Virus record (IMG/VR): IMGVR_UViG_2654587674_000003
Length of the DNA stretch: 64,000 nucleotides
Reading direction: 5' to 3' (one strand)
From: a virus
Taxonomy: Duplodnaviria; Heunggongvirae; Uroviricota; Caudoviricetes
Shown: in pieces, positions 1-64,000 of the stretch
Layout of the letters: the number at the start of each line of letters is the position of its first letter
Numbering within the stretch: position 1 is the first letter of the stretch
Notes under the pieces: model-generated
What the model saw: the letters and a program-made list of their open reading frames with translations, nothing else
Told to the model about the DNA's origin: nothing
Databases searched by the model: none
Translations under genes and position numbers: made by a program

Positions 1-401
1 CTACTGAGCTGAACTATCCCTTTTTGTGTCGTGGTTGCATCCTGGGCTGTGTACTTCCCGTTAGCCAGGTCATATGCAGCCTTGACAGCTTTCGGTGTAG
101 CGGCCAGCACTTCAGACGTGCTGTTAGTGGCACTACTGAGCTGAGTGATGCCTTTCGCTGTCAATGAAGCTGTTGGCACACCAGTGATCTGATTCCAGGG
201 ATGTATATGATTGGATGGTGCCTTTCCGGCTGCTAGATCGTATGCAGCTTTAACCGCTTTTGGAGTTGCAGCTAATGTTTCAGAAGTGCTGTTGGTGTCA
301 CTACTGAGCTGAACTATCCCTTTTTGTGTCGTGGTTGCATCCTGGGCTGTGTACTTCCCGTTAGCCAGGTCATATGCAGCCTTGACAGCTTTCGGTGTAG
401 C
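1..401. repeat. Exact 101-bp direct repeat (1-101 = 301-401) inside the tail fiber gene, 300 bp period
   Basis: Positions 1-101 and 301-401 are identical base for base; a third diverged copy lies near 125-236. Confidence 0.9.
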
Positions 402-962
402 CGCTTTTCTTTCTTCTGTACTGCTTATTTCATTAGAGAATTCGACACCAACAGCCCGGTTAACCCGGTATTTAAGCACAATCATTTCTTTAGTCACAGC
501 CGTTGCGCCGCTAGGCACGATAACTCGACATAATTCAATTTGATTCTGCCCAATAGTATTGTCCGTACGCGCGTAAATTCTTGCAGCACTGACAGAAGAT
601 GCGCTATCTACCTGTGTCGTTTTTACACCATGTTCAAAATTGGCTTCCAGCACAATAATGTTGGTAGCCCCTGCCTTTACCGAGACAGTCACATCTTCTA
701 TTTGCTGAACGGATATCTGAACATTATTTACATCTACTGAAGCAGCCCCTTTACCTTCTGAGTTTTCAGAAGTTATGCGGACACTCAACCCTGTGCCGGG
801 AACCGGTTCAAATCCACAGTAAAAGCCAGGCAAAACAATATTTTTTAGTTTTCTGTTAAGAGCCAGACTACTATAGAGTTCGAAATATTGAACATCAGCA
901 AGCAACGACTGTGAGACACCAGAGGATAGTGTCATTATGTTGTTCGTTTTATCAGCCCCCAT
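1..962 (-). CDS. Tail fiber protein, N-terminal ~320 codons; gene runs off the window start
   Basis: Minus-strand frame open from ATG at 960-962 (GAGGG upstream) to position 1 with no stop; three ~50-aa repeats carrying ATPKAVKAAYDLA...KGIVQLSS, a motif I associate with enterobacterial phage tail fibers. Confidence 0.75.
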   Translation of the reverse strand, partial: MGADKTNNIMTLSSGVSQSLLADVQYFELYSSLALNRKLKNIVLPGFYCGFEPVPGTGLSVRITSENSEGKGAASVDVNNVQISVQQIEDVTVSVKAGATNIIVLEANFEHGVKTTQVDSASSVSAARIYARTDNTIGQNQIELCRVIVPSGATAVTKEMIVLKYRVNRAVGVEFSNEISSTEERKAATPKAVKAAYDLANGKYTAQDATTTQKGIVQLSSDTNSTSETLAATPKAVKAAYDLAAGKAPSNHIHPWNQITGVPTASLTAKGITQLSSATNSTSEVLAATPKAVKAAYDLANGKYTAQDATTTQKGIVQLS

Positions 963-964
963 AA

Positions 965-1411
965 TCAACCCTCAACTTGCTCGATTGTCATGAGAATACT
1001 GTAACGTTTACCTTTATAGAGGGTATCTTGCTGGGTGCAAAGCACACCAAAAGCCTGTTCCTCAGCATCAACAAGCACAAGCGTGTTAAAGTCGTAAGGC
1101 GTGTTATCCGGCATTCTTTCTTGAGGGAAGGCTGCATTGATCGTGATAATCCCATCCACGCTGGACAATATCAGATCGGACACAGCAAACTGTTGAGCGC
1201 CACTCAATTTAAAATCGAGCGGAATGTCCGCTATATTCCAGCCTCCTGCACCATTAGCAGTTACCAGACTAGATTTGCACCAATACGCCTTAGAGATAAC
1301 AAAACGCGCACCTTTGCCGATCGCCGACTCTGCGCGGCGTGAATAATAGTAGGAAAGTAATTGCGCCTTATACAGGCGGTTACCATCTCTTGCCTTTAAA
1401 TTATCAGCCAT
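965..1411 (-). CDS. Hypothetical tail-fiber-proximal protein (148 aa)
   Basis: ORF ends 1 nt before the tail fiber start; position suggests baseplate or fiber-attachment role. Confidence 0.5.
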   Translation of the reverse strand: MADNLKARDGNRLYKAQLLSYYYSRRAESAIGKGARFVISKAYWCKSSLVTANGAGGWNIADIPLDFKLSGAQQFAVSDLILSSVDGIITINAAFPQERMPDNTPYDFNTLVLVDAEEQAFGVLCTQQDTLYKGKRYSILMTIEQVEG

Positions 1412-1476
1412 ACGAACATAGCCCCTTCATAAGCAATGAACCAAAGGAGAGTATGCTCAGTTTGTGATTTCCGTTG

Positions 1477-1502
1477 TTCTTCCCCCAAATGCGGGGGAAG
1501 AA
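1477..1502 (-). other. Perfect 10-bp stem hairpin (6-nt loop) just past the stop of the 1506-2351 gene
   Basis: TTCTTCCCCC-AAATGC-GGGGGAAGAA; no U-tract on either strand, so more likely RNA stability or processing element than intrinsic terminator. Confidence 0.4.
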
Positions 1503-1505
1503 TTA

Positions 1506-2351
1506 TTAAACAGATTGAAGGTGGTAATCCAAAGGCCACGCATCGAGTGGGGTTACATCAAGATGTAATTGCTTTTCTGCCGTTCGGTTCGGTATGGCAT
1601 TAAGAGAAATATTGTCTGCCTGGCAGGAGGTATCACTACGGGATAGCATATCAGCCATACTCTCAGTAACATAAACACCTTCAATTACCGAAACATCCGT
1701 AGACAGGTAATTTAATATTTCTGCCACTTCAGGGAATACAGCACTAAGCCGAAACGAGACGCCATCAAAAACAATATGCAATGGCAACAAAGGGGCTATT
1801 ACTGTTTCGAAGTCAGATAACAATTTCTGCACAGCGGCTTCTTTATCCTGCTCTCCATATGAGCGATATAGCTTGTTCTGATCAACAACGACCAGCCCCC
1901 TTGATGTCAGGAAGAGCTCACCGAATTGAGCCTGTGCCGTAGGTATTTCTATTTCGGTCGCAAAATATGAACCATAGGGGTGTTTTTCTATATTTACAGG
2001 TGCATACAGCGGTTCCCAGCTAACAGGAATACAACCGAATTCACGCCAGAATGTCTGCTCAATAGGCAAGATAGTACCTTTAAAGTGCACTTCATCTAAA
2101 CGCTGCGCCAGAAGCATTGGCCTACGGGCATTATCTTTTTCAGTGATAACGAAAAAACGCCCGTATTCAGCAATGCGGGCATCCATATCCTCACTGTCCA
2201 TAGTGAAGAAGGATTTTCTGTTACTTATTCTTGTTAATATTGGTTCTACTGCCTCATTCCAGACATCCTGTAAAGCGTCTATAAATGCACTCCAGAGATG
2301 TGAATCCTGTTTTACTTTAGTTAATCGTTCCTTAAGCCAATTATCTTTCAT
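1506..2351 (-). CDS. Baseplate protein (P2 gpI / Mu gp48-like by order and size)
   Basis: 281-aa ORF in a tape-measure > gp46-like > J-like > this > fiber order; similarity is recollection only. Confidence 0.45.
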   Translation of the reverse strand: MKDNWLKERLTKVKQDSHLWSAFIDALQDVWNEAVEPILTRISNRKSFFTMDSEDMDARIAEYGRFFVITEKDNARRPMLLAQRLDEVHFKGTILPIEQTFWREFGCIPVSWEPLYAPVNIEKHPYGSYFATEIEIPTAQAQFGELFLTSRGLVVVDQNKLYRSYGEQDKEAAVQKLLSDFETVIAPLLPLHIVFDGVSFRLSAVFPEVAEILNYLSTDVSVIEGVYVTESMADMLSRSDTSCQADNISLNAIPNRTAEKQLHLDVTPLDAWPLDYHLQSV

Positions 2352-2361
2352 GCTAACCTCA

Positions 2362-3792
2362 TTACGGGTAAGAAATGCTGAACGTTGAAGATTTTACGTT
2401 AAGATAAATGAAGTCATTAAAGTAAACAGCATCTTTCATATTTTGTATTGTTATGTCGTAAGACAGAAACATATCCAGAGACTCTATTACTCGCCAAATA
2501 TCCTTAACTTTTACCTGTGCATAACATTGCTGGGAATCATCATCACTCTGTAGTAATAAACTGAATGATGACGAATCACGGCCAAAATTATCTTCCAACG
2601 CTGCTTTAATAGCATTTTGAGCATCGTCTATCAGAACATTTTTACGTGCAATACCTATAAAATTTATAGTAAATGGCTGTTCATTTGTATCTACATACTC
2701 GAACCGCTTGTTCAACTCATTTGGAACATTCTCTAGAGCTTTCAGTATTTCTGATTTTAGCTGAGACTGGCTTACACCCGGCTTATGTCCGCAAAAGAAA
2801 ATTTTGTTGATGTTTCGAACGTCAAACCCAGTTATTTTCTCTTGTAACGCTTCGCCCCAAACGTTCAACCATGAAGTTCCATGAACAACATTCTGAATGA
2901 ATTGGCGATAATCACCGCCCCATACCACTTGTTCATCGTATGCAACATAATACTGAGCACGATTTCGAGTTTCTTCTGTAGTTTCCATACCACTACCACC
3001 GGTAATGATCGAATCAGTTTTAAACTCTAGTGACTCCACATATTGAGCGATATTTCCAGCCGGTTCTAACTTTTGTCCTTCAGCCAAAGTATAGTCGCCA
3101 AGGCTAGCCATAACATCGATTCGAACCTGACAGCCTGCTGGAGGCATCATACCCATAGAACCATCACCAAACTTGACTCCAAGTTGTTCTGTAGGTTTAT
3201 ATGCCAATGAATAGTGCTTACTCTTGTCTCTGGACATTCTAAATAATGGGTTATATGTCCATTTTTCTTCTACTCCATCTGTAATAACATAAACATCCAG
3301 GCTAGAGACTTCTTTTGTTAACTCTCTGGAAAGCAACAATGTCAGAAATAAAGTTTCCTTCTCAATATCAAACGTAATGCTAACAGCTTCATGCTGTTTA
3401 GTTTCTACGCCAGAAACAGTTCCTCCAGCAGGAATTACAACACTGTTAATAATTGCCAAAGGTGTTTGGTCATTGGCAAGCAATTCAGCCCCGGCTGGTA
3501 ACGTAATATCCCGATCAGTTTTATTGGTTATAGACGTTGTTCCGTATGAAGCACTAACAAATCGCCCTACGTAGCTACGGTCTTCAGCAACCGCTAAAAT
3601 ACTTGAGCGGCGCGTTGCCGTTGAAATAAGTCCCTCAGTGAGGCCGCGACTTGCAAATGTACGGGCAATATAAATAAGCTGCGATCCGAATATAGCGTGC
3701 ATCTGCACAAACTGACTATTTACAAATCGTGACCACCATGTATTTTCATTTAACTTGGCGTTAAATTTGTCCAGTAATTCTGTAATCGTCAC
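2362..3792 (-). CDS. Baseplate wedge protein (J / Mu gp47-like)
   Basis: 476-aa ORF, 4-bp overlap with upstream gene; gene order. Confidence 0.45.
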   Translation of the reverse strand: MTITELLDKFNAKLNENTWWSRFVNSQFVQMHAIFGSQLIYIARTFASRGLTEGLISTATRRSSILAVAEDRSYVGRFVSASYGTTSITNKTDRDITLPAGAELLANDQTPLAIINSVVIPAGGTVSGVETKQHEAVSITFDIEKETLFLTLLLSRELTKEVSSLDVYVITDGVEEKWTYNPLFRMSRDKSKHYSLAYKPTEQLGVKFGDGSMGMMPPAGCQVRIDVMASLGDYTLAEGQKLEPAGNIAQYVESLEFKTDSIITGGSGMETTEETRNRAQYYVAYDEQVVWGGDYRQFIQNVVHGTSWLNVWGEALQEKITGFDVRNINKIFFCGHKPGVSQSQLKSEILKALENVPNELNKRFEYVDTNEQPFTINFIGIARKNVLIDDAQNAIKAALEDNFGRDSSSFSLLLQSDDDSQQCYAQVKVKDIWRVIESLDMFLSYDITIQNMKDAVYFNDFIYLNVKSSTFSISYP

Positions 3793-4163
3793 GCGCCCAC
3801 CCCACTTGATTTCTGCATAACAATATCCATGCTCCCACCTTTCGCATAAAAACTAATTAATAAAGAATCTTCAGAAATTGATGTGCAACGAATCCCCTGC
3901 ACATCCAAACCTGGCAAGTCTTGTCGTAGTTTTTTCATCATTCTCCCTTCAATAGCCACTTCAACTATGTGCGAAGTTTCAGAGCCGAATGGTTCATGCT
4001 TAAATTCTTCCATTGGACTCCCCCAAGAGGGTAAACCATAAACACTCCCTTCAGGGGTTCGTAGCCACTCGTCAAGTCGGGCCATCCATGCTGCGGTACT
4101 TCCTTCTGCAATAATGACACCGCTCTCATTCGTTTGAAGTCTTGCGTCTATTTCGTAAAGCAT
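3789..4163 (-). CDS. Small baseplate protein (gp46 / W-like)
   Basis: 124-aa ORF directly after the tape-measure gene, translationally coupled to the next gene. Confidence 0.4.
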   Translation of the reverse strand: MLYEIDARLQTNESGVIIAEGSTAAWMARLDEWLRTPEGSVYGLPSWGSPMEEFKHEPFGSETSHIVEVAIEGRMMKKLRQDLPGLDVQGIRCTSISEDSLLISFYAKGGSMDIVMQKSSGVGA

Positions 4164-4168
4164 CAGTA

Positions 4169-7100
4169 TTAATCCTCAAGCAGAGCATCCAGCGACTGGT
4201 CATTAATAGTTGTGCTCGCACGTGGTCGCGGCTGCGGCTGCGATGTTTTGACAACATTATCCGGATCGCCTTTTGTATTGTTCTTGTTCACATTCAGCAG
4301 ATCGTTCAGGATAGAGCAGATGTTATCCAGCGCCTTCAACATAGCAGGATCGTTATTTATAGTGTCAGTAGTTAATGGTTGTCTTATTCCGCTTCGTGCG
4401 AGATCGGTTACAGTAGGGAGTTGTGGCGGCATAGCAAGAAAAGGTTCTTGCACAGCTGAAGCAGAGCCAAATATGGCGTTATTGGCACCAGTTGCTATTC
4501 CCCTAATGCTATTAGCGGTTTGTTGAATCCCCCCATTCAGCCAGTCTCCAACATTTCTTGTTAATGGGCTAATAGCTCGCGCAATCGCACTATTCTGCCC
4601 AGTAGACTGCATTACAAGATCGTTCAATATCCCTGTACTATCAATCCCCCCAACAAGTCGTGAAAGGTTATCGCCAACGGCAGGAATTACTGCGGTTCCT
4701 GCCTGTTTAAGCCCTGACACCGTGGAATCAAATAGCGAACCAAAGAAGCTCTTATCCTCACCTGTAACCACCTTGTAGCCGTTGTCATAAATCTGCACAT
4801 CACTTGGTGCCGTGATAGTTCGTTTTCCAGAGGTAACTACTGGCGCAGCTCCCGACATAGCCTGGTTGATTGCTAGAGCCTGCTCCTGCTGTGGGGGTTT
4901 CGGTGCTGGCGCTGCAGACGAAAAGCCCGCCATAGCCTGGTTGATTGCTAGAGCCTGCTCCTGCTGTGGGGTTTTCGGTGCTGGCGCTGCAGATGAAAAG
5001 CCCGCCATAGCCTGACTGATTGCTAGAGCCTGCTCCTGCTGTGGGGATTTCGGTGCTGGCGCTGCAGACGAAAAGCCCGCCATAGCCTGGTTGATTGCTA
5101 GAGCCTGCTCCTGCTGTGGGGTTTTCGGTGCTGGCGCTGCAGACGAAAAGCCCGCCATAGCCTGACTGATTGCTAGAGCCTGCTCCTGCTGTGGGGTTTT
5201 CGGTGCTGGCGCTGCAGACGAAAAGCCCGCCATAGCCTGGCTGATTGCTAGAGCCTGCTCCTGCTGTGGAGTTTTCGGAGTAGAAGGGGATACTTGATCT
5301 CCCGGAAGTAGATCAATGATTTCTGTATCGTGATTAACAGTGCGTTTTTGTTGTATGGCTGTTGCGATATCAGCCACTTGAGAAGCTTTTTTAAATCCAA
5401 AAGATTTACCGGTTAAGCCGGATATCTTTTCAGTAAGAGCCTGATCCATTCCTTTCGCTTTTTCGGAAAGCGAAGATATAGAACCAAACGAAGTAGCCGA
5501 CGCAAAATCCTTTACCAGGTCCAGACTTGTTCCAGCAAGGCTGGTAGCCGCGCCGCCAAATAAATTACTTGCACCACTGATTCCGCTTTCATTTATTGCG
5601 ATTAACCGCTCAAGCAAACTCGATGGAGAGCCGGTATTAACATCAGCGTTCTCTGGATTAATCGGTTGTGGTTGGTTACCTTTTTTTTGTGGCTTTTTGG
5701 CGGCCTGGGCATGTTGTGCAACTTCAATTGGCTTAGGTGTTGCTGTTGGAACTGCATTCAATACAGGTTGTGCTGGAGATGTACCATCAGCATATTTCAC
5801 CTTGCGACCAACGCTATATTGCGAATCACGAGCAATTAGTTGACCGCCATTCTCTTGCTGAATTTTATTAAGCCGCGCCAATGTTTCATCGGAGAACCGC
5901 CCTTCCCAACGACCAGTATTTGCGTTGAATGCCCCAAGAGCATTCTTTATGAACTCATTGTTAACCGCCGGGTTTCCACCTTCTTTCGTCGCTATTGCAC
6001 GAACTAATTGCGTCATAACCTCTGGGTTGCTGACGTCTATTTTTTCATTAGGCGAGACGCCAAGATATTTACTGACGTTATCAATATATTGATTGGTATT
6101 GTTCTCATTTGGCGGCGCCCATTTGGAAATGATGCTTGATACCGTCTGTAACTTCTGATGTCCTGCTGCGGCACTGGTGCCGTTGTAATAGCTTGACACT
6201 TGGTTTGCCAACGCCCTGATCCCTTCTTCAGGCGTGTTGAATCGAGCAAAACGCTGTTCACCTTTTGCATTCGGTGCTTCCAGCGTCGCCCCTTCCTGAT
6301 TGGCGAAAACAAGGTTCCCGAGATTATTATTCCGATAATTGCGGTTTTTAGCGTTGCTGCCACCAATATTCAGATCCGCAGCAATGGTGTTACTGGTAGG
6401 CGCATTAAATTCAGCCGGGGAAGTATACCCGTGCTCACCAACACCATCTTCACCATCACGCCCGCCTTGTAGCTGTCGGCCCAGGTTATTAATTGCGGTT
6501 ACCGTTTGCTTGGTGCCATCTTCAACGGCTTTCTTAACCTGCGCAGTGCCTTCGCTGCTTGATGAGAACGATTCTTTTAGGCTGCTGAATACGGTTTTTG
6601 TCGTGTCTATAGAACTATTTATGTCACGAGCAATATCTCCAGTGTCAAAATTCTGAAGTTTTTCACCTGCCCCTTCAAAGCCTAACGCAGAAATCCCTTT
6701 GCCTATTAGGTTGGTTGCACCCGACACTAAGCCGCCCATATCAAGCACATTAGCTGCTGCATAAGCGGTTTTTTGCTGTGTGGATACAGCATTATCATCA
6801 CTTAAGCCAAAGGCTGCCTTTTGTGCCTCTGTATCAGTGTAACCGTCTATAGCATCGTATCCTGCCATAGCGATATTGCCGATAATTGGGATTCCTCTGA
6901 CGCCAGCCCTTACGGCTGCACCACCGGCAGCTTTTAATGCGATTTTTCCAGCCTCTTTCTTTGCGAGATTCTCCCCTGTTGCGATAGCTACTTTCTCGGT
7001 AGTTGCTTCAGTTGCAGCTTTGGCTATACCGGTACTAGCCGTTTTTCTGGCCCCTTTATCTGCAACTTTCTCCGTCGTTTTTGAAGCATCACCAATAGCC

Positions 7101-8455
7101 TCTTTTCCGGCGTTGCGGGGTTGGTGATTTTCATTTTTAACGGAATTATTTTTGCTATTTTGTTGTTTTTTCTCAACTTTATCTTTGGGGGTTGATGTTT
7201 CGCCTTTTTCCGTTGTAGTTGTTTTAATTTTGTCCTTTTTGGCTTCAGGTCTTTTATCAGCTCTTCTATCCTTTTTAGACTTGTTTTTGTTTCGATTTGT
7301 TTTATTGCGATTTGAGGTAATGCGATCTCGGTTTCGACTAAAAAGATCACTTAACTTAATTCCATTACCTTTTGTTTTCATAGATTTACGGAGTTTTACT
7401 ATTTCATCTGAAACATTCTCCAACTCATCTATGATTCGAGCGTCATTGGATTGAAGAACTTTGGTTTGTTCTTCAACTACTCGTACTGACTTTGCTTCAA
7501 TCGCGTTGTTAAATGCTGCTGAGGAAGCCGAATTTTTTTCATTTCTAGGCGCAGGATAAGTGATTGCTGCTGGTTTCGATTCAGATGTCGATAAATTGCT
7601 GTCCCCTTTATCACTCCACTCTTTAAGCGATTCTGCTTTCCCGGTGATCTCTTTTGTAATGTCATAAATGCCGCGAGCCGCCATCCATAACGGGCCGCCA
7701 GCGCCAACACCGGCAGCATTTGTTATGGCATCTTCACCTGCAGACTGGTGATTATCCATTCCCATAATTGAGCCAAGCTTTCTGAGAAAGCCGGCTTGTA
7801 ATTTTGCGTCGGCTTTACGTGCGTTCTGCAATTCTTTTTTTCTGGCTACATCCTCATTGCTTTTTTGGGATACAAAACGTCCATTACTATCCCGCAGCGG
7901 GCCTTTTAGACTTTGGGGGGATTGTGGTTCAAGAGGGGCTGAATTAGCAGCTACCGGTATAAAACCGTCCGATTTTCGGATGGTCTGACGTGATTGCACG
8001 GAGCGAACACTTTCTGGTGTGTTCGTTGCAACGATAGAGCGGTCCACGGTTTGGTTTAACGGTGTCCTTTCCTTTTTAGCAGGGAGACGTTTTTTATATG
8101 GGTTAGTTTGGACATCTCTAACGCTATCAGATGTACTTTGCTCGTACTCTTTACGCCTGCGTGATAGTCTGTTGCTAACTCTGCCTTGCCTTTCGGCCTG
8201 TTGAGTTATGGTGCTTGCCCCAGAAAGAATGGCATCTTTGATCTCAGCAAGAGCCTTAAGTTCGTTTGTGCTCGCCCCCTGAATAGCGTCAATTATTGCG
8301 ATACGGTCTTTATTCTCTTTCAAAATAACCTCTCTTTTACCAGCGGCGACAACGTTTCCCGGCTTGAGCTTTGTATTTTTCTTCCAGGGCTTTTGACATA
8401 TGGAGTGCTCGCCATTGTGGCAATTGTTCAACGTCACTAACGGGCTGATATCCAT
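4169..8455 (-). CDS. Tail tape-measure-like / injection protein (1428 aa)
   Basis: Very large ORF upstream of baseplate genes; Ala/Gly-rich helical segments, K/R/N-rich low-complexity tract, tandem 25-aa repeats. Confidence 0.6.
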   Translation of the reverse strand: MDISPLVTLNNCHNGEHSICQKPWKKNTKLKPGNVVAAGKREVILKENKDRIAIIDAIQGASTNELKALAEIKDAILSGASTITQQAERQGRVSNRLSRRRKEYEQSTSDSVRDVQTNPYKKRLPAKKERTPLNQTVDRSIVATNTPESVRSVQSRQTIRKSDGFIPVAANSAPLEPQSPQSLKGPLRDSNGRFVSQKSNEDVARKKELQNARKADAKLQAGFLRKLGSIMGMDNHQSAGEDAITNAAGVGAGGPLWMAARGIYDITKEITGKAESLKEWSDKGDSNLSTSESKPAAITYPAPRNEKNSASSAAFNNAIEAKSVRVVEEQTKVLQSNDARIIDELENVSDEIVKLRKSMKTKGNGIKLSDLFSRNRDRITSNRNKTNRNKNKSKKDRRADKRPEAKKDKIKTTTTEKGETSTPKDKVEKKQQNSKNNSVKNENHQPRNAGKEAIGDASKTTEKVADKGARKTASTGIAKAATEATTEKVAIATGENLAKKEAGKIALKAAGGAAVRAGVRGIPIIGNIAMAGYDAIDGYTDTEAQKAAFGLSDDNAVSTQQKTAYAAANVLDMGGLVSGATNLIGKGISALGFEGAGEKLQNFDTGDIARDINSSIDTTKTVFSSLKESFSSSSEGTAQVKKAVEDGTKQTVTAINNLGRQLQGGRDGEDGVGEHGYTSPAEFNAPTSNTIAADLNIGGSNAKNRNYRNNNLGNLVFANQEGATLEAPNAKGEQRFARFNTPEEGIRALANQVSSYYNGTSAAAGHQKLQTVSSIISKWAPPNENNTNQYIDNVSKYLGVSPNEKIDVSNPEVMTQLVRAIATKEGGNPAVNNEFIKNALGAFNANTGRWEGRFSDETLARLNKIQQENGGQLIARDSQYSVGRKVKYADGTSPAQPVLNAVPTATPKPIEVAQHAQAAKKPQKKGNQPQPINPENADVNTGSPSSLLERLIAINESGISGASNLFGGAATSLAGTSLDLVKDFASATSFGSISSLSEKAKGMDQALTEKISGLTGKSFGFKKASQVADIATAIQQKRTVNHDTEIIDLLPGDQVSPSTPKTPQQEQALAISQAMAGFSSAAPAPKTPQQEQALAISQAMAGFSSAAPAPKTPQQEQALAINQAMAGFSSAAPAPKSPQQEQALAISQAMAGFSSAAPAPKTPQQEQALAINQAMAGFSSAAPAPKPPQQEQALAINQAMSGAAPVVTSGKRTITAPSDVQIYDNGYKVVTGEDKSFFGSLFDSTVSGLKQAGTAVIPAVGDNLSRLVGGIDSTGILNDLVMQSTGQNSAIARAISPLTRNVGDWLNGGIQQTANSIRGIATGANNAIFGSASAVQEPFLAMPPQLPTVTDLARSGIRQPLTTDTINNDPAMLKALDNICSILNDLLNVNKNNTKGDPDNVVKTSQPQPRPRASTTINDQSLDALLED
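4856..5290. repeat. Tandem repeat, about 6 x 75 bp, inside the tape-measure gene
   Basis: Unit CATAGCCTGGTTGATTGCTAGAGCCTGCTCCTGCTGTGGGGTTTTCGGTGCTGGCGCTGCAGACGAAAAGCCCGC restarts at 4856, 4931, 5006, 5081, 5156, 5231 with 1-3 substitutions; encodes PAPKTPQQEQALAISQAMAGFSSAA. Confidence 0.9.
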
Positions 8456-8469
8456 ACAGAGTCAGGTTG

Positions 8470-9291
8470 TTAATAATGGTTAGCCATCCATTCAGATCTA
8501 ATTGATGGGATAAACTCTCTATTGAGAAAGGGGACGTACAGTGTGGTTGTCACATCTGCACCCTCCTTAGCGTTTTTGCAATGTTGCGGAGGCAGGATCA
8601 GTCGGCTTGAGCCTCTCTCAATAGACATTTTCAGGCCGTGGCGTAGGTCTTTTTGCATAAGCTGTATGCGAGCCACAAGCGGGGTAAATTCGGTTTCAAG
8701 CGCCATGCTTTCAATGATGTCAAAGCGTCGGTTAGCGGCCTGCGTGAAGTCCTCCGGATCGTCTTCAAGCGCCGTGCATAAAGCGAGTTCAGCAATTCGC
8801 ATCCGTGCCACGCCAGCACTGTATTCGGGGCTTTTCATATCAGGAAGTGACGCTCGCATTCGTTCAAGGAGTTCCGCGCCTTTCCCGGTTAATGGTTTAA
8901 GTATCCAGTCAGTTGGTACTCCATTTACTGGTACGTTGGTTTTCACGTAAGGAGGTACAGTGAGTATTTCTACTGTTTGGGCCAGGTCGCTCAGGTTAAT
9001 ATCTGCATGATGCGTATTACCGCAGTGACTGCACTCATAGGAGTAGGTCATTACTGCATCGGGGCGCGAATTAACAAATATCCACCAAAGGGCAGTTCTG
9101 CGATCCTGGACTGTCCAGTAAGCACTGTCGTTAATTTCACCATCCTGCATAGAGTTAAGGTACTCTGTAGTAGTTGCCTCATCTTCTGCCGGGTTCAGGT
9201 CAGAATATTTCAGCGCATCCTTCACGGTAGGGGCGTGGAACTGAATTTCTGTCTCAGGACGGGAAGGCAATGGGAATTTTGGAATGTTCAA
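8470..9291 (-). CDS. Hypothetical protein upstream of tape measure (possible tail assembly protein)
   Basis: 273-aa ORF, TTG start with GGAGGA 5 nt upstream; position only. Confidence 0.4.
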   Translation of the reverse strand: MNIPKFPLPSRPETEIQFHAPTVKDALKYSDLNPAEDEATTTEYLNSMQDGEINDSAYWTVQDRRTALWWIFVNSRPDAVMTYSYECSHCGNTHHADINLSDLAQTVEILTVPPYVKTNVPVNGVPTDWILKPLTGKGAELLERMRASLPDMKSPEYSAGVARMRIAELALCTALEDDPEDFTQAANRRFDIIESMALETEFTPLVARIQLMQKDLRHGLKMSIERGSSRLILPPQHCKNAKEGADVTTTLYVPFLNREFIPSIRSEWMANHY

Positions 9292-9433
9292 TTATTCCTC
9301 CGAAAAGCAGGTATCTGTTCATTTTCCAGAGGATAGGGAGTGTGTGATTTGCGATGGGGATTGAATGAAGATCTTTGCCGGTCGAGAAGCGATTATTGAG
9401 GGTGATTTTTACACCTTAAGTGACGCTACTCAC

Positions 9434-9442
9434 ATATCCACA
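9434..9442. promoter_or_regulatory. Candidate DnaA box (ATATCCACA) in the AT-rich region before the iterons
   Basis: 8 of 9 match to TTATCCACA; one GATC (about 9484) in the adjacent AT-rich stretch. Confidence 0.35.
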
Positions 9443-9537
9443 GAGTATTTTTATAAACCTTTTTCCATTTTTAATCCTTTTTAGATCCTTTTTAGGCGTC
9501 GCTGGAGCCAGTAGTGGCGCGGGCTGTAGAGGAGGCT

Positions 9538-9656
9538 GGTGTAAGATTTGCCCTCAATTAAATACGGTCGGTGTAAGATTTGCCCTCAGAAGGTGTAAGA
9601 TTTGCCCTCAAAAGGTGTAGTAATTGCCCTCAAAGTGATGTAAAAATTGCCCTCAC
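9538..9656 (+). repeat. Five direct iterons (about 22-bp period) upstream of repA; origin / incC-like
   Basis: GGTGTAAGATTTGCCCTCA x3, then GGTGTAGTAATTGCCCTCA and GTGATGTAAAAATTGCCCTCA at about 9538, 9570, 9592, 9614, 9636. Confidence 0.85.
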
Positions 9657-9679
9657 CATTTGAAGGATCACACAGGGTT

Positions 9680-10435
9680 ATGAACAGAGCGGAATTAACA
9701 GCAAAAGCCGTCAGCCTGATTGAGTCAGCGACACCTATTAGTCGTAGTTTGGCACAAGCCAATGAGATCACGGAGGCTGCTTATCACCTGACTCGCGACC
9801 AAAAGCGACTGTTGTTTATTGTGGTGGGAAGACTTCGCTATGCTTCTAAGGATGGCGTTCTTGGTTCAGGTGCCTGTGAGTTGACGGTCAACGAATATGC
9901 AGAGATGTATAATTTGCCCTCTGCTGAAGCCAGCAAGGATATTCGTAAGGCCATTTCAGGTCTTAGCGAGAAGAAAGTTACGATATATAACCCTGATGAA
10001 TCGACCGAATCAGAAGACAGTTATGAGTCTTATCCCTGGATGATTAAGGATGCCTATTCACCACGTCGCGGGACTTACATTATTCATCTTAATCCATATC
10101 TCATGCCGTTTTTTACTCTGCTTGATAAGAGATTCACAAGGCTGAATTTTACCGAAGTATCTCGCCTTACAAATCCTTATTCTATGCGGCTTTATGAGTC
10201 CTTATGCCAGTACAGGAAGGATGATGGAAGCGGCTTTGCCATACTTGGCGTCGAATGGATGCGGGAGCGTTATGGGTTACCAAAAAGCTATCAGCGGTAT
10301 GCCGAATTTAAGAGAAGTTTTTTAACGAAGGCTGTAGCAGAGATTGAAAAAAATACAAAAATGAAAATAGTCTTCTCAGAGGTGACGGAAGGCGGCAAAG
10401 TTACCAGGATAAAATTTACCTATCAGCAGTCTTAA
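9680..10435 (+). CDS. repA: Iteron-binding replication initiator RepA
   Basis: ORF flanked by iteron arrays; ATG at 9680 preferred over the TTG at 9647 that lies inside the last iteron. Confidence 0.75.
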   Translation: MNRAELTAKAVSLIESATPISRSLAQANEITEAAYHLTRDQKRLLFIVVGRLRYASKDGVLGSGACELTVNEYAEMYNLPSAEASKDIRKAISGLSEKKVTIYNPDESTESEDSYESYPWMIKDAYSPRRGTYIIHLNPYLMPFFTLLDKRFTRLNFTEVSRLTNPYSMRLYESLCQYRKDDGSGFAILGVEWMRERYGLPKSYQRYAEFKRSFLTKAVAEIEKNTKMKIVFSEVTEGGKVTRIKFTYQQS

Positions 10436-10765
10436 GGGCAATTTTTACACCCCTCTCAAGGTGTAGAATTTGCCCTTAACGATCGGCAATTGAGGGCAAT
10501 TTTTACATCTTAATTGCATGTATCTTGTTATTAGCAAGTTGTGTTTTTATATAACGTATTGATATGTAAGGACTATGTAAAAATCGCCCTCAACCAATAT
10601 CGTGCGTATCGTGCATTCTTATTGCGCTTTTTTATTATCATTCACTGTGTTAACTGATTGATATTATTGAAATGTGTAAAGAATGCCTTCATTACAGATG
10701 AATTGATGATGTAAAAAATGCCCTCAAAATTGCGCTACCTTCCCTACCCGCTATCGTTGAGGGCG
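10435..10765. repeat. Second iteron cluster downstream of repA, both orientations (incA-like copy-control)
   Basis: At least six copies of GTGTA(A/G)AAATTGCCCT(C/T)A-like elements near 10435, 10460, 10491, 10576, 10674, 10708. Confidence 0.7.
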
Positions 10766-10816
10766 TGGGTGCTGACGGGAAATGAGCAACCCTCCAGCAC
10801 ACATAATTAAAGCTAT

Positions 10817-11524
10817 TCAGAATTTGATCACTCCACTCACAGCCCCCTTTAACGCACTTGTAGCCATGCCAGCGGCACCGTTGACCAAAGCAGAAACACC
10901 TGAGCCTGCGGATGTGTATTTCTGGAAAGTGATTGGGTATGACAAGAACTCTGACACCTGATCACGTGAGCGTGTGATTTCCCCAAGTTGCGTAGGAAAT
11001 ACGCGCATTTCTTCTTCCAGTTCTTTTCCGCCGTCCTGAGTCACCCGGTAGACACGGATTTTCATCAGATATTCAGGAGGAAGGTTTATTGTTCCATCAG
11101 GATTTGTTACACGAGAACGACGCTCTTTGAACCAGTCCATGATCTTGCCATCTTCGGTATCCCTCACGGTCATAGTGACCGGTCCAGCGCTAACATAGGT
11201 TGGCTTGCTGAATTCTACGCTGCCGATCACCTTGCTTTCTGTCTCAATGTTTCCACTGCTGTAGGTGATATCCTTCACGAACATATCGAAGCCGTTCAGG
11301 CCATCCACTTCAACGGTCCACTGCCACCCCTGGGCGTAACGGATACGCATAGCGGCAGCAACAATATTTTTCCCGTAGGCAATATCGCTACTGTAATTCC
11401 CGCTTACCCCGCCGCCTGATATGGCTTTATCAAGAATGTCGCTAATGAGGTTGCTGGTGAATGATTTCGTGTTAAATGACAATGCGGTGGTCAACGTTCT
11501 ACCAACGCTGCTGAAAATACTCAC
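10817..11524 (-). CDS. Virion-associated hypothetical protein (235 aa)
   Basis: Last ORF of the minus-strand capsid/sheath cluster. Confidence 0.4.
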   Translation of the reverse strand: MSIFSSVGRTLTTALSFNTKSFTSNLISDILDKAISGGGVSGNYSSDIAYGKNIVAAAMRIRYAQGWQWTVEVDGLNGFDMFVKDITYSSGNIETESKVIGSVEFSKPTYVSAGPVTMTVRDTEDGKIMDWFKERRSRVTNPDGTINLPPEYLMKIRVYRVTQDGGKELEEEMRVFPTQLGEITRSRDQVSEFLSYPITFQKYTSAGSGVSALVNGAAGMATSALKGAVSGVIKF

Positions 11525-11539
11525 TCTGCGCCTCCAGCG

Positions 11540-12091
11540 TTAAAAAATGGTAGCCCCCGGAATAATGGCCCGGTTTGAGGACATTTTTTCCTCAATCTCC
11601 TGCACGCGGGCATATAGCGTGGCTTCATCGGGCAGATCGGAGTAGTCAAATTTCCCGTCGATGGACGCTCTACGCTGCCGGGCGACATTTCTTACATTGA
11701 TAAGCGCCTCCAGATATTCCTCCAGCATTCCAATGATTGCAGGAGGCACTTGCCATTCATCCAGCTCTCTGTCGCGTAGATTAACCAGATACAGCATTCG
11801 AAAAGGCCAGCGTTCTGAACCTGTTAGCTCTAATTCAATAAATCCGGATAATTCATCCGAATAGACCAACAAGCCGTTGTTGTCGGTAACATGAACCAGA
11901 GAGAGATAATCTTCTGGCAACGGGATTGCAGTACCACCAGCTTTTTCAAGTTTTAACGTTTTCACTACCCCTGCCCTGTCCTGATACGTGGTCAGAGCTT
12001 TGATCAGGAATGCTTTCAACGTTTCTTCTTCACGCACAAGCAGCGGATTAAATCGCTCTTTAACGCTTTCTAATAATTCAATTGGTGTCAT
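11540..12091 (-). CDS. Virion-associated hypothetical protein (183 aa)
   Basis: ORF in structural cluster. Confidence 0.4.
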   Translation of the reverse strand: MTPIELLESVKERFNPLLVREEETLKAFLIKALTTYQDRAGVVKTLKLEKAGGTAIPLPEDYLSLVHVTDNNGLLVYSDELSGFIELELTGSERWPFRMLYLVNLRDRELDEWQVPPAIIGMLEEYLEALINVRNVARQRRASIDGKFDYSDLPDEATLYARVQEIEEKMSSNRAIIPGATIF

Positions 12092-12145
12092 TGTTGCCTA
12101 CAACTCAATAACAAGGATGTTCCCGCCACAAGGGCGGGATAGAGA

Positions 12146-12637
12146 TTATTCCGCCCAGTTGTAAACAATGCGCAGGGAAGGTTTAACGACCGCCGTTACG
12201 TCTTCGGATGAGAAGTCCACGGCGTCGGAATACACTTTGCAATGAGAATATGTGCGGATCAGACCTTTATGGTTACCGCTATTCGATTCAGCCGCCGCCT
12301 GTAAGGTAATTTCCAGATATTCTTTTCCGTATACCATCTGTTTTACAGCGGCGAGAACTGCGCCTTCGATAGTTTCCGCGCATGTGACCTGAAATTCACC
12401 AGAGTTGCGTAATGGTCCGTGCTGGTTGAATTTCATGCCACCAGGGGCGTAATCCTCCACATCCTCACGTGTCATTTCTGGTAACTGAGCTGTACGAACT
12501 AGTACAGACAGATGTTCGTAACCCTTAATGGTCATCCAATATTCAGAACCAATAAGTTTTTCGCCTGCAGCCAGGTTTTTATTAAACCGGGATTTTAGAA
12601 AGGCCATATCGGCTTTTGTATTTGCAAAACCGGACAT
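12146..12637 (-). CDS. Putative tail tube-type protein (163 aa)
   Basis: Size and position downstream of the sheath candidate; no motif support. Confidence 0.35.
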   Translation of the reverse strand: MSGFANTKADMAFLKSRFNKNLAAGEKLIGSEYWMTIKGYEHLSVLVRTAQLPEMTREDVEDYAPGGMKFNQHGPLRNSGEFQVTCAETIEGAVLAAVKQMVYGKEYLEITLQAAAESNSGNHKGLIRTYSHCKVYSDAVDFSSEDVTAVVKPSLRIVYNWAE

Positions 12638-12645
12638 AAATACTC

Positions 12646-13236
12646 CTACACAAAAACAGATGAGATATTGCTACGGTTGATCGATGTGTTACCGCTGCAT
12701 TGCAGGGTTACCGTGTTATGAGTGAAATAGCCTTCCGGTGTGCGCGGGGCGTCCAGTTGGTAACTCACGCTTTTGATAACAACGTCGGTAAGGGCTATGT
12801 TCCTACCTATGTTTAACGTTACTGTCTCCGGGCGACGACCGAATGGCGCTACATTGTTCAGTTCCGGCGATTCCATCTTCAGCAATGCTGTAATGGCTGC
12901 GTTCACTTCAAGTTGCGCGTTCGTTGTCGCCATGAAATCAATTACCAGATTAAATTCAGGCGGTTGCTGACCTTCCCAAACAAGCATTGAGTTGAAGAGG
13001 GTTTTTGTTGTTACGCCGGTTGCGGTCTGAAGCGTATCTGCAAGAGAGCCAGCCGCAGCGCTAATACCGCCAAGCAAACCTCCTACTGACTGGTTTTCAA
13101 ATGGTGATTGCCACATTGATGACAGTTCTGCGGTAGATCCTTCACCGATATAACCGACGACCATATCCTCTGAAGAGAGGATATAAACCTTCATTAACGG
13201 ACTTATTCCGTCAGGCATTATCGCGCCGCAAATCAA
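12646..13236 (-). CDS. Virion-associated hypothetical protein (196 aa)
   Basis: TTG start with GGGAG upstream; internal ATGs are alternative starts. Confidence 0.4.
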   Translation of the reverse strand: MICGAIMPDGISPLMKVYILSSEDMVVGYIGEGSTAELSSMWQSPFENQSVGGLLGGISAAAGSLADTLQTATGVTTKTLFNSMLVWEGQQPPEFNLVIDFMATTNAQLEVNAAITALLKMESPELNNVAPFGRRPETVTLNIGRNIALTDVVIKSVSYQLDAPRTPEGYFTHNTVTLQCSGNTSINRSNISSVFV

Positions 13237-13285
13237 ACGCTATTTCTCCCAGGTAGAGGCCACCTTTGCAGACGGCCTATGTCAC

Positions 13286-14026
13286 TTACAAACCGCGTTT
13301 TTTGCGAATGCGCATTGATTTTTTGCGGTTGATATTCGCTACGGATGTATGTGCTTTGCGGCGTGCTTTTTTCAGCGCCTGTTTTTGCAATGACGTCATG
13401 CGGCGAGGACGCGGGCGTTTACGGATGATGGTTACCTTGCCATCACGAACCACTTTTTTACGTACCGCTTCCAGCATTGCGCTATCACCACCAGCAACGG
13501 TGTAAATGGCAATAGCTGTTTCCATCATGTCGGTGTCGCTTTCGGAAAGAGCGTCATAAACACGTTCGGCAGCTGAGTCATCTTCATCGTCGATCATTTC
13601 GGTTACATCATCCTGATCAGCGCCAAGCGCAACAGCTGCATCAGCAAGAGCTGCGAGTGCATCGTTATAAGCATCGATTTGCTCATCGGTGAAATCGGTG
13701 TCTTCATCGATATCAGCCAGGCCAGCCATAGTGATTGCTAATGCATCAAATGAGTCAGCCTCCGGATCACCATCTTCAACCCAACCAGCAAGCATGGACG
13801 CTGCCAGGCTGCGCATATCACCTTGTGCACGGGATTCAACCGCTTCCATCATCGCGGTTTCAATGTCGTCTTTGGGCTTTGGTTGAGTGTCCTTTCCTTT
13901 CTGTCCTGCGCTTTCCAGCATGGCGTTATCATTATTGTCCTGAGTGGATTTATCACCGCTTTCAAAGCAGCCAGAACCGAAAATCGCACGCATAAACGGA
14001 TCAGCAGTATAATTTTTCATATTCAA
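13286..14026 (-). CDS. Acidic virion/scaffold-like protein with basic C-terminal tail (246 aa)
   Basis: D/E-rich body, K/R-rich last 50 residues; lies between sheath and tube candidates. Confidence 0.45.
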   Translation of the reverse strand: MNMKNYTADPFMRAIFGSGCFESGDKSTQDNNDNAMLESAGQKGKDTQPKPKDDIETAMMEAVESRAQGDMRSLAASMLAGWVEDGDPEADSFDALAITMAGLADIDEDTDFTDEQIDAYNDALAALADAAVALGADQDDVTEMIDDEDDSAAERVYDALSESDTDMMETAIAIYTVAGGDSAMLEAVRKKVVRDGKVTIIRKRPRPRRMTSLQKQALKKARRKAHTSVANINRKKSMRIRKKRGL

Positions 14027-14063
14027 ACCTCTCTCCCCCGCATCATTTAGCGGGGGTTATAAA

Positions 14064-15722
14064 TCAGCGCATCAGAATTGGCTTACCGACGATTCGGCGA
14101 GCTGTACCGGTCGGACAAACAGACCAGGCCACTTCCCACAGATCGATGTCCTTTTGGACAACCTGAACAACATATGGATCTTCACCCTGGGACTTGTCAC
14201 GTGGAGTAACCAGCGCACCGGCTGCAACGTAACGGTCAAGCAATTCAGTCATTGCTTTCATTAGCGCTTCTTTGGTAATGCCATCCGGTTCGTGCTTAAT
14301 CGCCTGAGCAACTTCGTAGAAATTGCGTGCGATAGCGTTCATCAGGGACGATACGTGCTGGAATCGCAGATAGTTGTTTTTGCTGTAAGTTGTTAAAGAG
14401 TCGTCAATGTAAACGGACCCGTCAGCAGCAACTGAAACTGGATTAATGCGCGCAAGAACGAACGCTTCACGATCAACTGCACCGATATTTGGAATTCGGG
14501 CAATGTTCTGTCGATCAATAATCGCGCGTGATATACCTGCCGGTGCGTAATGCCAACCACCAACATCCGGTACCAGCGCCACTCCTTTTGCCTTCGCTAC
14601 GAATGCGTCGCAGCTAATGCCATAGACGACATTCATTCCAGTGAAAGTATCTCGGCAGGAGAGCGGGAAGTAGTAACGACTTGGTTGATGTGAGCCGCCA
14701 AAACTATGGCTTTTCGCTTCTGAAATAGCGTTTTCAGGTGTCTGGTTGCCCTTCAGGTCATAGAACATGTCTACGCGAACATCTTCAGCCAGCTTTTTGA
14801 TTGCGGCTAAGGCGGATGCGTCATAACAACCCAATGACAGCAATGCGGTGTAATTAACCTCTGAAGCTTCGAGAACCTTTAATGCTTCCAGATAGTCTGC
14901 AGCGTTAATTTCGGACAGATTTCCATCAGTACCACCTTCAAAAGCTACATCCTCAAAAATGAGTTGAGCAGCGGATGCTTCTGCATTATCTGCCAGTACG
15001 GCACCAATGCGAGAGGACTGGCTTTCAAGCAGTGTCGGAATCCATGCTGGTTGGCCCATGTCGTTGGTGCCTTCTGGATTGAAAGACACTTGGTGGCTTT
15101 CCAGCACCTCAATGGACCCATCGGTTTGTTTTTCTTTCAGCGTCAGCGTAAAGAGTTCGCTTTCTTCATCATCGCGAGTTAGTGATAACGTACGATTTTG
15201 AGATGCATCACCATCTTTGATGAAGAATAATGCCTTCTCTCCACCTTTAATCTGGGGCGTCTCTTTGGGTGTGAAGGTCACTGATTGAGTCGTTGCAGTT
15301 GAAGCAACACCAACGCTTAATGTGTCACCTGGATTTACTGTGGTTTCAGTAGGTTCAACGGAAAGTTCTTTGCTCGCCTTTGCCGCTTTTGCTTTGCCCA
15401 CAACGGAAACAGAAATACCCGGCACCTTCATGTCTTTAGCGCAAACTCGAACGACATATCCAGAGCCGCCTTTTACTGCACGCTCCACGTGGCGATATGG
15501 TTCAAATGCCGCGCCCTGGCGAGGGTGAATCGGTGAACCTAATACGCTTTGATAAGTCGTATCGTCAACTTTCAGTACCTTACCCGGTGCGCCACGACGC
15601 GATATTACAAGCCCAGCAAAGACGGATGCGCCACCGCTGGTATTGGTGAGGGTAGCGTCAGCATTTACTGACATTACAGCAACGCCAGCTGCCTGCCCTA
15701 CCGAAAAACTAATCTTATTCAT
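14064..15722 (-). CDS. Putative contractile tail sheath protein (552 aa)
   Basis: Size and C-terminal sequence pattern reminiscent of sheath proteins; Ig-like insertion in N-terminal third. Confidence 0.5.
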   Translation of the reverse strand: MNKISFSVGQAAGVAVMSVNADATLTNTSGGASVFAGLVISRRGAPGKVLKVDDTTYQSVLGSPIHPRQGAAFEPYRHVERAVKGGSGYVVRVCAKDMKVPGISVSVVGKAKAAKASKELSVEPTETTVNPGDTLSVGVASTATTQSVTFTPKETPQIKGGEKALFFIKDGDASQNRTLSLTRDDEESELFTLTLKEKQTDGSIEVLESHQVSFNPEGTNDMGQPAWIPTLLESQSSRIGAVLADNAEASAAQLIFEDVAFEGGTDGNLSEINAADYLEALKVLEASEVNYTALLSLGCYDASALAAIKKLAEDVRVDMFYDLKGNQTPENAISEAKSHSFGGSHQPSRYYFPLSCRDTFTGMNVVYGISCDAFVAKAKGVALVPDVGGWHYAPAGISRAIIDRQNIARIPNIGAVDREAFVLARINPVSVAADGSVYIDDSLTTYSKNNYLRFQHVSSLMNAIARNFYEVAQAIKHEPDGITKEALMKAMTELLDRYVAAGALVTPRDKSQGEDPYVVQVVQKDIDLWEVAWSVCPTGTARRIVGKPILMR

Positions 15723-15789
15723 GCTGGTTCTTATCCTCTAAAGCGAGAGAACGAGGCAAGGCTACCCACGGTTAATGGGCAGCCTCTGA

Positions 15790-16068
15790 TCAGGATTGGC
15801 TTACCGTGAAGTTATCGCCTACGGTTACTTCTTTCGTAGTTGGTTCAACACTGACGGTGCTTACGCTTTTATGTGCCTCCCTAACAGTGACTGTGCACTG
15901 TGCGGTTTTATTGCCGTCATTTGTTTTGATTGTCAGCACTGCCTGCCCGACCTTAAGAGCGGTACATGTAGTGCCATCAACCCGGACAATATCAGGGTGA
16001 TCTGACTCAACAGTGAAAGATTTGTCTGTTGCGTCAGATGGCGTGATAGTTACTTGAATGTTTGCCAT
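15790..16068 (-). CDS. Ig-like (Big_2-type) domain protein (92 aa)
   Basis: Beta-rich T/V-rich sequence; between capsid and sheath candidates. Confidence 0.5.
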   Translation of the reverse strand: MANIQVTITPSDATDKSFTVESDHPDIVRVDGTTCTALKVGQAVLTIKTNDGNKTAQCTVTVREAHKSVSTVSVEPTTKEVTVGDNFTVSQS

Positions 16069-16215
16069 TTTTTTCTCCTGAACGCCCCTTAATCAGGGGC
16101 GTGTTTTTGCCTTACTTCTGCTTTGTTTTTTTCTGTGCCTTTGAAGTGTTCGCGGCGATAGTTTCACCTTCATCTACGTCAAGTGACGTTGGTGATACCG
16201 ACACGTTCGCCACCA

Positions 16216-17913
16216 TCACTTTTTTTCGTTAACCTTGCCTGTCAGCATGTCGATAGCACCTTCTTTGGCGCGAGTCAGACGCAGGCGGGTGAAGTAGTTT
16301 TCACCGTTGCGAGGATGTACTTCGTTGATGGCACTGCCCCAGAGAGTGGTACGGTTAACGAGAGACGGATTGGTTTCGTGCACGTAAGGGATTGCTGGGA
16401 CTGCATCACCAGCAATCAGACCGGCTTTACCGATGCCTTCGCCACGCCCATAGAAGAAGATGTCATCCAGCCCGAAGTCATATCCCTGTGCCTGGAATTG
16501 CTCACAGACAGGTTGCGGCACTTCGTAAATACGAATCGTGCCAAACAGGGTGCCGATGTACTGTACATACGGCGACTGAACGTAACCTGGTGCGATCTGG
16601 AAGTGCTGTGGAGGCAGAGAGCGCAGGAAGTTCGCGGCGTCACCACCAGCAAAGCCGCCACGAATACCCGTTGTCAGGGTACGATTTGCCATTTCTTGAG
16701 ACAGAGCGTTTACTACGTGACGCAGGAGGCCGACCCAGGACTCATAGTTTTGAGCTTCCGGCAGAGCCACATCAAATTCACGACCATAAACGGTATGGAA
16801 TACCAGGGTGCGCAGACGCATGATGTCGGTTTCATGGGAGATCCAGTTACGCATCGCGGAGAACTGAAGTGCCGCTAATTCAAGGCCGTGCTCACGGCTT
16901 AAATCGGATGCGGACATTACCGTGTGTTCGGAAGCAATTACGTACTGGGACGGACGAACTTCGTACTTACGCATAGCCTGGTTGATCACAGGAATCAGGC
17001 TTGGATTGCGCTCGATGTTAATTTCGACCTGAACAGCAATTTCAGTACCTTCTGGCGGAGCCTGGGTAAATGTAATGTCAATGACACCAGTGTCATAGGC
17101 AACTTTGGCAGTCACTGAGAAAGCTTTACCTTTGCTGTCTTTAGCATTGAAATAAAGGTTGCCATCGCCGTCGTCAACTTTGGACGGTTTGCGGTTGATC
17201 AGCAGTTTGTTATAACCAGCGCGAAGCGGGCAGGATTGTCCCTCAAAATTTTGGATGTCGAACTGGAAGGTTTTGGTGCTGCCATCCCCTTTAGTGGAAA
17301 GGGTATACAGGCGCTTCATTTGAGAATAAACACCAGCTGACTGCATATTCAGTTCGTCACCTTGTTTGAAGGTGCCGAATTTTGTGCCTGCTACGTTGAC
17401 CAGTTCATAAATATTTGACTCGTCACGATCACAAGGAACAAAAGTACAGGCATCACTGGTAGCAGCGCCCAGAGAGGCAGGCAGAATTAGAGCAGCATAT
17501 TGAGCAACTTTCATTACGCCGTCAGAGCTACGCATTGATTGCGCGACAGACTCAAACATTGCCTTACCCGTGCCTTCATGGGTATCACTGGCACATTCAG
17601 TCATCAGGCGCTCAAGAGCCATGTGTGCGTTCGCCAGGATGTCACTTGCCGGGTAATGACCATGTTGACGTTTATACTCATGCAGAGACATAGCCCACCC
17701 ACCAGTGATCTGACGAGCGACCTCTGGATTTACGCCTTCAAACATAGGCACTTTCTGGATTGCTTTATCCAGGTTTTCCATCATTACTGCCTGGTCAGCA
17801 ATCATGTTGCCTGCTGCATCGGTGGTCGGATCGACGGTCATAGCCATGACGCTTGCCGCCCGATTCATAATCTCGCGCTCGCGATCACGAGCTGGCTGAA
17901 TGTTTTTATTCAC
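16216..17913 (-). CDS. Putative major head protein precursor (565 aa, about 62 kDa)
   Basis: First gene of structural operon; size matches what I recall for the processed P1 major head precursor; GTG start, uncertain. Confidence 0.45.
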   Translation of the reverse strand: MNKNIQPARDREREIMNRAASVMAMTVDPTTDAAGNMIADQAVMMENLDKAIQKVPMFEGVNPEVARQITGGWAMSLHEYKRQHGHYPASDILANAHMALERLMTECASDTHEGTGKAMFESVAQSMRSSDGVMKVAQYAALILPASLGAATSDACTFVPCDRDESNIYELVNVAGTKFGTFKQGDELNMQSAGVYSQMKRLYTLSTKGDGSTKTFQFDIQNFEGQSCPLRAGYNKLLINRKPSKVDDGDGNLYFNAKDSKGKAFSVTAKVAYDTGVIDITFTQAPPEGTEIAVQVEINIERNPSLIPVINQAMRKYEVRPSQYVIASEHTVMSASDLSREHGLELAALQFSAMRNWISHETDIMRLRTLVFHTVYGREFDVALPEAQNYESWVGLLRHVVNALSQEMANRTLTTGIRGGFAGGDAANFLRSLPPQHFQIAPGYVQSPYVQYIGTLFGTIRIYEVPQPVCEQFQAQGYDFGLDDIFFYGRGEGIGKAGLIAGDAVPAIPYVHETNPSLVNRTTLWGSAINEVHPRNGENYFTRLRLTRAKEGAIDMLTGKVNEKK

Positions 17914-18040
17914 GGTTAAGCCCTAAATTCGGGCGCGGCGTGAAGGTTCTTTTGACGGGCTAACAATACCTACTTTGTGATTTAGTCAATAGGTTTAGTA
18001 AAATAAAATATATTAACACGCATATTGTTATGTGATTTAA

Positions 18041-18060
18041 TTTTAGTTTTCTAACACAAA
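18041..18060. promoter_or_regulatory. Operator-like motif TTTTCTAACACAAAT (site 1)
   Basis: Core TTTTCTAACA at 18047-18056 in the divergent intergenic region between the capsid gene and the 18072 gene. Confidence 0.5.
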
Positions 18061-18071
18061 TCATTAGAGTT

Positions 18072-18464
18072 ATGGCGTATCGAATCTTTGTTTCGTATAA
18101 AAATGGCGCTAAGAGCCACTCTCTGAACACAACAAGTCGCTTTCTTGTTGAGGCGCAGTTGGCATCAATTCTTGCCGAAAGTGAGATACTCTCGCTCGCT
18201 GAACGGATCGTTATCCAGTTTTCTGGTAGAGATATACTCAATGTCCCCGCTCTCACCCCGGCCTCCGAAGTTATGGAATCAATTAAATGGCCTGTATGCG
18301 GATGTCCTGCCAGGGTTGAAGAACCGGTAACTGCAACGCTCTACATGCCGAAAGCTGTAAGAGATTGGCTTGCTATGGTTGGCAATGGGAAAGTCAGTGC
18401 TGGACTTCGCAAGTTAATTGAAATGGCAGATATTCCTGAGTTAAAAAATGCATGGCGACAATGA
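18072..18464 (+). CDS. Hypothetical protein (130 aa), possible DNA-binding
   Basis: ORF directly downstream of operator-like site 1. Confidence 0.5.
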   Translation: MAYRIFVSYKNGAKSHSLNTTSRFLVEAQLASILAESEILSLAERIVIQFSGRDILNVPALTPASEVMESIKWPVCGCPARVEEPVTATLYMPKAVRDWLAMVGNGKVSAGLRKLIEMADIPELKNAWRQ

Positions 18465-18480
18465 GTAAACAAGGGACAAA

Positions 18481-18939
18481 ATGAGTCACGTTAACCCATC
18501 AAAAACACAATATCGCTTAATGCTGGCGATCGCGTCAGCTATACCAACCAGCCTGAATCCCCCGGCAGGCTATCCCACTGTTGTTGATGATTGTTTTCAG
18601 TATTACGGAGAAGACATCCTGAGCCAGTCAAAAGCGCTCAAGCAGTTATGTAAGGCAGGTATTCTTCACTGTATCGGAGATCCGGACGATTTTGTTGTTA
18701 TGCTGGCGGATCGTGACTCTTTTCTACTGTCCTGGAAAGCTGGTGCGCGCGAAGCACGTTTGGGGAATGGTATTGGTTACATAGACTATAGCGATTGTCC
18801 GCTGGCATTTGCTGGTGGATATATGCATTGGCATGAGCGAAATAGGGGCCGTCAGCGTCAGTATCGTTTGAGTGACTTTAACGTCTGTCACGGTTTCGAA
18901 GAAGCTGACAGCCAGGACATCTGGCTTCAGGAGCCTTGA
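18481..18939 (+). CDS. Hypothetical protein (152 aa)
   Basis: ORF, RBS-spaced after the previous gene. Confidence 0.5.
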   Translation: MSHVNPSKTQYRLMLAIASAIPTSLNPPAGYPTVVDDCFQYYGEDILSQSKALKQLCKAGILHCIGDPDDFVVMLADRDSFLLSWKAGAREARLGNGIGYIDYSDCPLAFAGGYMHWHERNRGRQRQYRLSDFNVCHGFEEADSQDIWLQEP

Positions 18940-19259
18940 TCCCCCTTCCCTTCCCAAATCTCCCTGTTTCTTTGGTTATTCAGTGCGTTTCGTTGGTTGC
19001 ATTCGTCGATCGTGCTGAATAACTGTTCAGCGTATGTCGGATACTTGTTTAACAGCACTGGCGTGTCTTCTGGCACTAAACAAGGGGAGTAATCAATCAG
19101 ATTTGCCTGCGGCTTGCTGGTGGCTTCTACGGTAATTTTCACTGGCACGCTGGTTGATGGCTTTTGCCCGTTCCCGCTGCATCCTGATAACGTCATCAGG
19201 CACACGCACATCGTTAATCCCAGCACGGCGTAACGCATTTTCAAGGCGAGTGATTTCAT
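18927..19259 (-). CDS. o-spanin-like outer-membrane lipoprotein (Rz1-like)
   Basis: Signal peptide plus lipobox LSGC; gene starts inside the i-spanin gene in another frame. Confidence 0.5.
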   Translation of the reverse strand: MKSLALKMRYAVLGLTMCVCLMTLSGCSGNGQKPSTSVPVKITVEATSKPQANLIDYSPCLVPEDTPVLLNKYPTYAEQLFSTIDECNQRNALNNQRNREIWEGKGDQGS

Positions 19260-19551
19260 TATGGCTTTCCTCCCGTTGTTTGATTAGGTTGGCATTCAGT
19301 TCTGCTGTTTTGCGCTGGTACTCCTTTTCCAGTGCTTTAATTCTTTCGTTTTCGGTCAGCATGGCTGAGCGAGCGTTCTCACTTAACTGTAATGCGGTAG
19401 AAAGCGTGTTGTTCGTGCTTTCCAGTTGTGATTTTGAGTCTTCAAGCGATCGGACATACCTGATGTGTTCGATAACTGCCGTCGTTGTTCGGTAAATTCC
19501 AGAAATGGCTAAAAGCGCAATTACAATCAAAATTATCTTTTTCAAAACCAT
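19093..19551 (-). CDS. i-spanin-like protein (Rz-like): N-terminal TM helix plus coiled coil
   Basis: ATG at 19549-19551 with GGAGAGG upstream; hydrophobic N-terminus, charged helical remainder. Confidence 0.6.
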   Translation of the reverse strand: MVLKKIILIVIALLAISGIYRTTTAVIEHIRYVRSLEDSKSQLESTNNTLSTALQLSENARSAMLTENERIKALEKEYQRKTAELNANLIKQREESHNEITRLENALRRAGINDVRVPDDVIRMQRERAKAINQRASENYRRSHQQAAGKSD

Positions 19552-19624
19552 CCTCTCCAGGTTCATTTTTTTTGGTGTTAAACATGTACCAATTTACATC
19601 CTTTTGTGTGCCTAAGTGGTGTTT

Positions 19625-20431
19625 CTATGATTCCTTTTTGGTGTTCTTTTGGAGCGCATCGATAACGCCTTGTGGCATGATTAAACTGATTGCCGGACTC
19701 ATTACTGCATCATCCAGTAGAGAACCAGTTAACGTGATGGCGACAGCGTTCTCTAAACCTTTGGTTGCCTGAGTGGTTGACGTTTTAATGCGACCTGTAA
19801 GGGCTACGACACCCTCACTTGCTGAGTTAATTTCGGAGAGTAAAACTTCGGCGGCTGTCACTGCTTCCCGTAAAGCATCAATTTCATCCTGAGTAATGAC
19901 TGGAGCCTGAGCGCCCCCAGCACCACCCTGTCCACCATTGCTTTCACCACCACCAGCACTTCCGGCAGCTTCAATTTTTGCGTTAATGGCGTTCATGGCG
20001 GTTTTCAGAGCATCAAGTTTTAGCGCCGTCAATGCGTCCGTTAGAGATTGCGGAATGGAAACATTCCCCATTCCCTCAACAAGGGCGAAAGCAGGTATGG
20101 GGGTCAGCTCGTTACCTTTTGCGTAGCATTCCCAGCCAATCTTCATCTGTAACAACTCTGATGGCTTGGTGTATGGGGAAAGAGAATCAGCCAGTAATGA
20201 AGACGCTTTGCTGGCCTCATTGAGCTGTTCAGAAAAGCCAAGCAATTGAGTAGTCCAGGCCGAAACAGAATCAGGATAGGTTTTATCGGCGTGAACTATT
20301 CCCTGTATGGCGCTGGCGAGCGATGAGGCTTTTACAGAAGCTGCCCGGCTTATGGTTATAGATTCTGGTGTAGAGATACCGGCATCTGACAGAATTTTGA
20401 AGGCTTTAACTTCACCTATTGAATCAAGCAT
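19625..20431 (-). CDS. Helical hypothetical protein with Gly-rich linker (268 aa)
   Basis: ATG overlaps the stop of the upstream gene by 1 nt (TAATG). Confidence 0.45.
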   Translation of the reverse strand: MLDSIGEVKAFKILSDAGISTPESITISRAASVKASSLASAIQGIVHADKTYPDSVSAWTTQLLGFSEQLNEASKASSLLADSLSPYTKPSELLQMKIGWECYAKGNELTPIPAFALVEGMGNVSIPQSLTDALTALKLDALKTAMNAINAKIEAAGSAGGGESNGGQGGAGGAQAPVITQDEIDALREAVTAAEVLLSEINSASEGVVALTGRIKTSTTQATKGLENAVAITLTGSLLDDAVMSPAISLIMPQGVIDALQKNTKKES

Positions 20432-20715
20432 TATGCAACCTGAAAAATATCCTCGCCGTTGGCGATAACAGAACCACAAGAAAGCGGATCGCCTACACAG
20501 ACAACTCCCTTTCCACCTATCGAAAACCATACTCGCGTCGATACAACTGCCCCTGGATGTGCACTGTTACCGTCAGTGTGACTGGGAAACATGGCACCAT
20601 CTACAACAACTGGCTTACCGTTAACGGTGAACCAGGGAACAGTTTCAGCTACCAGTCGCGGCGGAAATCCTCCGTGACCAGAGCAAAGGGTGTCGCTGGT
20701 GGCTATTGCGCTCAT
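20431..20715 (-). CDS. PAAR-like small protein (94 aa)
   Basis: Strong RBS AGGAGGTG; CSGHGG...VNGKPVVVDG...IGGKGVVCVGDP...CG pattern resembles PAAR repeats. Confidence 0.4.
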   Translation of the reverse strand: MSAIATSDTLCSGHGGFPPRLVAETVPWFTVNGKPVVVDGAMFPSHTDGNSAHPGAVVSTRVWFSIGGKGVVCVGDPLSCGSVIANGEDIFQVA

Positions 20716-20794
20716 TCTTCACCTCCTGGTTATCCTCCTATTGTCATCACTTTGTTATTTCGTCATTCAAACTGAGAGTTAAATTTCGGAATAT

Positions 20795-20960
20795 TTTTGT
20801 ATTCTCAATTCATTCTCAAATAAATCTCACTGTCAGACCATCATTCATTGGGTGATTAAGATATTCTCAAAATGAACTCAATAAGCGCTCTTTTTATCTC
20901 GTTTGGTGTGGACTTTTGGGTGCTTCTCTTTTAAAATTACATTTTGATTCTCAAATGTGT
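20795..20960 (+). promoter_or_regulatory. parC-like centromere/promoter repeats upstream of parM
   Basis: ATTCTCAA(A/T) repeated at about 20801, 20812, 20863, 20947. Confidence 0.5.
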
Positions 20961-20980
20961 CTCAGAAGTGGAGCAAGAAG

Positions 20981-21937
20981 ATGCGCATTTTTATCGATGA
21001 TGGTTCAACCAATATCAAAATGCTGTGGGAGCACGATGGGGAAACTTGCACTCACATCAGCCCTAACAGCTTTAAGCGCGGATGGTCAGCAACATTTGGT
21101 GCTGGCAAGCCGTTTAACTATGTCATTGACGACGAAAAGTATTCGTATGATTTGATCTCGCCAGATGTTCTGCCGACGAATAACGTGGAATGGCAATACA
21201 GCCCGCTTAACGTCCTGGCTGTTCACCATGCCCTGCTGACAAGTGGCATTGAGCCGCAGGAAGTAGAAATTGTGGTCACGCTGCCTCTGGCGGAGTTTTA
21301 CGACGACGACGCGCAATACAATCTCGATAACATCGAGCGCAAGAAAGCCAGTCTTATGCGCCCCGTCACGCTGAATAAAGGCAATGTGTTCACGATTAAG
21401 AAAGTTACGGTACGACCGGAGTCTATTCCGGCAGGAATTGGCCTGTGCGACAATCTGAACCCTGCCCATTCTGTTCTTATCGTCGATTTGGGTGGAACTA
21501 CCCTTGATGTTTCAATGGTCGCTGGGCAAATGACGGCAGTTTCCCGTGTTTTTGGCGATTCGAATCTTGGTGTATCACTGGTCACCAGGGAAGTAAGGCA
21601 AGCACTTGCAAGGGCCAATACCGAAACGTCAAATTACAATGTTGATCAGCTCATTATTAACCGCCACGATGAAGATTATCTGAACGACAATATCAATGAC
21701 CCATCAGCGATTGGTGATGTGAAAAAGGCCATTGCCGCAAGCATTGACCGTCTGCGTACCCGCGTTCTTGATGTGATTGGCGACTTTAAAGGATATACGC
21801 ATGTCATGGTGATCGGTGGTGGCGCACCGCTGGTGGCAGATGCAATTCGCGAGCAAGTTAATATTCGTGATGACCGTTTCTTCGTGGCGGATGACCCGCA
21901 ACTTGCTCTTGTTCATGGCCTGAAAGCAATCGGTTAA
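20981..21937 (+). CDS. parM: Actin-like segregation ATPase ParM/StbA family
   Basis: Actin-fold motifs DDGSTN, DLGGTTLD, VIGGGA; RBS upstream of ATG 20981. Confidence 0.75.
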   Translation: MRIFIDDGSTNIKMLWEHDGETCTHISPNSFKRGWSATFGAGKPFNYVIDDEKYSYDLISPDVLPTNNVEWQYSPLNVLAVHHALLTSGIEPQEVEIVVTLPLAEFYDDDAQYNLDNIERKKASLMRPVTLNKGNVFTIKKVTVRPESIPAGIGLCDNLNPAHSVLIVDLGGTTLDVSMVAGQMTAVSRVFGDSNLGVSLVTREVRQALARANTETSNYNVDQLIINRHDEDYLNDNINDPSAIGDVKKAIAASIDRLRTRVLDVIGDFKGYTHVMVIGGGAPLVADAIREQVNIRDDRFFVADDPQLALVHGLKAIG

Positions 21938-21944
21938 CGAGGTA

Positions 21945-22289
21945 ATGTCCATGTCTCAGGAACGTAAGAAAGTGATGATTTATCTTCGCCCAGAGGCTTA
22001 TGCCAATGAAAAGGCGGCGAGCGAGAAGATAAAAAAACATAGCGATATGGCAAGAACCGCATTGTTGGCAGGGCTTGCGCTGGGAGAAGTCGATAGCAGG
22101 CTTCCAGGATTACTGGCTTCCCTGCTGACCGAAGACAATAACCCGGAGCTGATCCGAAAAATGCTGGCATCCTTCCTGGAACTACCAGCTGCGGTTGAGG
22201 AGCGCCCTGCCTCCATTGAGCCAGTGAAGGAGCAAGTTGTTGCCAAAAGCGCGTCGGCGCGCAATCTGGCTGACTCTCTACCTGATTGA
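21945..22289 (+). CDS. parR: ParR-like centromere-binding adaptor
   Basis: Follows parM; segment ALLAGLALGEVDSRLPGLLASLLTED resembles R1 ParR as I recall it. Confidence 0.6.
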   Translation: MSMSQERKKVMIYLRPEAYANEKAASEKIKKHSDMARTALLAGLALGEVDSRLPGLLASLLTEDNNPELIRKMLASFLELPAAVEERPASIEPVKEQVVAKSASARNLADSLPD

Positions 22290-22307
22290 CAGAAGATGTG
22301 CTGGTTT

Positions 22308-22332
22308 AAGGCTGCAAATTGCAGCCTTTTTT
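22308..22332 (+). terminator. Rho-independent terminator after parR
   Basis: AAGGCTGC-AAATT-GCAGCCTT followed by TTTTTT. Confidence 0.7.
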
Positions 22333-22576
22333 GTGCCTTAATGGTGTCTAATTAGTGTTGAACTGGCACCAGTTAGGTGCTGTTATGGTGCAATTTTGTA
22401 TCTGGTTCCAATTTAGGGCTGATTTCGTGTTAAATAGGATGCAATATAAGGTGTATTTGGTCTGATTGATGTTATACTTTGCCAAACATTCATGACTCCA
22501 TTATAGAGCCTGTCCCGCATCAAAAAGGCTCTTATCTGGAACCGTTTTGATACCAAAATCACACCGAGGAACGGAT

Positions 22577-23218
22577 ATGATTATATTGGTAGTCAGCCAA
22601 AAAGGTGGCTGTGGAAAATCAACCACAAGCGTAAACATCTGTGCGGAGCTTGCCCGCGCAAATAAGGATGTAGTGTTACTAGATGCAGACAAGCAAGGAA
22701 CAGCTGCCCGCTGGGCAGCTGACCGTAACACGGCAGAGGTTTCTCCTGTAATTCATTGTGTCCAGAAGTTTGGTAATATTCGAGAAACACTTCTCGATCT
22801 GGATAAGCGTTATGAATTTGTTGTTGTTGATACAGCCGGGCGCGATAGCAAAGAGATGCGTACAGGCATAACCGCTGCAGATATTGTGTTGGTCCCATTC
22901 AGACCATCTCAACCAGATTTAGACACGCTGGCACACTTTGTTGAAGTGTTTGAAGAGGCTTTGGACCTGATGCCTAATCCTAGCATTAAGGCGTTCGCAG
23001 TCTTAACAATGGCCCCATCCAATCCGGTTGTGAATGAAACCAATGAGGCCAAAGAGTACCTGGCTGAATATCCGCAACTGAAGTTGCTGAAAACCATCAT
23101 TCGTGATCGTAAGGTTTACCGCGATTGCATGGCTGAAGGGAAGGGCGTTGTTGAGATGGACAACGGGAAAGCTAAAGGTGAAATCCAGATGTTGGTTAAG
23201 GAGTTATTAAGTGATTAA
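22577..23218 (+). CDS. parA: Small ParA-type partition ATPase (type Ib, ParF-like)
   Basis: Deviant Walker A KGGCGKST; ATG 22577 with GAGGAA RBS. Confidence 0.8.
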   Translation: MIILVVSQKGGCGKSTTSVNICAELARANKDVVLLDADKQGTAARWAADRNTAEVSPVIHCVQKFGNIRETLLDLDKRYEFVVVDTAGRDSKEMRTGITAADIVLVPFRPSQPDLDTLAHFVEVFEEALDLMPNPSIKAFAVLTMAPSNPVVNETNEAKEYLAEYPQLKLLKTIIRDRKVYRDCMAEGKGVVEMDNGKAKGEIQMLVKELLSD

Positions 23219-23498
23219 GCCTCGTAAATCGGTAAAAGCCCCCGAAGTAAAAGACCCCGATCTTGAACGCCGAATTGAGGATTTTGCAAGTAAGGCTGAT
23301 TTGGTGCCGGGTGAGCAACCAGAAGACAACAAAGTGCTCGATAAGGACGCTCCACGTGATTTTAAATCTATTCGTGTTGGTTTCAATGAATACGAGTACC
23401 AGGTACTTGATGCGTTGAGCAAAAAGCATAATCGCAGCAAATTGAATATGATCCGCCATGCTATCCTCATGTTAGCGGAGTCTGAGGAAGCAAAATAA
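23211..23498 (+). CDS. ParG-like ribbon-helix-helix centromere-binding protein
   Basis: 95 aa, overlaps parA end; C-terminal RHH-like segment. Confidence 0.6.
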   Translation: MIKPRKSVKAPEVKDPDLERRIEDFASKADLVPGEQPEDNKVLDKDAPRDFKSIRVGFNEYEYQVLDALSKKHNRSKLNMIRHAILMLAESEEAK

Positions 23499-23539
23499 AG
23501 TCTTTCAGGTTTGTTTTAGAACTTAAAAAGTCTTGAACC

Positions 23540-23577
23540 AAAGGTGCACCAATACACCACTAATTTGGTGCACCTTT
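23540..23577. promoter_or_regulatory. Two palindromic GGTGCACC octamers 24 bp apart (candidate partition site or regulator site)
   Basis: AAAGGTGCACC ... GGTGCACCTTT perfect inverted repeat downstream of parG. Confidence 0.4.
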
Positions 23578-23766
23578 ACATCCTTTTTGGTTCCAATTGT
23601 GTACCATTTATCATTAATTTACTTATGCGCAAAAGTGGGCTTCATGAAAAAGCTCATTATTGAAATAACGATAGAAAGTAATTTCTAATCAACTAGTGGT
23701 TGTCAGCCTATTCGGCTTATAAGATCATACGCTGTTATACGTTGTTTACGCTTTGAGGAATCCACA

Positions 23767-25428
23767 ATGAGTGAGGCAGAAGCCCGCCCGACTAACTTTA
23801 TTCGTCAGATCATCGATGAAGATCTGGCCAGTGGTAAGCACACCACAGTACATACCCGTTTCCCGCCGGAACCGAATGGCTATCTGCATATTGGTCATGC
23901 GAAATCTATCTGCCTGAACTTCGGGATCGCCCAGGACTATAAAGGCCAGTGCAACCTGCGTTTCGACGACACTAACCCGGTAAAAGAAGATATCGAGTAC
24001 GTCGAGTCGATTAAAAACGACGTTGAATGGTTAGGTTTTCACTGGTCTGGCGACATCCGTTACTCCTCCGATTATTTTGACAAACTCCATGCCTATGCTG
24101 TTGAACTGATCAACAAAGGCCTGGCGTATGTTGACGAACTGACGCCAGAACAGATCCGCGAATACCGCGGCACCCTGACGCAGCCGGGTAAAAACAGCCC
24201 GTACCGCGACCGCAGCGTTGAAGAGAACCTGGCGCTGTTCGAAAAAATGCGTGCCGGTGGTTTTGAAGAAGGTAAAGCCTGCCTGCGTGCGAAAATCGAC
24301 ATGGCTTCGCCGTTTATCGTGATGCGCGACCCGGTGCTGTACCGTATTAAGTTTGCTGAACACCACCAGACTGGCAACAAGTGGTGCATCTACCCGATGT
24401 ACGACTTCACCCACTGCATCAGCGATGCGCTGGAAGGTATTACGCACTCTCTGTGTACGCTTGAGTTCCAGGACAACCGTCGTCTGTATGACTGGGTACT
24501 GGACAACATCACCATTCCTGTTCACCCGCGCCAGTACGAATTCTCGCGCCTGAATCTGGAATACACCGTGATGTCCAAGCGTAAGCTGAACCTGCTGGTG
24601 ACCGACAAGCACGTTGAAGGCTGGGATGACCCGCGTATGCCGACCATTTCCGGTCTGCGTCGTCGTGGTTACACTGCGGCTTCTATTCGTGAGTTCTGCA
24701 AACGCATCGGCGTGACCAAGCAGGACAACACCATTGAGATGGCGTCGCTGGAATCCTGCATTCGTGAAGATCTCAACGAAAACGCCCCGCGCGCAATGGC
24801 GGTTATCGATCCGGTGAAACTGGTCATCGAAAACTATCAGGGCGAAGGCGAAATGGTCACCATGCCGAACCATCCAAACAAACCGGAAATGGGTAGCCGT
24901 CAGGTGCCGTTTAGCGGTGAGATTTGGATCGACCGCGCCGATTTCCGAGAAGAAGCTAACAAGCAGTACAAACGTCTGGTGCTGGGTAAAGAAGTGCGTC
25001 TGCGTAATGCTTACGTCATTAAGGCTGAACGCGTGGAGAAAGATGCCGAAGGTAATATCACCACCATCTTCTGTACTTATGACGCCGACACCTTAAGCAA
25101 AGATCCGGCAGATGGTCGTAAAGTGAAAGGCGTTATTCACTGGGTGAGCGCGGCACATGCGCTGCCGGTTGAAATCCGCCTGTACGATCGTCTGTTCAAC
25201 GTGCCGAACCCAGGTGCTGCGGATGATTTCCTGTCGGTGATTAACCCGGAATCGCTGGTGATCAAACAAGGCTTTGCTGAACCGTCGCTGAAAGAAGCGG
25301 TAGCGGGTAAAGCATTCCAGTTTGAGCGTGAAGGTTATTTCTGCCTCGACAGCCGCCATTCTACGGCGGAAAAACCGGTATTTAACCGCACCGTTGGACT
25401 GCGTGATACCTGGGCGAAGTTAGGTTAA
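23767..25428 (+). CDS. glnS: Glutaminyl-tRNA synthetase
   Basis: 553 aa; HIGH motif ([12 protein letters not shown]), VMSKR; near-identical to enterobacterial GlnRS as I recall it; own promoter region and terminator. Confidence 0.95.
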
Positions 25429-25452
25429 TAGGTATTTCGCCACATGAAAAAG

Positions 25453-25479
25453 TAAACGCCGCTACTGCGGCGTTTTTTA
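25453..25479. terminator. Bidirectional terminator between convergent glnS and dmt
   Basis: AACGCCGC-TACT-GCGGCGTT plus TTTTTT; T-rich on the opposite strand as well. Confidence 0.75.
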
Positions 25480-28095
25480 CTTCATTATTGCAATTATATC
25501 GTTAGCAACTACACGTGTTGACGCCTTGCAGGAAACCGACCGTCTGGCTGCCATATGATGTACTTTAAACCCGTTTCCTTCATATAGTTCACGGATGTTT
25601 GGTGCACCACTATTTGTAATCACTACCTTAGCGCCGCGCTGGTGGGCTTCCACCAATAGAGATACCAGCCGTTTCTGTTCGTCGAAACGGAAGCTATTTC
25701 CTGAATAACTGGTAAACCCTTCTGTATCCGGCAGCGGTTCATACGGCGGATCGCAAAAAATCACATCGCCTTCACCAGCCGCCTCGATGACGCCAGCAAA
25801 GTCACCTGATACAAAGGACGTGTTTTTGAGTACGTCATCAGCCAAAAATGCCTCCATCTCTGCATGTGGGAAGTAGGGCGCTTTGTATTTGCCATACCCC
25901 ACGTTGAACTCGCCATTTTGGTTGTACCGCGTTACGCCATTAAAACAGTGCCGATTAAGGTACAAAAAGGCGGCAGCATGATGTAGCTGGTCATACTTTC
26001 CTCTGTTAAATGCCTCACGCACTTCGAGGTAAGCGTCAGCGTTGTTGTAATTTTGGAAAAAACTATATGACAGCGTGACGAGCGAATGTCCTTCTCGCTG
26101 CAATGTCTGATAGAAGTTAATCAGGTCACCGTTAATATCATTAAGCAGGTTGTGGCGAAATCCTGCATTCGTAAATACAGAACCGCCACCAACGAACGGT
26201 TCTATTAACCGCTTGCCGTGTGGTAGATGCTCAAGCACTGTAGGCAACTCTGAGAATTTACCGCCTACCCATTTGAAGATCGGACGCTCATATTCATCCG
26301 GAGTCCGGAGTTTTCTTGTGTAGGTAATGGTATTTATTGTTTTTGGCTGTTTAGCTTCCACAGTCGCAAGAATGCGACACCCAATCCATTGCATAACAGG
26401 AACTGCCATGCTGTTGCCAATCGCTTTGTAACGCGGCCCGTCAGCAGCGAGCATCGCGGCCTCTTCTTCGCTTAAATCTGGATAGTGATTGCGAAGGTAT
26501 GCCAGTTCATCTGAGGAAATTGTTTTACGCTTTTCCGTCGGGATCAACGTATGCCCATCAGGAAAACCTTGCAGCCTTTCACATTCGATAGGGGTAAGAC
26601 GGCGAACACTCATCATATGAGGTAAGTAACCATTATCACCTAATTCGCCTTTTTCAATACTTTTCTGCCCCCCAAAAGATAACGCAACGGCGTCAGCTGT
26701 AGCGCGGGAATCAAGAGTGAAACTTATCTCTTTTTGCCACCCTTTACCCTGCGGTCCAGCATCATCTTTTCGCCCAATTTGTGCATGTTGTAGCGAATAC
26801 GCAACAGCTGGTGGGCATCCTGCATTTGGATTGCTATTAACAGTATTACCAGATCGTAAAGTCGGAGAACATTCAATAGAAACATCTTGTCCATAATCTT
26901 TGCAGGAAAAAGCTACGACTGCATTTTCTTGACCATGGTTACGACCAATAGTATGTGCCAATTCACAATTAACATCAGGATCTTGTGTTCCATGAATAGC
27001 CATCACTGCCAGATGTTCGTGACTTTCTTGTGCTCTGGCACGAAGAGTGCCTGCACCTTCACGCCAAATACCAGCACCAGTACTACTGAAAACTGCTAAA
27101 TCGGTTGCATCTTTAAAATCTCTGGCCTTGACAGTAGAAGCAGTCTCATCATCAGCATATTCGCCAAATGCAACCATTCGATAAGCACCAACAAGCCCAC
27201 TTCCGCGCTGCGCAAAAATCTCCTGGTTACTTGCGCCGATCCCGCCAGTATTGTGTGACTGGTTAAGTGTCGGGTGCGGATTTACAGGGTTATCCCAATG
27301 GCTCCCGCTTTTAATGCCATTTCCAACATTTCCGGCAACTTCCTTCCCCTCGCCTCTGCTCGGCGCAATATTCCGGCGCACGCCTTCGAACTCAAAAAGT
27401 ACCGTTGCGGGATCGAGGTCTGTTCGAGCACTTGCGACAACAAACACGCGTCGGCGTCGTTGTGCCACTCCGAAGTATTGGGCATCAAGGATTCTCCAGG
27501 CCACCTTTCGCTGCGGTCCATAAATACAACCACACTGCGGCCACTTTGGAGCATGGCAACCGGTTTTGCCATCCCACCGCCAGAACGCGTTACTTTTTCC
27601 TGATTCAGGTCGATCACCTGGTTCAAATGGCGCATCTTCTCCAGCCAATCCGGCAAGGAAACATCCGAAGGCGTTATCTGCCGATGACAGGACTCCTGGG
27701 ACATTTTCCCAGACGATAACTGTCGGTTTGAGGAAGGACTCAGACCGTTTGTCGTCAATTGCATTTGCAAGCTCCACATACTTCAAAGTTAGCGCGCCGC
27801 GTTCATCATCAAGCCCACCACGTAAGCCCGCGATACTGAATGCCTGACAAGGCGTACCCCCGACGAGCACATCAGGGGATTCGATTTCCCCAGCCAGGAC
27901 TTTTTTGGCAAGTTTTGTCATGTCGCCAAGGTTGGCGACATGGGGCCAGCGGTGCGCAAGAACGGCAGATGGAAAAGGCTCGATTTCAGCAAACCACGCC
28001 GGACGCATACCCAACGGTTCCCAGGCAATGCTCGCTGCTTCAATTCCACTGCAAACTGAACCATATCTAAGGTTAACGTTCTGCTTCACCACCAA
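25477..28095 (-). CDS. dmt: Bifunctional DNA methyltransferase: N-terminal C5-cytosine MTase domain + C-terminal Dam-like N6-adenine MTase domain
   Basis: 872 aa; [12 protein letters not shown] and ENV motifs N-terminal; FVGGGS and DPPY motifs C-terminal; TTG/GTG start with GGAGG. Confidence 0.8.
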
Positions 28096-28978
28096 CGGCC
28101 TCCACTAGCGAAGTGAACATCGCGGATAATTCAGCAGTAAACAGGATAAAGTCAGCGTCAAATCGTTGCGCAACATCCTCTCGATCAATATCGTCGTTCT
28201 GGTCGTACAATTCGTCGCTGAACGACAAAGCCTTGATACTCATATCGTCATTCAGTCTGAAAAATGCACGGTCTTGCCAGTTAACCGCAACTGTGGTTGC
28301 AACCTTACCAGCTTCTATATGACTCATGATCTCGTCGGATAGCAGGTCCACTTTTTTGCAGCGGACCGCGCCGCCATCATCAAGCAATGCTTTTAAGGTC
28401 GCTTCCTCACCGGCACGGAAACCGTTCGGGAAGCCATTTTTAATCCAGCCAGTGATGGTCAGTTCTAATGGGTCTTTCGGAGAGAAGGGGACCACTGGCA
28501 AGCTGCCAAGCGATTTCCGTAACAAAGCCAGCTGATCCTCTGCTTTTTTAGCACTGCTGGCCTCGACAAAAACCAGATGATTGCTTCGGTCTATCAGGAT
28601 TTTAGCGACTGATTTTCTCGTGAAAGCACGAGGAAGAAGAGAGTGAAGCACTTCATCCTTCAGCGAATCTTTTTCGGTCTTCTTCAGCTTTCTGTCTTGC
28701 TCTTCTTCAAGTGTCAGGATTTTTTTCTGTAACTCTTCTTTGAGCACTTGAGAAGGTAGGATTTTTTCCTCTCGTTTATGCTGTATCAGAAGAAAACCCT
28801 GGTATTCATGGGTGAGGTTGTCACCAAGAACGGGGGTCCAACCAGCTTTAGTCATATCCTGAGAACCGCATGGGGTAAACACAAACTTGCTAAGGGCTGC
28901 ATTTACTTCTGCAGTATCCCAGCTAACTTCGCGTGAAAGACGATAGATGAAGATATTTTTGAAAGCGACTGATCTCAT
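28073..28978 (-). CDS. rdgC: Recombination-associated protein RdgC homolog
   Basis: 301 aa; extended colinear similarity to E. coli RdgC (e.g. [38 protein letters not shown]). Confidence 0.8.
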
Positions 28979-28984
28979 GTCTCA

Positions 28985-29027
28985 CCATTTGTGTTAGAAA
29001 ATACATATTAATTATCTAACACAAATG
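28985..29027. promoter_or_regulatory. Palindromic operator pair (CATTTGTGTTAGA ... TCTAACACAAATG) immediately upstream of rdgC
   Basis: Perfect 13-bp inverted repeats 17 bp apart; each contains the TGTTAGAAAA/TTTTCTAACA family core. Confidence 0.6.
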
Positions 29028-29037
29028 GGTGCATTTT

Positions 29038-29691
29038 CTATCCTTTCTTGAAATCGAAGTTGCCAGCAGTGGCCTGAAAGGTTCCTCCTGCCTTGAAAGC
29101 TATGTCTCCGTTAGCGGTGACAGCAATATTTTCCCCATTAACATTGATGTTGTTGGCTGATTTGACGTTAACACTCCCTCCTGCATTCACGATTACATCA
29201 GCCGGACCAATGATATATATCTGCCCAGACTCATTTATGCCAATCCTTGAGCCTGCTGCCGTATTGGCAATTTCATAGCCGCCACCAGCAGTTCGTACTT
29301 CAAGAATATTGTTGCGGTGAATAACGAAGTCTTTCGTTGCTGAGATTTGGGGGCGGGGAGGTGCTCCATCTACTTCCGGCGGCGTCCAGCCGTTGCCTTT
29401 GCCAGATGCTTCTGGTGCAACGTTTGGAATTCCTCCCGGTGCATCCTGAGCGGCACCAACTATCATTGGGCGTCTGGTGTCTATTCGACCGTTAACATCT
29501 AAATAAGGAAACTCCACCCAGACCAGGTCACCTTTGACTGTAGGTACAAAAGCGTTCCCGATGGGTAACTGGTATTCCGCCCAGGGTAGATCGTCATCAG
29601 GAACGCCATTCCAGTCAGGTAAAACACGGACTTGAGCACGCATAAGCCCTGCCGGGTGCACAGTTCCAACAATTTGCGCTCTACGCTTCAT
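29038..29691 (-). CDS. Baseplate spike protein (gpV / Mu gp45-like)
   Basis: N-terminal OB-like region then G/N/V-rich beta-helix-like repeats. Confidence 0.55.
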   Translation of the reverse strand: MKRRAQIVGTVHPAGLMRAQVRVLPDWNGVPDDDLPWAEYQLPIGNAFVPTVKGDLVWVEFPYLDVNGRIDTRRPMIVGAAQDAPGGIPNVAPEASGKGNGWTPPEVDGAPPRPQISATKDFVIHRNNILEVRTAGGGYEIANTAAGSRIGINESGQIYIIGPADVIVNAGGSVNVKSANNINVNGENIAVTANGDIAFKAGGTFQATAGNFDFKKG

Positions 29692-30668
29692 TTGTTCGGC
29701 ACTCCCAATATCATTCGTGTTGTGTAGCCTACGCGGTCCTCAAAGTGCGCAACATTTTTTACTATCAGCTTACGGGGCATTGATTCATCAATGCGGTTTT
29801 CCTGGTCATAGCGGTATACGATAATCTCTATCACCATTCCCGGTTTTATATCAGGATTGCCTGCGACTTCTATATCCATTTTGGGGACGAGAGACAGCTG
29901 CATATTGCGAAGAGTTTCCATATCAGAGTCGGATATATAACGCACTGGGAGTGAGCTATCGCCATATTCGACGTAGCCATCGGTCATGGAATACCCAACA
30001 AAACGATATTGATTCTTTGCTGTTGTCGCATGTTCCTGTTGGAGTAGGCGCATTTTTGACAAAGTGTATTCTGCTTTAGGGTTATTCCCCTCGTAGGTAA
30101 ATGATGGCGTTTGCTTCATCAGATCAGCCAGGGTGTAAAAGTTAAATTCCCCCCGACATACCCAACACAATGCACCTTTGTCTCGCGCTATCTCCGAAAG
30201 CATTTTTGACGGTTTGTCACCGGCATTCAGATGATATGTAACTGCGCGTTTTAGCACGCTGCTGGTAATTTTAAGTTTGCCGGAATATGCCTTGAATATA
30301 GCGTCTGGTGTTTTGTTGGTATGTAAATTTGTGCGCGGGGAGGGGATCTTAAACCTGCGCACGTCTTCACTGACAGCAATAACGGTAACAACATCACCAG
30401 CCAGCATTGCAGACGTAACAAAGAAATCTGTTTTAAAAGTGCCTGCATTACCGTTTGGATCGCCCATTTCAGCCACCAGCGATGCACCGTATTTGGCTTT
30501 CCAGTCATCAATTACGGTGCCGGTAGCGTCATGAATTTCCAGTTTTAGCAAAGGGGCTTTGAGGCTGGTTTTTTCTACATATACTGCGGTAAAAATCCAG
30601 TCTCGTGGCACTTTGTTATCGTTAATGAGCACTGACTGTAGAAAATATTGTTGTAACTCCTGGGCCAC
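29688..30668 (-). CDS. Baseplate/tail hypothetical protein (326 aa)
   Basis: Translationally coupled within baseplate cluster. Confidence 0.4.
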   Translation of the reverse strand: MAQELQQYFLQSVLINDNKVPRDWIFTAVYVEKTSLKAPLLKLEIHDATGTVIDDWKAKYGASLVAEMGDPNGNAGTFKTDFFVTSAMLAGDVVTVIAVSEDVRRFKIPSPRTNLHTNKTPDAIFKAYSGKLKITSSVLKRAVTYHLNAGDKPSKMLSEIARDKGALCWVCRGEFNFYTLADLMKQTPSFTYEGNNPKAEYTLSKMRLLQQEHATTAKNQYRFVGYSMTDGYVEYGDSSLPVRYISDSDMETLRNMQLSLVPKMDIEVAGNPDIKPGMVIEIIVYRYDQENRIDESMPRKLIVKNVAHFEDRVGYTTRMILGVPNK

Positions 30669-30671
30669 TTA

Positions 30672-31439
30672 TCACCCCATAGATATCGAGGTTTCGGTAA
30701 TAATACGTTTTGCGTCCAACTCCCATGCTGTGATCACGTCTGCAATCACACTTATCGGCGCTTGTGTGGCATAAATACGCTCTTCTCCAATTGGTGCTGA
30801 AACATCCGTAAAGCCGACTTCTTTGGCATCCTGTATCGAGCAAATCAGCGGGACCGGGACACGAACAAGGTGAGTGGTTGCTTCAAATTGTGTACCTGTC
30901 ATCAGGCGAAGCCGTGCGCCCAGCGAATTACACATCAGACTCATGGTCGCTTTATCAGTTGCCATTAACGTAACGTCATACGTCAGAATGGCCTGGGTGT
31001 ATTCCAGTTCTGCTAAAGGCATTCCGGTATCCGGTTCGCAAAAACTGGCTACTTTTTTGCGGTCAATCTGCTGATCATCGTTGATATAATTGATATCCAT
31101 AGTGCGTGAGATATTGACCAGGGGGAGAGCATCCCGGTTAATGTTCTGGTTTTCAGGTTTTCTCCCTTGCCCGGCATTTGCGCGACGAACTGCTTTAAGA
31201 AACTCGATCGCATTGTCGAAACGGGCCACATAGACACGCTCTGCTGGTGGACGATTCAGGAATGACGCAAAGCGTTTTTCTTCCGGCGCGGGGGCCACCA
31301 GTAAGATATCAGAAAAAATGTTGCTGATTAGCGTCGCAAACGCGTTATCCACGTTTTCAAAGCCCGTGGTCTGGAATTTTCCTGTGCGTGAGGTTTGCCA
31401 TTCACCTGTTCGCGCCAGGAGGGTTTTATTTGAAGTCAT
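30672..31439 (-). CDS. Baseplate/tail hypothetical protein (255 aa)
   Basis: ORF in cluster. Confidence 0.4.
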   Translation of the reverse strand: MTSNKTLLARTGEWQTSRTGKFQTTGFENVDNAFATLISNIFSDILLVAPAPEEKRFASFLNRPPAERVYVARFDNAIEFLKAVRRANAGQGRKPENQNINRDALPLVNISRTMDINYINDDQQIDRKKVASFCEPDTGMPLAELEYTQAILTYDVTLMATDKATMSLMCNSLGARLRLMTGTQFEATTHLVRVPVPLICSIQDAKEVGFTDVSAPIGEERIYATQAPISVIADVITAWELDAKRIITETSISMG

Positions 31440-32239
31440 TCGATCACTCCGTTTTGAGTCGTATCAAAATTCCTGGCAGGTATGCAGTAGTAAAGCGAAC
31501 CAACATGCTGTGTGCCGTAGCTAAAAATACGGTGCACGTACCACCAGCGGCGCGCTACGCCGTTTACCATCTCTTCATTCCATTCAAGAATTGAGCCGAC
31601 GGGGACGTTATTTGCTGCAATACGCAGAATCAGAACATCATCGGTTAAGCCATCCTGCTCACCGTCTGCGTCAATCGCATGGAAAGAGTCACGCCCGTCA
31701 GGGTTATCCAGCACATAAACGATTTCAGGTTCCTGGTAAGTCAGTTCGCGTTGGTTGTTATCCAGTTCAGTGAATGACTCTTCTCCTGTTTCGTCGCTGA
31801 CTACCCCATATGTGCCAACATCTGGTCGATATAAGAGAGCCTGAAACGCGTCTGGGCTGGATTCAATAATCAGCATCCAGTCTGCGCGGATTTGGTCGTT
31901 AAAGGCTTTATGCCCGTTATAGCGTGCTTTTAACTGTGGAGTCGGTTCTCTGCCAGCCAGGGAAGATGGAAGTATGGCTATATCTGATTCGCCAGCATCC
32001 GGAGTAAGGCCACCGTTGCTATCAGCAAAATTATCATGGCTATCAGCTTTGGCGGCGGGTTGCTCTTCCAGAATGCTGAATGAATCCGAACCGGTATTGC
32101 CATGTTCCGGCGCGCCTCCTGCATTCGCTTCAATCGGCGCTGGCGTTTCTCTCTGCGTGCTGTCATGTTCTGACTCCTTACTTGCCAGGTTTGCATCGTC
32201 AGCAAACCATTCGTCAAAACGGCCCATAAGCATCCTCAA
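31436..32239 (-). CDS. Baseplate/tail hypothetical protein, acidic N-terminal region
   Basis: TTG at 32239; more likely start is ATG at 32227 with GAGGA upstream. Confidence 0.4.
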   Translation of the reverse strand: MRMLMGRFDEWFADDANLASKESEHDSTQRETPAPIEANAGGAPEHGNTGSDSFSILEEQPAAKADSHDNFADSNGGLTPDAGESDIAILPSSLAGREPTPQLKARYNGHKAFNDQIRADWMLIIESSPDAFQALLYRPDVGTYGVVSDETGEESFTELDNNQRELTYQEPEIVYVLDNPDGRDSFHAIDADGEQDGLTDDVLILRIAANNVPVGSILEWNEEMVNGVARRWWYVHRIFSYGTQHVGSLYYCIPARNFDTTQNGVIE

Positions 32240-32389
32240 AGGTCGATCTGTCAGGTATCGAAAGGAAGATTTTCGGGAGATTGTGATTTTGGATGAAGGA
32301 GGGGGAATTCATAAAATGCACTTGCGCACAGTGCAACGGTGCGCTATAGTTATGGCATTCGGTAATCATCACGGAGGATCAAATGACTA

Positions 32390-32692
32390 ATGACCAAAAA
32401 AATTAACATAAAGGATTTCAGGGATGCGTGGCTTGATGATTTTTTTGAATTTTCAACACCACATAGAAAGATACCTCCTGATATTCATATGACATTGTCA
32501 CGGAAGTTGGACATTATCAATGCCGCAACTACCTGTAAGGATTTAAGATCACCACCAGGTAATCGGTATGAGGAACTGTCAGGGAAGCTAAATGGCTATT
32601 CATCAGTAAGGGTGAATAAGCAATATAGGTTAATTTTTAAGTGGGTTAACGGAAAGGCCGAGGACTTGTATCTCGACCCTCACAAATACTAA
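32390..32692 (+). CDS. higB: HigB-type toxin (plasmid-killer / RelE-ParE superfamily)
   Basis: 100 aa; C-terminal RVNKQYRLIFKWVNGKAEDLYLDPHKY pattern; toxin-first order; GGAGG RBS. Confidence 0.7.
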   Translation: MTKKINIKDFRDAWLDDFFEFSTPHRKIPPDIHMTLSRKLDIINAATTCKDLRSPPGNRYEELSGKLNGYSSVRVNKQYRLIFKWVNGKAEDLYLDPHKY

Positions 32693-32762
32693 AACAGATA
32701 CCCGGTTACGGACCGGGTTCTGACCAGAGTCCACTTAATACGCACGCTAGTAAGGGCAAAAA

Positions 32763-33101
32763 ATGAAACAGGCAACCAGAAAACCGACGACCGTAGGTGA
32801 TATCCTGCTGTACGAATACCTGGAGCCGTTAGAGCTGAAGATCAACGAGTTAGCAGAAATACTTCATGTTCATCGTAACACCGTAAGCGCTCTTGTTAAT
32901 AACAATCGTAAGCTAACGATGGATATGGCATATCGCCTGGCAAAAGCATTCGATACTTCTGTAGATTTTTGGATTAATCTTCAGACCGCAGTAGATCTGT
33001 GGGAAGTCGAAAATGATATGCGCGTCCAGGAAGAGTTAAGTCGTATCAATACTGCTGAAAAATTTATTTCTCAGCGGAACCTGAATAAAAAAGCAGCCTG
33101 A
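32763..33101 (+). CDS. higA: HigA-type HTH (XRE) antitoxin
   Basis: 112 aa with HTH segment LKINELAEILHVHRNTVSALVNN. Confidence 0.7.
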   Translation: MKQATRKPTTVGDILLYEYLEPLELKINELAEILHVHRNTVSALVNNNRKLTMDMAYRLAKAFDTSVDFWINLQTAVDLWEVENDMRVQEELSRINTAEKFISQRNLNKKAA

Positions 33102-33118
33102 TATAGTAAAACACATAC

Positions 33119-33150
33119 AAAAAGCCCACTTAGCAAGTGGGCTTTCCTTT
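33119..33150 (+). terminator. Rho-independent terminator after higA
   Basis: AAAGCCCAC-TTAGCAA-GTGGGCTTT then T-rich. Confidence 0.65.
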
Positions 33151-33157
33151 GTAATTA

Positions 33158-33358
33158 ATGAACATTAAACCTATCCGTACAGAACAAGATTATGAGGCCG
33201 CACTGCGTGCGGTCGAACCGATGTTCGATAACGAACCGGAAATGAATACTCCGGAAGGTGATTTCTTTGAGGTTATGAGTCTTCTCATTGAGGAGTACGA
33301 GAAGAAACATTACCCAATTCAACCACCATCACCTGTTGAATCTTTTAACTATCCATAA
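33158..33358 (+). CDS. 66-aa protein resembling the N-terminal (non-HTH) domain of E. coli-type HigA; no HTH
   Basis: Pattern I-x-x-E-x-x-Y-x-x-A-L-x-x-V...N-E-P-E shared with the HigA N-domain as recalled; ORF ends at the boundary of AT-rich DNA. Confidence 0.4.
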   Translation: MNIKPIRTEQDYEAALRAVEPMFDNEPEMNTPEGDFFEVMSLLIEEYEKKHYPIQPPSPVESFNYP

Positions 33359-33379
33359 TAAAAGTAATCAGGATAAGCT

Positions 33380-34108
33380 ATGATGTCAGAAAAAGTTAAA
33401 GATAATCCGTCTATAAATGAAACAGAACTAAAATCATTTTCTGAAATAATAAAAGATAAAATATTTAACAAGGTTTTTGCATATGTTGTCATTTCTTTTC
33501 TAATTTTTAACTGGAAGGATATTTTAATTATATTAAAGTCAAAGGACGACATCCTATATACATTATCTATTGTTTCTGTTGGTGGTAATGTCCCGTTCAT
33601 TGATAATTGGATTGTATCCCCGTGGGTTTATCACGTTGTAATCCCATTTATTTATGGAGTATTTGCATCTGTGTTAGCTCCTGTTCTCACACTGAAGATA
33701 TCTAAGCTAACAAGTAAATTATACACTGAAATAAGATATTTAGATGAAGTTGCTGATTATGATAAAAGAATAGAATTGCAAAGAAAGAAAACAAAGTTAA
33801 ATCAAGCAACCAATGACGCTAAATATTCAAAACAAATCTTAGATGAAAATGAAAATAAACTTAATGACTTGGTTACGAAACAGCGAGAAATTTGTGGCGC
33901 GATAAAACTATTGCATACTGATGTTGGCAGTATTATTGAACTATATAAAAATAAGGGGGTTAGCATTGAATCTCCGCAAGATTTATGTGATTTTATAGTC
34001 GCTATAAAAAGCACATCATTCTATAATGATGACAAGCATTTTAATAAATTGGTGTCTGATATTTCCAGTTTGTTTGATAATACTGGAATTGATCTTTCAA
34101 AAAAATGA
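33380..34108 (+). CDS. Multi-TM membrane protein with coiled-coil-like cytoplasmic C-terminal half (242 aa); AT-rich cargo gene
   Basis: Hydrophobic helices about residues 32-52 and 85-110; markedly AT-rich codons versus neighbours; own terminator. Confidence 0.6.
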   Translation: MMSEKVKDNPSINETELKSFSEIIKDKIFNKVFAYVVISFLIFNWKDILIILKSKDDILYTLSIVSVGGNVPFIDNWIVSPWVYHVVIPFIYGVFASVLAPVLTLKISKLTSKLYTEIRYLDEVADYDKRIELQRKKTKLNQATNDAKYSKQILDENENKLNDLVTKQREICGAIKLLHTDVGSIIELYKNKGVSIESPQDLCDFIVAIKSTSFYNDDKHFNKLVSDISSLFDNTGIDLSKK

Positions 34109-34114
34109 AAGCCC

Positions 34115-34155
34115 AGCATAAACTACTAGGCTATGTGTGGTTTATGCTTTTTTTA
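34115..34155 (+). terminator. Terminator after the membrane-protein gene
   Basis: AGCATAAAC ... GTTTATGCT stem followed by TTTTTTT. Confidence 0.55.
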
Positions 34156-35335
34156 CATACTCCATGAACATTTTTTCAGCTTGTGCTGGTGGTGTTCCAG
34201 CCATGACAAGCGCATCAATGAACGCCTGCTTCTTCAGTGCGAACTGATCGGCAAGGCGTTGCTGAAGCTCCTTGTTTTTCTGTTTCTCACGTTGCAAGGC
34301 CGCTTCTTTTGCTGCCGCCCGTTTTTTCTGTGCATCTGACAACTTTCTGGCCTTGGTCAATTGGTCACGTAGTTTGTCGATCTTGCCGTTGTCCTTTGCC
34401 AGTTTTGTACTTAAAGCTGCCTGGCGCTTCTGATAGAGCCTCCATTCGCGTTTGGCGGCTTCAACGTTCGTTTTACTGCTACGATTGCGATTAAACTCCT
34501 TCTCGTCTTCTTTTGAGAAGTGTTTGGTTGTACGGCGGCGATCGTCACCAAATGCAATTTGCGTTGCAGCCTTTTGTAGCGCACGAGCAATACTCATTTG
34601 CCAACTGGCGGACTGTAACCGCGTCATTGAGTGGATCACGTGTTTACAGGCGACGCCTTGCAGCTTCGGGTTGCGAACTTTTGGATAGGCGTATTCTTTT
34701 GGCGGTGCCAGGGCAAAGTTACCCGCAGTGGCGATGTAACGATACCAGTATTGATGACGACCACAGTCACAATCGAAAGACACTCGCCCGGCGCACAGTG
34801 ATTTAGTGATTTTGAGAGCTGATTTATCGTCTTCTGCGATGTCATCAACCATCTGATCCCATTCTTCAAAGCGTATCCGGACGATATGGTGCTGGTGGAC
34901 GGATATATCCGATGCTTCTACGCGGATATTAATCACATTGTGGCGAAGAGATACGGGTGTAGCTCTTTTGATACCAGATCCGTCATCCACGGCGTTATTT
35001 GCACGCTTAATATCGATTGCCTGGCTGGATGCCACCAGCTGGGCGTATGTGATGCCAGCCGTCTTGCTGTCATATTTTTCGCGCGTTTTACTCCGTAGCT
35101 TTTCGAAACCTTTCAGGTCGTCTCGCGTGAAGAACGTGCCGCCTTTTTTCTTCCCTAACTTGAGAATATCTTCGGCGGATTTGTTCCTCAGTCTACCTGG
35201 CGTCAGCGTCCGGTGAGCTTGTCGGCGCTTACGGGTTTGTTCTTTCCTGATAAGGTCGAATAAACGCGTGAAGTCCTTAGAGGACAGGCCGTCAGTGATA
35301 TAGCGCCCGTCCTGGTTTTTCAGGAAATCAGGCAT
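34142..35335 (-). CDS. Hypothetical protein with CxC...CxH Zn-finger-like motif and basic coiled-coil C-terminus (397 aa)
   Basis: FDCDCGRH ... ACKHVIH; K/R/E/Q-rich helical tail. Confidence 0.5.
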   Translation of the reverse strand: MPDFLKNQDGRYITDGLSSKDFTRLFDLIRKEQTRKRRQAHRTLTPGRLRNKSAEDILKLGKKKGGTFFTRDDLKGFEKLRSKTREKYDSKTAGITYAQLVASSQAIDIKRANNAVDDGSGIKRATPVSLRHNVINIRVEASDISVHQHHIVRIRFEEWDQMVDDIAEDDKSALKITKSLCAGRVSFDCDCGRHQYWYRYIATAGNFALAPPKEYAYPKVRNPKLQGVACKHVIHSMTRLQSASWQMSIARALQKAATQIAFGDDRRRTTKHFSKEDEKEFNRNRSSKTNVEAAKREWRLYQKRQAALSTKLAKDNGKIDKLRDQLTKARKLSDAQKKRAAAKEAALQREKQKNKELQQRLADQFALKKQAFIDALVMAGTPPAQAEKMFMEYVKKA

Positions 35336-35657
35336 TTTCTATCTCCGGTTCCGCGCTTGCGTAATCACGGATCTTGTTCCTCAGCCATGCCACATCAGGA
35401 AGAGTTAACGTGGTCCCTGCGGGCATTTCTTCAATTTCTGACTCATGGCCCACCAGCACCCGGAATACCCAGCGCAAATCTGCATTGCCATACGCCCTGT
35501 AGGCTGCAAGGTCTGAACGATATACTTCATCAATCTTTATCGTGTACTGGAAATTATCAGAGTGATACTCCGATACCCGCTTAATCATTTCCTGGTGAAA
35601 CAGCGCACGAAAAATATCGTCTTCAATGTACCTATCGTCGAGTCTGCTATAGCCCAT
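35328..35657 (-). CDS. Hypothetical protein (109 aa)
   Basis: ORF overlapping the start of the downstream gene. Confidence 0.5.
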   Translation of the reverse strand: MGYSRLDDRYIEDDIFRALFHQEMIKRVSEYHSDNFQYTIKIDEVYRSDLAAYRAYGNADLRWVFRVLVGHESEIEEMPAGTTLTLPDVAWLRNKIRDYASAEPEIENA

Positions 35658-35850
35658 AACAAAGCCTCTCAGTCATAACCTGGGGGAAACTGTATGCAGG
35701 GTGTGAAATGCGAGAAACAGACAGGCCACCAGTTCAGGGGGATGTGGTTCATAAATCCCCTCACTGGTGACAAGTGACTTTCATTAATCTTTATGCGGGG
35801 GCCAGCTTCATTTGCTGGCATTAGATTAAAAATCAAACGGAGTAAATGAC

Positions 35851-35985
35851 ATGGATGTTATCTTCGAATTATTAATGCTAATTGATCTGTTTATGAACGC
35901 TTCATTGACCACTCAAATACTCGCGTCAATATTTTTGTTACTCTTCTACCTGGTATTGAGGGAGTTAACAAAGCTACTAATGTGA
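35851..35985 (+). CDS. 44-aa hydrophobic peptide (candidate small membrane or type-I-toxin-like protein)
   Basis: ATG 35851 with GGAG 8 nt upstream; sequence MDVIFELLMLIDLFMNASLTTQILASIFLLLFYLVLRELTKLLM; lies antisense within an intergenic gap of a minus-strand operon; below track size cutoff. Confidence 0.3.
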   Translation: MDVIFELLMLIDLFMNASLTTQILASIFLLLFYLVLRELTKLLM

Positions 35986-36639
35986 TCAAAGTATCACGGT
36001 ATCTTCATCAACTTCTTTCCCAGTCAGCGACTTTGGCTGGGAGGTGCCTGCTTTAACTTTTTCATGCCCAATAATGGACAGGAACGAAGCGAGTATGCCT
36101 GTTTTTTGCTCTTTCTCGACTGTACCGGTCATCTGCTCTACGTAATCCGCACTGGCAACATTGTGGTATACGGTCGCGTAGCAACACAGGATCATCAAAA
36201 TATGTTCCGGCCTGATATCCTGCCAGTTCACCCGGTAAACTTCTTCTCCGTTACCGTTGTATTCGGTGTCAACGATGGAGTCGGGAATTTCGAAAGCACC
36301 TTTATTGTTTTGCGGCAGGGATAATAGCTTCTGGAGTTTTAGCTCTCTGTATCTTTCCATCCCTACGATGATCGCAGCTCTGCCGTCGGCATGACGTGTC
36401 TTGAGTGTTACCTGGCTTGCTCCGGTGCCAGCGGAGATCGTTGGCGTAATTTCGTCTACCAGCACCTTAAATTTGCTTTTCCGCAGGGCTGCTATAGCTG
36501 GAGGAATCTTTTGCTTTTGTTCCAATGCTGACGCGGGAAGGGGTTTTACTTCGTTAATCACGAGAGCACCGTCTTTCAGTATTGCAGTGAGCATTTGCGG
36601 TTTGCTGGTGGTCAGGCTGAATATTGCTATCTTCTCCAT
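35986..36639 (-). CDS. Hypothetical protein (217 aa)
   Basis: ATG at 36637-36639 with strong RBS GGAGGAAGG; the track GTG at 36681 lies inside a hairpin and is rejected. Confidence 0.5.
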   Translation of the reverse strand: MEKIAIFSLTTSKPQMLTAILKDGALVINEVKPLPASALEQKQKIPPAIAALRKSKFKVLVDEITPTISAGTGASQVTLKTRHADGRAAIIVGMERYRELKLQKLLSLPQNNKGAFEIPDSIVDTEYNGNGEEVYRVNWQDIRPEHILMILCCYATVYHNVASADYVEQMTGTVEKEQKTGILASFLSIIGHEKVKAGTSQPKSLTGKEVDEDTVIL

Positions 36640-36666
36640 TGTCCTTCCTCCACGGATGACGGATAC

Positions 36667-36690
36667 AAAAAAAGGCCGCACATGGCGGCC
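36667..36690 (-). terminator. Terminator-like hairpin (GGCCGC-n5-GCGGCC plus T7 on minus strand) 30-50 nt upstream of the 36639 start
   Basis: Stem and U-tract read on the minus strand; purpose unclear (attenuator or end of an upstream small transcript). Confidence 0.4.
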
Positions 36691-36907
36691 TGCTTTGGCG
36701 TTATGACTCCCTACCGCGCTTCGGCTGAAAGTTAATCGTCAAAAGAACCTTCAACGGGAGCCGTTAGCGCGATGGATTATGTGCAGTTTGTGATTTCCAG
36801 AATAGTGTCAACCACTTTTTGAGGATTTTATTATTTGACCGAAACTTGGCCTAAATCATGTTGATGTAGTTGATTGTTTTTATAACATAAAACTTCATTT
36901 TGTTTAC

Positions 36908-37531
36908 ATGAAGGATGGTGTAGTGAAGTTAAGGGTTTTAGGGGCCGCGCTCGCGGCTATGTTGGGATGCGTATCTGCTAATACTGCCAATGCAACTGCG
37001 TTACCTGCACAATTCAGGGCAGGGCAGCAGGTTATGAATAACGCTGTTGGGGATCATTCACAAGCGGCCATTATGGACTTTTGCAAGAGGGAGGGCATTC
37101 CATTACGGCCTGTTGGAACTCAGTTTATTGGTAAAACTGACTTTTGCGTTTTTGCATATACAGCATATCTGACGGACAAAGCTATAACAAAAACAGGTTA
37201 TTCAACCAAAGATACTCTTTCCAGATTAAGTCAGGGATGGCAGCAATTCGAAGTGTATCGCCAGCAAGGATTAGGTGAGTTATTGCAACCACTTTTTATG
37301 CTTGCGTTGGTGCCAGAGGGGCAGCAATTTTTGGTTAAAAAGGGAATGCTTCGCCAAAGTGATATTGCCGGGTTCGATAGCATGATGGCTTATGAGCGCA
37401 AACTAACCGAGCAGCGAAATAAAAAACCATCTGCTTCATGTGTGCAAAGTAAAACAGCAGAATACAGTGCAGTAGCCGGGCCTTTAGCCAAACAAATGGC
37501 AGAGCAATGGTGTAAAAAATACGGGCAATAA
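36908..37531 (+). CDS. Secreted/periplasmic protein (207 aa) with N-terminal signal peptide
   Basis: Hydrophobic N-terminus LGAALAAMLGCVSANTANA; exclusion-type role is speculative. Confidence 0.5.
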   Translation: MKDGVVKLRVLGAALAAMLGCVSANTANATALPAQFRAGQQVMNNAVGDHSQAAIMDFCKREGIPLRPVGTQFIGKTDFCVFAYTAYLTDKAITKTGYSTKDTLSRLSQGWQQFEVYRQQGLGELLQPLFMLALVPEGQQFLVKKGMLRQSDIAGFDSMMAYERKLTEQRNKKPSASCVQSKTAEYSAVAGPLAKQMAEQWCKKYGQ

Positions 37532-37551
37532 GTTACGCAGCGGAGGCAGAA

Positions 37552-37944
37552 TTGAACAGATTGGCTATTGCTTTACTGGCGTCTTTCCCTTTGATCGCGA
37601 GCGCCGGAAATTTACAAGTTAAGTGCGGTCGGTTTGATATAAAAATCTATCCAGATGCCATATTTCTGAATGGGAATAAGGTTGATAACGCACACCGAAA
37701 AACTGAATCTGACGTAATGAGCTATGTGTTCCAGGAGTATGCGGAGATGGGGGGAACTTACACGCTGTACTCGCTGGATGTTCCTTCTCGCGGTGATATG
37801 ACATTATCCCATCAATGGCAGAACGCCGATGGCGAAGCTCTGCGCGAGGTTAAAACAGAAAAATGTGGCACTTTCCATTCTTTTAAAGGGAAAGCGCCAA
37901 ATGTTAAATCTGTGCTTGAAAAACAGCGCGCAGGTGAGCTTTAA
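37552..37944 (+). CDS. Secreted/periplasmic protein (130 aa) with signal peptide
   Basis: MNRLAIALLASFPLIASA signal-like N-terminus. Confidence 0.5.
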   Translation: MNRLAIALLASFPLIASAGNLQVKCGRFDIKIYPDAIFLNGNKVDNAHRKTESDVMSYVFQEYAEMGGTYTLYSLDVPSRGDMTLSHQWQNADGEALREVKTEKCGTFHSFKGKAPNVKSVLEKQRAGEL

Positions 37945-38252
37945 ACACCTTTAACCACGGAGATGCCGTTCCCTGCACGATAGCTGCGGGGAACGGAATT
38001 CTCCATCAGGTCACGAATTACTCCCGCCTCATGTAGTTCCTCTGTTTCCCAGTATCTGTTTGTCACCAGATCCAGGCTGGCTATGACCTTGTGCCGGTCA
38101 TTCGGCATAGCCAATTTTTCTGCTATAACCATCAGTGAAAACTCTTCATCCAGTAGGATTTGATACCAGACTTTTGCCAGTTCCAACTCTCTAATGAGGG
38201 TGAAGCGCCGCTCAAGTGTGGCGGCAGAATAAGTGAAATCTATTTTTTTCAT
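37941..38252 (-). CDS. Hypothetical protein (103 aa)
   Basis: ORF downstream of ant-like gene. Confidence 0.45.
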   Translation of the reverse strand: MKKIDFTYSAATLERRFTLIRELELAKVWYQILLDEEFSLMVIAEKLAMPNDRHKVIASLDLVTNRYWETEELHEAGVIRDLMENSVPRSYRAGNGISVVKGV

Positions 38253-38311
38253 CGTGCGGATAATCCGATTATTTGGCAGTTAAATCCCCGGCGTCGCCGG
38301 GGATGCAGCAT

Positions 38312-39253
38312 TTAACTAACAATCCAGTCCATAGCAATAACATCCTCTGGAGCTAAATCAATAGCATGGATTTTCCCGTCACGGATGGTGCGCCAGTGCT
38401 TTCGTGATCCACCTTCGGGCCACACCCATATACCTTCAGGCCAGGAAGAACGACGACACACTGTTGCGTATCCAGTCCTGATCTTCTCTCTGACGGTATG
38501 TAGTGACAGATTATCCTTTGGGCTTTCAGGCACAGGATGGTGGATTGCCTGAAACATCCCCATCTTTGGATGATACCAGCGTTTATTGCGTGGTTCTGCC
38601 TCCGACATCACCTGCTTAAAGGCTTTCCGGAAGGGGGCCAGGGCCACAATGGAACGTCGCGCAAGCAAACCGTCGGGAGTTAAAAACTCATGCGTATCTG
38701 TGGGGATCCGGTAAGCGTTGACCAGGTTGCGGCATTTGGCTTCAGTCAGGCCGCATTTCGCCGCTAACTGGCGATAGCCAATGTAGCCTTCCGGAATATT
38801 GCCTTTCTTTATTTGCTCGACGGTTTCAGCGACTTTGGTCACTTGTGCCGATACTTCGGCTACCTGGGCATTAACGGCGTTGATCCGGCGTTCATGCTCA
38901 AGATGCATTTGCGCCATTTCAGCCAGAATTTCGGCTTTTGATTTTAACTGTACCCGGGCATTCTCCAGTTCGCGCCAGCGGTCCACCAGCCGGGCGGTGA
39001 ATTCGGGAGAGAGCTGCGCGACGACGACAATACTATCGCGCTTGCCTTGCTCGCCTTCGAAGAAATAGGCTTTTGTGTATTTATTAGGGCTAAGTGATTG
39101 ATTATTCTCAACTGTAGCCAATGGCGTATGTTGGATAACTCCTTTAGCAACAAGTCTTTCGATGCTGCGTTTAACATCAGAGTGACGACTTCCCACCAGT
39201 TCCGCGATCTCAATGCTGGTCATTGTCGCTTTTTGAGAGATGGACAGATTCAT
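38312..39253 (-). CDS. Rha-family phage regulatory protein / antirepressor-like (Ant-like)
   Basis: N-terminal SIEIAELVGSRHSDVKRSIERL matches the Rha N-domain as recalled; follows icd-like gene. Confidence 0.65.
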   Translation of the reverse strand: MNLSISQKATMTSIEIAELVGSRHSDVKRSIERLVAKGVIQHTPLATVENNQSLSPNKYTKAYFFEGEQGKRDSIVVVAQLSPEFTARLVDRWRELENARVQLKSKAEILAEMAQMHLEHERRINAVNAQVAEVSAQVTKVAETVEQIKKGNIPEGYIGYRQLAAKCGLTEAKCRNLVNAYRIPTDTHEFLTPDGLLARRSIVALAPFRKAFKQVMSEAEPRNKRWYHPKMGMFQAIHHPVPESPKDNLSLHTVREKIRTGYATVCRRSSWPEGIWVWPEGGSRKHWRTIRDGKIHAIDLAPEDVIAMDWIVS

Positions 39254-39468
39254 CAGTGCACCTCCACGCAGTTCATTGGCAGATTCCAGTAATTGAGGAT
39301 CTCCATCGCATCAAGAGTGAAGCGAGCAGCAAAAATGCAGGGTTCTTCGGGAAGGTATGAGCGCGCCTCTGCTTCGGTAGCAGCCATTACGCAGATATAA
39401 AGGTGTTTTTGGCAGGAATAGAAACGCCAGATAAATTCAGAATGAGTTGGGGTAGGGATAGTAGCCAT
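39253..39468 (-). CDS. icd: Icd-like host cell-division inhibitor family small protein
   Basis: 71 aa; AATEAEARSYLP...IFAARFT resembles the Icd-like family signature as recalled; position before ant. Confidence 0.5.
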   Translation of the reverse strand: MATIPTPTHSEFIWRFYSCQKHLYICVMAATEAEARSYLPEEPCIFAARFTLDAMEILNYWNLPMNCVEVH

Positions 39469-39652
39469 ATTGGCAGCCTCCTTTGACTAAGTTAAGGAGC
39501 TACCGCGTGAGGTTCCAATCTCAATGGCGGTAGCACTGACTGGGTTGGAACTACCGGCGTCAAAGGGAACCGGCCTGCCTTTCGGCAGCCCAGCCAGCAC
39601 TACCATTGATCTCTGAGCTAAACGCTAAGTATGGCTGTGCGATGGCATGACA
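39469..39652 (-). ncRNA. Structured leader upstream of icd; candidate c4-like regulatory RNA region
   Basis: Several stem-loops (GCTACCGC...GCGGTAGC; CTGCC-TTTC-GGCAG) between a terminator and icd; analogy to the P1 immunity-I layout is inference. Confidence 0.3.
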
Positions 39653-39676
39653 CAAAAAAAGACGCGTTCGGCGTCT
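39653..39676 (-). terminator. Intrinsic terminator on minus strand within the icd leader
   Basis: AGACGC-CGAAC-GCGTCT followed by TTTTTTT (minus strand). Confidence 0.55.
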
Positions 39677-39780
39677 GTGTCGCCTTTGACATTATCCGGG
39701 GTTCCAATCCCGGCACCCGTTTTTCTAAGGTGCCGTAGAAATATACCCCACGATAATGCCATGGCGCAACAGTCAGTATT

Positions 39781-39948
39781 TTATGCTTTGGCGGATTTCT
39801 TCCGGGCTTGCTTGCAGGCGTAGGCCATTGCTTTAGCTTTCACTTCATCCAGCTTCCCGGTGATCACTTCTTTTCCGAGAGTGACAAACCAGTCATAGCA
39901 ACCGCCAGTAATGTTCTTGATTTGAAAGTTGAGGTAGCGAACAGTCAT
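39781..39948 (-). CDS. 55-aa small protein ORF upstream of the icd leader
   Basis: ATG 39946-39948 with GGGGG 8 nt upstream; below track size cutoff; competes with plus-strand ORF 39808-40026. Confidence 0.3.
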   Translation of the reverse strand: MTVRYLNFQIKNITGGCYDWFVTLGKEVITGKLDEVKAKAMAYACKQARKKSAKA

Positions 39949-40269
39949 TTTGACACCCCCAGCGCGAGTAAAGAATGCAGATTATCGCGTGAGTGGTGGA
40001 CGACGAGTGATGGGAAAAGACTGTAGTTGTTCATAGTGTAGTGACTCCTTGCTTTCGGAGCCGCCATTGACTGTTCCACGGTCTGGTGGCGGCGCAATAA
40101 AGGCTGGAACACCGTGAGTCAACGGGGGCTTTTCAGCCACCTATATTGCACCGCCATAGGTATAGCGGCGGCAATAATACGAAAAACTAAACAGTTTGTC
40201 TCAAAAAGTTGACCGGTGTGCCAATCGGTAGTGAATGTACATCGGGGAAATTTACAATTCAACTTAAAA

Positions 40270-40280
40270 TGTTAGAAAAC
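40270..40280. promoter_or_regulatory. Operator-like motif TGTTAGAAAAC (site 3)
   Basis: Family core overlapping the stop of the Ref-like gene. Confidence 0.45.
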
Positions 40281-40858
40281 TAATTTATCAATTCAATCGC
40301 CATCTGATACAACGCCATTTCATCGGCATTGTGCCGTATGAAATCTGCTTTTCCGCCTATTTTTCCATCAGCATGAACAGGGACCAGCCAGGGATATTGT
40401 TCTCGGACCTCGGCTGGCGCTGCGTACTGGTGGTGCCATTTACACAAAGGGAGGACATATTTATGCGCGTTCTCTGCCGTTCTCCCGAAGATATGGTGCA
40501 GGGATACTACTGGGCTATGTTGCCCGTGAATATGGCAGGCAATGCAGGGGAGAGTACCGATAGCGGTCTGTATCCGGCGTTCATCGGCTGTGAGTGATCT
40601 GCCCTTCAGGCCGCGTGACGTGCGTGTTTTTTTGGGCGGAGCGGATACAGCTTTATCTTTTCTCCGCTGTTCATATTGCTTTGCTTTTTCAATTTTCTTT
40701 TGCCGATATTCAGGCGATGCGGCTTTTTCTCTCGCTCGCTGCTGCTGGCGTTGAGCTTGTTGAAGGCGCTTTGCCCTTTGTTCCTCTCGCCAGGCCGGGT
40801 CAGCCAATTTTTGCATGGCTTTTTGTCTCTGTTTCTCCCAATAACTCTGTTTCTGCAT
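40280..40858 (-). CDS. Ref-like HNH-type endonuclease: disordered basic N-terminus + Cys/His-rich C-terminal core
   Basis: 192 aa; K/R/Q-rich first 90 residues; CIACHIHGQH...HHIFGR...CKWHH; operator-like sites upstream. Confidence 0.5.
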   Translation of the reverse strand: MQKQSYWEKQRQKAMQKLADPAWREEQRAKRLQQAQRQQQRAREKAASPEYRQKKIEKAKQYEQRRKDKAVSAPPKKTRTSRGLKGRSLTADERRIQTAIGTLPCIACHIHGQHSPVVSLHHIFGRTAENAHKYVLPLCKWHHQYAAPAEVREQYPWLVPVHADGKIGGKADFIRHNADEMALYQMAIELIN

Positions 40859-40907
40859 GATGGCAGTCTCTTACTTTTCAACGATTTTTCTATGATTGAT
40901 CAAAATG

Positions 40908-40936
40908 GTTAGATATTCAAAATTGATTTTCTAACA
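40908..40936. promoter_or_regulatory. Operator pair GTTAGA-n16-TCTAAC upstream of the Ref-like gene
   Basis: Inverted half-sites with the same spacing as at 28985-29027 and 46161-46188. Confidence 0.5.
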
Positions 40937-40978
40937 TAAAACATTAATATCATTCCTGATAACTGTTTGGAGGACATG

Positions 40979-41131
40979 ATGCTTATAGCTTTAAGTGCGA
41001 TCCACCAGCCATCTGTGAATGAGATTGGCCTGTTCTATGTGTTGGTTTTCGGGGCGTTGGCGCTACTTGAGCTTGGTATTGAGCTTTTCGCAGTGCTTAT
41101 GTTTTGCGTCACGATTCTGGGGAAATTTTGA
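40979..41131 (+). CDS. 50-aa hydrophobic membrane peptide
   Basis: GGAGG 5 nt upstream; stop overlaps the next ATG (TGATG); sequence MLIALSAIHQPSVNEIGLFYVLVFGALALLELGIELFAVLMFCVTILGKF. Confidence 0.35.
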   Translation: MLIALSAIHQPSVNEIGLFYVLVFGALALLELGIELFAVLMFCVTILGKF

Positions 41132-41754
41132 TGGTGAAACGTGTTTTGAAAATTTACATCGCGGGGCCGATGACTGGTTATCCAGATTACAACCGTGCGG
41201 CGTTTAATGCGAAAGCGAGCGAGCTGATGTCTGAAGGGCATATCGTTCTGAATCCAGCTGTGTTACCTGGTGGCCTTTGCCAGAGTGAATACATGGATAT
41301 TTGCCTGGCAATGGTGCGTTCTGCTGATGCGATCTATCTGCTCAATCAATGGGAAGAATCGGTTGGTGCTCGCGCAGAGCACGCGCTGGCTGAAAAGCTG
41401 GGGCTGACTGTAATTTATGAGTCACAAACCAACATTGAATGCCAGGTTGCTCCGCATATTTACCGTGAACTGGTAAATGCGTTACGTGATGTTGCTATTG
41501 AATGTCACGGCACGGATCAGCTTCGCGCCCGCTTAAGCAAAACCCTTTCCAGTTACCTGTCTTTGGCTGAAGGATACAACCTCCGGCAGCGGAGAATGGT
41601 CAAATTAATCACGCGTTTATCTCAATCCCTGGCAAATGCCGAACCAACTAATCCGCTACCTAATGACGCAATGAATTACCTGAAGTCATGCGGCGTTGTT
41701 TCTGAAGATGCAGTTCGTTTTGTGGAGTTTATGTCTCAGAGGATGTCAGCGTGA
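41131..41754 (+). CDS. Nucleoside 2-deoxyribosyltransferase-like (DUF4406-type) protein with C-terminal extension
   Basis: N-terminal KIYIAGPMTGYPDYN pattern; C-terminal motif PHIYRELVNALRDVAIECHGTDQLRARLS shared with the 538-aa protein at 49697. Confidence 0.5.
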   Translation: MVKRVLKIYIAGPMTGYPDYNRAAFNAKASELMSEGHIVLNPAVLPGGLCQSEYMDICLAMVRSADAIYLLNQWEESVGARAEHALAEKLGLTVIYESQTNIECQVAPHIYRELVNALRDVAIECHGTDQLRARLSKTLSSYLSLAEGYNLRQRRMVKLITRLSQSLANAEPTNPLPNDAMNYLKSCGVVSEDAVRFVEFMSQRMSA

Positions 41755-42068
41755 GCTGGCGGGGATGGGGAAGGGCGGAAATCATGATACTCCGCCAGTG
41801 CGCCGGGACTATGACAGTCGTGAGTATTGGGAGGCTGATCGGGCGTACCGGTAGTGCTGTCAGAACCAAAGCGCGGCAACTGCGGATCTGCATGATTCTG
41901 AAAGGAGACTTTCACCCGTCAGCCAAATACCGGCAGGGCGATATAGAACTGGCACGGCAGCTTCATCGGTGTGGTGTTCCCCGCCGTGAGATCGCAGAAA
42001 AACTCGAAATGCCCTTGAGCATGATTAATCAGTACGTTTATTTCGAAAGGAGAGTACATGAAGTCTGA
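41751..42068 (+). CDS. Small DNA-binding protein with two HTH-like segments
   Basis: GTG start overlapping upstream stop; 105 aa. Confidence 0.45.
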   Translation: MSWRGWGRAEIMILRQCAGTMTVVSIGRLIGRTGSAVRTKARQLRICMILKGDFHPSAKYRQGDIELARQLHRCGVPRREIAEKLEMPLSMINQYVYFERRVHEV

Positions 42069-42561
42069 AGGTTTAACGCCAGCACAACTGGCAGAGCGTA
42101 ACGCTGAGTATGTAACGGAAATTTCCCGACTTGAGAAAGAACGCTCGGCGCTGGCGGCGGAGAATGAACTGGCTCGTAAGGCAGTTCAGGCATTCTGCGA
42201 TGTTGTTGGCGACAACACCGAGGTTATCGCTGAGGAGGTTGGGCGAGATGGCGTTCTGGTTATTTTGGAGGCCATGAAGGCAACAGGAAATATGCCAGCC
42301 ACCGATGCTTTCCTGGCTGAAATTCGTGCGGAGGCTCGCAACGAGGGGATTAACTATACCGCAAGCCGTCTTGCTGCTGCTTTCAACCACGGATTTATCA
42401 ATAAGTCTTTACGTGAAGTTTTCGACGTTACACGCATGATTCTGTCAGCGAAAGAAGAGTTGGCTAATGAACCGCACCCGATTGATGGCCTGTCCGGTGA
42501 ATATGCGGAGAAATCCCTTGAAGAATGGGCGGAACAGATTCGCAAAGGAGCTGACAAGTGA
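42058..42561 (+). CDS. Mosaic paralog family member 1 (Ea22-like type), coiled coil + conserved C-terminal module
   Basis: LAAENELARK coiled coil; C-terminal ATDAFLAEIRAEARNEG...AEQIRKGADK. Confidence 0.5.
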   Translation: MKSEGLTPAQLAERNAEYVTEISRLEKERSALAAENELARKAVQAFCDVVGDNTEVIAEEVGRDGVLVILEAMKATGNMPATDAFLAEIRAEARNEGINYTASRLAAAFNHGFINKSLREVFDVTRMILSAKEELANEPHPIDGLSGEYAEKSLEEWAEQIRKGADK

Positions 42562-42968
42562 AGAAGATGATTTTTGTCGCGGCATTGTTGGTGAATATCC
42601 AACAAGTGCATGCTTCAGCAGCTATTGTAGCCTCTACCGCCGCGACTACGGCTGCTGTAGCTGCTGCGAACTCTGCGAATATCGCAAACCAACAGGCACA
42701 GCGTGCTGCTAATGCATCAGCCAGCGTTCACTCAATCACCATTAAGAGCAGTAAGCAAAATCTGGGATTCATAACGTGCGGCACGCGTTCTAATGAAGCT
42801 GTAGGTTCACTTGGATGTACGGTATATGGGGGTAGTGAGAATAGAGAAATTCCATGGAAAACGTGGCCCGGATACGTTCTTGGCTCGAAGCTCCCGGCCA
42901 GTTATGAAGTAAACGCCGTATCGTTTGATCACTATAACGGCGTGGCAACGGTCTATTTTGCATATTGA
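42558..42968 (+). CDS. Small secreted protein (136 aa) with signal peptide and two Cys
   Basis: MKKMIFVAALLVNIQQVHA signal; embedded within the paralog array. Confidence 0.5.
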   Translation: MKKMIFVAALLVNIQQVHASAAIVASTAATTAAVAAANSANIANQQAQRAANASASVHSITIKSSKQNLGFITCGTRSNEAVGSLGCTVYGGSENREIPWKTWPGYVLGSKLPASYEVNAVSFDHYNGVATVYFAY

Positions 42969-42976
42969 GGCTCCGC

Positions 42977-43762
42977 ATGAAATTCTCCAAATTTTCTGAG
43001 TTGGTGAATCGTATTTTGTCCAACAACCACAGCCATCGTCGCGATATGGATGTAACGATCGTTGTTCATTCGCCTGGCAGCATTGGTTCAACACCCTCAG
43101 TTGAGGTTCAGTCAATTCACGCTGGTTTTGATTGGGATTCCGGGAAAGTGCTGATTTTCCCAGCACAGCCACTGACCACGCTAACACCAGAACAGATTAC
43201 TGATATTACTGATAGTGTGCGCAAAGGTCAGTCCTGGCACGCATATCAGGAATACAAGAAGCATAAAGAGCAGTTGGAAAAATTATCGATTGAACTTGAT
43301 ACCGCAAAACAGCGCATTGCAGAGCTGGAGGGTAATCGCGCGGCGCTGGCTGCGGAGAATGCGAGACTGAAGGCGATATGTGAGGATCGCCGCACGTTCA
43401 TTATGAATGGCGTGCAGCTTGGTTTTATCAAGGTGCCAACAGTGGAAATAGATCCAGCTCTTGAAACAATTCGTATCGCCCTATCACCACAAAAAACCAC
43501 TCCTGCGACCGACACTTTCCTAGATGAAGTGAAGACTGAAGCACGCAAGGAGGGCGCTTACTTTGTGGCGAATAGAATGCTGGCTGCCTGGGAAGCTGGT
43601 TTTATTGATGATACTGCGAAGAACGCCGCGGATATTGCCCGGATGATTCTTACCTCTACTGAGTTTATGGCTAATGCGCGGGAAGGCGATTTTGACCGCT
43701 CATTCTCTGATGGTGTTCTCGAAGATATCGCTGAACAGCTTCGCAAAGGAGGCAGCCAGTGA
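42977..43762 (+). CDS. Mosaic paralog family member 2
   Basis: ALAAENARLK; C-terminal ATDTFLDEVKTEARKEG...AEQLRKGGSQ; ATG 42977 preferred. Confidence 0.5.
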   Translation: MKFSKFSELVNRILSNNHSHRRDMDVTIVVHSPGSIGSTPSVEVQSIHAGFDWDSGKVLIFPAQPLTTLTPEQITDITDSVRKGQSWHAYQEYKKHKEQLEKLSIELDTAKQRIAELEGNRAALAAENARLKAICEDRRTFIMNGVQLGFIKVPTVEIDPALETIRIALSPQKTTPATDTFLDEVKTEARKEGAYFVANRMLAAWEAGFIDDTAKNAADIARMILTSTEFMANAREGDFDRSFSDGVLEDIAEQLRKGGSQ

Positions 43763-44400
43763 GCGAGCTTTACTATCAGACGTTACGTGAACGTTTTTCA
43801 CCGAAACCAGCGCCTAAATGCTCTGTTTGTGGCGAGGAAATGTCAATGCAGCGCATATCTGGATCACATGTTGTTTATGCCTGTTCCGGCATGGAGGACG
43901 ACGGATGCTTCAAAACTGGACGAACTTATGCTGACGAGCATTACAAAAAATCGCGCATAACAGTAGTTGATGATAGCGATCCTGATGTGATTGAACTGCT
44001 GGAAGAGAACATGGAGATGGCTCTAACGCTTGAGAAGCTGCGTGTTGAGCTGGAGGCTGCTAAACAGCGTATTGCCGAATATGAAAGCAATTGCGGGGCG
44101 ATGGTGGCGGAATGCCAAAGCAAAAAAGCAGCTCTTGAGGCAATTCTTAGCCATTGCCCAATTAATCATCCAGATATAGACATCGCATGTATAGCGAACA
44201 TCGCTCATAACGAATTAGGCGGGGCGAAAAGCACTACATCTAAGGCATACCTTGTAGAAATACAGGCACAAGGGGTGGAGGCATTCGCTTTGACGATGCG
44301 CGATACCGGAGATGATCCATTTTTTGATTCCGTTGCTTCTGCTTGCGCGGATGCAGCTGATAGGTTCGCTGCCCAGCTTCGAAAAGGAGGCAAACAGTGA
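43759..44400 (+). CDS. Mosaic paralog family member 3 with N-terminal Cys4 ribbon
   Basis: GTG start overlapping upstream stop; CSVCGEEM...YACSG; ends AAQLRKGGKQ. Confidence 0.5.
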   Translation: MSELYYQTLRERFSPKPAPKCSVCGEEMSMQRISGSHVVYACSGMEDDGCFKTGRTYADEHYKKSRITVVDDSDPDVIELLEENMEMALTLEKLRVELEAAKQRIAEYESNCGAMVAECQSKKAALEAILSHCPINHPDIDIACIANIAHNELGGAKSTTSKAYLVEIQAQGVEAFALTMRDTGDDPFFDSVASACADAADRFAAQLRKGGKQ

Positions 44401-44645
44401 GTAATACCGCACGACTACAGCTTGGTTTTTTACCGCTATCAAAAACCATCGTGTTGGCAAAAATGCGTGACTTAGGGGATGGAACAAAACGTCGTGTCGG
44501 CAATGATCGCGGTCGTGATGTAACCAACGAGGCCGCACAACTCGTTTGGCATCTAGTCATGGCTGAAGGCGGTGAAATTAATTGGGAGCTGGATGATGGT
44601 TCTCGCATGGTATTAAAGGCAGAAAAGCAGGAGCCACCACAGTGA
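44397..44645 (+). CDS. Hypothetical protein (82 aa)
   Basis: GTG start overlapping upstream stop. Confidence 0.4.
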   Translation: MSNTARLQLGFLPLSKTIVLAKMRDLGDGTKRRVGNDRGRDVTNEAAQLVWHLVMAEGGEINWELDDGSRMVLKAEKQEPPQ

Positions 44646-44935
44646 ATATCGACACCACGATAACGATTGATACGGCCCTAAATACCGGTCTGGCACTTCT
44701 CGGTTGGCTTTACATCATGTCCAGTACATGGCGATGGCTGGGTTCCATTTTCCTGAAACAGTGGAAAAAACGGCGCAAACAGGAATTACGCCAGAAGGCA
44801 TTAGAAGCGTTCTATGACGCATTTGAACTTAGCCGCATTGAACCAGGCACAACAGCCAGGATAGCGACAAAAGGCGACCTGATGATAGTGATGTTCCGAC
44901 AGGAGAAAGCAAATGGCAGCAAAGCGAATGACTAA
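44642..44935 (+). CDS. Hypothetical small membrane protein (97 aa, one TM)
   Basis: GTG start; hydrophobic segment LALLGWLYIMSSTW. Confidence 0.4.
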   Translation: MNIDTTITIDTALNTGLALLGWLYIMSSTWRWLGSIFLKQWKKRRKQELRQKALEAFYDAFELSRIEPGTTARIATKGDLMIVMFRQEKANGSKAND

Positions 44936-45137
44936 TCGCGAACTTGTTGATGCCGCGATTGAACTTGCTGGCGATTTTTATTCCATGATGGGGTACACGC
45001 ATCGCCCCGGCTTCAAATATTGGGAGTCTCCGCACCCGCAAGAGCAACGGGTATTTCAAATGGCCTGTCGCGCTTTTGAAGTTATTCGCGGTTCTGATGT
45101 GATGGACGCGGTTGCTGATTTGGAGGATGAAGAGTGA
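44913..45137 (+). CDS. Hypothetical acidic protein (74 aa)
   Basis: ORF overlapping neighbours. Confidence 0.4.
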   Translation: MAAKRMTNRELVDAAIELAGDFYSMMGYTHRPGFKYWESPHPQEQRVFQMACRAFEVIRGSDVMDAVADLEDEE

Positions 45138-45445
45138 ACACAATTAAAGAAATGCCGGTAGAACGTGATGAATATGGCTGCTGGACACATCCGGAGTATG
45201 AAAAGTTTTGCGCAGGTCGTGAATATATATCCACTGAGGAATTTGACGCCTGGATGAAGGAAAATAATCTTCAGTGGACTATTCGCAGTATGGATGAAGA
45301 TGATTTTGGTCTGGACGCAGCTGGTCCCGATATTGCCGCCTGGGAACCGGAGCGACCAGAGGGTGAAGGCTGGTTTGTTGGCTCTATTCATGACACTGAA
45401 GATGGTCCGGTTTGTATCTGGCTGCGGGAGAAGGTTGCCGCATGA
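45134..45445 (+). CDS. Hypothetical protein (103 aa)
   Basis: GTG start; ATGA overlap with phosphatase start. Confidence 0.45.
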
Positions 45446-46134
45446 TCCAGGCTATGCATGAAATGAATTTATATAGCCGTATTGATGGTTCTGGCTACAG
45501 AAACATATGGGTTGTTGGTGATCTGCATGGTTGCTACACCAGACTGATGTCCGAACTCCATCGTGTGGATTTTGACCCGACGCAGGATTTACTGATATCG
45601 GTTGGCGACCTTATCGATCGCGGTACTGAAAATGTCGAATGTCTGGAACTATTGCAGATGCCCTGGTTCAGGGCAGTAATGGGGAACCATGAGCGGTTGA
45701 TGCTTGATGCGTTAAGTCCTGATGGCAACGTGAATAACTGGCTAATGAATGGCGGACAATGGTTCTTCATGCTGGACACTGATCAGGAAATATTAGCCAA
45801 GGCGCTGGTGGAGCTGGTAAAGCGTCTGCCATATATCATTGAGTTGAACACCGGGCATGAAACTATCGTTATAGCCCATGCCGACTATCCAGGTGGAGAG
45901 TACCAGTTCGGTAAGGATGTGTCGTTTTTTGATGTTGTCTGGTCGCGCAGTCGCGTCGGTGATTCGATAGATGGCATTGGTGGAGAAATCACAGGCGCAG
46001 ATCGCTTTATCTTTGGGCACACACCGGTACGAAGACCAAAAGCATACTGGAATCAGCACTACATAGACACGGGCGCGGTTTTTTGCGGAAATCTGACGCT
46101 AATGCAGGTGAAGGGAGGGCAGCTTAAAGTCTGA
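45442..46134 (+). CDS. Ser/Thr protein phosphatase (lambda-PPase / PrpA-like metallophosphatase)
   Basis: GDLHG, GDLIDRG, GNHE motifs. Confidence 0.8.
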
Positions 46135-46160
46135 TCAAATCATTTACGCACTCAAAATGC

Positions 46161-46188
46161 GTTAGAACATTGATTTTAGTTTTCTAAC
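46161..46188. promoter_or_regulatory. Operator pair GTTAGAAC-n15-TTCTAACA upstream of the 46232 gene
   Basis: Same half-site family and spacing as sites at 28985 and 40908. Confidence 0.5.
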
Positions 46189-46231
46189 ATATTATTTTAC
46201 CGCTCGGAACAAAACAGAGTCGGTATACATT

Positions 46232-47227
46232 ATGAGTGCAATAATCACACCTCATTTCGTGAACGGAGCTGGTGTGGCTGTCTTTCCGGTAGACAAGCCC
46301 ACCAGTAACTACATTGGCGCAGGCCGCCGTTTCATTATCTCCCCACTTCCGCGTGAACAGGCTGAAAACACGCCAGATGGCGTAGTGGATCTGAACTATT
46401 CGCTGGTTGCCAACCAGTCTCTGAAACCGTTTTTTCAAAGCGAGCGCGTATTTAACGCGTTGGGCGGTGAAGATTCGCTTGTTCATTGGGTAAGTTCCAA
46501 TATCCACGATTGCCAGGCGCACGATAAGCGCGATTGCAGCCACCAGCTAACCACTCATTTCTATAACGGCTCTGCCGTTCGCCTGTGCTGGAAGCATGAT
46601 GCGGAATACATGATGAAGGGGTACAGCAAGCTGGACGACCAGTTATCCCTGAATCGTGCCAACTGGGTTATGAACTGGGCTGCGAGCGAGTTAAAACTAC
46701 CGCCAGAACGCGATCTGAGCATGGTTGAACTCACTTTTTGGGCCATTCGCCGGAATCTGAAAGATGAGCTGCCAGATGAAGCCGGTCGCATTGCATTTTG
46801 TCAGCCAAAAACTGAAATCCCTACCGGTACGCTGAAAGAATCAGATATCACCTGGGAGCACAGTACCCGCGAGCTGGTGGACATAACCGCAGAGCAGATC
46901 GTCAACCTGTCTGTAGATGAGGATTCCGGCCTGCTTTATATGCGCCGACCAAAAGCGGTCCTCGGTAAAAGCCCGGCTTATCTCCGGTTTGTGGTTTCTC
47001 GTCCGTGCATCGGATGCGGTGGCAAAGTTAACCACCCGTTCATGTACCGCGCCCGCTCGTTAAACGAACACGACCGCTGGGCTGTTCCTCTTTGCGATGA
47101 CTGCGCCAGAAGCGCAGAAAACGATGTCCGGGCATGGGAAAAAGCACATGGCATACGCCTTTACGTAGCCGCTAACCAGCTTTTTGACTTCGCCATCGAG
47201 CGCGGAGTGATCACTTTCAATAACTGA
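46232..47227 (+). CDS. Hypothetical phage protein with C-terminal Cys-rich Zn-binding module (331 aa)
   Basis: CIGCGG...CDDCARS. Confidence 0.5.
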   Translation: MSAIITPHFVNGAGVAVFPVDKPTSNYIGAGRRFIISPLPREQAENTPDGVVDLNYSLVANQSLKPFFQSERVFNALGGEDSLVHWVSSNIHDCQAHDKRDCSHQLTTHFYNGSAVRLCWKHDAEYMMKGYSKLDDQLSLNRANWVMNWAASELKLPPERDLSMVELTFWAIRRNLKDELPDEAGRIAFCQPKTEIPTGTLKESDITWEHSTRELVDITAEQIVNLSVDEDSGLLYMRRPKAVLGKSPAYLRFVVSRPCIGCGGKVNHPFMYRARSLNEHDRWAVPLCDDCARSAENDVRAWEKAHGIRLYVAANQLFDFAIERGVITFNN

Positions 47228-47243
47228 TGAGGTGGATCAAAAA

Positions 47244-47933
47244 ATGAAAGAACGCGGGATGATTTTTAACGATGAGATGGTCAGGGCCATCCTCGAAGGA
47301 AGGAAGACGCAGACTCGCCGACCTGTAAAAAATGTCAGGGCCGATAACTGCCTGGTTATCCGTAAACCGACAAAGAAACGCAATGGTATCTATACCCACG
47401 TTATGGATGCACCTGAACATGGTTTATGCCCGTTCGGTAACGTTGGTGATCGCATATGGGTCCGTGAGGCGTGGGCGATATTAGGCAATGAGGATGGTTG
47501 CAGTGTGGACTGGAACGACAACCTTTGTCGTGGCGATGAGAAGAACGCAGCAAGGATTTATCGGGCCAGTTGTGAGCAAAAGCCGGGTGATTACGGCTTG
47601 TGGTCGATACCCGATGATGCCGACTGGAAACCTCACACTGTGAATGAAAAATTTGATGGCGGGTGGTGTCCATCAATTCACATGCCGCGCTGGGCATCGC
47701 GCATTCTTCTGGAAATTACCAACGTGCGCGTTGAGCGGTTGAACGATATCAGCGAATGCGATGCAAGGGCTGAGGGCGCACCAACAGAATCGACCCTCAT
47801 TGGCGATAAGCATTACCCAAGTTTCCGTAGCCTATGGAAATCAATTTATGGCGAAGATAGTTGGAACGCTAATCCTTGGGTGTGGGTAATCGAGTTTAAG
47901 CGTATTCAGGGGGCAACCAGTGAGCAAAATTAA
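47244..47933 (+). CDS. ASCH/PUA-like domain phage protein
   Basis: ATG 47244 with GAGGTGG RBS; N-terminal MIFNDEMVRAILEGRKTQTRRP pattern. Confidence 0.45.
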   Translation: MKERGMIFNDEMVRAILEGRKTQTRRPVKNVRADNCLVIRKPTKKRNGIYTHVMDAPEHGLCPFGNVGDRIWVREAWAILGNEDGCSVDWNDNLCRGDEKNAARIYRASCEQKPGDYGLWSIPDDADWKPHTVNEKFDGGWCPSIHMPRWASRILLEITNVRVERLNDISECDARAEGAPTESTLIGDKHYPSFRSLWKSIYGEDSWNANPWVWVIEFKRIQGATSEQN

Positions 47934-48102
47934 CTATCAAGAACTGCGCGAGGCGGCGGAACAGGCAACGCAAGATGAATGGGTAGCATATATTTTGCCG
48001 GTCATAACGGCATTTATCCTGCGCGCACGTCTGAGGGTAGGCATTGCGGATACTTTATTGACTGGCCTGGCGTCTGTCAGGGGCGGGAGAGCATCAGCAT
48101 GA
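47920..48102 (+). CDS. Short ORF (60 aa) whose N-terminus parallels that of the 48509 gene; possible remnant
   Basis: MSKINYQELREAAE versus MSKIDYQKLREIAE; translationally coupled both sides. Confidence 0.3.
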   Translation: MSKINYQELREAAEQATQDEWVAYILPVITAFILRARLRVGIADTLLTGLASVRGGRASA

Positions 48103-48512
48103 GCATCAGAACCTACGCAGTGAATTGCAATGACGCATGGCTAAACACCGAAGGTGATGACATCTCCGGCTCATACGTTAAGTACAAAGACCATCAGGAA
48201 GTGGTTGCCGCTCTTGAGGCCAGGTGCGCGGCGCTGGCAGCGGAGAATGCGGCGCTTAAACAGTCGGAGAAGGAATTTAATAACTTCTGTCGTCAGGAGT
48301 ACTACGGTTGGGAGGACAACTTCACGGAAACCCCAGCTACCGACGCTCTCCTGGCTGAAGTACGTGCGCAGGGGGTGGATATGGCTCGTAACGCGATGAT
48401 TGATTTTGTTGATGGTGAAGTTGGGCCAAACAAGAACGTTCCGGGGCTGATTAGAGGCGCAGAGATATGCGTAAGTATTGCTGAACAGCTTCGCGAAGGA
48501 GGCAACCAGTGA
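48099..48512 (+). CDS. Mosaic paralog family member 4
   Basis: ATG 48099 with GGGAGAG; AALAAENAALK; C-terminal ATDALLAEVRAQG...AEQLREGGNQ. Confidence 0.5.
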   Translation: MSIRTYAVNCNDAWLNTEGDDISGSYVKYKDHQEVVAALEARCAALAAENAALKQSEKEFNNFCRQEYYGWEDNFTETPATDALLAEVRAQGVDMARNAMIDFVDGEVGPNKNVPGLIRGAEICVSIAEQLREGGNQ

Positions 48513-48955
48513 GCAAGATTGATTATCAAAAGCTTCGTGAAATCGCTGAAAAAACAAAAATTGCTGGTGAAGCACCTGTAATGCCTTTCGATCAGCGAAT
48601 TAATGCGCTTAACGATTTTATGAAGCACTTTTCGCCAGATATCGCGCTGGCATTGTTGGATGAACGGGAAAGAAACCAGCAATACATCAAACGCCGCGAC
48701 CAGGAGAACGAGGATATTGCGCTAACGGTAGGGAAGTTGCGCGTTGAGCTTGAGGCAGAAAAACAGCGGGCAAAGGATCTGTTTATGGAAAATACTCGGC
48801 TTAAGTCAGGTATAGCCGGTCTGATACACCTCGGTATTCGATATGCAGATGTTGATGTCATGAAAATTGCTGGAGATGCCCAGCTTTCTACCCCATGCAC
48901 TGACAGCATCATAAACAGCATTGCAACAGGCATTCGCATCAACGGAGGTGAGTAG
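48509..48955 (+). CDS. Coiled-coil protein sharing helical segments with the paralog family (148 aa)
   Basis: GTG start overlapping upstream stop; LTVGKLRVELEAEKQRAKD. Confidence 0.45.
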   Translation: MSKIDYQKLREIAEKTKIAGEAPVMPFDQRINALNDFMKHFSPDIALALLDERERNQQYIKRRDQENEDIALTVGKLRVELEAEKQRAKDLFMENTRLKSGIAGLIHLGIRYADVDVMKIAGDAQLSTPCTDSIINSIATGIRINGGE

Positions 48956-49127
48956 TGCGTGTGGCATGTATTGGCTTGTTACCGTACCCGACTCGTTTTT
49001 GGGCTTCTGCGCTAATTGCAAAGCCGTATGTCCTGATGGCTGACAACATCATCCCGGCACCAAAGCGCCGCCATACCGGTATTGCAGCGGCACGACGAGC
49101 AGCAAAGAGACGCAGGAGAGCAAAGCG

Positions 49128-49304
49128 ATGAAAAACCGTAAGGCAAAACGACTTTTTTTACAGCGACCTGTGCGTGTGGTGGAGCTGGTTATTAGCAACC
49201 ATAAGATAGCGGTACTCCATCCATTTGGTCAGGTGGCTTTTGCCGCAAAGCGTAAGCCTACTGCGTCACAGAACAGGCGGAAGAAAGGGTACGCTGTAAG
49301 ATGA
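49128..49304 (+). CDS. 58-aa basic small protein (MKNRKAK...)
   Basis: Start sequence ATGAAAAACCGTAAGGCAAAA duplicated at 49301; stop overlaps next ATG; below track cutoff. Confidence 0.25.
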   Translation: MKNRKAKRLFLQRPVRVVELVISNHKIAVLHPFGQVAFAAKRKPTASQNRRKKGYAVR

Positions 49305-49489
49305 AAAACCGTAAAGCAAAGATTCTGTTAGTTCGTAGAAACGCTCCTGGCGTCTGGCAGTGGGTGAGACTCAGCAACCGACGGATGGGGTTGATGAAAT
49401 ATTACGGGATGATGGATTGTGGTTTTTGCAAAAAGCCCAGCGCGGCGCAAAACCGCTGGAAAAACCACTTGCGCACTAAAGGAGAGTGA
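49301..49489 (+). CDS. 62-aa basic small protein (MKNRKAK... paralog)
   Basis: Tandem paralog of the preceding ORF. Confidence 0.3.
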   Translation: MKNRKAKILLVRRNAPGVWQWVRLSNRRMGLMKYYGMMDCGFCKKPSAAQNRWKNHLRTKGE

Positions 49490-49490
49490 T

Positions 49491-49700
49491 ATGGCTATTG
49501 CCGCAAGTTACACAATGCATCTCTATTGTGACTGCCGCCAGTGTACGGAAGGTGTATATCCAGTGCCAGACTTCGGTGAGTATATAGGTACGTCATGGGC
49601 TGGCTGTGCAAAAGAGGCGCGCAAGGATGGCTGGCGAATAAGCAAAGACAAAACGCGTGCTTTTGCGCCCGGGCATAAAGTTTTGAGGATTAACAAATGA
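49491..49700 (+). CDS. Cys-rich small protein (69 aa)
   Basis: ATG 49491 with GGAGAG RBS; ATGA overlap with the next gene. Confidence 0.35.
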   Translation: MAIAASYTMHLYCDCRQCTEGVYPVPDFGEYIGTSWAGCAKEARKDGWRISKDKTRAFAPGHKVLRINK

Positions 49701-51313
49701 CCACTATTACCAGAGAACAAGCTCTGAAAATTATTGAGGCAGCCGATGAGGTTATTAGTGCGCTTGCCGGAACTAACGAGGATGTTCACCCTGGTAGCGA
49801 TAACATGCTACGCCTGTGGGATGACCTGAATGACCGTTACGCGCCGCCGGAAGTTGTGCGTGAGCTGGCACGAATTGCACTGGCATCGCTGGAAGCAGAA
49901 CCAGTTAAACGAGTTAACTCAGATCAGATGCGCCGAGTCTGCTTAGAAGCTAATCGCCATTTAGATAAATATGACGCGATGGCGAAAGAGGTAAATAAGT
50001 TGCTTGGACGCATCGCCCCGCCAGCACCGGTAGTGCCTGAAGAAGCAACTCCGGAAAACGTAGAAATGCTCTCTGGCTATGTTTCAACGTACAAATTAAC
50101 CGATAGCGAGCGCGATATTGCTGCCGAAATATGGAACGCCTGCCGCGCCGCCATGCTTCAGTCCGGAAACTTTCGGGAAAACAAGAATTCGTCAACCAAT
50201 AATTTTCGGGAAATCGCGGAAACGTCAACCAGCTATCCGGCAATTCCTAGTGAGGTGTTGTCCGCAATCCTGAAGGTTGCCAGGATTCGTGCCGATTTCG
50301 ATGATTTTGACGGTGACAGGCGAGGTATCGGTGATTGTCTGGATGAGGCCGAGCAAGAGCTTATCGTTACCATTAACAAATATGCCAGTCAGTTGGCAGC
50401 AGAACCGATAGCGGCTAATGACGTTCGAGAGCAGCAGACAGCCGTTCCGCCAGTTCCAGAAATACAGGCTGATGTCGCGCAAGCAATTGAAAATCTCAAG
50501 CAGAAGTTAGTGGAATGCAATCGCTATAACTACTGCGCAGATGCAGTTAAAGGCGTAGAGGATGCCAGCCGCGTCTTGGCACTCCAAAATCAAAATATGT
50601 CAGCACCGGTAACGCCGGAGGCCATTGAAAACGCAATTGAATATATCCGCAGTATCGCTTTTCACATCGATGAAGACGATTACCACGGCAAGCATATTGC
50701 GTATTTCATGCGACAAGCATTGGCCTGGCTGGAAGGGCATTCATGCAGCGACGACAGGCTGGGTAAGGCCGACAATCAACCCGCATCTGGTAACCAGGCT
50801 GCCGAATCCAATCGCGGTAATGAGTGGACCGGCAATCCTGATATTGATAACGCCATCATCATGCTCGACCGCATAGATACGGCGGAAAGTTGCGATGATG
50901 ACCGTATTGAGGCCGTTAAGGCTGTGTTGCGTAGACTGGCAGGCAACTATCCGGATATTCCGGATAGTTCGGTGCCAGCGCCAGGAAAGGGCGTCACCGG
51001 TGAACGTATCCGCATTAAGCCGCATGTTTATCGCGAACTGGTTAACCGTCTCCACGATACAGCGATCAAGTGTGCTGGCACCCAGCAATTACGAGAAAGA
51101 ATTAGCCGTGTTTTGGGCGACGTTATTACACCAGATCATCATAAACAAGCCGAGAAAAGTGGCCTGGAAAGGTGTCGCCTTGAGGCGGCATTAAACATTA
51201 AGCCGGGGCATACGCTTGGCATTATTGATGCACTATTGGTTCATAAGATGGCCAGGGCTTTATTGCCGCTGGTGGCTGAAAAGCATGAGGTGGACCATGC
51301 CAACGAAAGCTGA
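49697..51313 (+). CDS. Large hypothetical protein (538 aa)
   Basis: C-terminal PHVYRELVNRLHDTAIKCAGTQQLRERIS shared with the DUF4406-like protein. Confidence 0.5.
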   Translation: MTTITREQALKIIEAADEVISALAGTNEDVHPGSDNMLRLWDDLNDRYAPPEVVRELARIALASLEAEPVKRVNSDQMRRVCLEANRHLDKYDAMAKEVNKLLGRIAPPAPVVPEEATPENVEMLSGYVSTYKLTDSERDIAAEIWNACRAAMLQSGNFRENKNSSTNNFREIAETSTSYPAIPSEVLSAILKVARIRADFDDFDGDRRGIGDCLDEAEQELIVTINKYASQLAAEPIAANDVREQQTAVPPVPEIQADVAQAIENLKQKLVECNRYNYCADAVKGVEDASRVLALQNQNMSAPVTPEAIENAIEYIRSIAFHIDEDDYHGKHIAYFMRQALAWLEGHSCSDDRLGKADNQPASGNQAAESNRGNEWTGNPDIDNAIIMLDRIDTAESCDDDRIEAVKAVLRRLAGNYPDIPDSSVPAPGKGVTGERIRIKPHVYRELVNRLHDTAIKCAGTQQLRERISRVLGDVITPDHHKQAEKSGLERCRLEAALNIKPGHTLGIIDALLVHKMARALLPLVAEKHEVDHANES

Positions 51314-51581
51314 ATTACAGGTGCGCGTAGATGAGCTTGAAAAAGAGAACGCGAGCCTCAAAAAAATGCTGTCGCGGGCGGAAAGGGAATTATCAGGCAA
51401 ATTATTGCCAGAAGAACTGCCACCAGCAGATATACCTGATCGAGTGTCCTGGTGGATGAAGTATTTCCGTGCACCGTGGGAGGCGTTTTGGTGCTACGAC
51501 CATCGCAGATGGTGTGATGAACTTGATAGCAATTTTCCCTACTTTGCGGAAGGGAACACCTGCCCTCAATGCAGGGGATAG
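51297..51581 (+). CDS. Small coiled-coil protein with C-terminal CPQC motif (94 aa)
   Basis: ATG 51297 with GAGGTGG RBS. Confidence 0.4.
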   Translation: MPTKAELQVRVDELEKENASLKKMLSRAERELSGKLLPEELPPADIPDRVSWWMKYFRAPWEAFWCYDHRRWCDELDSNFPYFAEGNTCPQCRG

Positions 51582-51948
51582 CATTTGACGAAATCGATCA
51601 CCCTATCCTGAACTTCAGAAAGAAGGTCTTTTTCACGCGCCAGGACGTCAGGATATTGACGTTCTGGCCTTACCAGATGCCGGAGCTTCCCATTAAGCAG
51701 AATGGCCTCAGAAAACACTTTTACGCTGTGCTTTATCCCCTCTGTTTCACTTTTCAGCGTCAAAATAAAGCGCAATTGCTTATTAGCCTGATTCGGATTC
51801 AATACACGAATTTGCAGTTCGTCTATGCTGTTTCGCAATGGGATTGATGCCACCACACTGGTGCAGTCTCTGATTGTCTGAATTGAACGGCTAACATTGA
51901 GAACGTTATTGTGCATGTGCCTGATCCACTAACTCCTGGAGGTTTCTT

Positions 51949-52200
51949 GTGTCAGATCGAAATATAGCAGCTAAAAGCCAGGAAGAGCGAGACAAGGTGA
52001 ACGTAGACCTTGCCGCCAGCGGCGTTGCTTACAAAGAACGGCTGAATATACCTGTGATTGCAGAGCAGGTGGCCCGTGAGCAACCGGAAAACCTGCGCGC
52101 CTATTTCATGGAACGGCTACGGCACTACCGGCAGTTAAGCCTCCAGTTGCCAAAAGGGAGCGATCCGGTGTATCAGAACGAGGATGCACCAAAAAAATAA
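51949..52200 (+). CDS. hot: Hot: homolog of DNA polymerase III theta subunit (HolE-like)
   Basis: [43 protein letters not shown] aligns with E. coli theta as recalled; GTG start with GGAGG. Confidence 0.7.
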
Positions 52201-52285
52201 CGGCAAGATGGGGGAGAAATGTGATTAGCCCCCAGCGTGGCGCGCCTACAAACCCCGCTTTCACAAACTATGCCTTTTCAATGTA

Positions 52286-52305
52286 TACTGTATGAATAAA
52301 CAGTA
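52286..52305 (+). promoter_or_regulatory. LexA (SOS) box upstream of humD
   Basis: TACTGTATGAATAAACAGTA fits CTGT-N8-ACAG. Confidence 0.75.
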
Positions 52306-52323
52306 TCATTGAGGTAAAACGCT

Positions 52324-52713
52324 ATGGGCTTCCCTTCTCCTGCGGCGGATTATGTTGAAAGCCGAATTTCTCTTGATCAGCAGATAATTAGACATCCTTC
52401 AGCGACCTACTTCATGCGGGCAGCTGATAGCCATCACCGTGAGGGAATATTGCAGGGTGCTTTGCTGGTGGTTGATTCCTCGCTTACTCCGGTTGATGGT
52501 TCTCTGCTTGTGTGCGCTATGGAGGGTGAATATCGCATAAAGAGATACAGGAAGTATCCGCGCCAGCACCTGGAGGACTTAAGCACCGGGAAGAAAGAGG
52601 CGTTACCAGTAGATGACGATGGATACACGGGCAGTAATGCTGTTTTTGGTGTGATCACTCATGTCATCAATGATGCCCGAAGTGGGGAATTTGATGATTG
52701 TCCGGTTATTTAA
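52324..52713 (+). CDS. humD: HumD: UmuD'-like protein
   Basis: GFPSPAADYVE...HPSATYF matches UmuD without the N-terminal arm. Confidence 0.75.
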   Translation: MGFPSPAADYVESRISLDQQIIRHPSATYFMRAADSHHREGILQGALLVVDSSLTPVDGSLLVCAMEGEYRIKRYRKYPRQHLEDLSTGKKEALPVDDDGYTGSNAVFGVITHVINDARSGEFDDCPVI

Positions 52714-52755
52714 GCTGCAAAGTGCTGGTGCTTTATGCCTGTGAAGTTTATAATT

Positions 52756-52776
52756 GTGTACACATAACGAGTACAC
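52756..52776 (+). promoter_or_regulatory. phd-doc operator palindromes (GTGTACAC ... GAGTACAC)
   Basis: Palindromic octamers just upstream of the phd RBS. Confidence 0.6.
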
Positions 52777-52785
52777 GAGGTGTTT

Positions 52786-53007
52786 ATGCAATCCATTAAC
52801 TTCCGTACCGCGCGTGGCAACCTTTCTGAAGTGCTCAACAATGTTGAAGCCGGGGAAGAGGTTGAAATCACCCGCAGAGGCCGTGAGCCAGCAGTAATTG
52901 TCAGCAAGGCTACTTTTGAAGCCTACAAAAAAGCGGCGCTGGATGCCGAATTTGCATCCCTGTTTGACACCCTGGACTCCACCAACAAGGAACTGGTTAA
53001 CCGATAA
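52786..53007 (+). CDS. phd: Phd antitoxin
   Basis: [49 protein letters not shown]... matches P1 Phd as recalled. Confidence 0.85.
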
Positions 53008-53387
53008 TGAGGCATATATCACCGGAAGAACTTATTGCGCTTCATGATGCGAATATAAGCCGCTACGGCGGCCTGCCGGGAATGTCAGATCCGGGTAGGG
53101 CAGAGGCCATTATCGGGAGAGTTCAGGCCAGAGTTGCCTACGAAGAGATCACCGACCTTTTCGAAGTCTCCGCCACCTACCTGGTGGCTACGGCGAGAGG
53201 GCATATATTCAATGATGCCAATAAGCGTACCGCGCTAAACAGTGCGCTGCTATTTCTACGCCGTAACGGTATACAGGTATATGATTCTCCCGTGCTGGTG
53301 GAACTTGCGGTGGGGGCCGCAACTGGTGAAATCCCCGTATCTTCAGTAGCGGAAAAACTACGTGAATTATTTGGTTCCAATATTTGA
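53007..53387 (+). CDS. doc: Doc toxin (Fic-family kinase)
   Basis: 126 aa; Fic-type motif HIFNDANKR; TAATG overlap with phd. Confidence 0.85.
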
Positions 53388-53390
53388 AAA

Positions 53391-53416
53391 GAAGCCCGCT
53401 CAACCAGGCGGGCTTC
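53391..53416. terminator. Hairpin between convergent doc and the minus-strand operon
   Basis: GAAGCCCGC-n8-GCGGGCTTC; T-rich on the minus-strand side. Confidence 0.6.
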
Positions 53417-53422
53417 CTACTA

Positions 53423-54517
53423 TCACTCAATGATTTTTTCTGCTGTCAGCCAGCTAATTTCTTGCCTGTCTTTCGGCGGTTTTAGCATGTGGGCGTATTC
53501 AGCGACATTCTCCCACGAAATTGTTTTTGCCCACTCAACGATAGCATTGTGATCTGCAGTGAAGAGTGGAATGGTGTGCGATTTCAACCATTCTAATGTC
53601 GTGACGCCATGTTTTTTGGCGTGGTGCTGCGCATGATGCCGGGCTATCACTCGTAATGGTATTGTCCATTCACTACCATCAGGCATCGAAAAGCGCATTG
53701 TCTTCGGCATATCTGATTCAAGAACAGCCTCCCTAATACCAGGGAACTCACCAAGAATCATACGACGATAGTCATCACTATTTCGCCCGCCATACCTTTC
53801 GGCAAAATGATCAAGATATTCTTGGGTAATAAATGGTGAATCCTCCGCACTCAGCTTAATGGCTTTATATACACCACTCGGATTATCTTCAGCTAAAGCA
53901 CGTCCATGATGTGAATCATAAAAAAAGCCTATTTCCTCTGGTGACGGAATTGAAGTGAGCAATATGCGTGAATCACCACTAGTCATGCTTGCCCACACAA
54001 TGCTGTATGCCTGATCGCTGATATGTGCGGAATCCACAATAATGAATAAAAGATGGTCGGCGTAGTGACCTGCAATGCTATCTTCATAGTTAAGGCGGAA
54101 GTTACAAAAGCACATTCCCCAAAATTCATTGAACATCAGACCGCTATCACCGACCTTAAAATACTCAATGATAAAAGGTTGTTTTTTCAGCAATGCCTCC
54201 CAACATTGCCACACATATGCAACAATTCCTCTTTTGCAAACATTTGATTTTGGATAAACAATTACTGTCCGGGAATCAGGATACATAATCGTATAAAGGG
54301 TACTAATAACAGCAAGCACTTGCGGTCGTCCGATCCCATACGGAGTGGTGACAGTAGCTTTTGCATTATTGGGCTGTATAGCTTCAACAATTTGTTGTTG
54401 CTGGTGGCTTAAATCAATATCAAACAATTCTTTTGCTGCCAGTACCCAATTGTCTTTATATTTCTCCACCAGCGACAGCCAGCGCGGATCTTTATAAATA
54501 TTGCTCTTAGTCGCCAT
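53423..54517 (-). CDS. Terminase-large-subunit ATPase-domain paralog with degenerate Walker A/B; no nuclease domain
   Basis: Colinear similarity to the pacB product (HQQQQI, FYDSHH, YGGR, GxFP) but SGHGTGKS is replaced by TPYGIGRP and LILDEASG by FIIVDSAH; ATG 54515-54517 with AAGGAAG RBS. Confidence 0.55.
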   Translation of the reverse strand: MATKSNIYKDPRWLSLVEKYKDNWVLAAKELFDIDLSHQQQQIVEAIQPNNAKATVTTPYGIGRPQVLAVISTLYTIMYPDSRTVIVYPKSNVCKRGIVAYVWQCWEALLKKQPFIIEYFKVGDSGLMFNEFWGMCFCNFRLNYEDSIAGHYADHLLFIIVDSAHISDQAYSIVWASMTSGDSRILLTSIPSPEEIGFFYDSHHGRALAEDNPSGVYKAIKLSAEDSPFITQEYLDHFAERYGGRNSDDYRRMILGEFPGIREAVLESDMPKTMRFSMPDGSEWTIPLRVIARHHAQHHAKKHGVTTLEWLKSHTIPLFTADHNAIVEWAKTISWENVAEYAHMLKPPKDRQEISWLTAEKIIE

Positions 54518-55274
54518 CTGCCACTTCCTTAACTTCTTCTTTGGCCTGTTCTGCAATCGCCGCACGGCATTTCGCCCTGGCTGTAGCGATTGCTTCAGCT
54601 CGCACATCGTCTGGAATCGTTGACGTGATATACATATCCAGTTCTTCGGCACGGAATACTGTTTGGTCCAGATATTCGCGTAGCATCCAGGTAAATTCGA
54701 AATCACACGCGATAATCTCTGCGCTACCTTCTGCACCATTTGGGAAATGAATAAATGCCTGTTTAGCCAAACCGATAACACGACATGCGGTTGCCAAAAC
54801 AGCGACAACCAGGTTTACATTTTCACACGCTACGGGCTGGTTAACGCCGGAGATTACTCCATTTAACTGTCGGTTATATGGAAGGTAGTTTGAGATGCGT
54901 TCTACGCGCCATGTGCCAGTCAGGCTGCCATTTTTAAATATAATTGGTGTAACGGATAGCCCAAGCTCGCGTATAAGTCGTTGCGCTATAGCAGGATCAT
55001 TAAACAGGTCTAATGCTACACATTCGAAAGACTGCGCAAGGGCAAACAGTTCTTCCAGAGAGTAGTCTTTGCCCCTGGCGGTGATGTAACGACGAACGCC
55101 GCTGTCTGCATCACTCCATATAGCTACGCCATGCTCTTCATTCAGCTCTTCATTAAAGCCGAGATACGTCATGATAGTGCGTTCAATCGTGTCAAACGGC
55201 AGTGACATGTCGGCGTTAACAGCCACCAGCAGGCCATTACGCAAGCGGTATTGAATTGTTTTAGTGCTTTCCAT
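54507..55274 (-). CDS. Hypothetical protein (255 aa)
   Basis: ORF in tightly packed operon. Confidence 0.5.
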   Translation of the reverse strand: MESTKTIQYRLRNGLLVAVNADMSLPFDTIERTIMTYLGFNEELNEEHGVAIWSDADSGVRRYITARGKDYSLEELFALAQSFECVALDLFNDPAIAQRLIRELGLSVTPIIFKNGSLTGTWRVERISNYLPYNRQLNGVISGVNQPVACENVNLVVAVLATACRVIGLAKQAFIHFPNGAEGSAEIIACDFEFTWMLREYLDQTVFRAEELDMYITSTIPDDVRAEAIATARAKCRAAIAEQAKEEVKEVADGD

Positions 55275-55280
55275 GTCAAA

Positions 55281-55721
55281 TCACTCCACAACAAACCAGT
55301 CACAGGCCAGCAGGTCGCCAACTGAAGGCACCCACGGAACAACTACACCTTGTGCATTTTTTAAGGCGAAATAAGCACCATACGGAACGAGGTCGCCGGG
55401 GAAATATCCCTTAATGGCTTCCATTCGTGCCGGGTACTGTCCTTCAGGAACCAGCCAGCAGAATTGGTTTTCGCCGTTCCACCCGCGTCGAGCAACTTTC
55501 TTGCCTTCCTTCAGCCACATCAGCGCGTCTGAAAAGTCGGCTGCTTCAAGGTCGATTTCTTCTTGCTGGGTGGTGATGCCACCAGCAGAAATAGTTACGC
55601 TCCCGGTAAGATTAATCATCACGCCGTTGTCATCCGTAATGATGACCGTGGTTCCATTTTTTTTGTGAGCTTTGTATTTGGGACGGAACTTAAAAAGCTC
55701 TTTCGTTGCCATGTTATTCAT
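55281..55721 (-). CDS. Hypothetical protein (146 aa)
   Basis: ORF in operon. Confidence 0.5.
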   Translation of the reverse strand: MNNMATKELFKFRPKYKAHKKNGTTVIITDDNGVMINLTGSVTISAGGITTQQEEIDLEAADFSDALMWLKEGKKVARRGWNGENQFCWLVPEGQYPARMEAIKGYFPGDLVPYGAYFALKNAQGVVVPWVPSVGDLLACDWFVVE

Positions 55722-55735
55722 AGTCTTTTCTCTGC

Positions 55736-56230
55736 TTATAACTTTTCGTACTGAAGCGGTGAACGCTTAATTTCAAAGTGGCCTTCCGATGTGCTACCAA
55801 AGCCACCAGCACCACGCTCCGTTTCGTTGAGTTCCTCAACCTCGACTAGTGAGACTTGTTCAACACGCTCAAAAATTCCTTGCATGACAGCCATTCCAGG
55901 CTTGAGACAAACGCCTTCCCCGCCTGGATCAGTAATCAGTTTTGCCATGATTTCGCCGCGATAATCGGAGTCGATAATTCCTACGCAGTTAGCCAGGCGA
56001 GTATGTTTTTTGCAGCCCAATCCTGATCGCGGATAGAGTTTCAGACACCAGCCGGGCGGGATCTCCATAGCCAGTCCGGTATACACCCACCAGCTTGAGG
56101 AAATTGCACCATTGCTATCGACGCATGGTTTTATTTCAACAGCCTCAAAATCCATCGCCGCCGATCCGGAGGTGGCATAAGCTGGAAGTTTTGCTGCCGG
56201 ATGTAGGCGTTTCACTTTTACGTAAATCAT
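55736..56230 (-). CDS. dut: dUTP diphosphatase (dUTPase)
   Basis: Motif III GIIDSDYRGE and C-terminal RGxGGFGSTS. Confidence 0.7.
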   Translation of the reverse strand: MIYVKVKRLHPAAKLPAYATSGSAAMDFEAVEIKPCVDSNGAISSSWWVYTGLAMEIPPGWCLKLYPRSGLGCKKHTRLANCVGIIDSDYRGEIMAKLITDPGGEGVCLKPGMAVMQGIFERVEQVSLVEVEELNETERGAGGFGSTSEGHFEIKRSPLQYEKL

Positions 56231-56703
56231 TGTTTTTTAGCTCTCTGCGTGAAGGTGTAAACCCGACGTTTGATATGTGGAACGGTAGGAACAGGAAGAC
56301 AGGAACTTTCAATAACTCCTTGCTCCTCCAGCGATCGCACCGCCCGCAAGAACTGCGACGTGTCGCCGCCAAACTGGCGGGCATAGGTGCTGCCGTTATG
56401 AAGTATTTGAGCTATTACCCGAGCTTTTGTCTGGCTGTCACGATATGCGAATAGCCGCACGGCCTCTTCTGGCGCAATCGCTAACTGATAGCCTTTCCCG
56501 GCACGGTGTCGAATGAATCCATGCGCCAGTAGGTTTTTGAGTTCGTTACGAGTGCGAACAGATCCGTAACCCAGGAAGTGTGGATTGATAACGACTGGCT
56601 TAAACCATTCCGTAGGTGCTTTAGCTAATAGAGCTAACAGCTTCCCGGATAATTCTGGATAGGAAGACGGGTAACAATTCAGAGATGGGTAATAAGTTTT
56701 CAC
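56227..56703 (-). CDS. Hypothetical protein, possible winged-helix (158 aa)
   Basis: 4-bp overlaps on both sides. Confidence 0.5.
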   Translation of the reverse strand: MKTYYPSLNCYPSSYPELSGKLLALLAKAPTEWFKPVVINPHFLGYGSVRTRNELKNLLAHGFIRHRAGKGYQLAIAPEEAVRLFAYRDSQTKARVIAQILHNGSTYARQFGGDTSQFLRAVRSLEEQGVIESSCLPVPTVPHIKRRVYTFTQRAKKQ

Positions 56704-57044
56704 CGACGCCCCCTTGCAGGATATCGACCGGCATTAGTATCCGGTGCAATAAAGCCGGTAGTGGGGCGAGTGAAAGCGAGATTAATCTTCTCGACCATAG
56801 TGCGATAATTTTCCTGATAGTGGGCCAGGAGTTTTTCGGCGGCAATGATGGTTACTTTCCGGACGTAGCTTTCTGCTTCCTCCAGATTTCGCCAGTTTTT
56901 TTCGAGGGTAAACACAGGGACGGCCTCAAGCCCGGTCATGATGCCGAACACAACGACAGCATGACTGTTCTTAACACCAGCGGCGAAGGTTACGGTGTAA
57001 CCATCCACCTTGAAGCGTCTTGATTCCGTGATTTGACTCTGCAA
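56700..57044 (-). CDS. Hypothetical protein (114 aa), first gene after the recombinase
   Basis: TTG start with GGAGGG RBS; operator-like site upstream. Confidence 0.5.
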   Translation of the reverse strand: MQSQITESRRFKVDGYTVTFAAGVKNSHAVVVFGIMTGLEAVPVFTLEKNWRNLEEAESYVRKVTIIAAEKLLAHYQENYRTMVEKINLAFTRPTTGFIAPDTNAGRYPARGRR

Positions 57045-57090
57045 AGCACCCTCCTAAATAGGCGAGGGTACTTTACAGCAAAGGCGTTAA

Positions 57091-57112
57091 TCTAAAAAGA
57101 TGTGTTAGAATT
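57091..57112. promoter_or_regulatory. Operator-like inverted motif TCTAAAAA-GATG-TGTTAGAA
   Basis: Family core between the recombinase stop and the next gene. Confidence 0.45.
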
Positions 57113-57117
57113 TTAAT

Positions 57118-58146
57118 TTACGAATCCATCAGGCGGCTATTAGCCCCCACAGACACGCCGCCACGGCGAAGATACCGCATAAGTGTTTCCGGTTTCTTCC
57201 AGGTTCCTTCCTGCATGATCTCCACCATAGACACCTGCTTTTCAGCCATATCAATAGCGGCCCCGACGCGTGCACTATGCCCAGTCCACGTCCGGTATCT
57301 TCCTTTGTTTGGCGTAGCATCTCTTTTATTCAGCAACACCCAGGCGTCGCTGAATATTTTCTCCATTGCAGGTGCAGTAAGGGGCGTTGTCGTAATCCTG
57401 GCCTTATTGCTACGGTGTATCGGCGGGAACAGCACCGCGTCAGGATGTTCACGAAGCCCGGAAACATCCAGCCAGTCATTCAGCACAGCAGTAGTGCGAC
57501 GGGAAAGCACCTTATCAAGCCCGGCGGCGGTCGTTATTGTCTTCGTGTGTGAAATATGTAGCGTGACAGTGTCACCTGTTTGGTCCAGATCTCCTACACG
57601 AATACGCGAGATTTCCGACATACGCATCAGCGTATTGTATGCAACAAAGAGAAAAGCCCGGTTGCGCTGGTCCACCAGCCGTTCTGACCTGGACAGCAGG
57701 ACGTCGAGCAGTTTCAGGTCGTCCCACCGCAACGGTATAGCCTGGCCTGTTCGCTCGCCTTTTTCCGTTGCCGCTTCACGCCGGATGCGCCGCATGGCCA
57801 GAGACACACTTTTATCGTCCGACAGCGGCGGGAGGCCACATTGCGAAAGCAGCATGTTAAGCATGGCATAGTGCTTATCAATGGTGGTCGAAGCCAGATC
57901 AGCATCATGCAGCTGAAGAAAATACTCGCGGGCCATCTCTGGTGAGATCGGGAACCAGGCGAGCTGGCGAGCGTGACACCATCTCGCCCAGGAGTGAAAC
58001 ACTAACCGGAGATCGCGCAAAGTATTCGGCGCGTAAGCCCCCTGGTCATTCATGAACCGCATAAAGTTTTCTGCGGCCTCCTGGTACTCTTTGCCAATGT
58101 TGCGCAGAAAACCACCGGAGCTGCCAGAGATAATTAATTTACTCAT
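57118..58146 (-). CDS. dre: Cre-like tyrosine site-specific recombinase (Dre-type)
   Basis: 342 aa colinear with P1 Cre as recalled (WFP...NMLLSQCGLPPLSDDKSVSLAMRRIR, C-terminal WTGHSARVGAAIDMA); adjacent rox-like site. Confidence 0.9.
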   Translation of the reverse strand: MSKLIISGSSGGFLRNIGKEYQEAAENFMRFMNDQGAYAPNTLRDLRLVFHSWARWCHARQLAWFPISPEMAREYFLQLHDADLASTTIDKHYAMLNMLLSQCGLPPLSDDKSVSLAMRRIRREAATEKGERTGQAIPLRWDDLKLLDVLLSRSERLVDQRNRAFLFVAYNTLMRMSEISRIRVGDLDQTGDTVTLHISHTKTITTAAGLDKVLSRRTTAVLNDWLDVSGLREHPDAVLFPPIHRSNKARITTTPLTAPAMEKIFSDAWVLLNKRDATPNKGRYRTWTGHSARVGAAIDMAEKQVSMVEIMQEGTWKKPETLMRYLRRGGVSVGANSRLMDS

Positions 58147-58298
58147 GAAACTATTTAACCTCTATATACAGATGACGCTACGCGAAAAATATAAAAATGA
58201 CAGGGTAGCTATAAGTTAATTTTCAAGATTCAAGCCTTTGATCCGAGGCACGTATTTTCAGTGATGTCAACACTGATCATCTACCCATGATTATAGCC

Positions 58299-58330
58299 TA
58301 ACTTTAAATAATGCCAATTATTTAAAGTTA
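58299..58330. other. rox-like recombination target site (14-bp inverted arms, 4-bp spacer)
   Basis: TAACTTTAAATAAT-GCCA-ATTATTTAAAGTTA, 150 bp upstream of the recombinase gene; matches my recollection of rox. Confidence 0.8.
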
Positions 58331-58429
58331 TAAAATGCCGATTTTTTTTAATCCATCATAGATTGATGATGACCAGTAACACGTTGCCTTCATGGTCTTT
58401 AATTTGCGAAGTGTGGTTTCTACGGTTGG

Positions 58430-58523
58430 TTTTCTAAAATTGATGACAAAAAATCACAGTTCGATCCTTTACTCACTCTGTTATTCGACATAAATTTGTC
58501 ATAGTAATTTTATGTTAGAAAAC
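58430..58523. promoter_or_regulatory. Two operator-like sites (TTTTCTAAAA at 58430-58439; TGTTAGAAAAC at 58513-58523) upstream of the 58541 gene
   Basis: Family core motifs in the rox-to-58541 intergenic region. Confidence 0.5.
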
Positions 58524-58540
58524 TAAATCGAGTAGGAATA

Positions 58541-59578
58541 ATGAGTAAGAAGTCGATCGAGAAAGAGTACAAACGGTTCCTGCAAACCGCTGAACGGTGG
58601 AAAGAGCTGGTGGTCGCAAACTCTGTTTTCCATGATACCAGTTATGCTGGCGAGGAATTCCGCCATGTTGCATTAACGCATGACCAAAACATATTAGAAG
58701 AAGCTGAAAAATGTCTTGCTGAATGGAAAGCCTTCGTTGACATGTGCCGCGATGCCGACGGCAAAGCGTCGAACATTGTTGAGTCTGTATATTCTCCGAT
58801 CCCATTCATCATTGAGGACACCAATCAAAGCACGCATGTCGTTGTGCAAAGCGCTACAACAACACGTACATTTACACGTGAACAATTGCTAAAAAAATAC
58901 GACAAAATCATAAAGAAAAGCCTTAAAAATAGGGTTTTTTCTCAAATCGTAGGTGATCTTGAAGAAGAACAGCGCTTCTTTGAAGCTGAGCCTGAAGGCG
59001 AGATCTACCGGGCGCGTAAAGAGGCATATACAGATGTTGTGCTGACAACAAACATCGAAGGCAGCAATGCCCTTTCTCGCTTTAGAGTTGGCGCACATGG
59101 TGCATTGGTTTTCGCAAGACTACCGAAGACAACGATCCCCGTTGTCAATAATGTTGGTGAACGCCGGAGCATTACAATTTATTCTGGCGTCGAATCGGTA
59201 CCTTGCAGCCTTCTCGGCGATTTTAACTTATATCGTGTTCGTGACCTGGAAAAACACCAGCCAAGCTATGTTGCGAAGTCGTACATCTTAAGGAACATCG
59301 ATATTCGCAATGAAAGCCTTAAGCAGAAATCCGCTAAGATGCTGGAGGATGCCGATCCGGCTATTCGCCATATCATTGAGCGTAAGATACGTACATCACG
59401 TGAAGCAATGGCAAGGCTGGATAAAATGGATCTGGAATTGTTAGACGTAATGATGGCCTCTGGAGACGACCTGACCGGCATTAAACTGAATGAAGCTCGT
59501 AAAAAATACGGCAAAGCAATCGAAGAACGTTACGGATACACATTCCCCCAAACGCAGTACGCCGCGAAGCTCTGGTAA
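58541..59578 (+). CDS. Hypothetical protein (345 aa); candidate immunity repressor by position and operator context
   Basis: Divergent from the recombinase, convergent with pacB, preceded by two operator-like sites; no sequence-level support for repressor identity. Confidence 0.55.
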   Translation: MSKKSIEKEYKRFLQTAERWKELVVANSVFHDTSYAGEEFRHVALTHDQNILEEAEKCLAEWKAFVDMCRDADGKASNIVESVYSPIPFIIEDTNQSTHVVVQSATTTRTFTREQLLKKYDKIIKKSLKNRVFSQIVGDLEEEQRFFEAEPEGEIYRARKEAYTDVVLTTNIEGSNALSRFRVGAHGALVFARLPKTTIPVVNNVGERRSITIYSGVESVPCSLLGDFNLYRVRDLEKHQPSYVAKSYILRNIDIRNESLKQKSAKMLEDADPAIRHIIERKIRTSREAMARLDKMDLELLDVMMASGDDLTGIKLNEARKKYGKAIEERYGYTFPQTQYAAKLW

Positions 59579-59605
59579 TCACAACCGGCCCCGCATCGCG
59601 GGGCT

Positions 59606-61114
59606 TTATATATCCAGATCCGGCATTTCGATATCCGCCAGAACCTGATCTCGGAAAGTTGCCATTTCGGCACCAATATCTTCATTAGCAGGCACATAGT
59701 CCACCAGCATAGTGAAGCAGTAGGTATCCCATCGGTCAGGCGATTTGATGTTTAGCTTTTGCCGCATGTGCTCTTTGCGCATCATCGCCATTTTCCCTTC
59801 TTCATTCAGTAAAAAGGGGATTTTTGACGCTTGCTCTGCCGTTTTAGGGTCACTGTCTATCCGCATACGCCCTGACTTTATGGCATCACGCGCCATAATG
59901 TTTGCGTAGGCACGCTGATTAACAAATCGCTCCCTGTCTTTGTTCGCAAACATGGGTTTTCCCCACCGAATACGTACCGGGTTCGCACCACGACGCACCA
60001 ACTGCGCACACGTATCAGAACCAAAACCATCAGCATCAACCGCGATTGTTATATTCGGGTATTTTTCCGGCGTACATTCGTTATATATGAAGTCAGCAAA
60101 GGCCAATGGGTCCATAGTGCCAGGCATCTCCATTACCTTAAAGTTAACAACGCGCCGCTTATCCCTGTGACCTGATACCTTGCAGATGTTGAGGACCGAC
60201 TTATCTCGCCCATTACCAACGTCAGCCGTTGCCACCCATCCCCAGTTTTTCTCCAACAACACCTTGCGGCGAGCAGAGCGATCGCATTCATCACGACCAA
60301 GCAAATAGCCGTTAATTTCTCGTGGGAACTGACCAAGCACCTTGACCATGTACTCAATAGAATCGCGCCCACCATATTCCAGAAGCTTCTCCTTGATGAA
60401 TTGTGGTGTGACGAACGGTGATTCTTCCGAGTTAAGAACAATTGCTGTCCAGATCCCTTTCGGGTTGTCTGGGGTTTTTGCTCGAGAATGGTGCGAATCG
60501 TAGAAATAACCACTTGGCCTTGTTGGCTGGGATAGCATCAACATCCGGTTATCTTCTTCAGTAAGAGCACCGGTCATTACGCCGATCGCCTTATCAGATA
60601 TACCAGATGCTTCATCCAGAATTAGAAGCAAATGTGCCGCGTGTTCCCCCGCCAGCGCTTCTTCGTTGCCGAGTCGATAACCTTTGCAGAGAACTTCCCA
60701 AATCCCCTTACGGGAGCGCTCATAAAACATGGTGTCAGAGAGGACAAAATAGGTCTGCAACCACCCATGACGCTTAACTGCATTCGCCCAATACTGTTTA
60801 ACGTATTTGAATACGCCTGTTTTTACCTGGCCTATCTTGTTAGCAACAATGATGACACGGGCATCGGGGAACAGGATCATAAAAATCAACAGCAACATCG
60901 CGGTAAGGGACGACTTCCCCGTTCCGTGTCCGGACGTGACGGTCGTCCTACTCCCCGTTTCCTGCACTGACTGAATGATCTGCTGCTGCTGGTGGGAGGG
61001 GAACATCCCAAAAATATCGACTACAGCCTGGGTAAAGTTGTAGCGGTATTTGATTACCATATCGCGCCAGCGTGGATCGCTGGTGACGCATTTAATCTTG
61101 CGCCCGCCAGCCAT
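59606..61114 (-). CDS. pacB: Terminase large subunit PacB-like
   Basis: 502 aa; Walker A TSGHGTGKSS, Walker B LLLILDEASG; coupled to pacA. Confidence 0.8.
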   Translation of the reverse strand: MAGGRKIKCVTSDPRWRDMVIKYRYNFTQAVVDIFGMFPSHQQQQIIQSVQETGSRTTVTSGHGTGKSSLTAMLLLIFMILFPDARVIIVANKIGQVKTGVFKYVKQYWANAVKRHGWLQTYFVLSDTMFYERSRKGIWEVLCKGYRLGNEEALAGEHAAHLLLILDEASGISDKAIGVMTGALTEEDNRMLMLSQPTRPSGYFYDSHHSRAKTPDNPKGIWTAIVLNSEESPFVTPQFIKEKLLEYGGRDSIEYMVKVLGQFPREINGYLLGRDECDRSARRKVLLEKNWGWVATADVGNGRDKSVLNICKVSGHRDKRRVVNFKVMEMPGTMDPLAFADFIYNECTPEKYPNITIAVDADGFGSDTCAQLVRRGANPVRIRWGKPMFANKDRERFVNQRAYANIMARDAIKSGRMRIDSDPKTAEQASKIPFLLNEEGKMAMMRKEHMRQKLNIKSPDRWDTYCFTMLVDYVPANEDIGAEMATFRDQVLADIEMPDLDI

Positions 61115-62478
61115 TAATCATCCTCCGGCGGTTCTATCGCGATATCATCATCTCCGGCGTCATACCCTGCATCAGATGCATCATAATCACCGTAAATTTC
61201 AGCCGTTGCCGAAGGGTCAATATCCAGCTCTTCGTCGTTGGCCTCGAATTCTCCAGCTTTACGCTCGCCATTGCGGTCGTAATCTCCGCACCCCAATTCT
61301 TCAACAATGGTTGCCACATCCGCCCGGCGCTCTGCCAGCCATTGCGGATGGTTAGCCTGAAGCGTTGCAAACTCCCTTGCCTCTTTGTCCAGCTGTTCAT
61401 CATCAACATCATTGACGTCAGAAACAGGTGGTTCGAGAAGAGTGATAGCTTTCGCCGCGCGCGCCGCGAGGATAGCCGGGACGCTGACACCCTGGCGCTC
61501 GATGTATTCAGCAACACCGATATCATCCAGTTCCTCGCGCTCACGCATACGTATAGCGGCGGCGATAACTCTGGCTGCGCGTGCGTCAGCGCCAATGCGA
61601 TATTCAATCTCTTTGCCACGCTGTTCGGCCTGTAGGCGTGCTAATTCGAGTTTTTCTCTGGCCTCAGCCTCTTTGAATGCTTGCTGGCGAGCGCTCTGAC
61701 GAAGCTTTTCATCCCCCTGTCGCAGCTTTTGTTCGGACTGATATATAGCTGCCAACCTACTGATAAAATCATTCATGTAGTAGGCCGCGTCACTGATTAG
61801 ACCGAGAAGGCGCTGCCCAGGGTGCATTCCTTCTGGCTCTTTATCGCCCAAGGCGTCTATTTCCGCCTGTAGACGTTCGGCCTCCTGATCAACAATGCTT
61901 TGATACTGAAGTGCGCGCTCTTGCGCCATTTGAATTGCTAACCGCAGGTGTTCTTCTGCGCCGTTCTTCATCATATCGCGAGCCACATTCGTAGTTGGCA
62001 ATGTGGCACGCTGCACAGCACCGTCAGGGATCATTGCAGAAGATCCCTCAATTTTTGGGGCGTTTTTATCTTCTTCGGGGATCATTTTCGCCATTTTTTC
62101 GCGCAATGATCTCCTGACAGATTCTTTTATCTCATTGTTATTATTTGAATTATTTTCATGATCCGAAGTTTTCTTTCTCGGCATACTTCGGAAAGAACCT
62201 GCGCCCTGCGAATTGTCAATTTCTGTAAATTTTGTTTTTTCTGCACCCTCTTCCAGCTTTTTTGTTGCTCTTCCCGCCCGTTTTTTTTCAGGTGATTTGG
62301 TGCTTTTTTTTGTTGTCTTTACCTGCGACCGCACCTCATTTTTTTTCATATTGAGATGCTTTCTGGCTGTATTGAAGCTAAGGCCATGCTCCTCACAGTA
62401 TTCCTTTACAGTGATCCCTTTTTCTTCACGCAACGCTATAAAGCGGGCGCGGTGCTCCTCCCAATTAACCAGACTCAT
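61114..62478 (-). CDS. pacA: Terminase small / pac-recognition subunit PacA-like
   Basis: N-terminal HTH (ITVKEYCEEHGLSFNTARKHL), coiled-coil middle, acidic C-terminus. Confidence 0.7.
   Translation of the reverse strand: MSLVNWEEHRARFIALREEKGITVKEYCEEHGLSFNTARKHLNMKKNEVRSQVKTTKKSTKSPEKKRAGRATKKLEEGAEKTKFTEIDNSQGAGSFRSMPRKKTSDHENNSNNNNEIKESVRRSLREKMAKMIPEEDKNAPKIEGSSAMIPDGAVQRATLPTTNVARDMMKNGAEEHLRLAIQMAQERALQYQSIVDQEAERLQAEIDALGDKEPEGMHPGQRLLGLISDAAYYMNDFISRLAAIYQSEQKLRQGDEKLRQSARQQAFKEAEAREKLELARLQAEQRGKEIEYRIGADARAARVIAAAIRMREREELDDIGVAEYIERQGVSVPAILAARAAKAITLLEPPVSDVNDVDDEQLDKEAREFATLQANHPQWLAERRADVATIVEELGCGDYDRNGERKAGEFEANDEELDIDPSATAEIYGDYDASDAGYDAGDDDIAIEPPEDD
61887..62163. other. 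GATC-rich segment inside pacA; candidate pac cleavage site
   Basis: Six GATC in about 277 bp (61887, 62029, 62042, 62080, 62108, 62160), five of them in 135 bp. Confidence 0.35.
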
Positions 62479-62867
62479 AAAGCAACACCACGCTTTTTAA
62501 CGGCGGCATTCCACAGCTTATTCGCCATGTCCACCAGCTCTCGTTGCTCTTTTCGCGCCTGTTCGACTGATTTCCTGCTACAGTTTTTAACCAGTAAACT
62601 GCCATATTCAGGGGTTCGCCCACGCACCTTGAACTGATATCCGTTCAGGCCATGCAACCAGTATTTTCGTGGGTAAACACGATCATCAAGCTCACAGATT
62701 GCCCTGCTTGAACGAACAAAATGACGAATGATGTTAGTTACACTTACTCGTGAAACATGGAGATGAGGGTATTTTTCTTTGGCGAGAGTGGTAATTTCAG
62801 TGACTGTCAGATAGCAGTCAGCCCTGATCATGATATCCGCAATTTCTGCGCTGCTGATTTGTTCCAT
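62475..62867 (-). CDS. Small protein upstream of pacA; possible late-promoter-activator-like
   Basis: ATGA overlap with pacA; assignment by position only. Confidence 0.4.
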   Translation of the reverse strand: MEQISSAEIADIMIRADCYLTVTEITTLAKEKYPHLHVSRVSVTNIIRHFVRSSRAICELDDRVYPRKYWLHGLNGYQFKVRGRTPEYGSLLVKNCSRKSVEQARKEQRELVDMANKLWNAAVKKRGVAL

Positions 62868-62975
62868 TAATCCCCCGGGCAGGAAATGACCGAGGGGATG
62901 ATAATGAGAATGTTAAAACTGTATAGACTGGTAAAAAGATGATTGTATTAGAAAATTAATACTAAATATCTAATG

Positions 62976-63368
62976 CTACCAGCGAGACAAACGAACAACA
63001 TGTTTCACTTTTGCGATCCACTGTCCGCGATAACTATTGATTACGGCCTGTGCCAGCTTCAAATTGGCTTCAAAATCAGCCTTACTACCATCAGACTCCA
63101 CCAGCATTCCTCCATCTATTTCTGGTAAACATAGATAATCCTGCTCAACCTGCAGCGGCATTGATGGCTCTCTGAATGGGGTTACTTGCTCTGCTTTCCA
63201 GCGAAATCTAACCCTTATCCCCCTGGTGGTCATTACTAGATAGCCTGTTATAGTGCTTTTATGGCCCACATCAGTACGCGTGGCATTGCATGACACGATC
63301 TTACAGTTAGCGATAGACCACTCCATATTGGTGGCCTGTTGAGTGCTTAATTTGGTAGTCCCGTACAT
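62976..63368 (-). CDS. Hypothetical protein (130 aa)
   Basis: ORF upstream of the lpa-like gene. Confidence 0.45.
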   Translation of the reverse strand: MYGTTKLSTQQATNMEWSIANCKIVSCNATRTDVGHKSTITGYLVMTTRGIRVRFRWKAEQVTPFREPSMPLQVEQDYLCLPEIDGGMLVESDGSKADFEANLKLAQAVINSYRGQWIAKVKHVVRLSRW

Positions 63369-63943
63369 CAGAAAGCCTCCCAGTCAGTCGCGATAATATC
63401 CACACCAGTTGCAAACCAGTCTGTCTGCGCCTGTAAATCCCCATTCATCATTACCAGGCGAGGCATCACCATCACATCGCACCCTTCCACAATATCGAAT
63501 GCCTCTTCCGGCAAGAATTCGAAGAGCTTTTCTTTGCTGCCAATACTGCCACGGAACATCGATATATAGCTCCCTTTGGGCCATGATGTCCGCCGGGCAT
63601 CAAGCCCTTTCATCATCCAGTAAAAAGCCGAGGAAAAAGGGATATTCTTTTTGCCAATGATTACATTATTCGCTTCTGTGTACTTCAGGAACTTAACTAA
63701 CCTTACCATTGACTCGGATAACGCAACGTATGGCTCATGATTGATTGCTGACACGCTTACACCGTGCAATCCAACGCTTACCACTGTCATATCGCCGCTC
63801 TGTGCGGTTTCGATATTGACGCCTTTGCGAACTAATGAGGCGTAAAGTTCCTCTCGCTTTTGGGTCCAGCGTTCCCGCTTCCCTATGAAGTCACTCAAAA
63901 TGAGATCTTCTTCTGCATATGCGTTATCGTTCGCCATTAACAT
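63368..63943 (-). CDS. Hypothetical protein (191 aa)
   Basis: 1-nt overlap with downstream gene. Confidence 0.45.
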   Translation of the reverse strand: MLMANDNAYAEEDLILSDFIGKRERWTQKREELYASLVRKGVNIETAQSGDMTVVSVGLHGVSVSAINHEPYVALSESMVRLVKFLKYTEANNVIIGKKNIPFSSAFYWMMKGLDARRTSWPKGSYISMFRGSIGSKEKLFEFLPEEAFDIVEGCDVMVMPRLVMMNGDLQAQTDWFATGVDIIATDWEAF

Positions 63944-64000
63944 AACGTCTCCTTTTTACACGCGCGACCATCTCTCGGTTAAACCGATAGAGATGTCGAA

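Follow-up and report, generated by a model that had tools for sequence, protein, structure and literature searches.

Organization of the gene block

The window, that is, the whole 64,000-nucleotide stretch of DNA analysed here, carries at roughly 41.1–51.3 kb an accessory operon of a P1/D6-like phage-plasmid, in which all genes lie on the plus strand and stop and start codons overlap between genes. Two slots of variable content flank a set of anchor genes, slot A at 42058–44400 and slot B at 47232–48955. The block contains five copies of the Ead/Ea22-EaE family, one of them broken by frameshift:

42058–42561, plus strand: g42058, 167 aa (phrog_614, E = 2.3e-54; phrog_368, E = 6.5e-39)
42558–42968, plus strand: 136-aa protein with a signal-peptide-like N-terminus (phrog_8805, function unknown, E = 7e-86)
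42965–43762, plus strand: g42977, starting at TTG 42965, as in its PGAP-annotated relatives, or at ATG 42977 (phrog_368, E = 1e-60)
43759–44400, plus strand: g43759, 213 aa (Pfam PF13935, 49.5 bits, cutoff 27; phrog_368 over its full length, E = 8e-53)
44397–47933, plus strand: anchor genes between slots A and B (annotation of six related plasmids and phage D6; Pfam and NCBIfam matches)
47920–48512, plus strand: split Ead/Ea22-EaE gene, made up of ORF 47920–48102 (60 aa) and ORF 48099–48512 (g48099, 137 aa) (DNA alignments to pGF4-B, p2_035125 and pCREC455-3)
48509–48955, plus strand: g48509, 148 aa (PF13935, 79.5 bits; central region matching the lambda Ea22 translation)

Nucleotide matches place the replicon that hosts the block among the P1/D6-like phage-plasmids and not among the lambdoid phages. 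The region is 95% identical to phage D6 over 55% of its length, and E. coli plasmids of ~90 kb align with it at a coverage of up to 85%. The phage-plasmid replicon was missed in the initial annotation. The accessory operon of D6 (orf88–orf104) and its P1 counterpart (ppp, pdcB, pmgU, hot, humD) have the same flanks, with ref upstream on the opposite strand and hot, humD and phd/doc downstream; they share the anchor genes (DUF4406, DUF4752, phosphatase, DUF968/PdcB-like), and their two slots are likewise filled by Ead/Ea22-like genes. D6 differs, however: its Ead/Ea22-like genes are two in number and of other variants, and alignment with it is possible for only 55% of the 8.5-kb region.

The anchor set encodes a DUF7446 protein, a DUF4752 protein, two small hypothetical proteins, a Ppp-like Ser/Thr phosphatase, a DUF968/PdcB-like protein and a phrog_874 protein. 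The phosphatase ORF (45412 or 45442 to 46134) matches NF008516 with E = 8e-83 and 277.7 bits, which is under that model's 326-bit cutoff, and it also matches Pfam Metallophos above the Metallophos cutoff. The signal peptide of the 42558 protein (MKKMIFVAALLVNIQQVHA/SAA) is a prediction read from its sequence only; the gene begins with a GTG that lies over the stop of g42058. The interleaving of a putatively secreted protein, a phosphatase and small proteins with the paralogs, as described in the initial annotation, was thus found again, the small proteins being those of the DUF4752 and DUF7446 families. Among related plasmids the anchor genes are constant and the contents of both slots differ. 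The variability expected for the block is also evident in 5426 complete E. coli genomes, where the arrangement of slot A is present in 3 and that of slot B in 8, while pieces of the slots are commoner (1255 and 2638 genomes).

Membership of the Ead/Ea22 and EaE families

Sequence comparison identifies the paralogs as Ead/Ea22 family members (Pfam PF13935) to which the C-terminal domain of P22 EaE is fused, a kind of gene known from the early-left regions of lambda, P22 and Stx phages, and the block is a new instance of it. The C-terminal module, which extends from the TPATDAFLAEVRA joint to the (A/D)QLRKGG tail, is present in four ORFs of the window (42058–42561, 42965/42977–43762, 43759–44400 and 48099–48512), as originally claimed and as seen in BLASTP searches and alignments. 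BLASTP gave 72.8 bits for g42058 and g42977, 41.6 for g42977 and g43759, 27.3 for g42058 and g48099 and 25.8 for g42977 and g48099; without relying on the window paralogs, all of these ORFs match phrog_368 (E = 1e-26 to 1e-60). The common ending AEQ(L/I)RKGG.Q holds in general, g42058 being the exception with RKGADK. The module occurs in 2992 protein clusters (90% identity grouping), and the family amounts to thousands of clusters, with members in Escherichia, Salmonella, Enterobacter, Citrobacter and Klebsiella, among others.

The gathering score of PF13935 (27 bits) is exceeded by g48509, g43759 and, at 35.7 bits, the head in the 47920 fragment; the PF13935 profile search found no match for g42058, g42977 or the 48099 fragment, so that these three belong to the family only through the common joints and the C-terminal module. 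These matches, together with the identity of the shared module as the P22 EaE domain, uphold the proposed likeness to the diversifying module families of lambdoid early-left regions, as do relatives in lambdoid phages adjoining int, xis, abc2, erf, kil or cIII (30 of 79 module-bearing viral loci). The existing family names had gone unnoticed in the initial annotation.

With lambda Ea22 and P22 Ead (PGAP 'ead/Ea22-like family protein') the window shares the head MS.I.YQ.LRE and coiled coil of g43759, g48509 and the head of the 47920 gene, a mosaic build with interchangeable C-terminal domains, tail DNA homologous to that of lambda (ATTCGCATCAAAGGAGAGTGA) and the status of accessory, non-essential genes of the early-operon type. 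The differences are that the replicon is a P1/D6-like phage-plasmid here and a lambdoid exo-xis region there, that one operon holds five paralogs as against one to three, that g42058 and g42977 are without any Ead head, and that the window C-terminal domains are predicted to be all-helical, whereas that of lambda Ea22 is a mixed alpha/beta dimer domain by NMR. No PDB sequence match indicating likeness to the C-terminal domain of lambda Ea22 was obtained for g42977 or the module profile. P22 EaE (the 'Eae protein' or 'Eae-like protein' of P22-like, epsilon15 and Stx phages) has the window's common module as its C-terminal domain, with the same joint and tail, but its heads and linkers are unlike those of the window, which has four different core variants, only one of them of the P22 type. 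Foldseek comparison of the models, both of low confidence (pLDDT 58 and 65), with the PDB returned nothing at E ≤ 0.001, and neither fold nor sequence searches yielded an informative relative. PADLOC defence models matched none of 10 proteins from the block at E ≤ 0.01.

Part order and breakpoints

The three-part build of a short variable N-terminus, a central coiled coil and an exchangeable C-terminal domain, which is already described for Ea22 together with its mosaic nature (PMC10834534), is seen in alignments of the window proteins. Their parts follow a fixed order of head, ALAAEN joint, linker, TPATDAFLAE joint, core and tail, where the head is of the Ead/Ea22 or another type and a coiled coil runs into the first joint. 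The joints occur as repeats:

42122–42168, 43317–43363 and 48205–48251, plus strand: ALAAEN joint (repeat family D2, 68–79% identity)
42295–42334, 43502–43541 and 48333–48372, plus strand: TPATDAFLAE joint (repeat family D3, 65–85% identity)

In g42058 a short head is followed by both joints with a linker between them, the long core variant 1 (NEGINYTASRL...) and the tail AEQIRKGADK. Its predicted structure, of low confidence (pLDDT 57.9), is all-helical with a long helix at residues 8–50, and a Pfam profile search gave no match. The g42977 protein has an N-terminal phrog_6026 domain, a coiled coil, the ALAAEN joint, a linker, the TPATD joint and the long core variant 2 of the P22 EaE type; its C-terminal 87 residues are 84.5% identical to P22 EaE and 94% identical to the proteins of phages SE1 and ST160, and the low-confidence model of this domain (pLDDT 65) has four helices. 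In g43759 the Ead/Ea22 head (MSELYYQTLRE) leads into a Cys-rich segment, a coiled coil (KLRVELEAAKQRIAE), a short core and the tail AAQLRKGGKQ, the start of the C-terminal module being weak (TTSKAYLVEIQAQ). A lambda-Ea22-like head and coiled coil (LLDERERNQQYIKRRDQENEDIALTVGKLRVELE) are present in g48509, where the C-terminal module has shrunk to joint and tail (TPCTDSIINSIATGIRINGGE) and the tail DNA is homologous to that of lambda ea22.

The two remaining ORFs, at 47920 and 48099, had been counted as separate members of a family of six. They are halves of one frameshifted gene, and the family therefore has five members in the block. One lesion is a 1-nt deletion after 47999 (GCCGGGT to GCCGGT), the other a 6-nt insertion near 48096–48101 that creates ATGA; an intact 195-aa homologue is found at 99% identity on plasmid pCREC455-3. 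Since one paralog is frameshifted, some of the copies may be non-functional. The reuse of coiled-coil pieces was confirmed among the paralogs including g48509, with ALAAEN in g42058, g42977 and g48099 and VELEAAKQR (repeat family D6) in g42977, g43759 and g48509. It does not extend to the 60-aa ORF, whose native Ead head comprises the first 28 residues only; the remainder is out-of-frame sequence in which coiled-coil pieces are absent.

Amid otherwise divergent paralogs, the ALAAEN joint forms a short conserved DNA island. The ends of high-identity matches to relatives, 326 in all, concentrate at joints, tails and gene boundaries, a clustering judged by eye against the repeat map with relatives that are not phylogenetically independent. 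They pile up near the ALAAEN joints (42140–42179, 43320–43379 and 48240–48259) and the TPATDAFLAE joints (30 in 42280–42299, 22 in 43480–43519 and 3 in 48320–48339). Alignment of relatives showed one linker with different cores and one core with different linkers and heads; clustering separates the cores into 7 types and the linkers into at least 22, and 5 of the linker types pair with more than one core. Inside the two long core variants, dN/dS was 0.08 and 0.12 (hundreds of pairs, dS up to about 0.8). This purifying selection within variants indicates that diversification proceeds by module exchange, not by point mutation.

A ribosome-binding site in the tail

The conserved tail RKGGxQ encodes AAAGGAG and an RTGA start-stop overlap, and is thus both the ribosome-binding site and the start of the next gene. 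The junctions of tail and head are as follows (repeat families D1, D4 and D5):

43718–43791, plus strand: tail-to-head junction ...GAACAGCTTCGCAAAGGAGGCAGCCAGTGAGCGAGC..., joining the last part of the C-terminal module, a Shine-Dalgarno sequence (AAGGAGG), the overlapping start and stop (GTGA) and the following gene's Ead head (also codon analysis of 87–94 distinct relatives)
42517–42561, 44356–44400 and 48468–48541, plus strand: further copies of the junction
47908–47968, plus strand: remnant of the junction

In keeping with the overlapping GTG or ATG starts stated in the initial annotation, all four module-bearing ORFs end in ...GTGA, with a GTG start over the TGA stop; that their ...KGG.Q ending largely constitutes a ribosome-binding site for the following gene had escaped it. 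RTGA ends all 94 distinct genes compared, and in 80 of the 94 AAGGAG lies exactly 7 nt before the start. A downstream ORF begins at the overlapped RTG in 96 of 96 cases, about 41 of these ORFs being Ead-head genes. The Ala and Arg codons adjoining the signal vary freely. Reading the tail DNA (AAAGGAGG, of which AAGGGTGG is a synonymous form) as a ribosome-binding site, we conclude that the genes are translationally coupled.

That the ...AEQLRKGGxQ ending is instead a C-terminal motif acting at the level of the protein, for instance as a tag for docking or degradation, agrees with the conservation of AEQLR as protein with varying codons and with the K/RGE ending reported across Ea22 proteins (PMC7093339), but we regard it as very improbable in view of the 7-nt spacing, the ubiquitous downstream ORF and the conservation, from the Lys codon on, of DNA rather than protein: the Lys codon is AAA in 85 cases and AAG in 0, Gly is encoded by GGA in 84 of 87 even though E. 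coli seldom uses this codon, and K-G is followed by a variable residue (G, V, A, S or C) whose codon nearly always begins with G, so that AAGGAG is retained.

Discussion

We think it probable that the block is an Ead/Ea22-EaE accessory operon with exchangeable parts, coupled tails and, more tentatively, an anti-immune function. The joints and the tail are short islands of DNA similarity; we infer that the exchange of parts at these islands occurs by homologous recombination, which among phages, prophages and phage-plasmids would also build the tandem arrays. The tail supplies each following gene with a Shine-Dalgarno sequence and an overlapped RTG start and so couples its translation. The proteins would be oligomeric, their variable linker and core binding and blocking particular host or prophage immune proteins. 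Tentatively, the paralogs may constitute a set of oligomeric inhibitors directed at immune proteins of the host, a reading that the analysis as a whole leaves somewhat short of an even chance.

For the window variants, an anti-defence function is suggested by homology only. A single preprint (bioRxiv 10.64898/2026.07.10.737580) reports that HK446 gp27 (Oad2) binds and inhibits the abortive-infection nuclease P2 OLD, and that Oad2 is a relative of P22 EaE and in some cases occurs as a fusion with Ead/Ea22. Its layout is that of the window proteins (head, LAAENA, linker, ETPATDAFLAEVRAQ joint, core and a DQLRKGGNQ tail), and it aligns throughout; the profile of the C-terminal module matches it with 32 bits, its identity to g48099 is 43% over 65 aa, and heads of its type are found on relatives (P0143 and P0183) that share the short core of g48099. 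The core (ERTDFIGRIEWIIRNECNPDKTETILNELQSFS) and linker of Oad2, on the other hand, are absent from the window, and the similarity lies mostly in joints and tail. According to the same preprint, a homologue at 54% identity does not inhibit OLD. The HK75 homologue, which it gives as inactive, has the same head as Oad2 and differs in linker and core; by alignment, these parts that separate the active from the inactive protein are found in none of the window paralogs, and g48099 and the inactive protein, HK75 gp28, have identical linkers. The absence of the Oad2 core and the inactivity of the 54%-identical homologue mean that Oad2 function is not directly transferable to the window.

An unlikely alternative is that the paralogs modulate the lysis-lysogeny decision, in a phage-plasmid that between plasmid maintenance and lytic growth, their tetrameric coiled coils and C-terminal domains engaging host regulatory or stress proteins to favour quiescence with no anti-immune action. 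The only other experimental data on the family, from lambda and Stx Ea22, indeed describe a pro-lysogenic phenotype, not an anti-defence one (PMC7093339), and the operon also carries the Ppp/NinI-like phosphatase and other small genes of the lambda exo-xis type. Yet the phenotype was measured on proteins with other C-terminal domains (that of lambda, DUF551 and others), and five different effector variants per operon are hard to fit with one regulatory decision. The phenotype could itself stem from blocking an abortive-infection system, because OLD is reported also to inhibit lambda lysogenisation (preprint 10.64898/2026.07.10.737580). The genes might also be recombination debris and selfish cassettes of little or no function, persisting through easily copied joints and junctions, with the conserved islands acting only as recombination linkers; a frameshifted copy, an out-of-frame junction remnant at the end of the 47232 gene, the core lost from g48509, the non-essential nature of lambda ea22 and arrangements that differ in almost every relative would all suit such a view, but strong purifying selection in the core variants, the spread of the family over several genera, preserved coupling signals and the activity demonstrated for Oad2 make it highly improbable.

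Mosaic Ea22 genes with interchangeable C-terminal domains have been published (PMC10834534, PMC7093339); what is added here is the joint-based order of parts, the breakpoints, the ribosome-binding site in the tail, the dN/dS values and the architectural match to Oad2. More speculatively, and at rather long odds, the accessory operon might be a combinatorial anti-immunity array, in which the coiled-coil joint, the TPATDAFLAE joint and the dual-use tail would be standard connectors, so that homologous recombination could plug any specificity segment of linker and core in behind any oligomerising head and stack the products in tandem arrays with translational coupling. A different OLD-type ABC-ATPase/TOPRIM immune protein (OLD, Gabija, PARIS, Septu or Lamassu) or another defence would then be the target that each paralog neutralises, and the published pro-lysogenic effect of Ea22 would arise incidentally when abortive infection is blocked. 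On the anti-immune reading of the operon, the possession of several paralogs would widen the range of defences that the element can overcome.

Replicon and family identity

The 8.5-kb region around the block is matched by Escherichia phage D6 (95% identity over 55% of the query), by other P1-like phages and by E. coli plasmids of ~90 kb, the best of which is pGF4-B (85% coverage, 95.9% identity); coverage of at least 80% was found in only 2 of 5426 complete genomes. Taken with the flanking genes, these matches indicate that the element is a P1/D6-like phage-plasmid. The block lies within an accessory operon, a run of plus-strand genes coupled through overlapping stops and starts:

Upstream of the operon, opposite strand: Ref-family nuclease gene (ref)
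42058-44400, plus strand: slot A, with Ead/Ea22-EaE family ORFs g42058, g42977 and g43759 (named by start)
47232-48955, plus strand: slot B, with ORFs 47920 and 48099 (g48099) and family ORF g48509
Downstream of the operon: hot, humD, phd/doc and a terminase-like ORF

Across six related replicons the anchor genes are constant (DUF4406, a DNA-binding protein, DUF4752, two small ORFs, a phosphatase and DUF968), and the two slots hold Ead/Ea22-like and other small genes that differ in number and kind. A sigma-70 scan upstream of the operon gave no convincing promoter and fewer matches than in shuffled sequences, and the P1 C1 operator consensus has no match in the window. The AT-rich divergent region between ref (minus strand) and the operon (40860-41130), which likewise lacks a C1 operator match and a good sigma-70 consensus, contains a hydrophobic ORF of 50-54 aa (40967/40979-41131) equivalent to D6 orf88.

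Shared segments also occur elsewhere in this region. The DUF4406 protein at the operon start (41104-41754) and a 538-aa protein near its end (49697-51313) have a 40-residue segment in common (HIYRELVNALRDVAIECHGTDQLRARLSKTL versus HVYRELVNRLHDTAIKCAGTQQLRERISRVL; 52% identity, 52 bits), a further case of module sharing, this one outside the Ea22 family. The small basic ORFs at 49128-49304 (58 aa) and 49301-49489 (62 aa), which are adjacent and translationally coupled, both begin MKNRKAK and are paralogs (37% identity, 35.8 bits), with 5' ends 95% identical over 21 nt.

Pfam Ead_Ea22 (PF13935) scores above its gathering threshold in g48509, g43759 and the 47920 head, and homologues on related plasmids carry the PGAP name 'ead/Ea22-like family protein'. 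The shared C-terminal module is uncovered by Pfam, NCBIfam matches none of the Ea22/EaE-like ORFs, and no defence system was matched in PADLOC. The same module forms the C-terminal domain of P22 EaE (84.5% identity) and is also present in SE1, ST160, epsilon15 and many Stx1a/Stx2a phages; a module profile retrieved 2992 protein clusters, formed at 90% identity, with relatives named 'Eae protein' or 'ead/Ea22-like' in their sources. Lambda Ea22 has been described as an N-terminus, a tetrameric coiled coil and an exchangeable C-terminal domain, and the ea22 genes of Stx phages as mosaic and pro-lysogenic, with no known target and as many as three variants in one genome (PMC10834534, PMC7093339, PMC8614690). 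The family and its mosaicism are therefore already described, and the block is a fresh instance of a named mosaic family, in a phage-plasmid. Our additions are modest: a map of the joints, an embedded ribosome-binding site, a frameshifted copy and an explicit architectural link to Oad2 (HK446 gp27).

Modular architecture and exchange

The initial annotation had claimed a C-terminal module shared among these genes, and this was borne out by alignments and profile matches. All-against-all BLASTP of the operon proteins linked g42058 to g42977 (72.8 bits), g42977 to g43759 (41.6) and g43759 to g48509 (38.9), with weaker pairs in g42977-g48509 (33.1 bits), g42058-g48099 (27.3), g47920-g48509 (26.9) and g42977-g48099 (25.8). 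Independently of the window paralogs, phrog_368 matches every family ORF, with E values from 2.7e-09 (the 60-aa fragment) to 1e-60. The aligned module reads TPATDAFLAEVRA ... AEQLRKGGxQ and occurs in two long and two short variants. The coiled-coil pieces said to be reused among the genes are visible at the DNA level as direct repeats (families D2 and D6), and the proposed overlap of module-bearing genes with the next start is present in all four ORFs, each of which ends GTGA. The original observation is thus real, with corrections, and its interpretation as a diversifying module family is sound.

Among 32 aligned family members the order of parts is constant: head, ALAAEN joint, linker, TPATDAFLAE joint, core and tail. 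The parts combine freely. The linker ELARKAVQAFCDVVGDN... is followed by a long core in g42058 and by a short core in the relatives P0145 and P0153, and the linker ALKQSEKEFNNFCRQEYYGWEDNFTE by a short core in g48099 and by long core 1 in the relative P0121. Rough clustering of 64 distinct genes gave 7 cores and at least 22 linkers, 5 of them found with more than one core; these combination counts are lower bounds, a too strict regular expression for ALAAEN having dropped 34 of 98 proteins, and the head clusters, made by single linkage, are unreliable.

DNA similarity between the window paralogs is confined to joints and tails. When the region is compared with 85 related loci, high-identity matches break off in clusters at these joint/tail islands and at gene boundaries (for example, 30 ends in 42280-42299, 22 in 43480-43519 and 25 in 43760-43799). 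The exact arrangement of slot A recurs in 3 of 5426 genomes and that of slot B in 8, and pieces of the slots are spread far wider (1255 and 2638 genomes, respectively), mainly in chromosomal prophages. The simplest explanation, which we infer from these patterns, is that homologous recombination at short conserved islands builds the mosaic. Within the long core variants dN/dS is 0.08 (809 pairs, median dS 0.77) and 0.12 (178 pairs), which indicates that the cores are conserved as proteins; the diversity arises from module exchange, not from accelerated substitution. A dedicated diversification machine of the DGR or shufflon kind was set aside, given whole-module exchange between replicons and purifying selection inside modules; no reverse-transcriptase or invertase match was seen among the proteins scanned, a non-systematic selection from the block.

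The conserved tail as a ribosome-binding site

In four window genes the tail RKGGxQ-stop (RKGADK in g42058, REGGNQ in g48099) is encoded as CG[CA] [AG]AA GGA G.. ... [AC]AG TGA, so that AAGGAG(G) is followed after 7 nt by a GTG overlapping the TGA. Among 94 distinct relatives the RTGA end is present in 94 and AAGGAG at exactly that spacing in 80, these and the other tail counts being drawn from related sequences and not from independent events. Codon usage offers a means of telling constraint on the protein from constraint on the DNA. The Ala codons GCG, GCC and GCT interchange freely, as do the Arg codons CGC, CGT and CGA; Lys, on the other hand, is AAA in 85 cases and AAG in 0, and Gly is GGA, a codon rare in E. 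coli, in 84 of 87. The residue after K-G may be G, V, A, S or C, with a first base that is nearly always G. In all 96 cases the overlapped codon opens an ORF of 38-285 aa, which in ~41 is another Ead-head gene. The codon bias, the fixed AAGGAG-RTG spacing and the downstream ORFs together indicate that the next gene has both its ribosome-binding site and its start inside the module end; the stretch AAAGGAGG in the tails of g42977 and g43759 is assigned to this embedded site. Tail and Ead head together form an island of 60-66 nt (repeat families D4 and D5), which could seed tandem arrays.

The lambda ea22 tail (ATTCGCATCAAAGGAGAGTGA, ...IRIKGE-stop) is homologous to this tail, as is that of g48509. 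In lambda ea22, however, the spacing from AAGGAG to the overlapped GTG is just 1 nt and the ORF that follows has only 5 codons, so the motif there looks like a relic. A 'K/RGE motif of unknown significance' has been noted at Ea22 ends (PMC7093339); an embedded ribosome-binding site would offer an explanation for it, and such C-terminal motifs may more generally be misread as protein features. The end of g48509 itself (48890-48957) reads TPCTDSIINSIATGIRINGGE-stop, with the second joint fused straight to the tail and no core between them; this tail and that of lambda ea22 (...GGCATTCGCATCAAAGGAGAGTGA; lambda locus L088, 548-580) are homologous as DNA.

A split gene in slot B

Six genes had been counted in the block. 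DNA alignment with three related plasmids showed that ORF 47920 (60 aa) and ORF 48099 (137 aa) make up one Ead/Ea22-EaE gene (47920-48512), so there are five family genes, one of them disrupted. An intact 195-aa version is present in pCREC455-3 (99% identity). Two changes convert the gene into two coupled ORFs: a G run has lost 1 nt after 47999, and 6 nt have been inserted near 48096-48101. The insertion creates ATGA at 48099, in which the frameshifted N-terminal ORF terminates and an ATG in the original frame overlaps its stop. This break may reflect a genuine split, a pseudogene or an error of sequencing in the G run. An out-of-frame copy of the tail-to-head junction (GGGGGCAACCAGTGAGCAAAAT...) is found at 47900-47968, in the 3' terminal part of the phrog_874 gene (47232-47933); the copy suggests that the Ead head here formerly followed an EaE-type module, since replaced via recombination inside the junction.

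Relation to Oad2 and likely function

According to a preprint of July 2026, Oad2 binds to the abortive-infection nuclease P2 OLD and inhibits it, a 54%-identical homologue from HK75 (gp28) is without OLD inhibition, and Oad2 is a relative of P22 EaE that sometimes occurs fused to Ead/Ea22 proteins (bioRxiv 10.64898/2026.07.10.737580). Oad2 has exactly the layout of head, joint, linker, joint, core and tail described here, and it matches the module profile. The Oad2 and HK75 proteins have nearly identical heads up to the LAAENA joint, but beyond it linker and core are wholly different, with only the second joint and the tail kept; the HK75 linker is identical to that of g48099. The reported difference in activity would therefore map, by inference, to the shuffled linker and core, and the comparison suggests that these segments decide which host immune protein is blocked.

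On viral contigs, int, xis, abc2, erf, kil or cIII adjoin the module in 30 of 79 loci, and in 20 of 79 it sits in a D6-type operon. A DUF2737 gene lies directly upstream of the Oad2/EaE-type gene, with abc2 and erf adjoining, in HK446 (L087, 8509-9197), HK75 (L089, 40-683), HK97 and many P22-like phages; among the 79 viral loci, 23 have a DUF2737 homologue no more than 4 kb away from the module, and the operon in the window has none. Relatives of Oad2 are also carried by plasmids of ~101-120 kb, several of which, such as pLF82, we take to be SSU5-like phage-plasmids.

Fold gave no guide to function. AlphaFold2 models of full-length g42058 (32 sequences, pLDDT 57.9) and of the g42977 C-terminal domain (69 sequences, pLDDT 65.2) were all-helical and of low confidence, Foldseek searches of the PDB with these models found nothing at E <= 0.001, and PDB sequence searches with g42977 and the module profile gave chance-level matches only; functional inference from fold was therefore set aside.

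The main rival reading is the published pro-lysogenic role of Ea22, alongside which a role in inhibiting immunity may exist. The architecture and activity of Oad2, the Oad2-HK75 mapping and the surroundings of the module favour the view that the family proteins form oligomers and inhibit immune proteins of the host or of prophages, linker and core setting the specificity. We put this at somewhat short of an even chance, because its basis is homology to one member characterized in a preprint, whose core is absent from the window. The classification is unaffected, since family and mosaicism have been described before. Ead/Ea22/EaE genes are among the commonest unexplained genes of enterobacterial prophages, and about half of complete E. 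coli genomes carry pieces of this block. If linker and core do set the immune target, the array and its relatives would be a catalogue of natural immune inhibitors, with module boundaries built in for chimera experiments.

Follow-up and report, generated by a model that had tools for sequence, protein, structure and literature searches.

No proteins of tailed phages are more conserved than the terminase large subunits, which are also a main target of bacterial pattern-recognition immunity. The window analysed here, which is the whole stretch of 64,000 nucleotides of phage DNA, contains besides its pacA and pacB genes a further gene that resembles the terminase large subunit and is encoded apart from pacA. 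This raises the questions whether the product of this paralog is still a terminase and, if it is not, which function it could have in the element that carries it.

The pacA-pacB-c1-recombinase block of the window is 98-99% identical to that of phage D6, which marks the element, on sequence grounds, as a D6-like E. coli plasmid prophage and its recombinase as Dre. Dre is the Cre analogue of phage D6 and acts at rox. Close relatives of the element are common 87-96-kb non-mobilizable plasmids found in E. coli and Salmonella.

The gene and its operon

The paralog is encoded on the minus strand by an ORF of 364 aa, with its ATG at 54517 and its stop codon at 53423-53425. Strand, ORF and coordinates had been called correctly in the initial annotation, as appears from the translation and from near-identical plasmids, for which PGAP gives the identical ORF with the same start at ATG 54517. 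The mechanical ORF reaches further upstream, to a TTG at 54808. The gene had also been taken as the last one of a tightly coupled operon that starts at the recombinase gene. This is borne out by the intergenic spacings, which in order after dre are 73, -4, -4, 14, 6 and -11 nt, by a strong promoter-like site upstream of dre and by a terminator-like hairpin past the paralog's stop codon (Table 1), with phd/doc further downstream. The last spacing corresponds to an overlap of 11 nt between the 3' end of isaA and the start of the paralog, and the IsaA gene was found directly upstream of the paralog in every case examined. Paralog and IsaA are co-transcribed and, being coupled at the end of the operon, probably also co-translated. 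The same operon encodes a Tad2-like protein, and Tad2 has been reported in 93% of D6-like phage-plasmids. An intact pacA-pacB pair is present at ~5 kb from the paralog, and no small subunit gene adjoins the paralog itself.

Table 1. Features of the paralog locus and of the packaging genes, with positions in the window
Feature	Position	Strand	Basis
PacB-derived pseudo-ATPase paralog gene, 364 aa + stop	53423..54517	-	ORF + translation
TerL/PacB-type ATPase-fold domain, aa 1-262, catalytically degenerate; also hypervariable, domain-precise allelic cassette	53732..54517	-	
Degenerate Walker A, TVTTPYGIGRPQ in paralog vs TVTSGHGTGKSS in PacB	54320..54355	-	Alignments + column analysis
Degenerate Walker B, DHLLFIIVDSA in paralog vs AHLLLILDEAS in PacB	54026..54058	-	Alignments + column analysis
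C-terminal domain of ~102 aa, uncharacterised family	53426..53731	-	
Shine-Dalgarno-like AAGGAAG, 6 nt before paralog ATG 54517	54524..54530	-	Sequence read
Intrinsic-terminator-like hairpin between paralog stop and convergent doc stop	53394..53409	-	Scan + sequence
IsaA ortholog, 255 aa, phrog_2326	54507..55274	-	48% identity to P1 IsaA, E=1e-88
Tad2-like (DUF2829) gene, dre operon	55281..55721	-	Pfam PF11195, E=6e-23
dUTPase gene, dre operon	55736..56230	-	Pfam PF00692
Dre tyrosine recombinase, first gene of the operon	57118..58146	-	98.4% nt identity to D6 dre region; Pfam Phage_integrase
Sigma-70-like promoter upstream of dre, 11/12 matches	58290..58317	-	Consensus match only
PacB, real terminase large subunit, Walker A + B and nuclease domain intact	59606..61114	-	
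PacA, pac-site recognition subunit	61114..62478	-	PHROG 1711; D6 pacA

A terminase fold with a degenerate active site

By BLASTP, aa 7-259 of the paralog align colinearly with the PacB of the window at 37% identity (E=7e-57), and homology to PacB in general extends colinearly over ~255 aa with 33-37% identity. The N-terminal part has a TerL-type ASCE ATPase fold, and the protein as a whole is predicted confidently by AlphaFold (pLDDT 85.3). The full length of the protein matches the profile of PHROG 5902 (E=3.2e-164, profile positions 2-358 of 359), a family that is also matched by PacB and in which membership says nothing of function. The colinearity that had been noticed at first therefore stands, be it with other lengths: instead of 230 residues followed by a tail of 130 aa, ~260 aa are aligned and the protein ends 102 aa beyond the ATPase domain, with a tail of aa 263-364.

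The motifs required for ATP hydrolysis are degenerate. With respect to PacB, the Walker A motif has undergone G to P, K to R and S to P substitutions and reads PYGIGRPQ, which does not satisfy the GxxxxGK[ST] consensus. The Walker B core LLLILDEAS of PacB reads LLFIIVDSA, in which Asp is replaced by Val and Glu by Asp, so that the hhhhDE consensus with its catalytic Glu is not satisfied either (FIIVDS). Loss of the complete acidic pair, as initially described, is an overstatement since the Asp has gone while one acidic residue is kept at the position of the Glu in this allele.

Twelve paralogs were compared column by column with 16 true PacBs. The Walker A residues G62, K67 and S68 are invariant in all 16 PacBs and variable across the paralogs, which at the position of the P-loop Lys show R, E, Q, H, M, C, T, I or D. 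The Walker B Asp and Glu as well as the C-motif Gln and the Arg next to it are likewise invariant among the PacBs; in the paralogs they are changed and mutually different, with V, I, T, A, M, P, L or S at the position of PacB D167 and D, N, E, H, Q or K at that of E168, where the allele of the window has an Asp. Common to paralogs and PacBs are the QQ of the Q-motif, S-x-P, G-[FY]-FY-x-SHH and YGG. Per segment, conservation between paralogs and PacBs is highest in the lid, at 45-46%, versus 31% in the Rossmann core. Since the columns of the active site drift while the motifs of fold and lid are kept, the fold has been selected and the active site has not.

The C-terminal RNase-H-like nuclease domain is absent: the tail neither aligns with nor resembles aa 265-502 of PacB. 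The ATPase domains also differ in charge. A basic domain is what is expected of a DNA motor, and that of PacB has a pI of 9.2 and a net charge of +6, versus a pI of 5.65 and a net charge of -6 for the paralog. Missing from the paralog are thus the Lys and Ser of the P-loop, the Asp of Walker B, the Gln of the C-motif and the entire nuclease domain. It is a pseudoenzyme that arose long ago by duplication of the ATPase domain of PacB, with TerL fold and lid motifs kept, and it does not belong to the packaging enzyme. Motif columns, BLASTP and the lack of alignment of the tail all agree with the initial description of a catalytically dead TerL paralog that lacks a nuclease domain and ends in an unrelated tail. 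In databases the protein is labelled "hypothetical" or, in some records, "terminase large subunit", and the latter label is wrong.

An exhaustive HMMER search identified further degenerate PacB paralogs. Five of these consist of the ATPase domain only (P0135, P0137, P0138, P0140 and P0165; 252-268 aa), whereas P0139, of 444 aa, has a C-terminal domain of another kind; the tail found in the window is missing from all of these. In a neighbour-joining tree all paralogs except the outlier P0165 form one clade with long branches, apart from the PacBs, which on sequence depicts the paralogs as old, fast-evolving and separate from all PacBs. The partners of these sister paralogs vary. In a P1-like plasmid of Citrobacter, the stop codon of a gene for a Ref-family nuclease is overlapped by the P0137 gene, which lies upstream of mat; P0138 is preceded by a radical-SAM gene and P0139 is surrounded by small early genes. 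For P0138 and P0135 no loci were found in IMG/VR, and a scan of genome contigs yielded true PacBs for the most part, with only two loci of paralogs.

Distribution, allelic variation and the tail family

The paralog is a real gene under purifying selection. Pairwise dN/dS is 0.12-0.33 when computed on the ATPase-like domain and 0.08-0.19 on the tail, in comparisons in which dS is saturated. A full-length paralog is present in 163 of the 790 PLSDB plasmids that have a PacB-like gene: 34 are at least 95% identical to that of the window, ten show 60-80% and about 119 show ~51% identity. More than 160 plasmids thus have the ORF intact, among them two genomic contexts and three allele types, and the family is common to P1-type and D6-type elements. 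The allele of the window was found in 36 of 5426 complete E. coli genomes, on a plasmid every time. Some variants are truncated and lack the tail (263-266 aa). Since it is absent from ~80% of the P1/D6-type relatives, the paralog is an accessory gene, unlike the core gene pacB.

The allelic variation is confined to one domain. Plasmid pCUVET20-PYO4.3 and the window encode nearly identical PacA (99.1%), PacB (99.4%), C1 (99.7%), Dre (98.8%), IsaA (96.5%) and Doc (97.6%), and the tails of their paralogs are 97.1% identical; the ATPase-like domains are only 50% identical. At the nucleotide level identity drops from ~54534 to 53732, hence from the 3' end of isaA to the domain junction. Co-variation of the N-terminal domain with PacA/PacB or IsaA was considered and rejected on these figures (~50% versus 96-99% identity), and since the partners are near-identical the N-terminal domain does not derive its specificity from PacA, PacB or IsaA of its own element.

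The genomic slot of the gene also varies. D6 itself has dre, orf117, orf116, dut, orf114 and an isaA-like gene (orf113, annotated as "similar to P1 isaA"), followed by pdcA and doc, and lacks the paralog. In a subset of P1-like plasmids, the interval between ssb and hxr contains isaA and a paralog of 51% identity, so that the cassette follows ssb in a C1-controlled operon. It had been left open at first whether P1 has an equivalent: it has none. Homology between P1 c1-100 and the plasmids with the paralog ends exactly at the isaA stop codon and resumes at hxr, hence the slot is the same one and is occupied in P1 by IS1 and the unrelated isaB. That IsaB might be a remnant of the paralog was rejected on the position of this break and the lack of similarity. 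In relatives from Klebsiella, Enterobacter and Raoultella the isaA-like gene is the last of the operon, and different cargo comes after it, for example hicAB or an ars operon. By this varied content the slot after isaA appears as a cargo hotspot, and it matches the published variable region 2 of P1-like phage-plasmids (PMC9603915). The isaA gene is non-essential for lytic growth of P1. IsaA was also considered as a diverged DUF1351 protein, which hhalign rejects (probability 0.1%), and as a relative of Ref, which BLASTP rejects.

The tail matches the C-terminus of phrog_17928 (E=1e-13). Profile searches place it in a large family (more than 100 clusters, E-values of 1e-16 to 1e-24 versus the profile) that has no Pfam model and that occurs as standalone proteins of ~100 aa as well as C-terminal domain of DUF1351 proteins of 440-510 aa. 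The near-invariant residues of the family (D-G-S-x-W-x-x-P, A, T-x-P-x-F, W-A, W-x-D and W) are all present in the tail of the window. With members of the family such as Xanthomonas phage SAC gp35, from phrog_17928, and gene_35 of the P1-like Cronobacter phage JK004 it shares 33-41% identity, including D-G-x-x-W-x-x-P, A, P-x-F and W-A. In JK004 the domain is encoded by a separate gene, two genes downstream of a gene for a DnaB-like helicase. Other proteins of the family have the domain either alone or following DUF1351 and a long charged coiled coil, in SSAP/exonuclease/SSB modules, whereas the tail of the window comes after a dead TerL ATPase domain, is less acidic and is rich in His; the family as such is strongly acidic (median pI 4.3, net charge -12). 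Genes of the family are found in early regions of phages beside genes for Erf/RecT, YqaJ/DUF3799 exonucleases, DUF2303 and SSB. In the elements studied here the setting of the tail is either the dre operon with phd/doc downstream, as in the window, or the cassette after ssb of the P1-like plasmids. DUF1351 itself is placed as Mu Gam is, next to SSAP genes (PMC8093625).

Possible functions of a dead terminase

Neither the paralog nor IsaA has a usable match in Pfam, NCBIfam or PADLOC (for the paralog at a PADLOC threshold of E<=0.1), sequence-profile searches of the PDB with the paralog family, IsaA and the tail gave nothing significant, and a dead PacB paralog is not described in the literature that was searched. 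Among curated defence and anti-defence families the paralog has no match; the only one at the locus is that of the neighbouring Tad2-like gene.

The closest analogue is T4 vs.8, which like the paralog is a standalone terminase ATPase-domain paralog devoid of a nuclease and encoded away from the packaging genes. This protein, of unknown function, activates EcAvs2 and was suggested to be a possible anti-defence protein (PMC13601566). It differs in that both Walker motifs are retained (GGRQSGKS for A, IIDE for B), in that an additional C-terminal domain is lacking and in that it stems from the T4 gp17 lineage. Homology was rejected as there is no sequence similarity, which implies an independent origin, and by this analogy the paralog would represent an independent and different solution. 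SaPI Ppi and PICI Rpp, from phage satellites, are small proteins without enzymatic activity; they bind to the terminase of a different element, with its subunit TerS as target, and thereby redirect or block packaging. They may form a functional analogy only, being unrelated to the paralog in sequence and fold.

We infer that the paralog almost certainly works through binding and neither hydrolyses ATP nor translocates DNA. The charge of its N-terminal domain is inverted with respect to PacB and the family of its tail is acidic, for which reason it looks like a protein binder or mimic rather than a DNA binder. The acidity of both parts (pI 5.65 and net charge -6 for the ATPase-like domain, median pI 4.3 for the tail family) disfavours the early suggestion that it binds nucleic-acid ends; the decoy that was suggested along with it is viable as a decoy for proteins and not as one for nucleic-acid ends.

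With somewhat less than even confidence, we read the paralog as a terminase-shaped protein mimic or adaptor in genetic conflict. Its target would be a host sensor that recognises the TerL ATPase fold, with Avs1-3 and Upx as candidates, or a packaging protein of a rival phage. This reading is suggested by the fact that the TerL-fold domain alone diversifies in a backbone that is otherwise constant, by the operon and cargo hotspot that the paralog shares with a Tad2-like anti-Thoeris gene, and by the variety of partners and tails among the sister paralogs (Ref nuclease, radical SAM, a different C-terminal domain). Furthermore, EcAvs2 and Upx sense the terminase ATPase domain alone, EcAvs2 through the ATP bound to the terminase (PMC13601566), and vs.8 forms a precedent. 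The hypervariable ATPase-like domain would then be the specificity module and the conserved acidic tail a constant module that serves as adaptor or effector. Having lost ATP binding, a TerL-fold protein that is expressed early, or from the prophage, would also escape being read as a terminase by ATP-dependent sensors.

Several points weigh against a mimic. Without ATP the paralog may not bind Avs2 or Avs3 at all, in which case "decoy" may be the wrong word and "stealth" only a side effect. Matches to known families in PADLOC, Pfam and NCBIfam are lacking and truncated variants without a tail exist. The divergence of the N-terminal domain could derive from recombinational import rather than from an arms race, dS being saturated. 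Finally, the association of the tail with SSAP, exonuclease and SSB genes, the adjacency to ssb and the Ref-coupled relative fit a role in recombination at least as naturally.

Such a role is a realistic alternative, though a doubtful one. The paralog would then be an accessory factor of recombination or replication, its dead ATPase fold serving as a scaffold that acts, through the tail and IsaA, on SSB, SSAP, RecA or host nuclease complexes, for instance by aiding cyclisation and establishment of incoming DNA or by inhibiting a host nuclease as Gam does. It would explain why the tail family is found beside RecT/Erf, YqaJ or DUF3799 exonucleases and SSB, fused or adjacent to a DUF1351 that occupies a Gam-like slot by SSAP genes (PMC8093625). 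It would also suit the place of the cassette after ssb in the C1-controlled operon of P1-like plasmids, that of the paralog within the Dre recombinase operon of the window, the overlap of the sister gene P0137 with the stop of a Ref-family nuclease gene and the helicase gene near the JK004 tail gene. However, both domains are acidic, making direct DNA binding unlikely, and a hypervariable N-terminal domain in a constant backbone is unexpected for a housekeeping factor. Nor is IsaA related to DUF1351 or Ref; it is non-essential in P1, and the other dead paralogs do not have the tail.

The mimic reading can be extended to a family of dead-terminase mimics in P1/D6-type phage-plasmids. In that extended form, which we hold rather improbable as a whole, Avs1-3/Upx or packaging proteins of rivals would be decoyed or inhibited by the hypervariable TerL-fold domain, the loss of ATP binding would be an adaptation that avoids triggering, and the tail, Ref and radical SAM would be exchangeable modules.

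Distinctly unlikely is a regulator or poison of the element's own packaging, as the initial annotation had proposed, in which the dead subunit binds PacA or co-assembles with PacB and so delays or limits pac cleavage, for instance shielding the plasmid prophage from leaky pacase. The N-terminal helices of the paralog are homologous to those of PacB, and so is its lid, the segment that is conserved best (45-46% versus 31% in the core) and the motifs of which are kept in paralogs and PacBs. This homology would be in line with such a role, as would expression from an operon that, as read from its promoter and terminator, is not a late one. The proposal is weakened by the lack of co-variation: the N-terminal allele is uncoupled from PacA/PacB (50% versus 99% identity) and one family serves both P1-type and D6-type elements. 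The gene, present in about a fifth of P1/D6-type plasmids, is moreover dispensable, since D6, P1 and the ~80% of related plasmids from which it is absent package normally, and its clade is old and apart from all PacBs.

It is highly improbable that the paralog is a second, non-canonical but active terminase or ATPase, a reading that can invoke the TerL fold, the conserved glutamines of the Q-motif, the Arg for the P-loop Lys, the Asp at the position of the catalytic Glu in this allele and the "terminase large subunit" label, and that conflicts with the lack of conservation among orthologs of the residues that substitute the Lys and the Walker B Asp, with Pro in place of the first P-loop Gly and of the Ser, with the absence of a nuclease domain and of an adjoining small subunit, and with an intact pacAB at 5 kb. 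A decaying duplicate that has no function has largely been refuted: the lost catalytic motifs, the truncated variants of 263-266 aa and the many relatives that lack the gene could speak of decay, but dN/dS is well under 1 in both domains, the ORF is intact in over 160 plasmids with their two contexts and three types of allele, the fold prediction is a confident one, and the overlap of isaA with the start as well as the ribosome binding site are conserved.

What is new is a TerL ATPase fold that has been put to use as a pseudoenzyme, in a domain fusion that is itself new. A copy of the terminase ATPase domain that is dead, selected and widespread constitutes a clean natural experiment on the uses of this fold beyond packaging, with a domain of the size of a recognition module exchanged as a cassette among otherwise identical plasmids. 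The analysis also defines an uncharacterised family of acidic ~100-aa domains that is common in phage recombination modules. If the paralog is indeed a mimic, it would be the first phage-encoded counter-measure or competition weapon made from the terminase itself, and it would provide a function for enigmatic nuclease-less TerL paralogs such as T4 vs.8.

Divergence confined to one domain

The stretch from pacA to doc was compared pairwise with that of plasmid NZ_CP115379.1, and is 96-99.7% identical except for window 53732-54534, which shows about 50% divergence at the amino acid level. This diverged segment is restricted to the paralog's ATPase-like domain and the acidic 3' end of isaA, and is a domain-precise allelic replacement. 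The C-terminal tail of the IsaA ortholog is very acidic and variable. The protein further shows an invariant Cys and the motifs NQPV, CRVxGLGK and HFPxGxEG, and has no match in Pfam or PDB.

Related dead paralogs and annotation

Other dead PacB paralogs have different neighbours (see table). In NZ_CP114569.1 a gene for a Ref-family HNH nuclease has its stop codon overlapped by the 263-aa paralog, which lies just upstream of mat; in the window ref and mat both lie away from the paralog locus. The neighbours of the 444-aa paralog are DUF551, Ead/Ea22 and theta early genes.

The label 'terminase large subunit' is found on the paralog in GenBank MH422554 and MH445380 as well as in a single MAG entry of nr. 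In addition, the start of protein P0002 was placed upstream such that it overlaps isaA. All of these look like misannotations. Proteins P0003 and P0007, encoded by E. coli plasmids, are truncated, tail-less variants of 263-266 aa that stop at the domain junction; they could be either frameshifts or natural forms that consist of the ATPase domain only. As a separate observation, P0120, a member of the tail-domain family, has a phosphopantetheine-binding (ACP-like) domain as its fusion partner.

Coordinates of the features discussed
Feature	Locus	Positions	Source
isaA, P1 IsaA ortholog, overlaps paralog start	window	54507-55274	
Tad2-like (DUF2829) ORF, 146 aa	window	55281-55721	
Single GC-rich hairpin between convergent paralog and doc	window	53394-53409	
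Neighbouring ORFs whose N-termini resemble each other (MSKINYQELREAAEQ... and MSKIDYQKLREIAEK...)	window	47900-49000	
ref	window	40280-40858	
mat	window	35986-36681	
Paralog labelled 'terminase large subunit'	L001	6995-8089	MH422554.1
Tail-less dead PacB paralog, 263 aa, with Ref-family gene	L019	6336-7792	Citrobacter freundii plasmid NZ_CP114569.1
Dead paralog immediately 3' of radical-SAM gene	L033	4027-5795	metagenomic contig
Dead paralog, 444 aa, different C-terminal domain	L034	6001-7335	metagenomic contig

Other features of the window

The hairpin could terminate both the paralog and doc. The Tad2-like ORF has the same length in D6 as in the window, as compared to 212-233 aa in related plasmids, and its N-terminal portion is absent or variable; the D6 counterpart, orf114, is annotated as 'C-terminal half of J46_0048'. 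The adjacent ORFs with similar N-termini correspond to tandem ead/Ea22-like paralogs and form part of the variable early region.

Follow-up and report, generated by a model that had tools for sequence, protein, structure and literature searches.

The genes that follow the Cre-like recombinase gene in the 64,000-nucleotide stretch of DNA analyzed here (the window) are probably the non-structural accessory operon found after dre in plasmid prophages of the phage D6 type (D6 orf117-orf113), with one additional gene. The window itself is a D6-like E. coli phage-plasmid. We use the term accessory operon to describe the context of these genes and not a mechanism for the unit as a whole, since no function can be assigned to three of the six products. 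The operon is known overall: the D6-type operon had already been sequenced, and the occurrence of Tad2 in D6-like elements had already been published. With one predicted Tad2-family signal sponge, one ordinary dUTPase and otherwise conserved genes, it is therefore largely ordinary. The features of the locus are listed below.

58541-59578, plus strand: gene for a C1-like prophage repressor (345 aa), divergent from dre; match to NF041318 phage_rep_C1 with E 6e-6, below the cut-off.
58513-58528, minus strand: perfect copy of ATTTAGTTTTCTAACA, facing rox and dre (0 mismatches, 33 bits).
58299-58330, no strand assigned: rox site, the target of Dre, with 14-nt inverted arms and a 4-nt spacer (inverted-repeat search and the rox annotation of D6).
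58317-58290, minus strand: sigma-70-like promoter overlapping rox (TTGGCA, 16 nt, TATAAT; 11/12 promoter match).
57118-58146, minus strand: dre, Cre-like tyrosine recombinase (342 aa; PF00589, E 1.2e-16).
57103-57117, minus strand: weak operator-like site just past the dre stop codon (core TTCTAACA at 57110-57103; upstream half degenerate).
57039-57078, minus strand: 15-bp RNA hairpin whose 3' arm holds the Shine-Dalgarno sequence and TTG start of g114 (folding energy compared with shuffles).
56700-57044, minus strand: g114 (D6 orf117; 114 aa; TTG start, with AGGAGG 5 nt upstream).
56227-56703, minus strand: g158 (D6 orf116; 158 aa; phrog_6669, E 2e-97).
55736-56230, minus strand: dut, trimeric dUTPase (D6 orf115; 164 aa; PF00692, NF001862, TIGR00576, PDB 8y1q).
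55281-55721, minus strand: Tad2-like signal sponge (D6 orf114; 146 aa; PF11195, PDB 9eib / 8v3e).
54507-55274, minus strand: isaA-like gene (D6 orf113, similar to P1 IsaA; 255 aa).
53423-54517, minus strand: paralog of the PacB N-terminal domain, last gene of the unit (364 aa from ATG; phrog_5902).
53394-53409, minus strand: terminator-like hairpin with a T-rich tail, 14 nt past the last stop codon.

A preliminary description of this DNA had reported tightly coupled genes of 114, 158, 164, 146 and 255 aa after a Cre-like recombinase. Its coordinates agree with ours, as do the junctions, which from dre downstream are +73, -4, -4, +14, +6 and -11 nt. Each of the six genes after dre matches a PHROG family (E <= 4e-48), and the five ORFs of 114 to 255 aa are also annotated in D6; on this sequence evidence all six are real coding genes. 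The dre product shares 99% identity with D6 Dre and 41% with P1 Cre. The rox site was the sole result of a repeat search around the locus, and an Rfam scan of 53000-58700 found nothing.

The closest comparison is with Escherichia phage D6 (GenBank MF356679 / NC_050154; Gilcrease & Casjens 2018). The window is 97.3% identical to D6 in nucleotide sequence over 54534-58200 (3,667 nt), with protein identities of 97-99%, and D6 orf113-orf118 have the same order, lengths and strand (dre, 114 aa, 158 aa, dut, DUF2829 146 aa, isaA-like). Homology to D6 ends at position 54534, where D6 has a short pdcA-like gene on the opposite strand. The window, unlike D6, carries there the 364-aa paralog of the PacB N-domain, coupled to isaA; this paralog is present in about 34 PLSDB plasmids. 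The dut-tad2-isaA segment is carried by at least 117 PLSDB plasmids.

Nine D6-like relatives were examined, down to 55% identity in Dre. All nine carry g114, g158 and isaA, so that the greater part of the operon does not vary. Three of them (pK91 and the elements of Raoultella and Pantoea) lack tad2, an Enterobacter element lacks dut, and tad2 alleles have been swapped among relatives. The distal gene varies as well, being pdcA, the PacB-N paralog, an ars operon or hicAB, and several relatives have insertions of IS elements or of an intron in the operon region. Thus g114, g158 and isaA form a conserved frame, while the presence of dut, tad2 and the distal gene differs from one relative to the next. 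The locus had been proposed to be a variable defence or counter-defence locus. The counter-defence part of that proposal gains from homology, which Tad2 alone among the products provides, and from the variation in gene content, but variability does not extend to the three genes present in all nine relatives. The defence part fails, as the locus holds no defence gene; a PADLOC search with seven window proteins gave best E-values of 0.017-0.051, none of them significant.

The 164-aa product had been called a dUTPase, correctly so far as sequence can tell: it matches PF00692 (E 1.7e-14), NF001862 (121.5 bits against a cut-off of 103) and TIGR00576 (119.2 against 102.55), and aligns with PDB 8y1q (E 2e-25) through the catalytic motifs PRSG, GIIDSDYRGE and RGAGGFGST. 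It is a canonical, ordinary trimeric dUTPase, and no sign of a defence role was seen in it. The likeness to homotrimeric dUTPases (E. coli Dut, PDB 1dud; 8y1q) covers the full length, the catalytic motifs and the NCBIfam equivalog; the window protein differs in a 16-residue C-terminal tail beyond motif V and is otherwise unremarkable. In Bacillus phage JL, which is unrelated, dut is likewise followed by tad2.

The 146-aa product scores 81.6 bits against PF11195 (DUF2829; gathering cut-off 25) over residues 62-145, and its matches in the PDB are MoTad2 (9eib, E 8e-21), 8v3e, HgmTad2 (8kbi) and SPO1 Tad2 (8sme). It is 46% identical to MoTad2 and 68% identical to Tad2_68, which inhibits type II Thoeris in liquid and plaque assays and type I in the plaque assay (Table S2, 10.1101/2025.08.24.671296). 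The family (SPO1 Tad2, HgmTad2/AcrIIA7, MoTad2, Tad2_68; PF11195) shares a GWNG loop and the C-terminal W..PS..D..DW motifs. The ligand contacts of HgmTad2 are W21/N22/G23 and W87/S90/D93 (10.1101/2023.11.15.567273); the corresponding pocket residues of the window protein are conserved, as GWNG at 80-83 and as W130, S133 and D136 in a W-x-P-S-x-x-D motif. At the position of HgmTad2 T92 the window protein has Gly and MoTad2 has Ser. By these matches the product is a member of Tad2, a proven counter-defence family. The exact 146-aa protein is absent from the supplementary tables of the signal-sponge paper; a 2025 preprint reports Tad2 in 93% of D6-like phage-plasmids (10.1101/2025.09.12.675607). 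Members of the family inhibit Thoeris I, II or IV, CBASS or Pycsar, and some inhibit none of the systems assayed (10.1101/2025.08.24.671296), and ligand specificity cannot be read from the sequence. The sponge domain occupies aa 58-146. Most relatives have a two-domain Tad2 of 225 aa; the window allele is without its 79-aa N-domain, and the 57 N-terminal residues by which it exceeds the other family members are the remnant left by a 237-bp in-frame deletion.

For g114, structure prediction gives a four-strand beta-meander with two helices and a basic disordered tail. Neither g114 nor the 255-aa IsaA-like protein matches anything characterised by sequence or fold, and PDB sequence searches with g114, g158 and IsaA returned nothing significant. 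Their homolog families are tiny (9, 17 and 14 clusters, respectively); an exhaustive profile search for IsaA gathered 40 representatives, and in a Pfam scan of 22 sequences no family matched more than one sequence. The g158 product is probably a tandem winged-helix DNA-binding protein. Its ortholog in Pantoea (24% identity, E 5e-6) bears an HTH annotation and resembles MarR_2 (E 2e-5, below the cut-off); a Pfam scan of the window protein and eight close homologs found no match, and a PDB profile search with g158 was not significant. The last gene had been described as a terminase paralog, and the relationship is confirmed: the product shares 37% identity over 258 aa with aa 10-264 of the 502-aa PacB-like protein of the window (E 7e-57). 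Its Walker A GKS is replaced by GRP and its Walker B DE by VD, its last 100 aa are unrelated to PacB and it has no nuclease domain. Because the Walker residues are replaced and the C-terminal 100 aa are unrelated to PacB, it is, as judged from these residues, not a functional terminase.

The preliminary description had also placed the operon under an operator-like site. A repeated motif does exist: the 16-mer ATTTAGTTTTCTAACA has five matches at <=3 mismatches in the window against 0.67 expected, a number reached in 0 of 100 shuffles. The site in the dre-g114 gap has no ATTTAGTTTTCTAACA match at <=3 mismatches and consists of the 8-nt core TTCTAACA with partial flanks only. A position matrix derived from six strong sites assigns it 16 bits and the strong sites 33-43 bits; it ranks 8 of ~128,000 positions. 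The core is kept at this gap in D6, pUTAK-25-1, MINF_7C and pK91. We regard the repeated motif as real and the gap site as a weak copy of it and a putative operator. It is not a P1 C1 operator: the 17-bp P1 C1 operator ATTGCTCTAATAAATTT has no match at <=3 mismatches in the 64-kb window, and P1-type C1 control of the operon was rejected for this reason. The divergent C1-like repressor gene corresponds to D6 orf1, annotated as 'prophage repressor, similar to P1 C1', and its orthologs carry PF27008 Phage_P7_repressor_C1. A sigma-70 scan of the dre-g114 gap returned nothing at the tool's threshold; by eye, a weak -35-like TTAAAA and -10-like TAGATT (8/12 match) flank the gap site. The hairpin over the g114 start has a folding energy of -26.6 kcal/mol (z -4.55), with an equally stable fold in 0 of 200 shuffles. 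It is kept in five Escherichia/Salmonella relatives and not in Pantoea; covariation is nearly absent.

From this arrangement we infer that the operon is most likely transcribed from the dre side, by read-through from the rox promoter, from a weak promoter in the 73-bp gap over the degenerate operator copy, or both. Expression would then switch on when the C1-like repressor is absent, the binding of this repressor to the motif being putative, and the conserved hairpin may damp translation of g114 at its ribosome-binding site. Early, repressor-controlled expression is plausible by analogy with the P1 operator Ossb on ssb-isaA, with the location of tad2-isaA at that place in phage SJ46 and with the conserved core in the gap. 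By homology, the sponge would sequester the signals made by TIR proteins of Thoeris (His-ADPR and/or 3'cADPR) and thereby keep the ThsA effector from being activated. Dut would hydrolyse dUTP and keep uracil out of the replicating element. The g158 product would act as a DNA binder, g114 and IsaA would complete the frame, and the last product would be an ATPase-dead PacB-N paralog. In P1, isaA is non-essential by CRISPRi and dispensable for plaque formation (PMC10695390); by analogy, this and the IS and intron insertions in relatives suggest that the operon is accessory and non-essential.

Other readings of the operon were weighed. It might be a multi-gene counter-defence island in which g114, g158, Dut, IsaA and PacB-N each neutralise host immunity. 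In its favour, Tad2 and IsaA occur as a pair in elements of both the P1-like and the D6-like kind, the setting of the P1 unit is early or repressor-controlled, and dut and tad2 act as cargo that can be swapped between g158 and isaA. The dut-tad2 order of phage JL can also be counted for it, as can the small size, non-essential character and narrow families of the genes, which are typical of anti-defence genes. We nevertheless think this unlikely: g114, g158 and isaA occur in every relative examined, as far as Pantoea, with a divergence that roughly tracks that of Dre and no turnover, and they match no known anti-defence protein by sequence or fold; in addition, g158 resembles a DNA-binding regulator and the housekeeping active site of Dut is intact. 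More speculative, and quite improbable, is the idea that the frame from g114 and g158 to IsaA is a dedicated holder of counter-defence cargo with new anti-defence members, and that the dead PacB-N protein serves to decoy or block host sensors of the large terminase. IsaA is the immediate 3' neighbour of Tad2 wherever the two are paired in P1-like and D6-like elements.

Rather unlikely, too, is a Dre-linked housekeeping module of the plasmid prophage (DNA metabolism, lysogeny establishment or maintenance) in which Tad2 is a decaying passenger, the N-domain deletion having inactivated it or marking a step in its loss. The gene set g114-g158-(dut)-isaA stays syntenic with dre all the way from Escherichia to Pantoea, the neighbours hot, humD and phd/doc are DNA-metabolism and maintenance genes, tad2 is absent from three of the nine relatives and is a deletion derivative in the window, and in one relative the ligand loop GWNG has become EWKG. 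Decay of Tad2 is countered by a deletion that is exactly in frame and leaves a complete sponge domain with intact ligand-contact motifs (Tad2 proteins of proven function measure just 87-90 aa), by the retention of the short allele, 99-100% identical, in D6 and further plasmids, and by the frequency of Tad2 among D6-like elements. That the genes are conserved morphogenetic genes, which the preliminary description had named as the finding that would overturn its proposal, is suggested by the proximity of the packaging genes pacA and pacB and by the terminase-like end of the unit. The synteny comparison with relatives and P1 revealed real variation in gene content and no morphogenetic genes: no product resembles a structural or assembly protein, P1 plaques form without isaA, IS insertions and gene loss are tolerated here in relatives, and the PacB paralog, without catalytic Walker residues or nuclease domain, does not occur in D6. 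Together these observations effectively refute this reading, and support a non-morphogenetic operon. An accessory operon of the D6 type thus remains our preferred description.

Phage-plasmids of the D6-like and P1-like kinds occur commonly among clinical E. coli, Shigella and Salmonella, and their anti-defence cargo helps to set which hosts they enter and persist in. The locus shows where such cargo sits in D6-type elements and how it changes: genes are gained and lost, alleles are replaced in the specificity region of the sponge, a domain is deleted in frame, and there is exchange with P1-like phages.

The preliminary description had likened the operon to the slot for restriction-modification genes in P1. 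The P1 cre-proximal region (cra, cre, c8, ref, mat, res, mod) does have the same position relative to lox/rox and the recombinase, and both regions hold non-essential accessory genes. The analogy ends at position: in P1, cre is separated from res/mod by c8, ref and mat, and the window operon proteins have no homology to C8, Ref, Mat, Res or Mod. The res/mod slot of P1 holds restriction-modification genes, whereas the window operon has neither these nor any other defence gene. In the P1-like phage SJ46 the tad2-isaA pair is found in an ssb-(DUF2829)-isaA unit; its tad2 is 86% identical to that of the window in protein and 93-94% in nucleotide sequence, while IsaA is only 48% identical. In this P1-like unit the pair lies after ssb and lyz, and in the window it lies after the recombinase. 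P1 itself has ssb-isaA-IS1-isaB under the C1 operator Ossb, without the DUF2829 gene. In P1 the genuine equivalent of the tad2-isaA pair follows ssb and not cre.

The recombinase gene dre and the genes behind it form an array of seven consecutive minus-strand genes in the window, the last of which is a paralog of the N-terminal part of the PacB-like terminase (PacB-N paralog). The array and its flanking elements are listed here.

Genes and sites of the dre locus (window positions, strand or orientation, description)
53409-53394, minus, terminator-like hairpin beyond the stop codon of the last gene
53423-54517, minus, PacB-N paralog, 364 aa
54507-55274, minus, isaA-like, 255 aa
55281-55721, minus, tad2-like, 146 aa
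55736-56230, minus, dut, 164 aa
56227-56703, minus, g158, 158 aa
56700-57044, minus, g114, 114 aa
57118-58146, minus, dre (Cre-like recombinase), 342 aa
58299-58330, rox site (Dre target), perfect 14-4-14 inverted repeat upstream of dre
58290-58330 region, into dre, near-consensus sigma-70-like promoter (TTGGCA, 16 nt, TATAAT) overlapping rox
58541-59578, divergent from dre, C1-like repressor gene

The gene junctions, in order from dre, are +73, -4, -4, +14, +6 and -11 nt, and the preliminary description of tightly spaced genes of these lengths after the recombinase was accurate. It counted five genes in the operon; the transcription unit behind dre probably comprises six, and the PacB-N paralog is translationally coupled to isaA. 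Because rox overlaps the promoter reading into dre, binding of Dre at this site could affect the transcription of dre and of the downstream operon. The convergent neighbours at 51949-53387 (plus strand) are hot (theta-subunit-like), humD, which encodes a UmuD-like S24 peptidase, and a phd/doc toxin-antitoxin pair, the same neighbours as in D6 and P1.

Escherichia phage D6 matches 54534-58200 at 97.3% identity and has the same ORFs in its annotation (orf113, isaA-like; orf114, DUF2829; orf115, dUTPase; orf116; orf117; orf118, dre). More than 100 PLSDB plasmids cover at least 80% of 52000-61200, and at least 117 cover at least 80% of dut-tad2-isaA. From the D6 identity, the shared ORFs and the plasmid matches, the window is a D6-like E. 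coli phage-plasmid. The two diverge to the left of 54534, where D6 carries a short pdcA-like gene and the window the PacB-like paralog; D6 itself lacks this paralog, which also occurs in about 34 other PLSDB plasmids. Its 364-aa product shares 37% identity with the N-terminal (ATPase) half of the PacB-like protein (large terminase) encoded in the window, in agreement with the earlier call of a terminase paralog. The Walker A residues GKS are replaced by GRP and the Walker B residues DE by VD, and the nuclease domain is absent.

The suggestion that this is a variable locus was examined by synteny comparison of nine D6-like elements, among which Dre identity falls from 99% to 55%. It holds for the interval between g158 and isaA and for the distal end of the operon, but not for g114, g158 and isaA, which are present in all nine elements and whose divergence roughly tracks that of Dre. 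The g158-isaA interval contains both dut and tad2 in the window, D6, pUTAK-25-1, MINF_7C and a Klebsiella element, dut only in S. Typhi pK91 and in the Raoultella and Pantoea elements, and tad2 only in the Enterobacter element. What lies beyond isaA depends on the element and is pdcA, hicAB, an ars operon or the PacB paralog; relatives also carry IS elements and a group II intron in the operon region. Extra genes occur in two elements, one of 289 aa between dre and g114 in Klebsiella and one of 152 aa after g114 in Pantoea.

The 164-aa dut product, described earlier as a dUTPase, passes the cut-offs of the Pfam model and of two NCBIfam models, aligns end to end with solved dUTPase structures and has the catalytic motifs; by sequence it is an ordinary homotrimeric dUTPase. 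The g158 product has no match in a Pfam scan. The ortholog in Pantoea carries a helix-turn-helix annotation, and its matches to MarR_2 and other winged-helix models stay below threshold. In our reading of the sequence, an invariant segment of the g158 family, HIKRR-x-YT, resembles the wing of a winged-helix domain; in the window protein it reads PHIKRRVYTFT. The g114 and IsaA-like families are both very small; sequence searches of the PDB found no relative of either, and their AF2 models are of moderate confidence, with weak, generic fold matches.

The 146-aa product is, by sequence, a member of the Tad2 family (DUF2829/PF11195) of anti-Thoeris signal sponges. It scores 81.6 bits against PF11195 (cut-off 25), residues 58-146 match MoTad2 (9eib) with an E value of 8e-21, and there are further matches to Tad2 8v3e, HgmTad2 and SPO1 Tad2. 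The protein keeps the GWNG loop and the W-x-P-S-x-x-D segment, the two segments that touch gcADPR in HgmTad2 (10.1101/2023.11.15.567273). Among proteins assayed in 10.1101/2025.08.24.671296 the nearest is Tad2_68 (68% identity over 82 residues). Table S2 of the same work lists inhibition by Tad2_68 of type II Thoeris, in both liquid and plaque assays, and of type I Thoeris, in a plaque assay; type IV Thoeris, Pycsar and the two CBASS systems are not inhibited. MoTad2, 46% identical to the window protein, sequesters His-ADPR and cUMP/cCMP.

Tad2 proteins vary between elements, with lengths of 146, 157, 211, 216, 225 or 281 aa. Comparison of 55281-55721 with two relatives' loci carrying longer alleles (L009:3248-3925 and L010:3248-3898) revealed that the allele of the window and D6 derives from the two-domain 225-aa form by a clean in-frame deletion of 237 bp, which removes the 79-aa N-domain; this domain has no Pfam match. 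The sponge domain of the Klebsiella allele is nearest Tad2_71 (54% identity), a general Thoeris inhibitor, and in the MINF_7C allele the ligand loop GWNG is changed to EWKG. In the unrelated Bacillus phage JL (Herelleviridae; L017:918-1788) a dUTPase gene is followed at once by a 90-aa Tad2 homolog; the gene order common to this phage and the window may be a coincidence or a recurring linkage.

An operator-like site had been described ahead of the operon. The P1 C1 operator has no match anywhere in the 64-kb window. A different motif, ATTTAGTTTTCTAACA, unlike that operator, has 5 matches within 3 mismatches in the window against 0.67 expected, and no shuffle gives 5. Its copies are intergenic and most are directed at the next gene.

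Copies of ATTTAGTTTTCTAACA (window positions, strand)
18041-18056, plus
28992-28999 (minus) with 29015-29021 (plus), divergent pair
40270-40285, minus
40921-40936, plus
46174-46189 (plus) with 46160-46167 (minus), divergent pair
58513-58528, minus, perfect copy just upstream of the C1-like gene, directed at rox and dre
near 62953, minus, weaker core

These candidate sites are probably operators of the D6-type C1-like repressor. What stands of the described site is the core of this motif: the dre-g114 gap contains TTCTAACA only, directly after the dre stop codon, which a matrix derived from six strong sites ranks 8th of ~128,000 positions, at less than half the score of the strong sites. In our reading of the sequence the core sits between weak -35-like and -10-like hexamers, 8 nt from the latter, a spacing equal to that at two strong sites. 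It is kept in four Escherichia and Salmonella relatives. The gap also encodes a 15-bp hairpin (57039-57078, minus strand; -26.6 kcal/mol, z -4.55) whose predicted fold occludes the Shine-Dalgarno sequence and TTG start of g114. Escherichia and Salmonella relatives keep the hairpin and show hardly any covariation in it, and it is absent from Pantoea; a search of the operon region against Rfam gave no match. The hairpin may serve in translational control or as an RNA processing site. Given the motif core and the hairpin, repressor control and translational damping appear plausible.

The proposal of a defence or counter-defence locus is partly supported. PADLOC defence models match none of the operon proteins, and no defence system is present. 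The locus has one bona fide counter-defence family member and a modestly variable slot within a conserved gene frame, together with the ordinary dUTPase. A further reading, in which new counter-defence proteins are to be sought in IsaA, g114, g158 or the dead terminase paralog, is improbable. A counter-defence gene near the recombinase is already in the literature, as a homology screen: a 2025 preprint on clinical phage-plasmids reports Tad2 in 93% of D6-like elements and in 56% of P1-like ones (10.1101/2025.09.12.675607). With the D6 annotation of the operon, the main point of the finding is thus already published.

The operon had also been equated with the position of the P1 restriction-modification genes, but the two do not truly correspond. 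In P1, cre is followed by c8, ref and mat and then by convergent res/mod, and P1 C8, Ref, Mat, Res and Mod do not resemble the operon proteins. The real P1-family counterpart of tad2-isaA sits elsewhere, not behind cre. The P1-like SJ46 has lys, ssb, a gene for a 281-aa DUF2829 protein and isaA in this order; P1 itself has ssb-isaA under the C1 operator Ossb, beside IS1 and without the DUF2829 gene, and its isaA is not needed for plaque formation (PMC10695390). Between SJ46 and the window tad2 is 93-94% identical in nucleotide and 86% in protein sequence, whereas IsaA is only 48% identical. The segment 55234-55604, the 3' part of tad2 with the first isaA codons, has 93-95% nucleotide identity to the P1-like SJ46 and RCS47. 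A closely similar tad2 next to so divergent an IsaA suggests a recent exchange of the tad2 segment by recombination between P1-like and D6-like phage-plasmids.

Follow-up and report, generated by a model that had tools for sequence, protein, structure and literature searches.

A conserved GATC array within pacA as a candidate P1-type pac site of a D6-like phage-plasmid

Where on its DNA does a D6-like phage-plasmid begin to package, and is the first cut under the control of adenine methylation? The question is raised by a cluster of GATC sequences inside the pacA gene of a 64,000-nucleotide stretch of viral DNA (IMG/VR record IMGVR_UViG_2654587674_000003), referred to here as the window. Judged by its sequence, the source element is a P1-related phage-plasmid of the phage D6 type. 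At the DNA level the minus-strand ORF at 61114-62478 (454 aa) has 99% identity with pacA of Escherichia phage D6, and the genes lpa, pacA, pacB, c1, rox and dre follow the order found in D6 and P1:

62475..62867, minus strand: lpa, late-promoter activator, directly upstream of pacA as in P1 (PF25716, E = 5e-57)
61114..62478, minus strand: pacA, pacase A subunit, small-terminase-subunit-like (D6 identity; phrog_1711 terminase, E = 3e-184; alignment to P1 PacA)
59606..61114, minus strand: pacB, pacase B subunit, large-terminase-subunit-like (phrog_2 terminase large subunit, E = 8e-40)
58541-59578: c1-type repressor
58299..58330: rox, the Dre recombination site (exact match)
57118-58146: Dre recombinase

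The pacA gene of the window is 1365 nt long. Its product has additional PHROG small-terminase matches at the N-terminus, where an HTH region is conserved, and is variable and of low complexity over residues ~45-160. A tblastn search of phage records with this PacA matched D6 alone, P1 PacA being too distant for this search, and 142 plasmid records also contain a match. The D6 records are without any annotated pac feature, and full-text searches of the accessible literature found no prior description of a D6 pac site, although an earlier mention in print is possible. The region from pac to c1 is said to have been compared, with D6 included, by Sauer and McDermott in 2004, and the D6 genome was reportedly described by Gilcrease and Casjens in 2018.

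The reference point for such a site is P1, whose pac site was reportedly studied by Sternberg and Coulby (1987, 1990) and by Skorupski et al. (1994). The hexamers of P1 pac are Dam sites, and their methylation controls cleavage by PacA/PacB together with IHF and HU (PMC10028697). When the hexamers are disrupted by synonymous changes, P1 packaging falls ~9-fold (PMC10028697), and P1 needs Dam methylation at pac, so that dmt is essential in Dam-negative hosts (PMC12707154). Within P1 pacA the GATC sequences fall into a four-hexamer arm, HEX4 (nt 195-229), and a three-hexamer arm, HEX3 (nt 325-348), with the IHF site (nt 256-268) and the cut sites (nt 276-285) between them; the annotated cleavage and IHF sites occupy positions 90784-90813 of NC_005856.

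The first-pass annotation of the window had reported six GATC in about 277 bp of pacA, five of them in 135 bp, and had proposed that they mirror P1 pac. We recounted the starts and find the same numbers. GATC begins at 61887, 62029, 62042, 62080, 62108 and 62160, every one of these positions lying inside the pacA ORF, with six sites in 61887-62163 (277 bp) and five in 62029-62163 (135 bp). Whatever window size was tried, this is the densest GATC cluster in the 64 kb. On the plus strand, the hexamer at 61887 is TGATCA and the others read, in the order given above, GGATCA, AGATCC, GGATCA, TGATCT and TGATCC. The annotation had also noted that TGATCA occurs only once and that the consensus is unlike that of P1; both points are correct, 61887 being the sole TGATCA and the D6 consensus being TGATCC. 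Positions in the gene are related to the window by the conversion window coordinate = 62479 - pacA nt, and the elements are as follows:

62029..62163: five-element conserved GATC array, candidate pac recognition region (pacA nt 316-450, codons 106-150)
62159..62164, plus strand: element 1, TGATCC (pacA nt 316; codes Asp-His; clade-invariant gene-strand core CGGATCA)
62107..62112, plus strand: element 2, TGATCT here and AATGATCCC in divergent lineages (pacA nt 368)
62079..62084, minus strand: element 3, TGATCC (pacA nt 396; the 10-mer AAATGATCCC is invariant)
62041..62046, plus strand: element 4, AGATCC (pacA nt 434; the invariant part is GATC alone)
62028..62033, minus strand: element 5, TGATCC (pacA nt 447; AATGATCCC is invariant)
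61887..61890: sixth GATC, TGATCA, outside the array (pacA nt 589; not conserved)
62412..62417, plus strand: isolated TGATCC in the N-terminal HTH-coding part (pacA nt 63; kept in 30/30 D6-clade sequences)

An independent repeat search recovered elements 3 and 5 as a direct repeat (D1, 51-bp spacing) and placed element 2 in inverted repeats I3 and I4 with elements 5 and 3. The isolated TGATCC at nt 63 may be a distal element or partner of the array, or may reflect mere constraint on the protein (a Gly-Ile-Thr motif); it sits in strongly constrained HTH-coding DNA, and its conservation is therefore uninformative.

Whether the cluster could be chance depends on the null model. The window holds 225 GATC, compared with 240 +/- 16 expected. 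Among dinucleotide-preserving shuffles of the whole window (n = 1000), 17% reach five GATC in 135 bp (P = 0.17) and 42% reach six in 277 bp. When synonymous codons are resampled with the PacA protein fixed, the expected number over nt 313-453 is 2.0 GATC and P(>=5) is 0.013-0.017. Neither the heptamer ATGATCC nor the hexamer TGATCC is enriched across the window; what sets them apart is solely that they cluster in pacA. The cluster is thus weakly unusual within this single sequence and unremarkable as an unprompted window-wide discovery. Strong evidence for an array, as we read the sequences, is to be had from comparison with relatives rather than from single-sequence counts. The second-densest GATC group of the window (4264-4405) lies in a tail-protein ORF, and since its sites have no flanking sequence in common we treated it as chance.

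We collected pacA homologues from plasmid records, GTDB genomes and IMG/VR, excluding two (L011 and L103) with too many frameshifts. The 84 distinct sequences include 30 of the D6 clade (68-100% protein identity). Within these 30, the sites at nt 316, 368, 396, 434 and 447 are present in 30, 29, 29, 30 and 30 sequences, respectively. One array site is missing in each of two sequences (L045 and L060), so either single sites are dispensable or those copies are defective. The sixth site, at nt 589 (61887), is kept in just 22/30 and reads GACC or GACA in the three divergent lineages of the clade (L007-L009). Because it is lost there, we no longer treat 61887-62163 as one feature, as the first pass had done, and restrict the array to 62029-62163.

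Comparison of the window with these divergent lineages gives the clearest view of the array. Over nt 301-460, with the GATC columns left out, the DNA is 59-61% identical and the local protein (residues 101-153) 42% identical, and all 20 GATC columns are identical. In the alignment of the clade, small invariant islands (CGGATCA, GATCATT, AAATGATCCC, GATC and AATGATCCC) stand amid a variable background. As a control we examined the 3.3-kb lpa-pacA-pacB segment, in which 2/12 non-array GATC are kept in all three divergent lineages, compared with 5/5 for the array (Fisher's exact P~0.003, hand calculation); these control sites sit in DNA of higher local identity than the array.

The same alignment bears on the simplest alternative, that the cluster is a by-product of protein sequence. 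The residue pairs encoded at the sites (Asp-His, Arg-Ser, Met-Ile, Gly-Ser and Met-Ile) are ones that readily code for GATC in a linker. The 2.0 GATC expected over nt 313-453 from the protein alone is already ~4x the window average, a Met-Ile-Pro motif is conserved across the D6 clade, and an equally dense cluster turns up somewhere in about one window shuffle in six (17%). Against this, five or more sites remain improbable with the protein fixed (again 0.013-0.017), and the synonymous options that would remove a site (Ile ATT/ATA, Asp GAC) are almost absent at the sites in the 30 sequences. Wherever Ile is retained at nt 396 and 447 it is coded by ATC, with ATT as common as ATC for Ile in this element's genes; the sole exception, in L060, is non-synonymous (Thr/ACC at nt 396). 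Conversely, amino acids are replaced and GATC retained at element 2 (Arg to Gly) and at element 4 (Gly to Arg), in a stretch of protein with only the 42% identity given above, and the control GATC are mostly lost from better-conserved coding DNA. A pure coding by-product is largely excluded by these observations, and we regard it as very improbable. The pattern indicates purifying selection at the DNA level on five of the six sites.

The concentration of GATC in this part of pacA extends well beyond the D6 clade. Across 24 non-redundant pacA lineages (from P1, D6, Enterobacter, Citrobacter, Leclercia, Pantoea, Rosenbergiella, Serratia, Xenorhabdus and Buttiauxella), we find 15.2 GATC/kb in nt 100-520 and 4.4/kb elsewhere in the gene, a 3.5x difference (binomial P = 2e-21), and in all the PacA lineages examined, including that of P1, GATC hexamers are concentrated in the 5' third of pacA. 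Flanking bases vary from clade to clade: P1, Pantoea, Serratia and Xenorhabdus have TGATCA, and D6, its Enterobacter sister lineage (plasmid p60214CZ_1, L010) and Buttiauxella (L022) have TGATCC. Despite these differing flanks, the GATC core is invariant among clades. All non-D6 lineages have two arms 83-199 bp apart, with 2-7 GATC in the upstream one and 1-5 in the downstream one; in most of these lineages the sites of the upstream arm are spaced by ~12 bp and coded by repeats such as x-Asp-His or x-Asp-Gln. Literature searches found no experimental work on the GATC arrays of these other PacA-family plasmids.

We next consider how far the D6-type array resembles P1 pac. It lies in the 5' third of a homologous pacA, in the linker-coding stretch that follows the N-terminal HTH, and consists of multiple GATC hexamers (five clade-conserved elements in 135 bp). 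The neighbourhood is also alike, with pacB next to pacA, lpa upstream, a phage-encoded Dam-family methyltransferase, and a Cre/Dre-type recombination site ~4 kb downstream. In its internal layout, however, the array departs from P1, where seven TGATCA/G hexamers (4+3) surround a gap of ~96 bp. None of the five conserved D6 elements reads TGATCA or TGATCG (0/5); they are of the TGATCC type (AATGATCCC), asymmetric, and present in both orientations. Their spacings are 52, 28, 38 and 13 bp, so that the largest gap is 52 bp and there are no 4+3 arms around a spacer of ~90-100 bp. The proposed mirroring of P1 thus stands as far as clustered GATC in the 5' part of pacA of a P1-related element is concerned, and it does not extend to the 4+3 arms, the ~96 bp spacer or the 12-bp arm.

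The missing arm can be placed by comparison with the other lineages. Unlike all of them, the D6 clade has no upstream arm with ~12 bp spacing, and the equivalent stretch (nt 150-300) is its least conserved part, with 27-40% invariant columns apart from an island at nt 245-266. In the protein alignment, the D6 array starts approximately at P1 HEX3 and runs ~100 nt further downstream. The Enterobacter sister plasmid, which has the TGATCC flavour in common with the D6 clade, carries at least 3-4 D6-equivalent positions in its downstream arm (the Gly/Arg-Ser site, both Met-Ile-Pro sites and probably the 434/435 site). The D6 clade differs from this plasmid and from those of Pantoea, Serratia, Xenorhabdus, Citrobacter and Leclercia by loss of the upstream arm and gain of the nt 316 site. 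Because the array runs from the HEX3 position onward and has equivalents in the downstream arm of the sister plasmid, it looks like an expanded downstream arm that took over after loss of the upstream one. We also asked whether A-tracts at nt 130-250 might supply an intrinsic bend in place of the lost arm, and rejected this on inspection, as their spacing is out of helical phase and the stretch is the least conserved in the clade.

The orientation of the elements suggests some internal order. TGATCC-like sequences run on the plus strand at 62160, 62108 and 62042 and on the minus strand at 62080 and 62029, and the GATC centres lie +66, +14, -14, -52 and -65 bp from window position 62095.5. By these positions, 62160, 62108, 62080 and 62029 form two nested inverted pairs; the four elements are nearly symmetric about ~62095, as read off the coordinates without a significance test. 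A scan of the window's pacA (nt 60-540) for the IHF consensus WATCAANNNNTTR with <=1 mismatch, which recovered the annotated P1 site as a control, gave no match; IHF sites are degenerate and such an absence is weak evidence. Of six other D6-clade sequences, five were likewise without a match and one (L009) had a single-mismatch match at nt 325.

Taken together, the layout can be tentatively pictured as a compact, rebuilt P1-type pac, with five asymmetric TGATCC elements in both orientations about 62095, no ~12-bp arm or IHF site, and the Dam gate kept, GATC-gated packaging being ancestral to the PacA family in Dam-positive Gammaproteobacteria. We hold this fuller picture as possible rather than likely. 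Were it true, the pacase would assemble with a different geometry, possibly independently of IHF, and cleavage would be expected at or near the symmetry centre. Two IMG/VR contigs that end inside pacA beside element 1 were considered as physical DNA ends, but a break in the assembly or a target duplication by an IS is the likelier cause.

The departures from P1 could also mean that the array does something else. Clustered GATC are known targets of SeqA/Dam regulation in enterobacteria, and this counts for a reading in which the array is a Dam/SeqA-dependent regulatory element (an operator for PacA autoregulation, or a methylation-sensitive control of pacB or of antisense transcription) and pac lies elsewhere, in the variable DNA of nt 150-315 or outside pacA. 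The loss in the D6 clade of an arm found in all other lineages would fit such a change of role, as would the negative IHF scan of nt 60-540. A promoter scan of both strands, though, found no promoter-like site within the array or close to it. The array is also continuous in position with the downstream arm of GATC sites in the Enterobacter sister plasmid and lies near P1 HEX3 in the protein alignment, and the P1 counterpart element is a pacase recognition site (PMC10028697). On balance a purely regulatory array is unlikely.

A pac site may, alternatively, contain GATC without being controlled by it, and here the element's own methylation genes become relevant:

25477..28095, minus strand: two-domain DNA methyltransferase, 872 aa, with a C5-cytosine domain followed by a D12/Dam-family N6-adenine domain (PF00145, PF02086)

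The first-pass statement that the element encodes a Dam-like methyltransferase is borne out by this ORF, whose C-terminal adenine domain (D12) matches the structure of E. coli Dam (2g1p, E = 5e-58) and DpnM (7e-46), both GATC methylators. Were GATC merely part of the PacA binding motif, with no methylation gate in the D6 clade, the conserved motif would be expected to exceed GATC, as for a protein-binding site, and it does (AATGATCCC); the layout is unlike that of P1, and GATC is methylated by enterobacterial hosts anyway. Yet the GATC core is constant among clades with altered flanks, the element carries its own Dam domain, and the P1 precedent is one of gating (PMC10028697, PMC12707154). We consider an ungated array plausible but the less likely reading. 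The invariance of the core beside changing flanks, together with the self-encoded Dam domain, leads us to argue that methylation sensing has been retained.

What can be said directly is that the array is present, is conserved at the DNA level and has counterparts across the family, among them the experimentally defined pac of P1, and that the element bearing it also encodes pacAB, rox and a Dam-family gene. We propose that the conserved elements at 62029-62163, which lie where pacA codes for the variable linker, make up the recognition array of a D6-type pac site, with a mechanism modelled by homology on that of P1, and assign this reading a probability of about 0.62. The site is probably of the P1 type, compact and variant in layout, and methylation-gated. 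From P1, where alone cleavage and methylation dependence are established, we infer binding by PacA, the cut position, the direction in which packaging runs and gating by methylation; D6 PacA and P1 PacA have 21% identity, so this transfer of function is a long step.

By analogy with P1, PacA would bind the GATC-containing elements late in lytic growth, and PacA together with PacB would cut the concatemer in or beside the array. Headful packaging would then proceed from pacA through pacB and c1 to rox, a direction that presumably follows that of P1. As rox lies 3.8 kb from the array on the pacB/c1 side, downstream along pacA transcription (pac to lox in P1, ~4.0 kb), it would fit within the terminal redundancy of the first headful. 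From that position Dre could circularise the injected DNA. Cutting is expected to need full adenine methylation, because a Dam target forms the core of every element; the methylating enzyme could be host Dam or the element's own Dam domain. Hemimethylated, freshly replicated copies would be protected, and initiation would thereby be limited.

As a homologue of a classic system in an element closely related to an already sequenced phage, the array was to be expected and introduces no new principle; it is unannotated, and its layout is clearly variant. Its interest is in part practical, as E. coli and Salmonella commonly carry phage-plasmids of the D6 type, which are also the source of the Dre/rox recombination tool. 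A known D6 pac site would allow D6-based phagemids or transducing particles independent of P1-based ones and a better prediction of the DNA transduced by D6-like elements. The family also offers a natural experiment on the design of P1 pac, with the GATC core fixed and the flanks, number, spacing and orientation of the elements varying, and comparison among its members helps to separate the needs of the methylation gate from those of pacase geometry.

Placement of the array within the gene for the recognition subunit has precedents outside the PacA family. The pac sites of P22 (gene 3) and SPP1 (gene 1), among other headful-packaging phages, likewise lie within the recognition-subunit gene and serve headful packaging. 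These sites are not built around Dam targets and are not known to be methylation-gated. The D6-type array thus has in common with the pac sites of P22 and SPP1 its location within a small-terminase gene, and differs from them in being built on Dam targets.

Two D6-like contigs from IMG/VR carry pacA copies (L045 and L060) in which a single T-to-C change each destroys one site of the array, the five conserved GATC elements at window 62029-62163 (pacA nt 316-450) that make up the candidate pac recognition region. The site lost is nt 368 (element 2) in L045 and nt 396 (element 3) in L060, the copies being otherwise near-identical D6-like pacA. Judged by their sequences, these two copies are natural single-site variants of the array.

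Inspection of pacA beside the array revealed two further features:

Window 62162-62192: perfect 8 bp inverted repeat (TCCGAAGT / ACTTCGGA) with a 15-nt loop, adjoining array element 1.
Window 62213-62235 (pacA nt 245-266): conserved DNA island, CA(A/G)AATTTACA(G/A)AAA(T/C)TGACAA.

The island lies ~50-70 nt upstream of the array, codes for Phe-Thr-x-x-Asp and is surrounded by the most variable part of pacA; no match to the IHF consensus was found within it. At the place of the inverted repeat, the divergent lineages of the D6 clade (L007-L009) have other short GC-rich inverted repeats, as judged by eye.

All 30 D6-clade sequences retain an isolated TGATCC at window 62412-62417 (pacA nt 63), which also occurs in some Serratia and Xenorhabdus lineages, at equivalent Gly-Ile-Thr/Ser codons. 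This element could be a distal part of pac or could merely reflect constraint on the protein.

Two IMG/VR contigs of one genome, 2537562191_000021 (L054) and 2537562191_000026 (L065), terminate within pacA (nt 320 and 329). The stretches concerned are nt 1-150 of L054 and the last 150 nt of L065, and the two ends have in common a 10-nt overlap (ATGAAAATAA) located directly after array element 1. This arrangement could stem from target duplication by an IS or from a break between two variants residing together, or it could be coincidental; we do not take it to mark a physical end of the DNA.

After the pacA cluster, GATC sites are most densely grouped at window 4264-4405, inside a 1428-aa tail or tape-measure-like ORF (window 4169-8455, minus strand) in which a ~25-aa repeat (PKTPQQEQALAISQAMAGFSSAAPA) occurs about six times in tandem. 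The GATC sites of this group share no common flanking sequence.

At the methyltransferase locus, a single 872-aa ORF (window 25477-28095, minus strand) combines C5-cytosine and Dam domains, whereas in phage D6 Dam (orf63, 301 aa) and C5 (orf64, 226 aa) are encoded by separate genes. Because the dmt genes of the P1-like phages SJ46, RCS47 and JL22 are 92-97% identical to window 26381-28065, the locus looks like a D6/P1 mosaic. The phage-plasmid also encodes a full-length glutaminyl-tRNA synthetase of 553 aa with three Pfam GlnRS domains (window 23767-25428, plus strand). Phage D6 carries this gene as orf62, and it is therefore already known for the D6 group.
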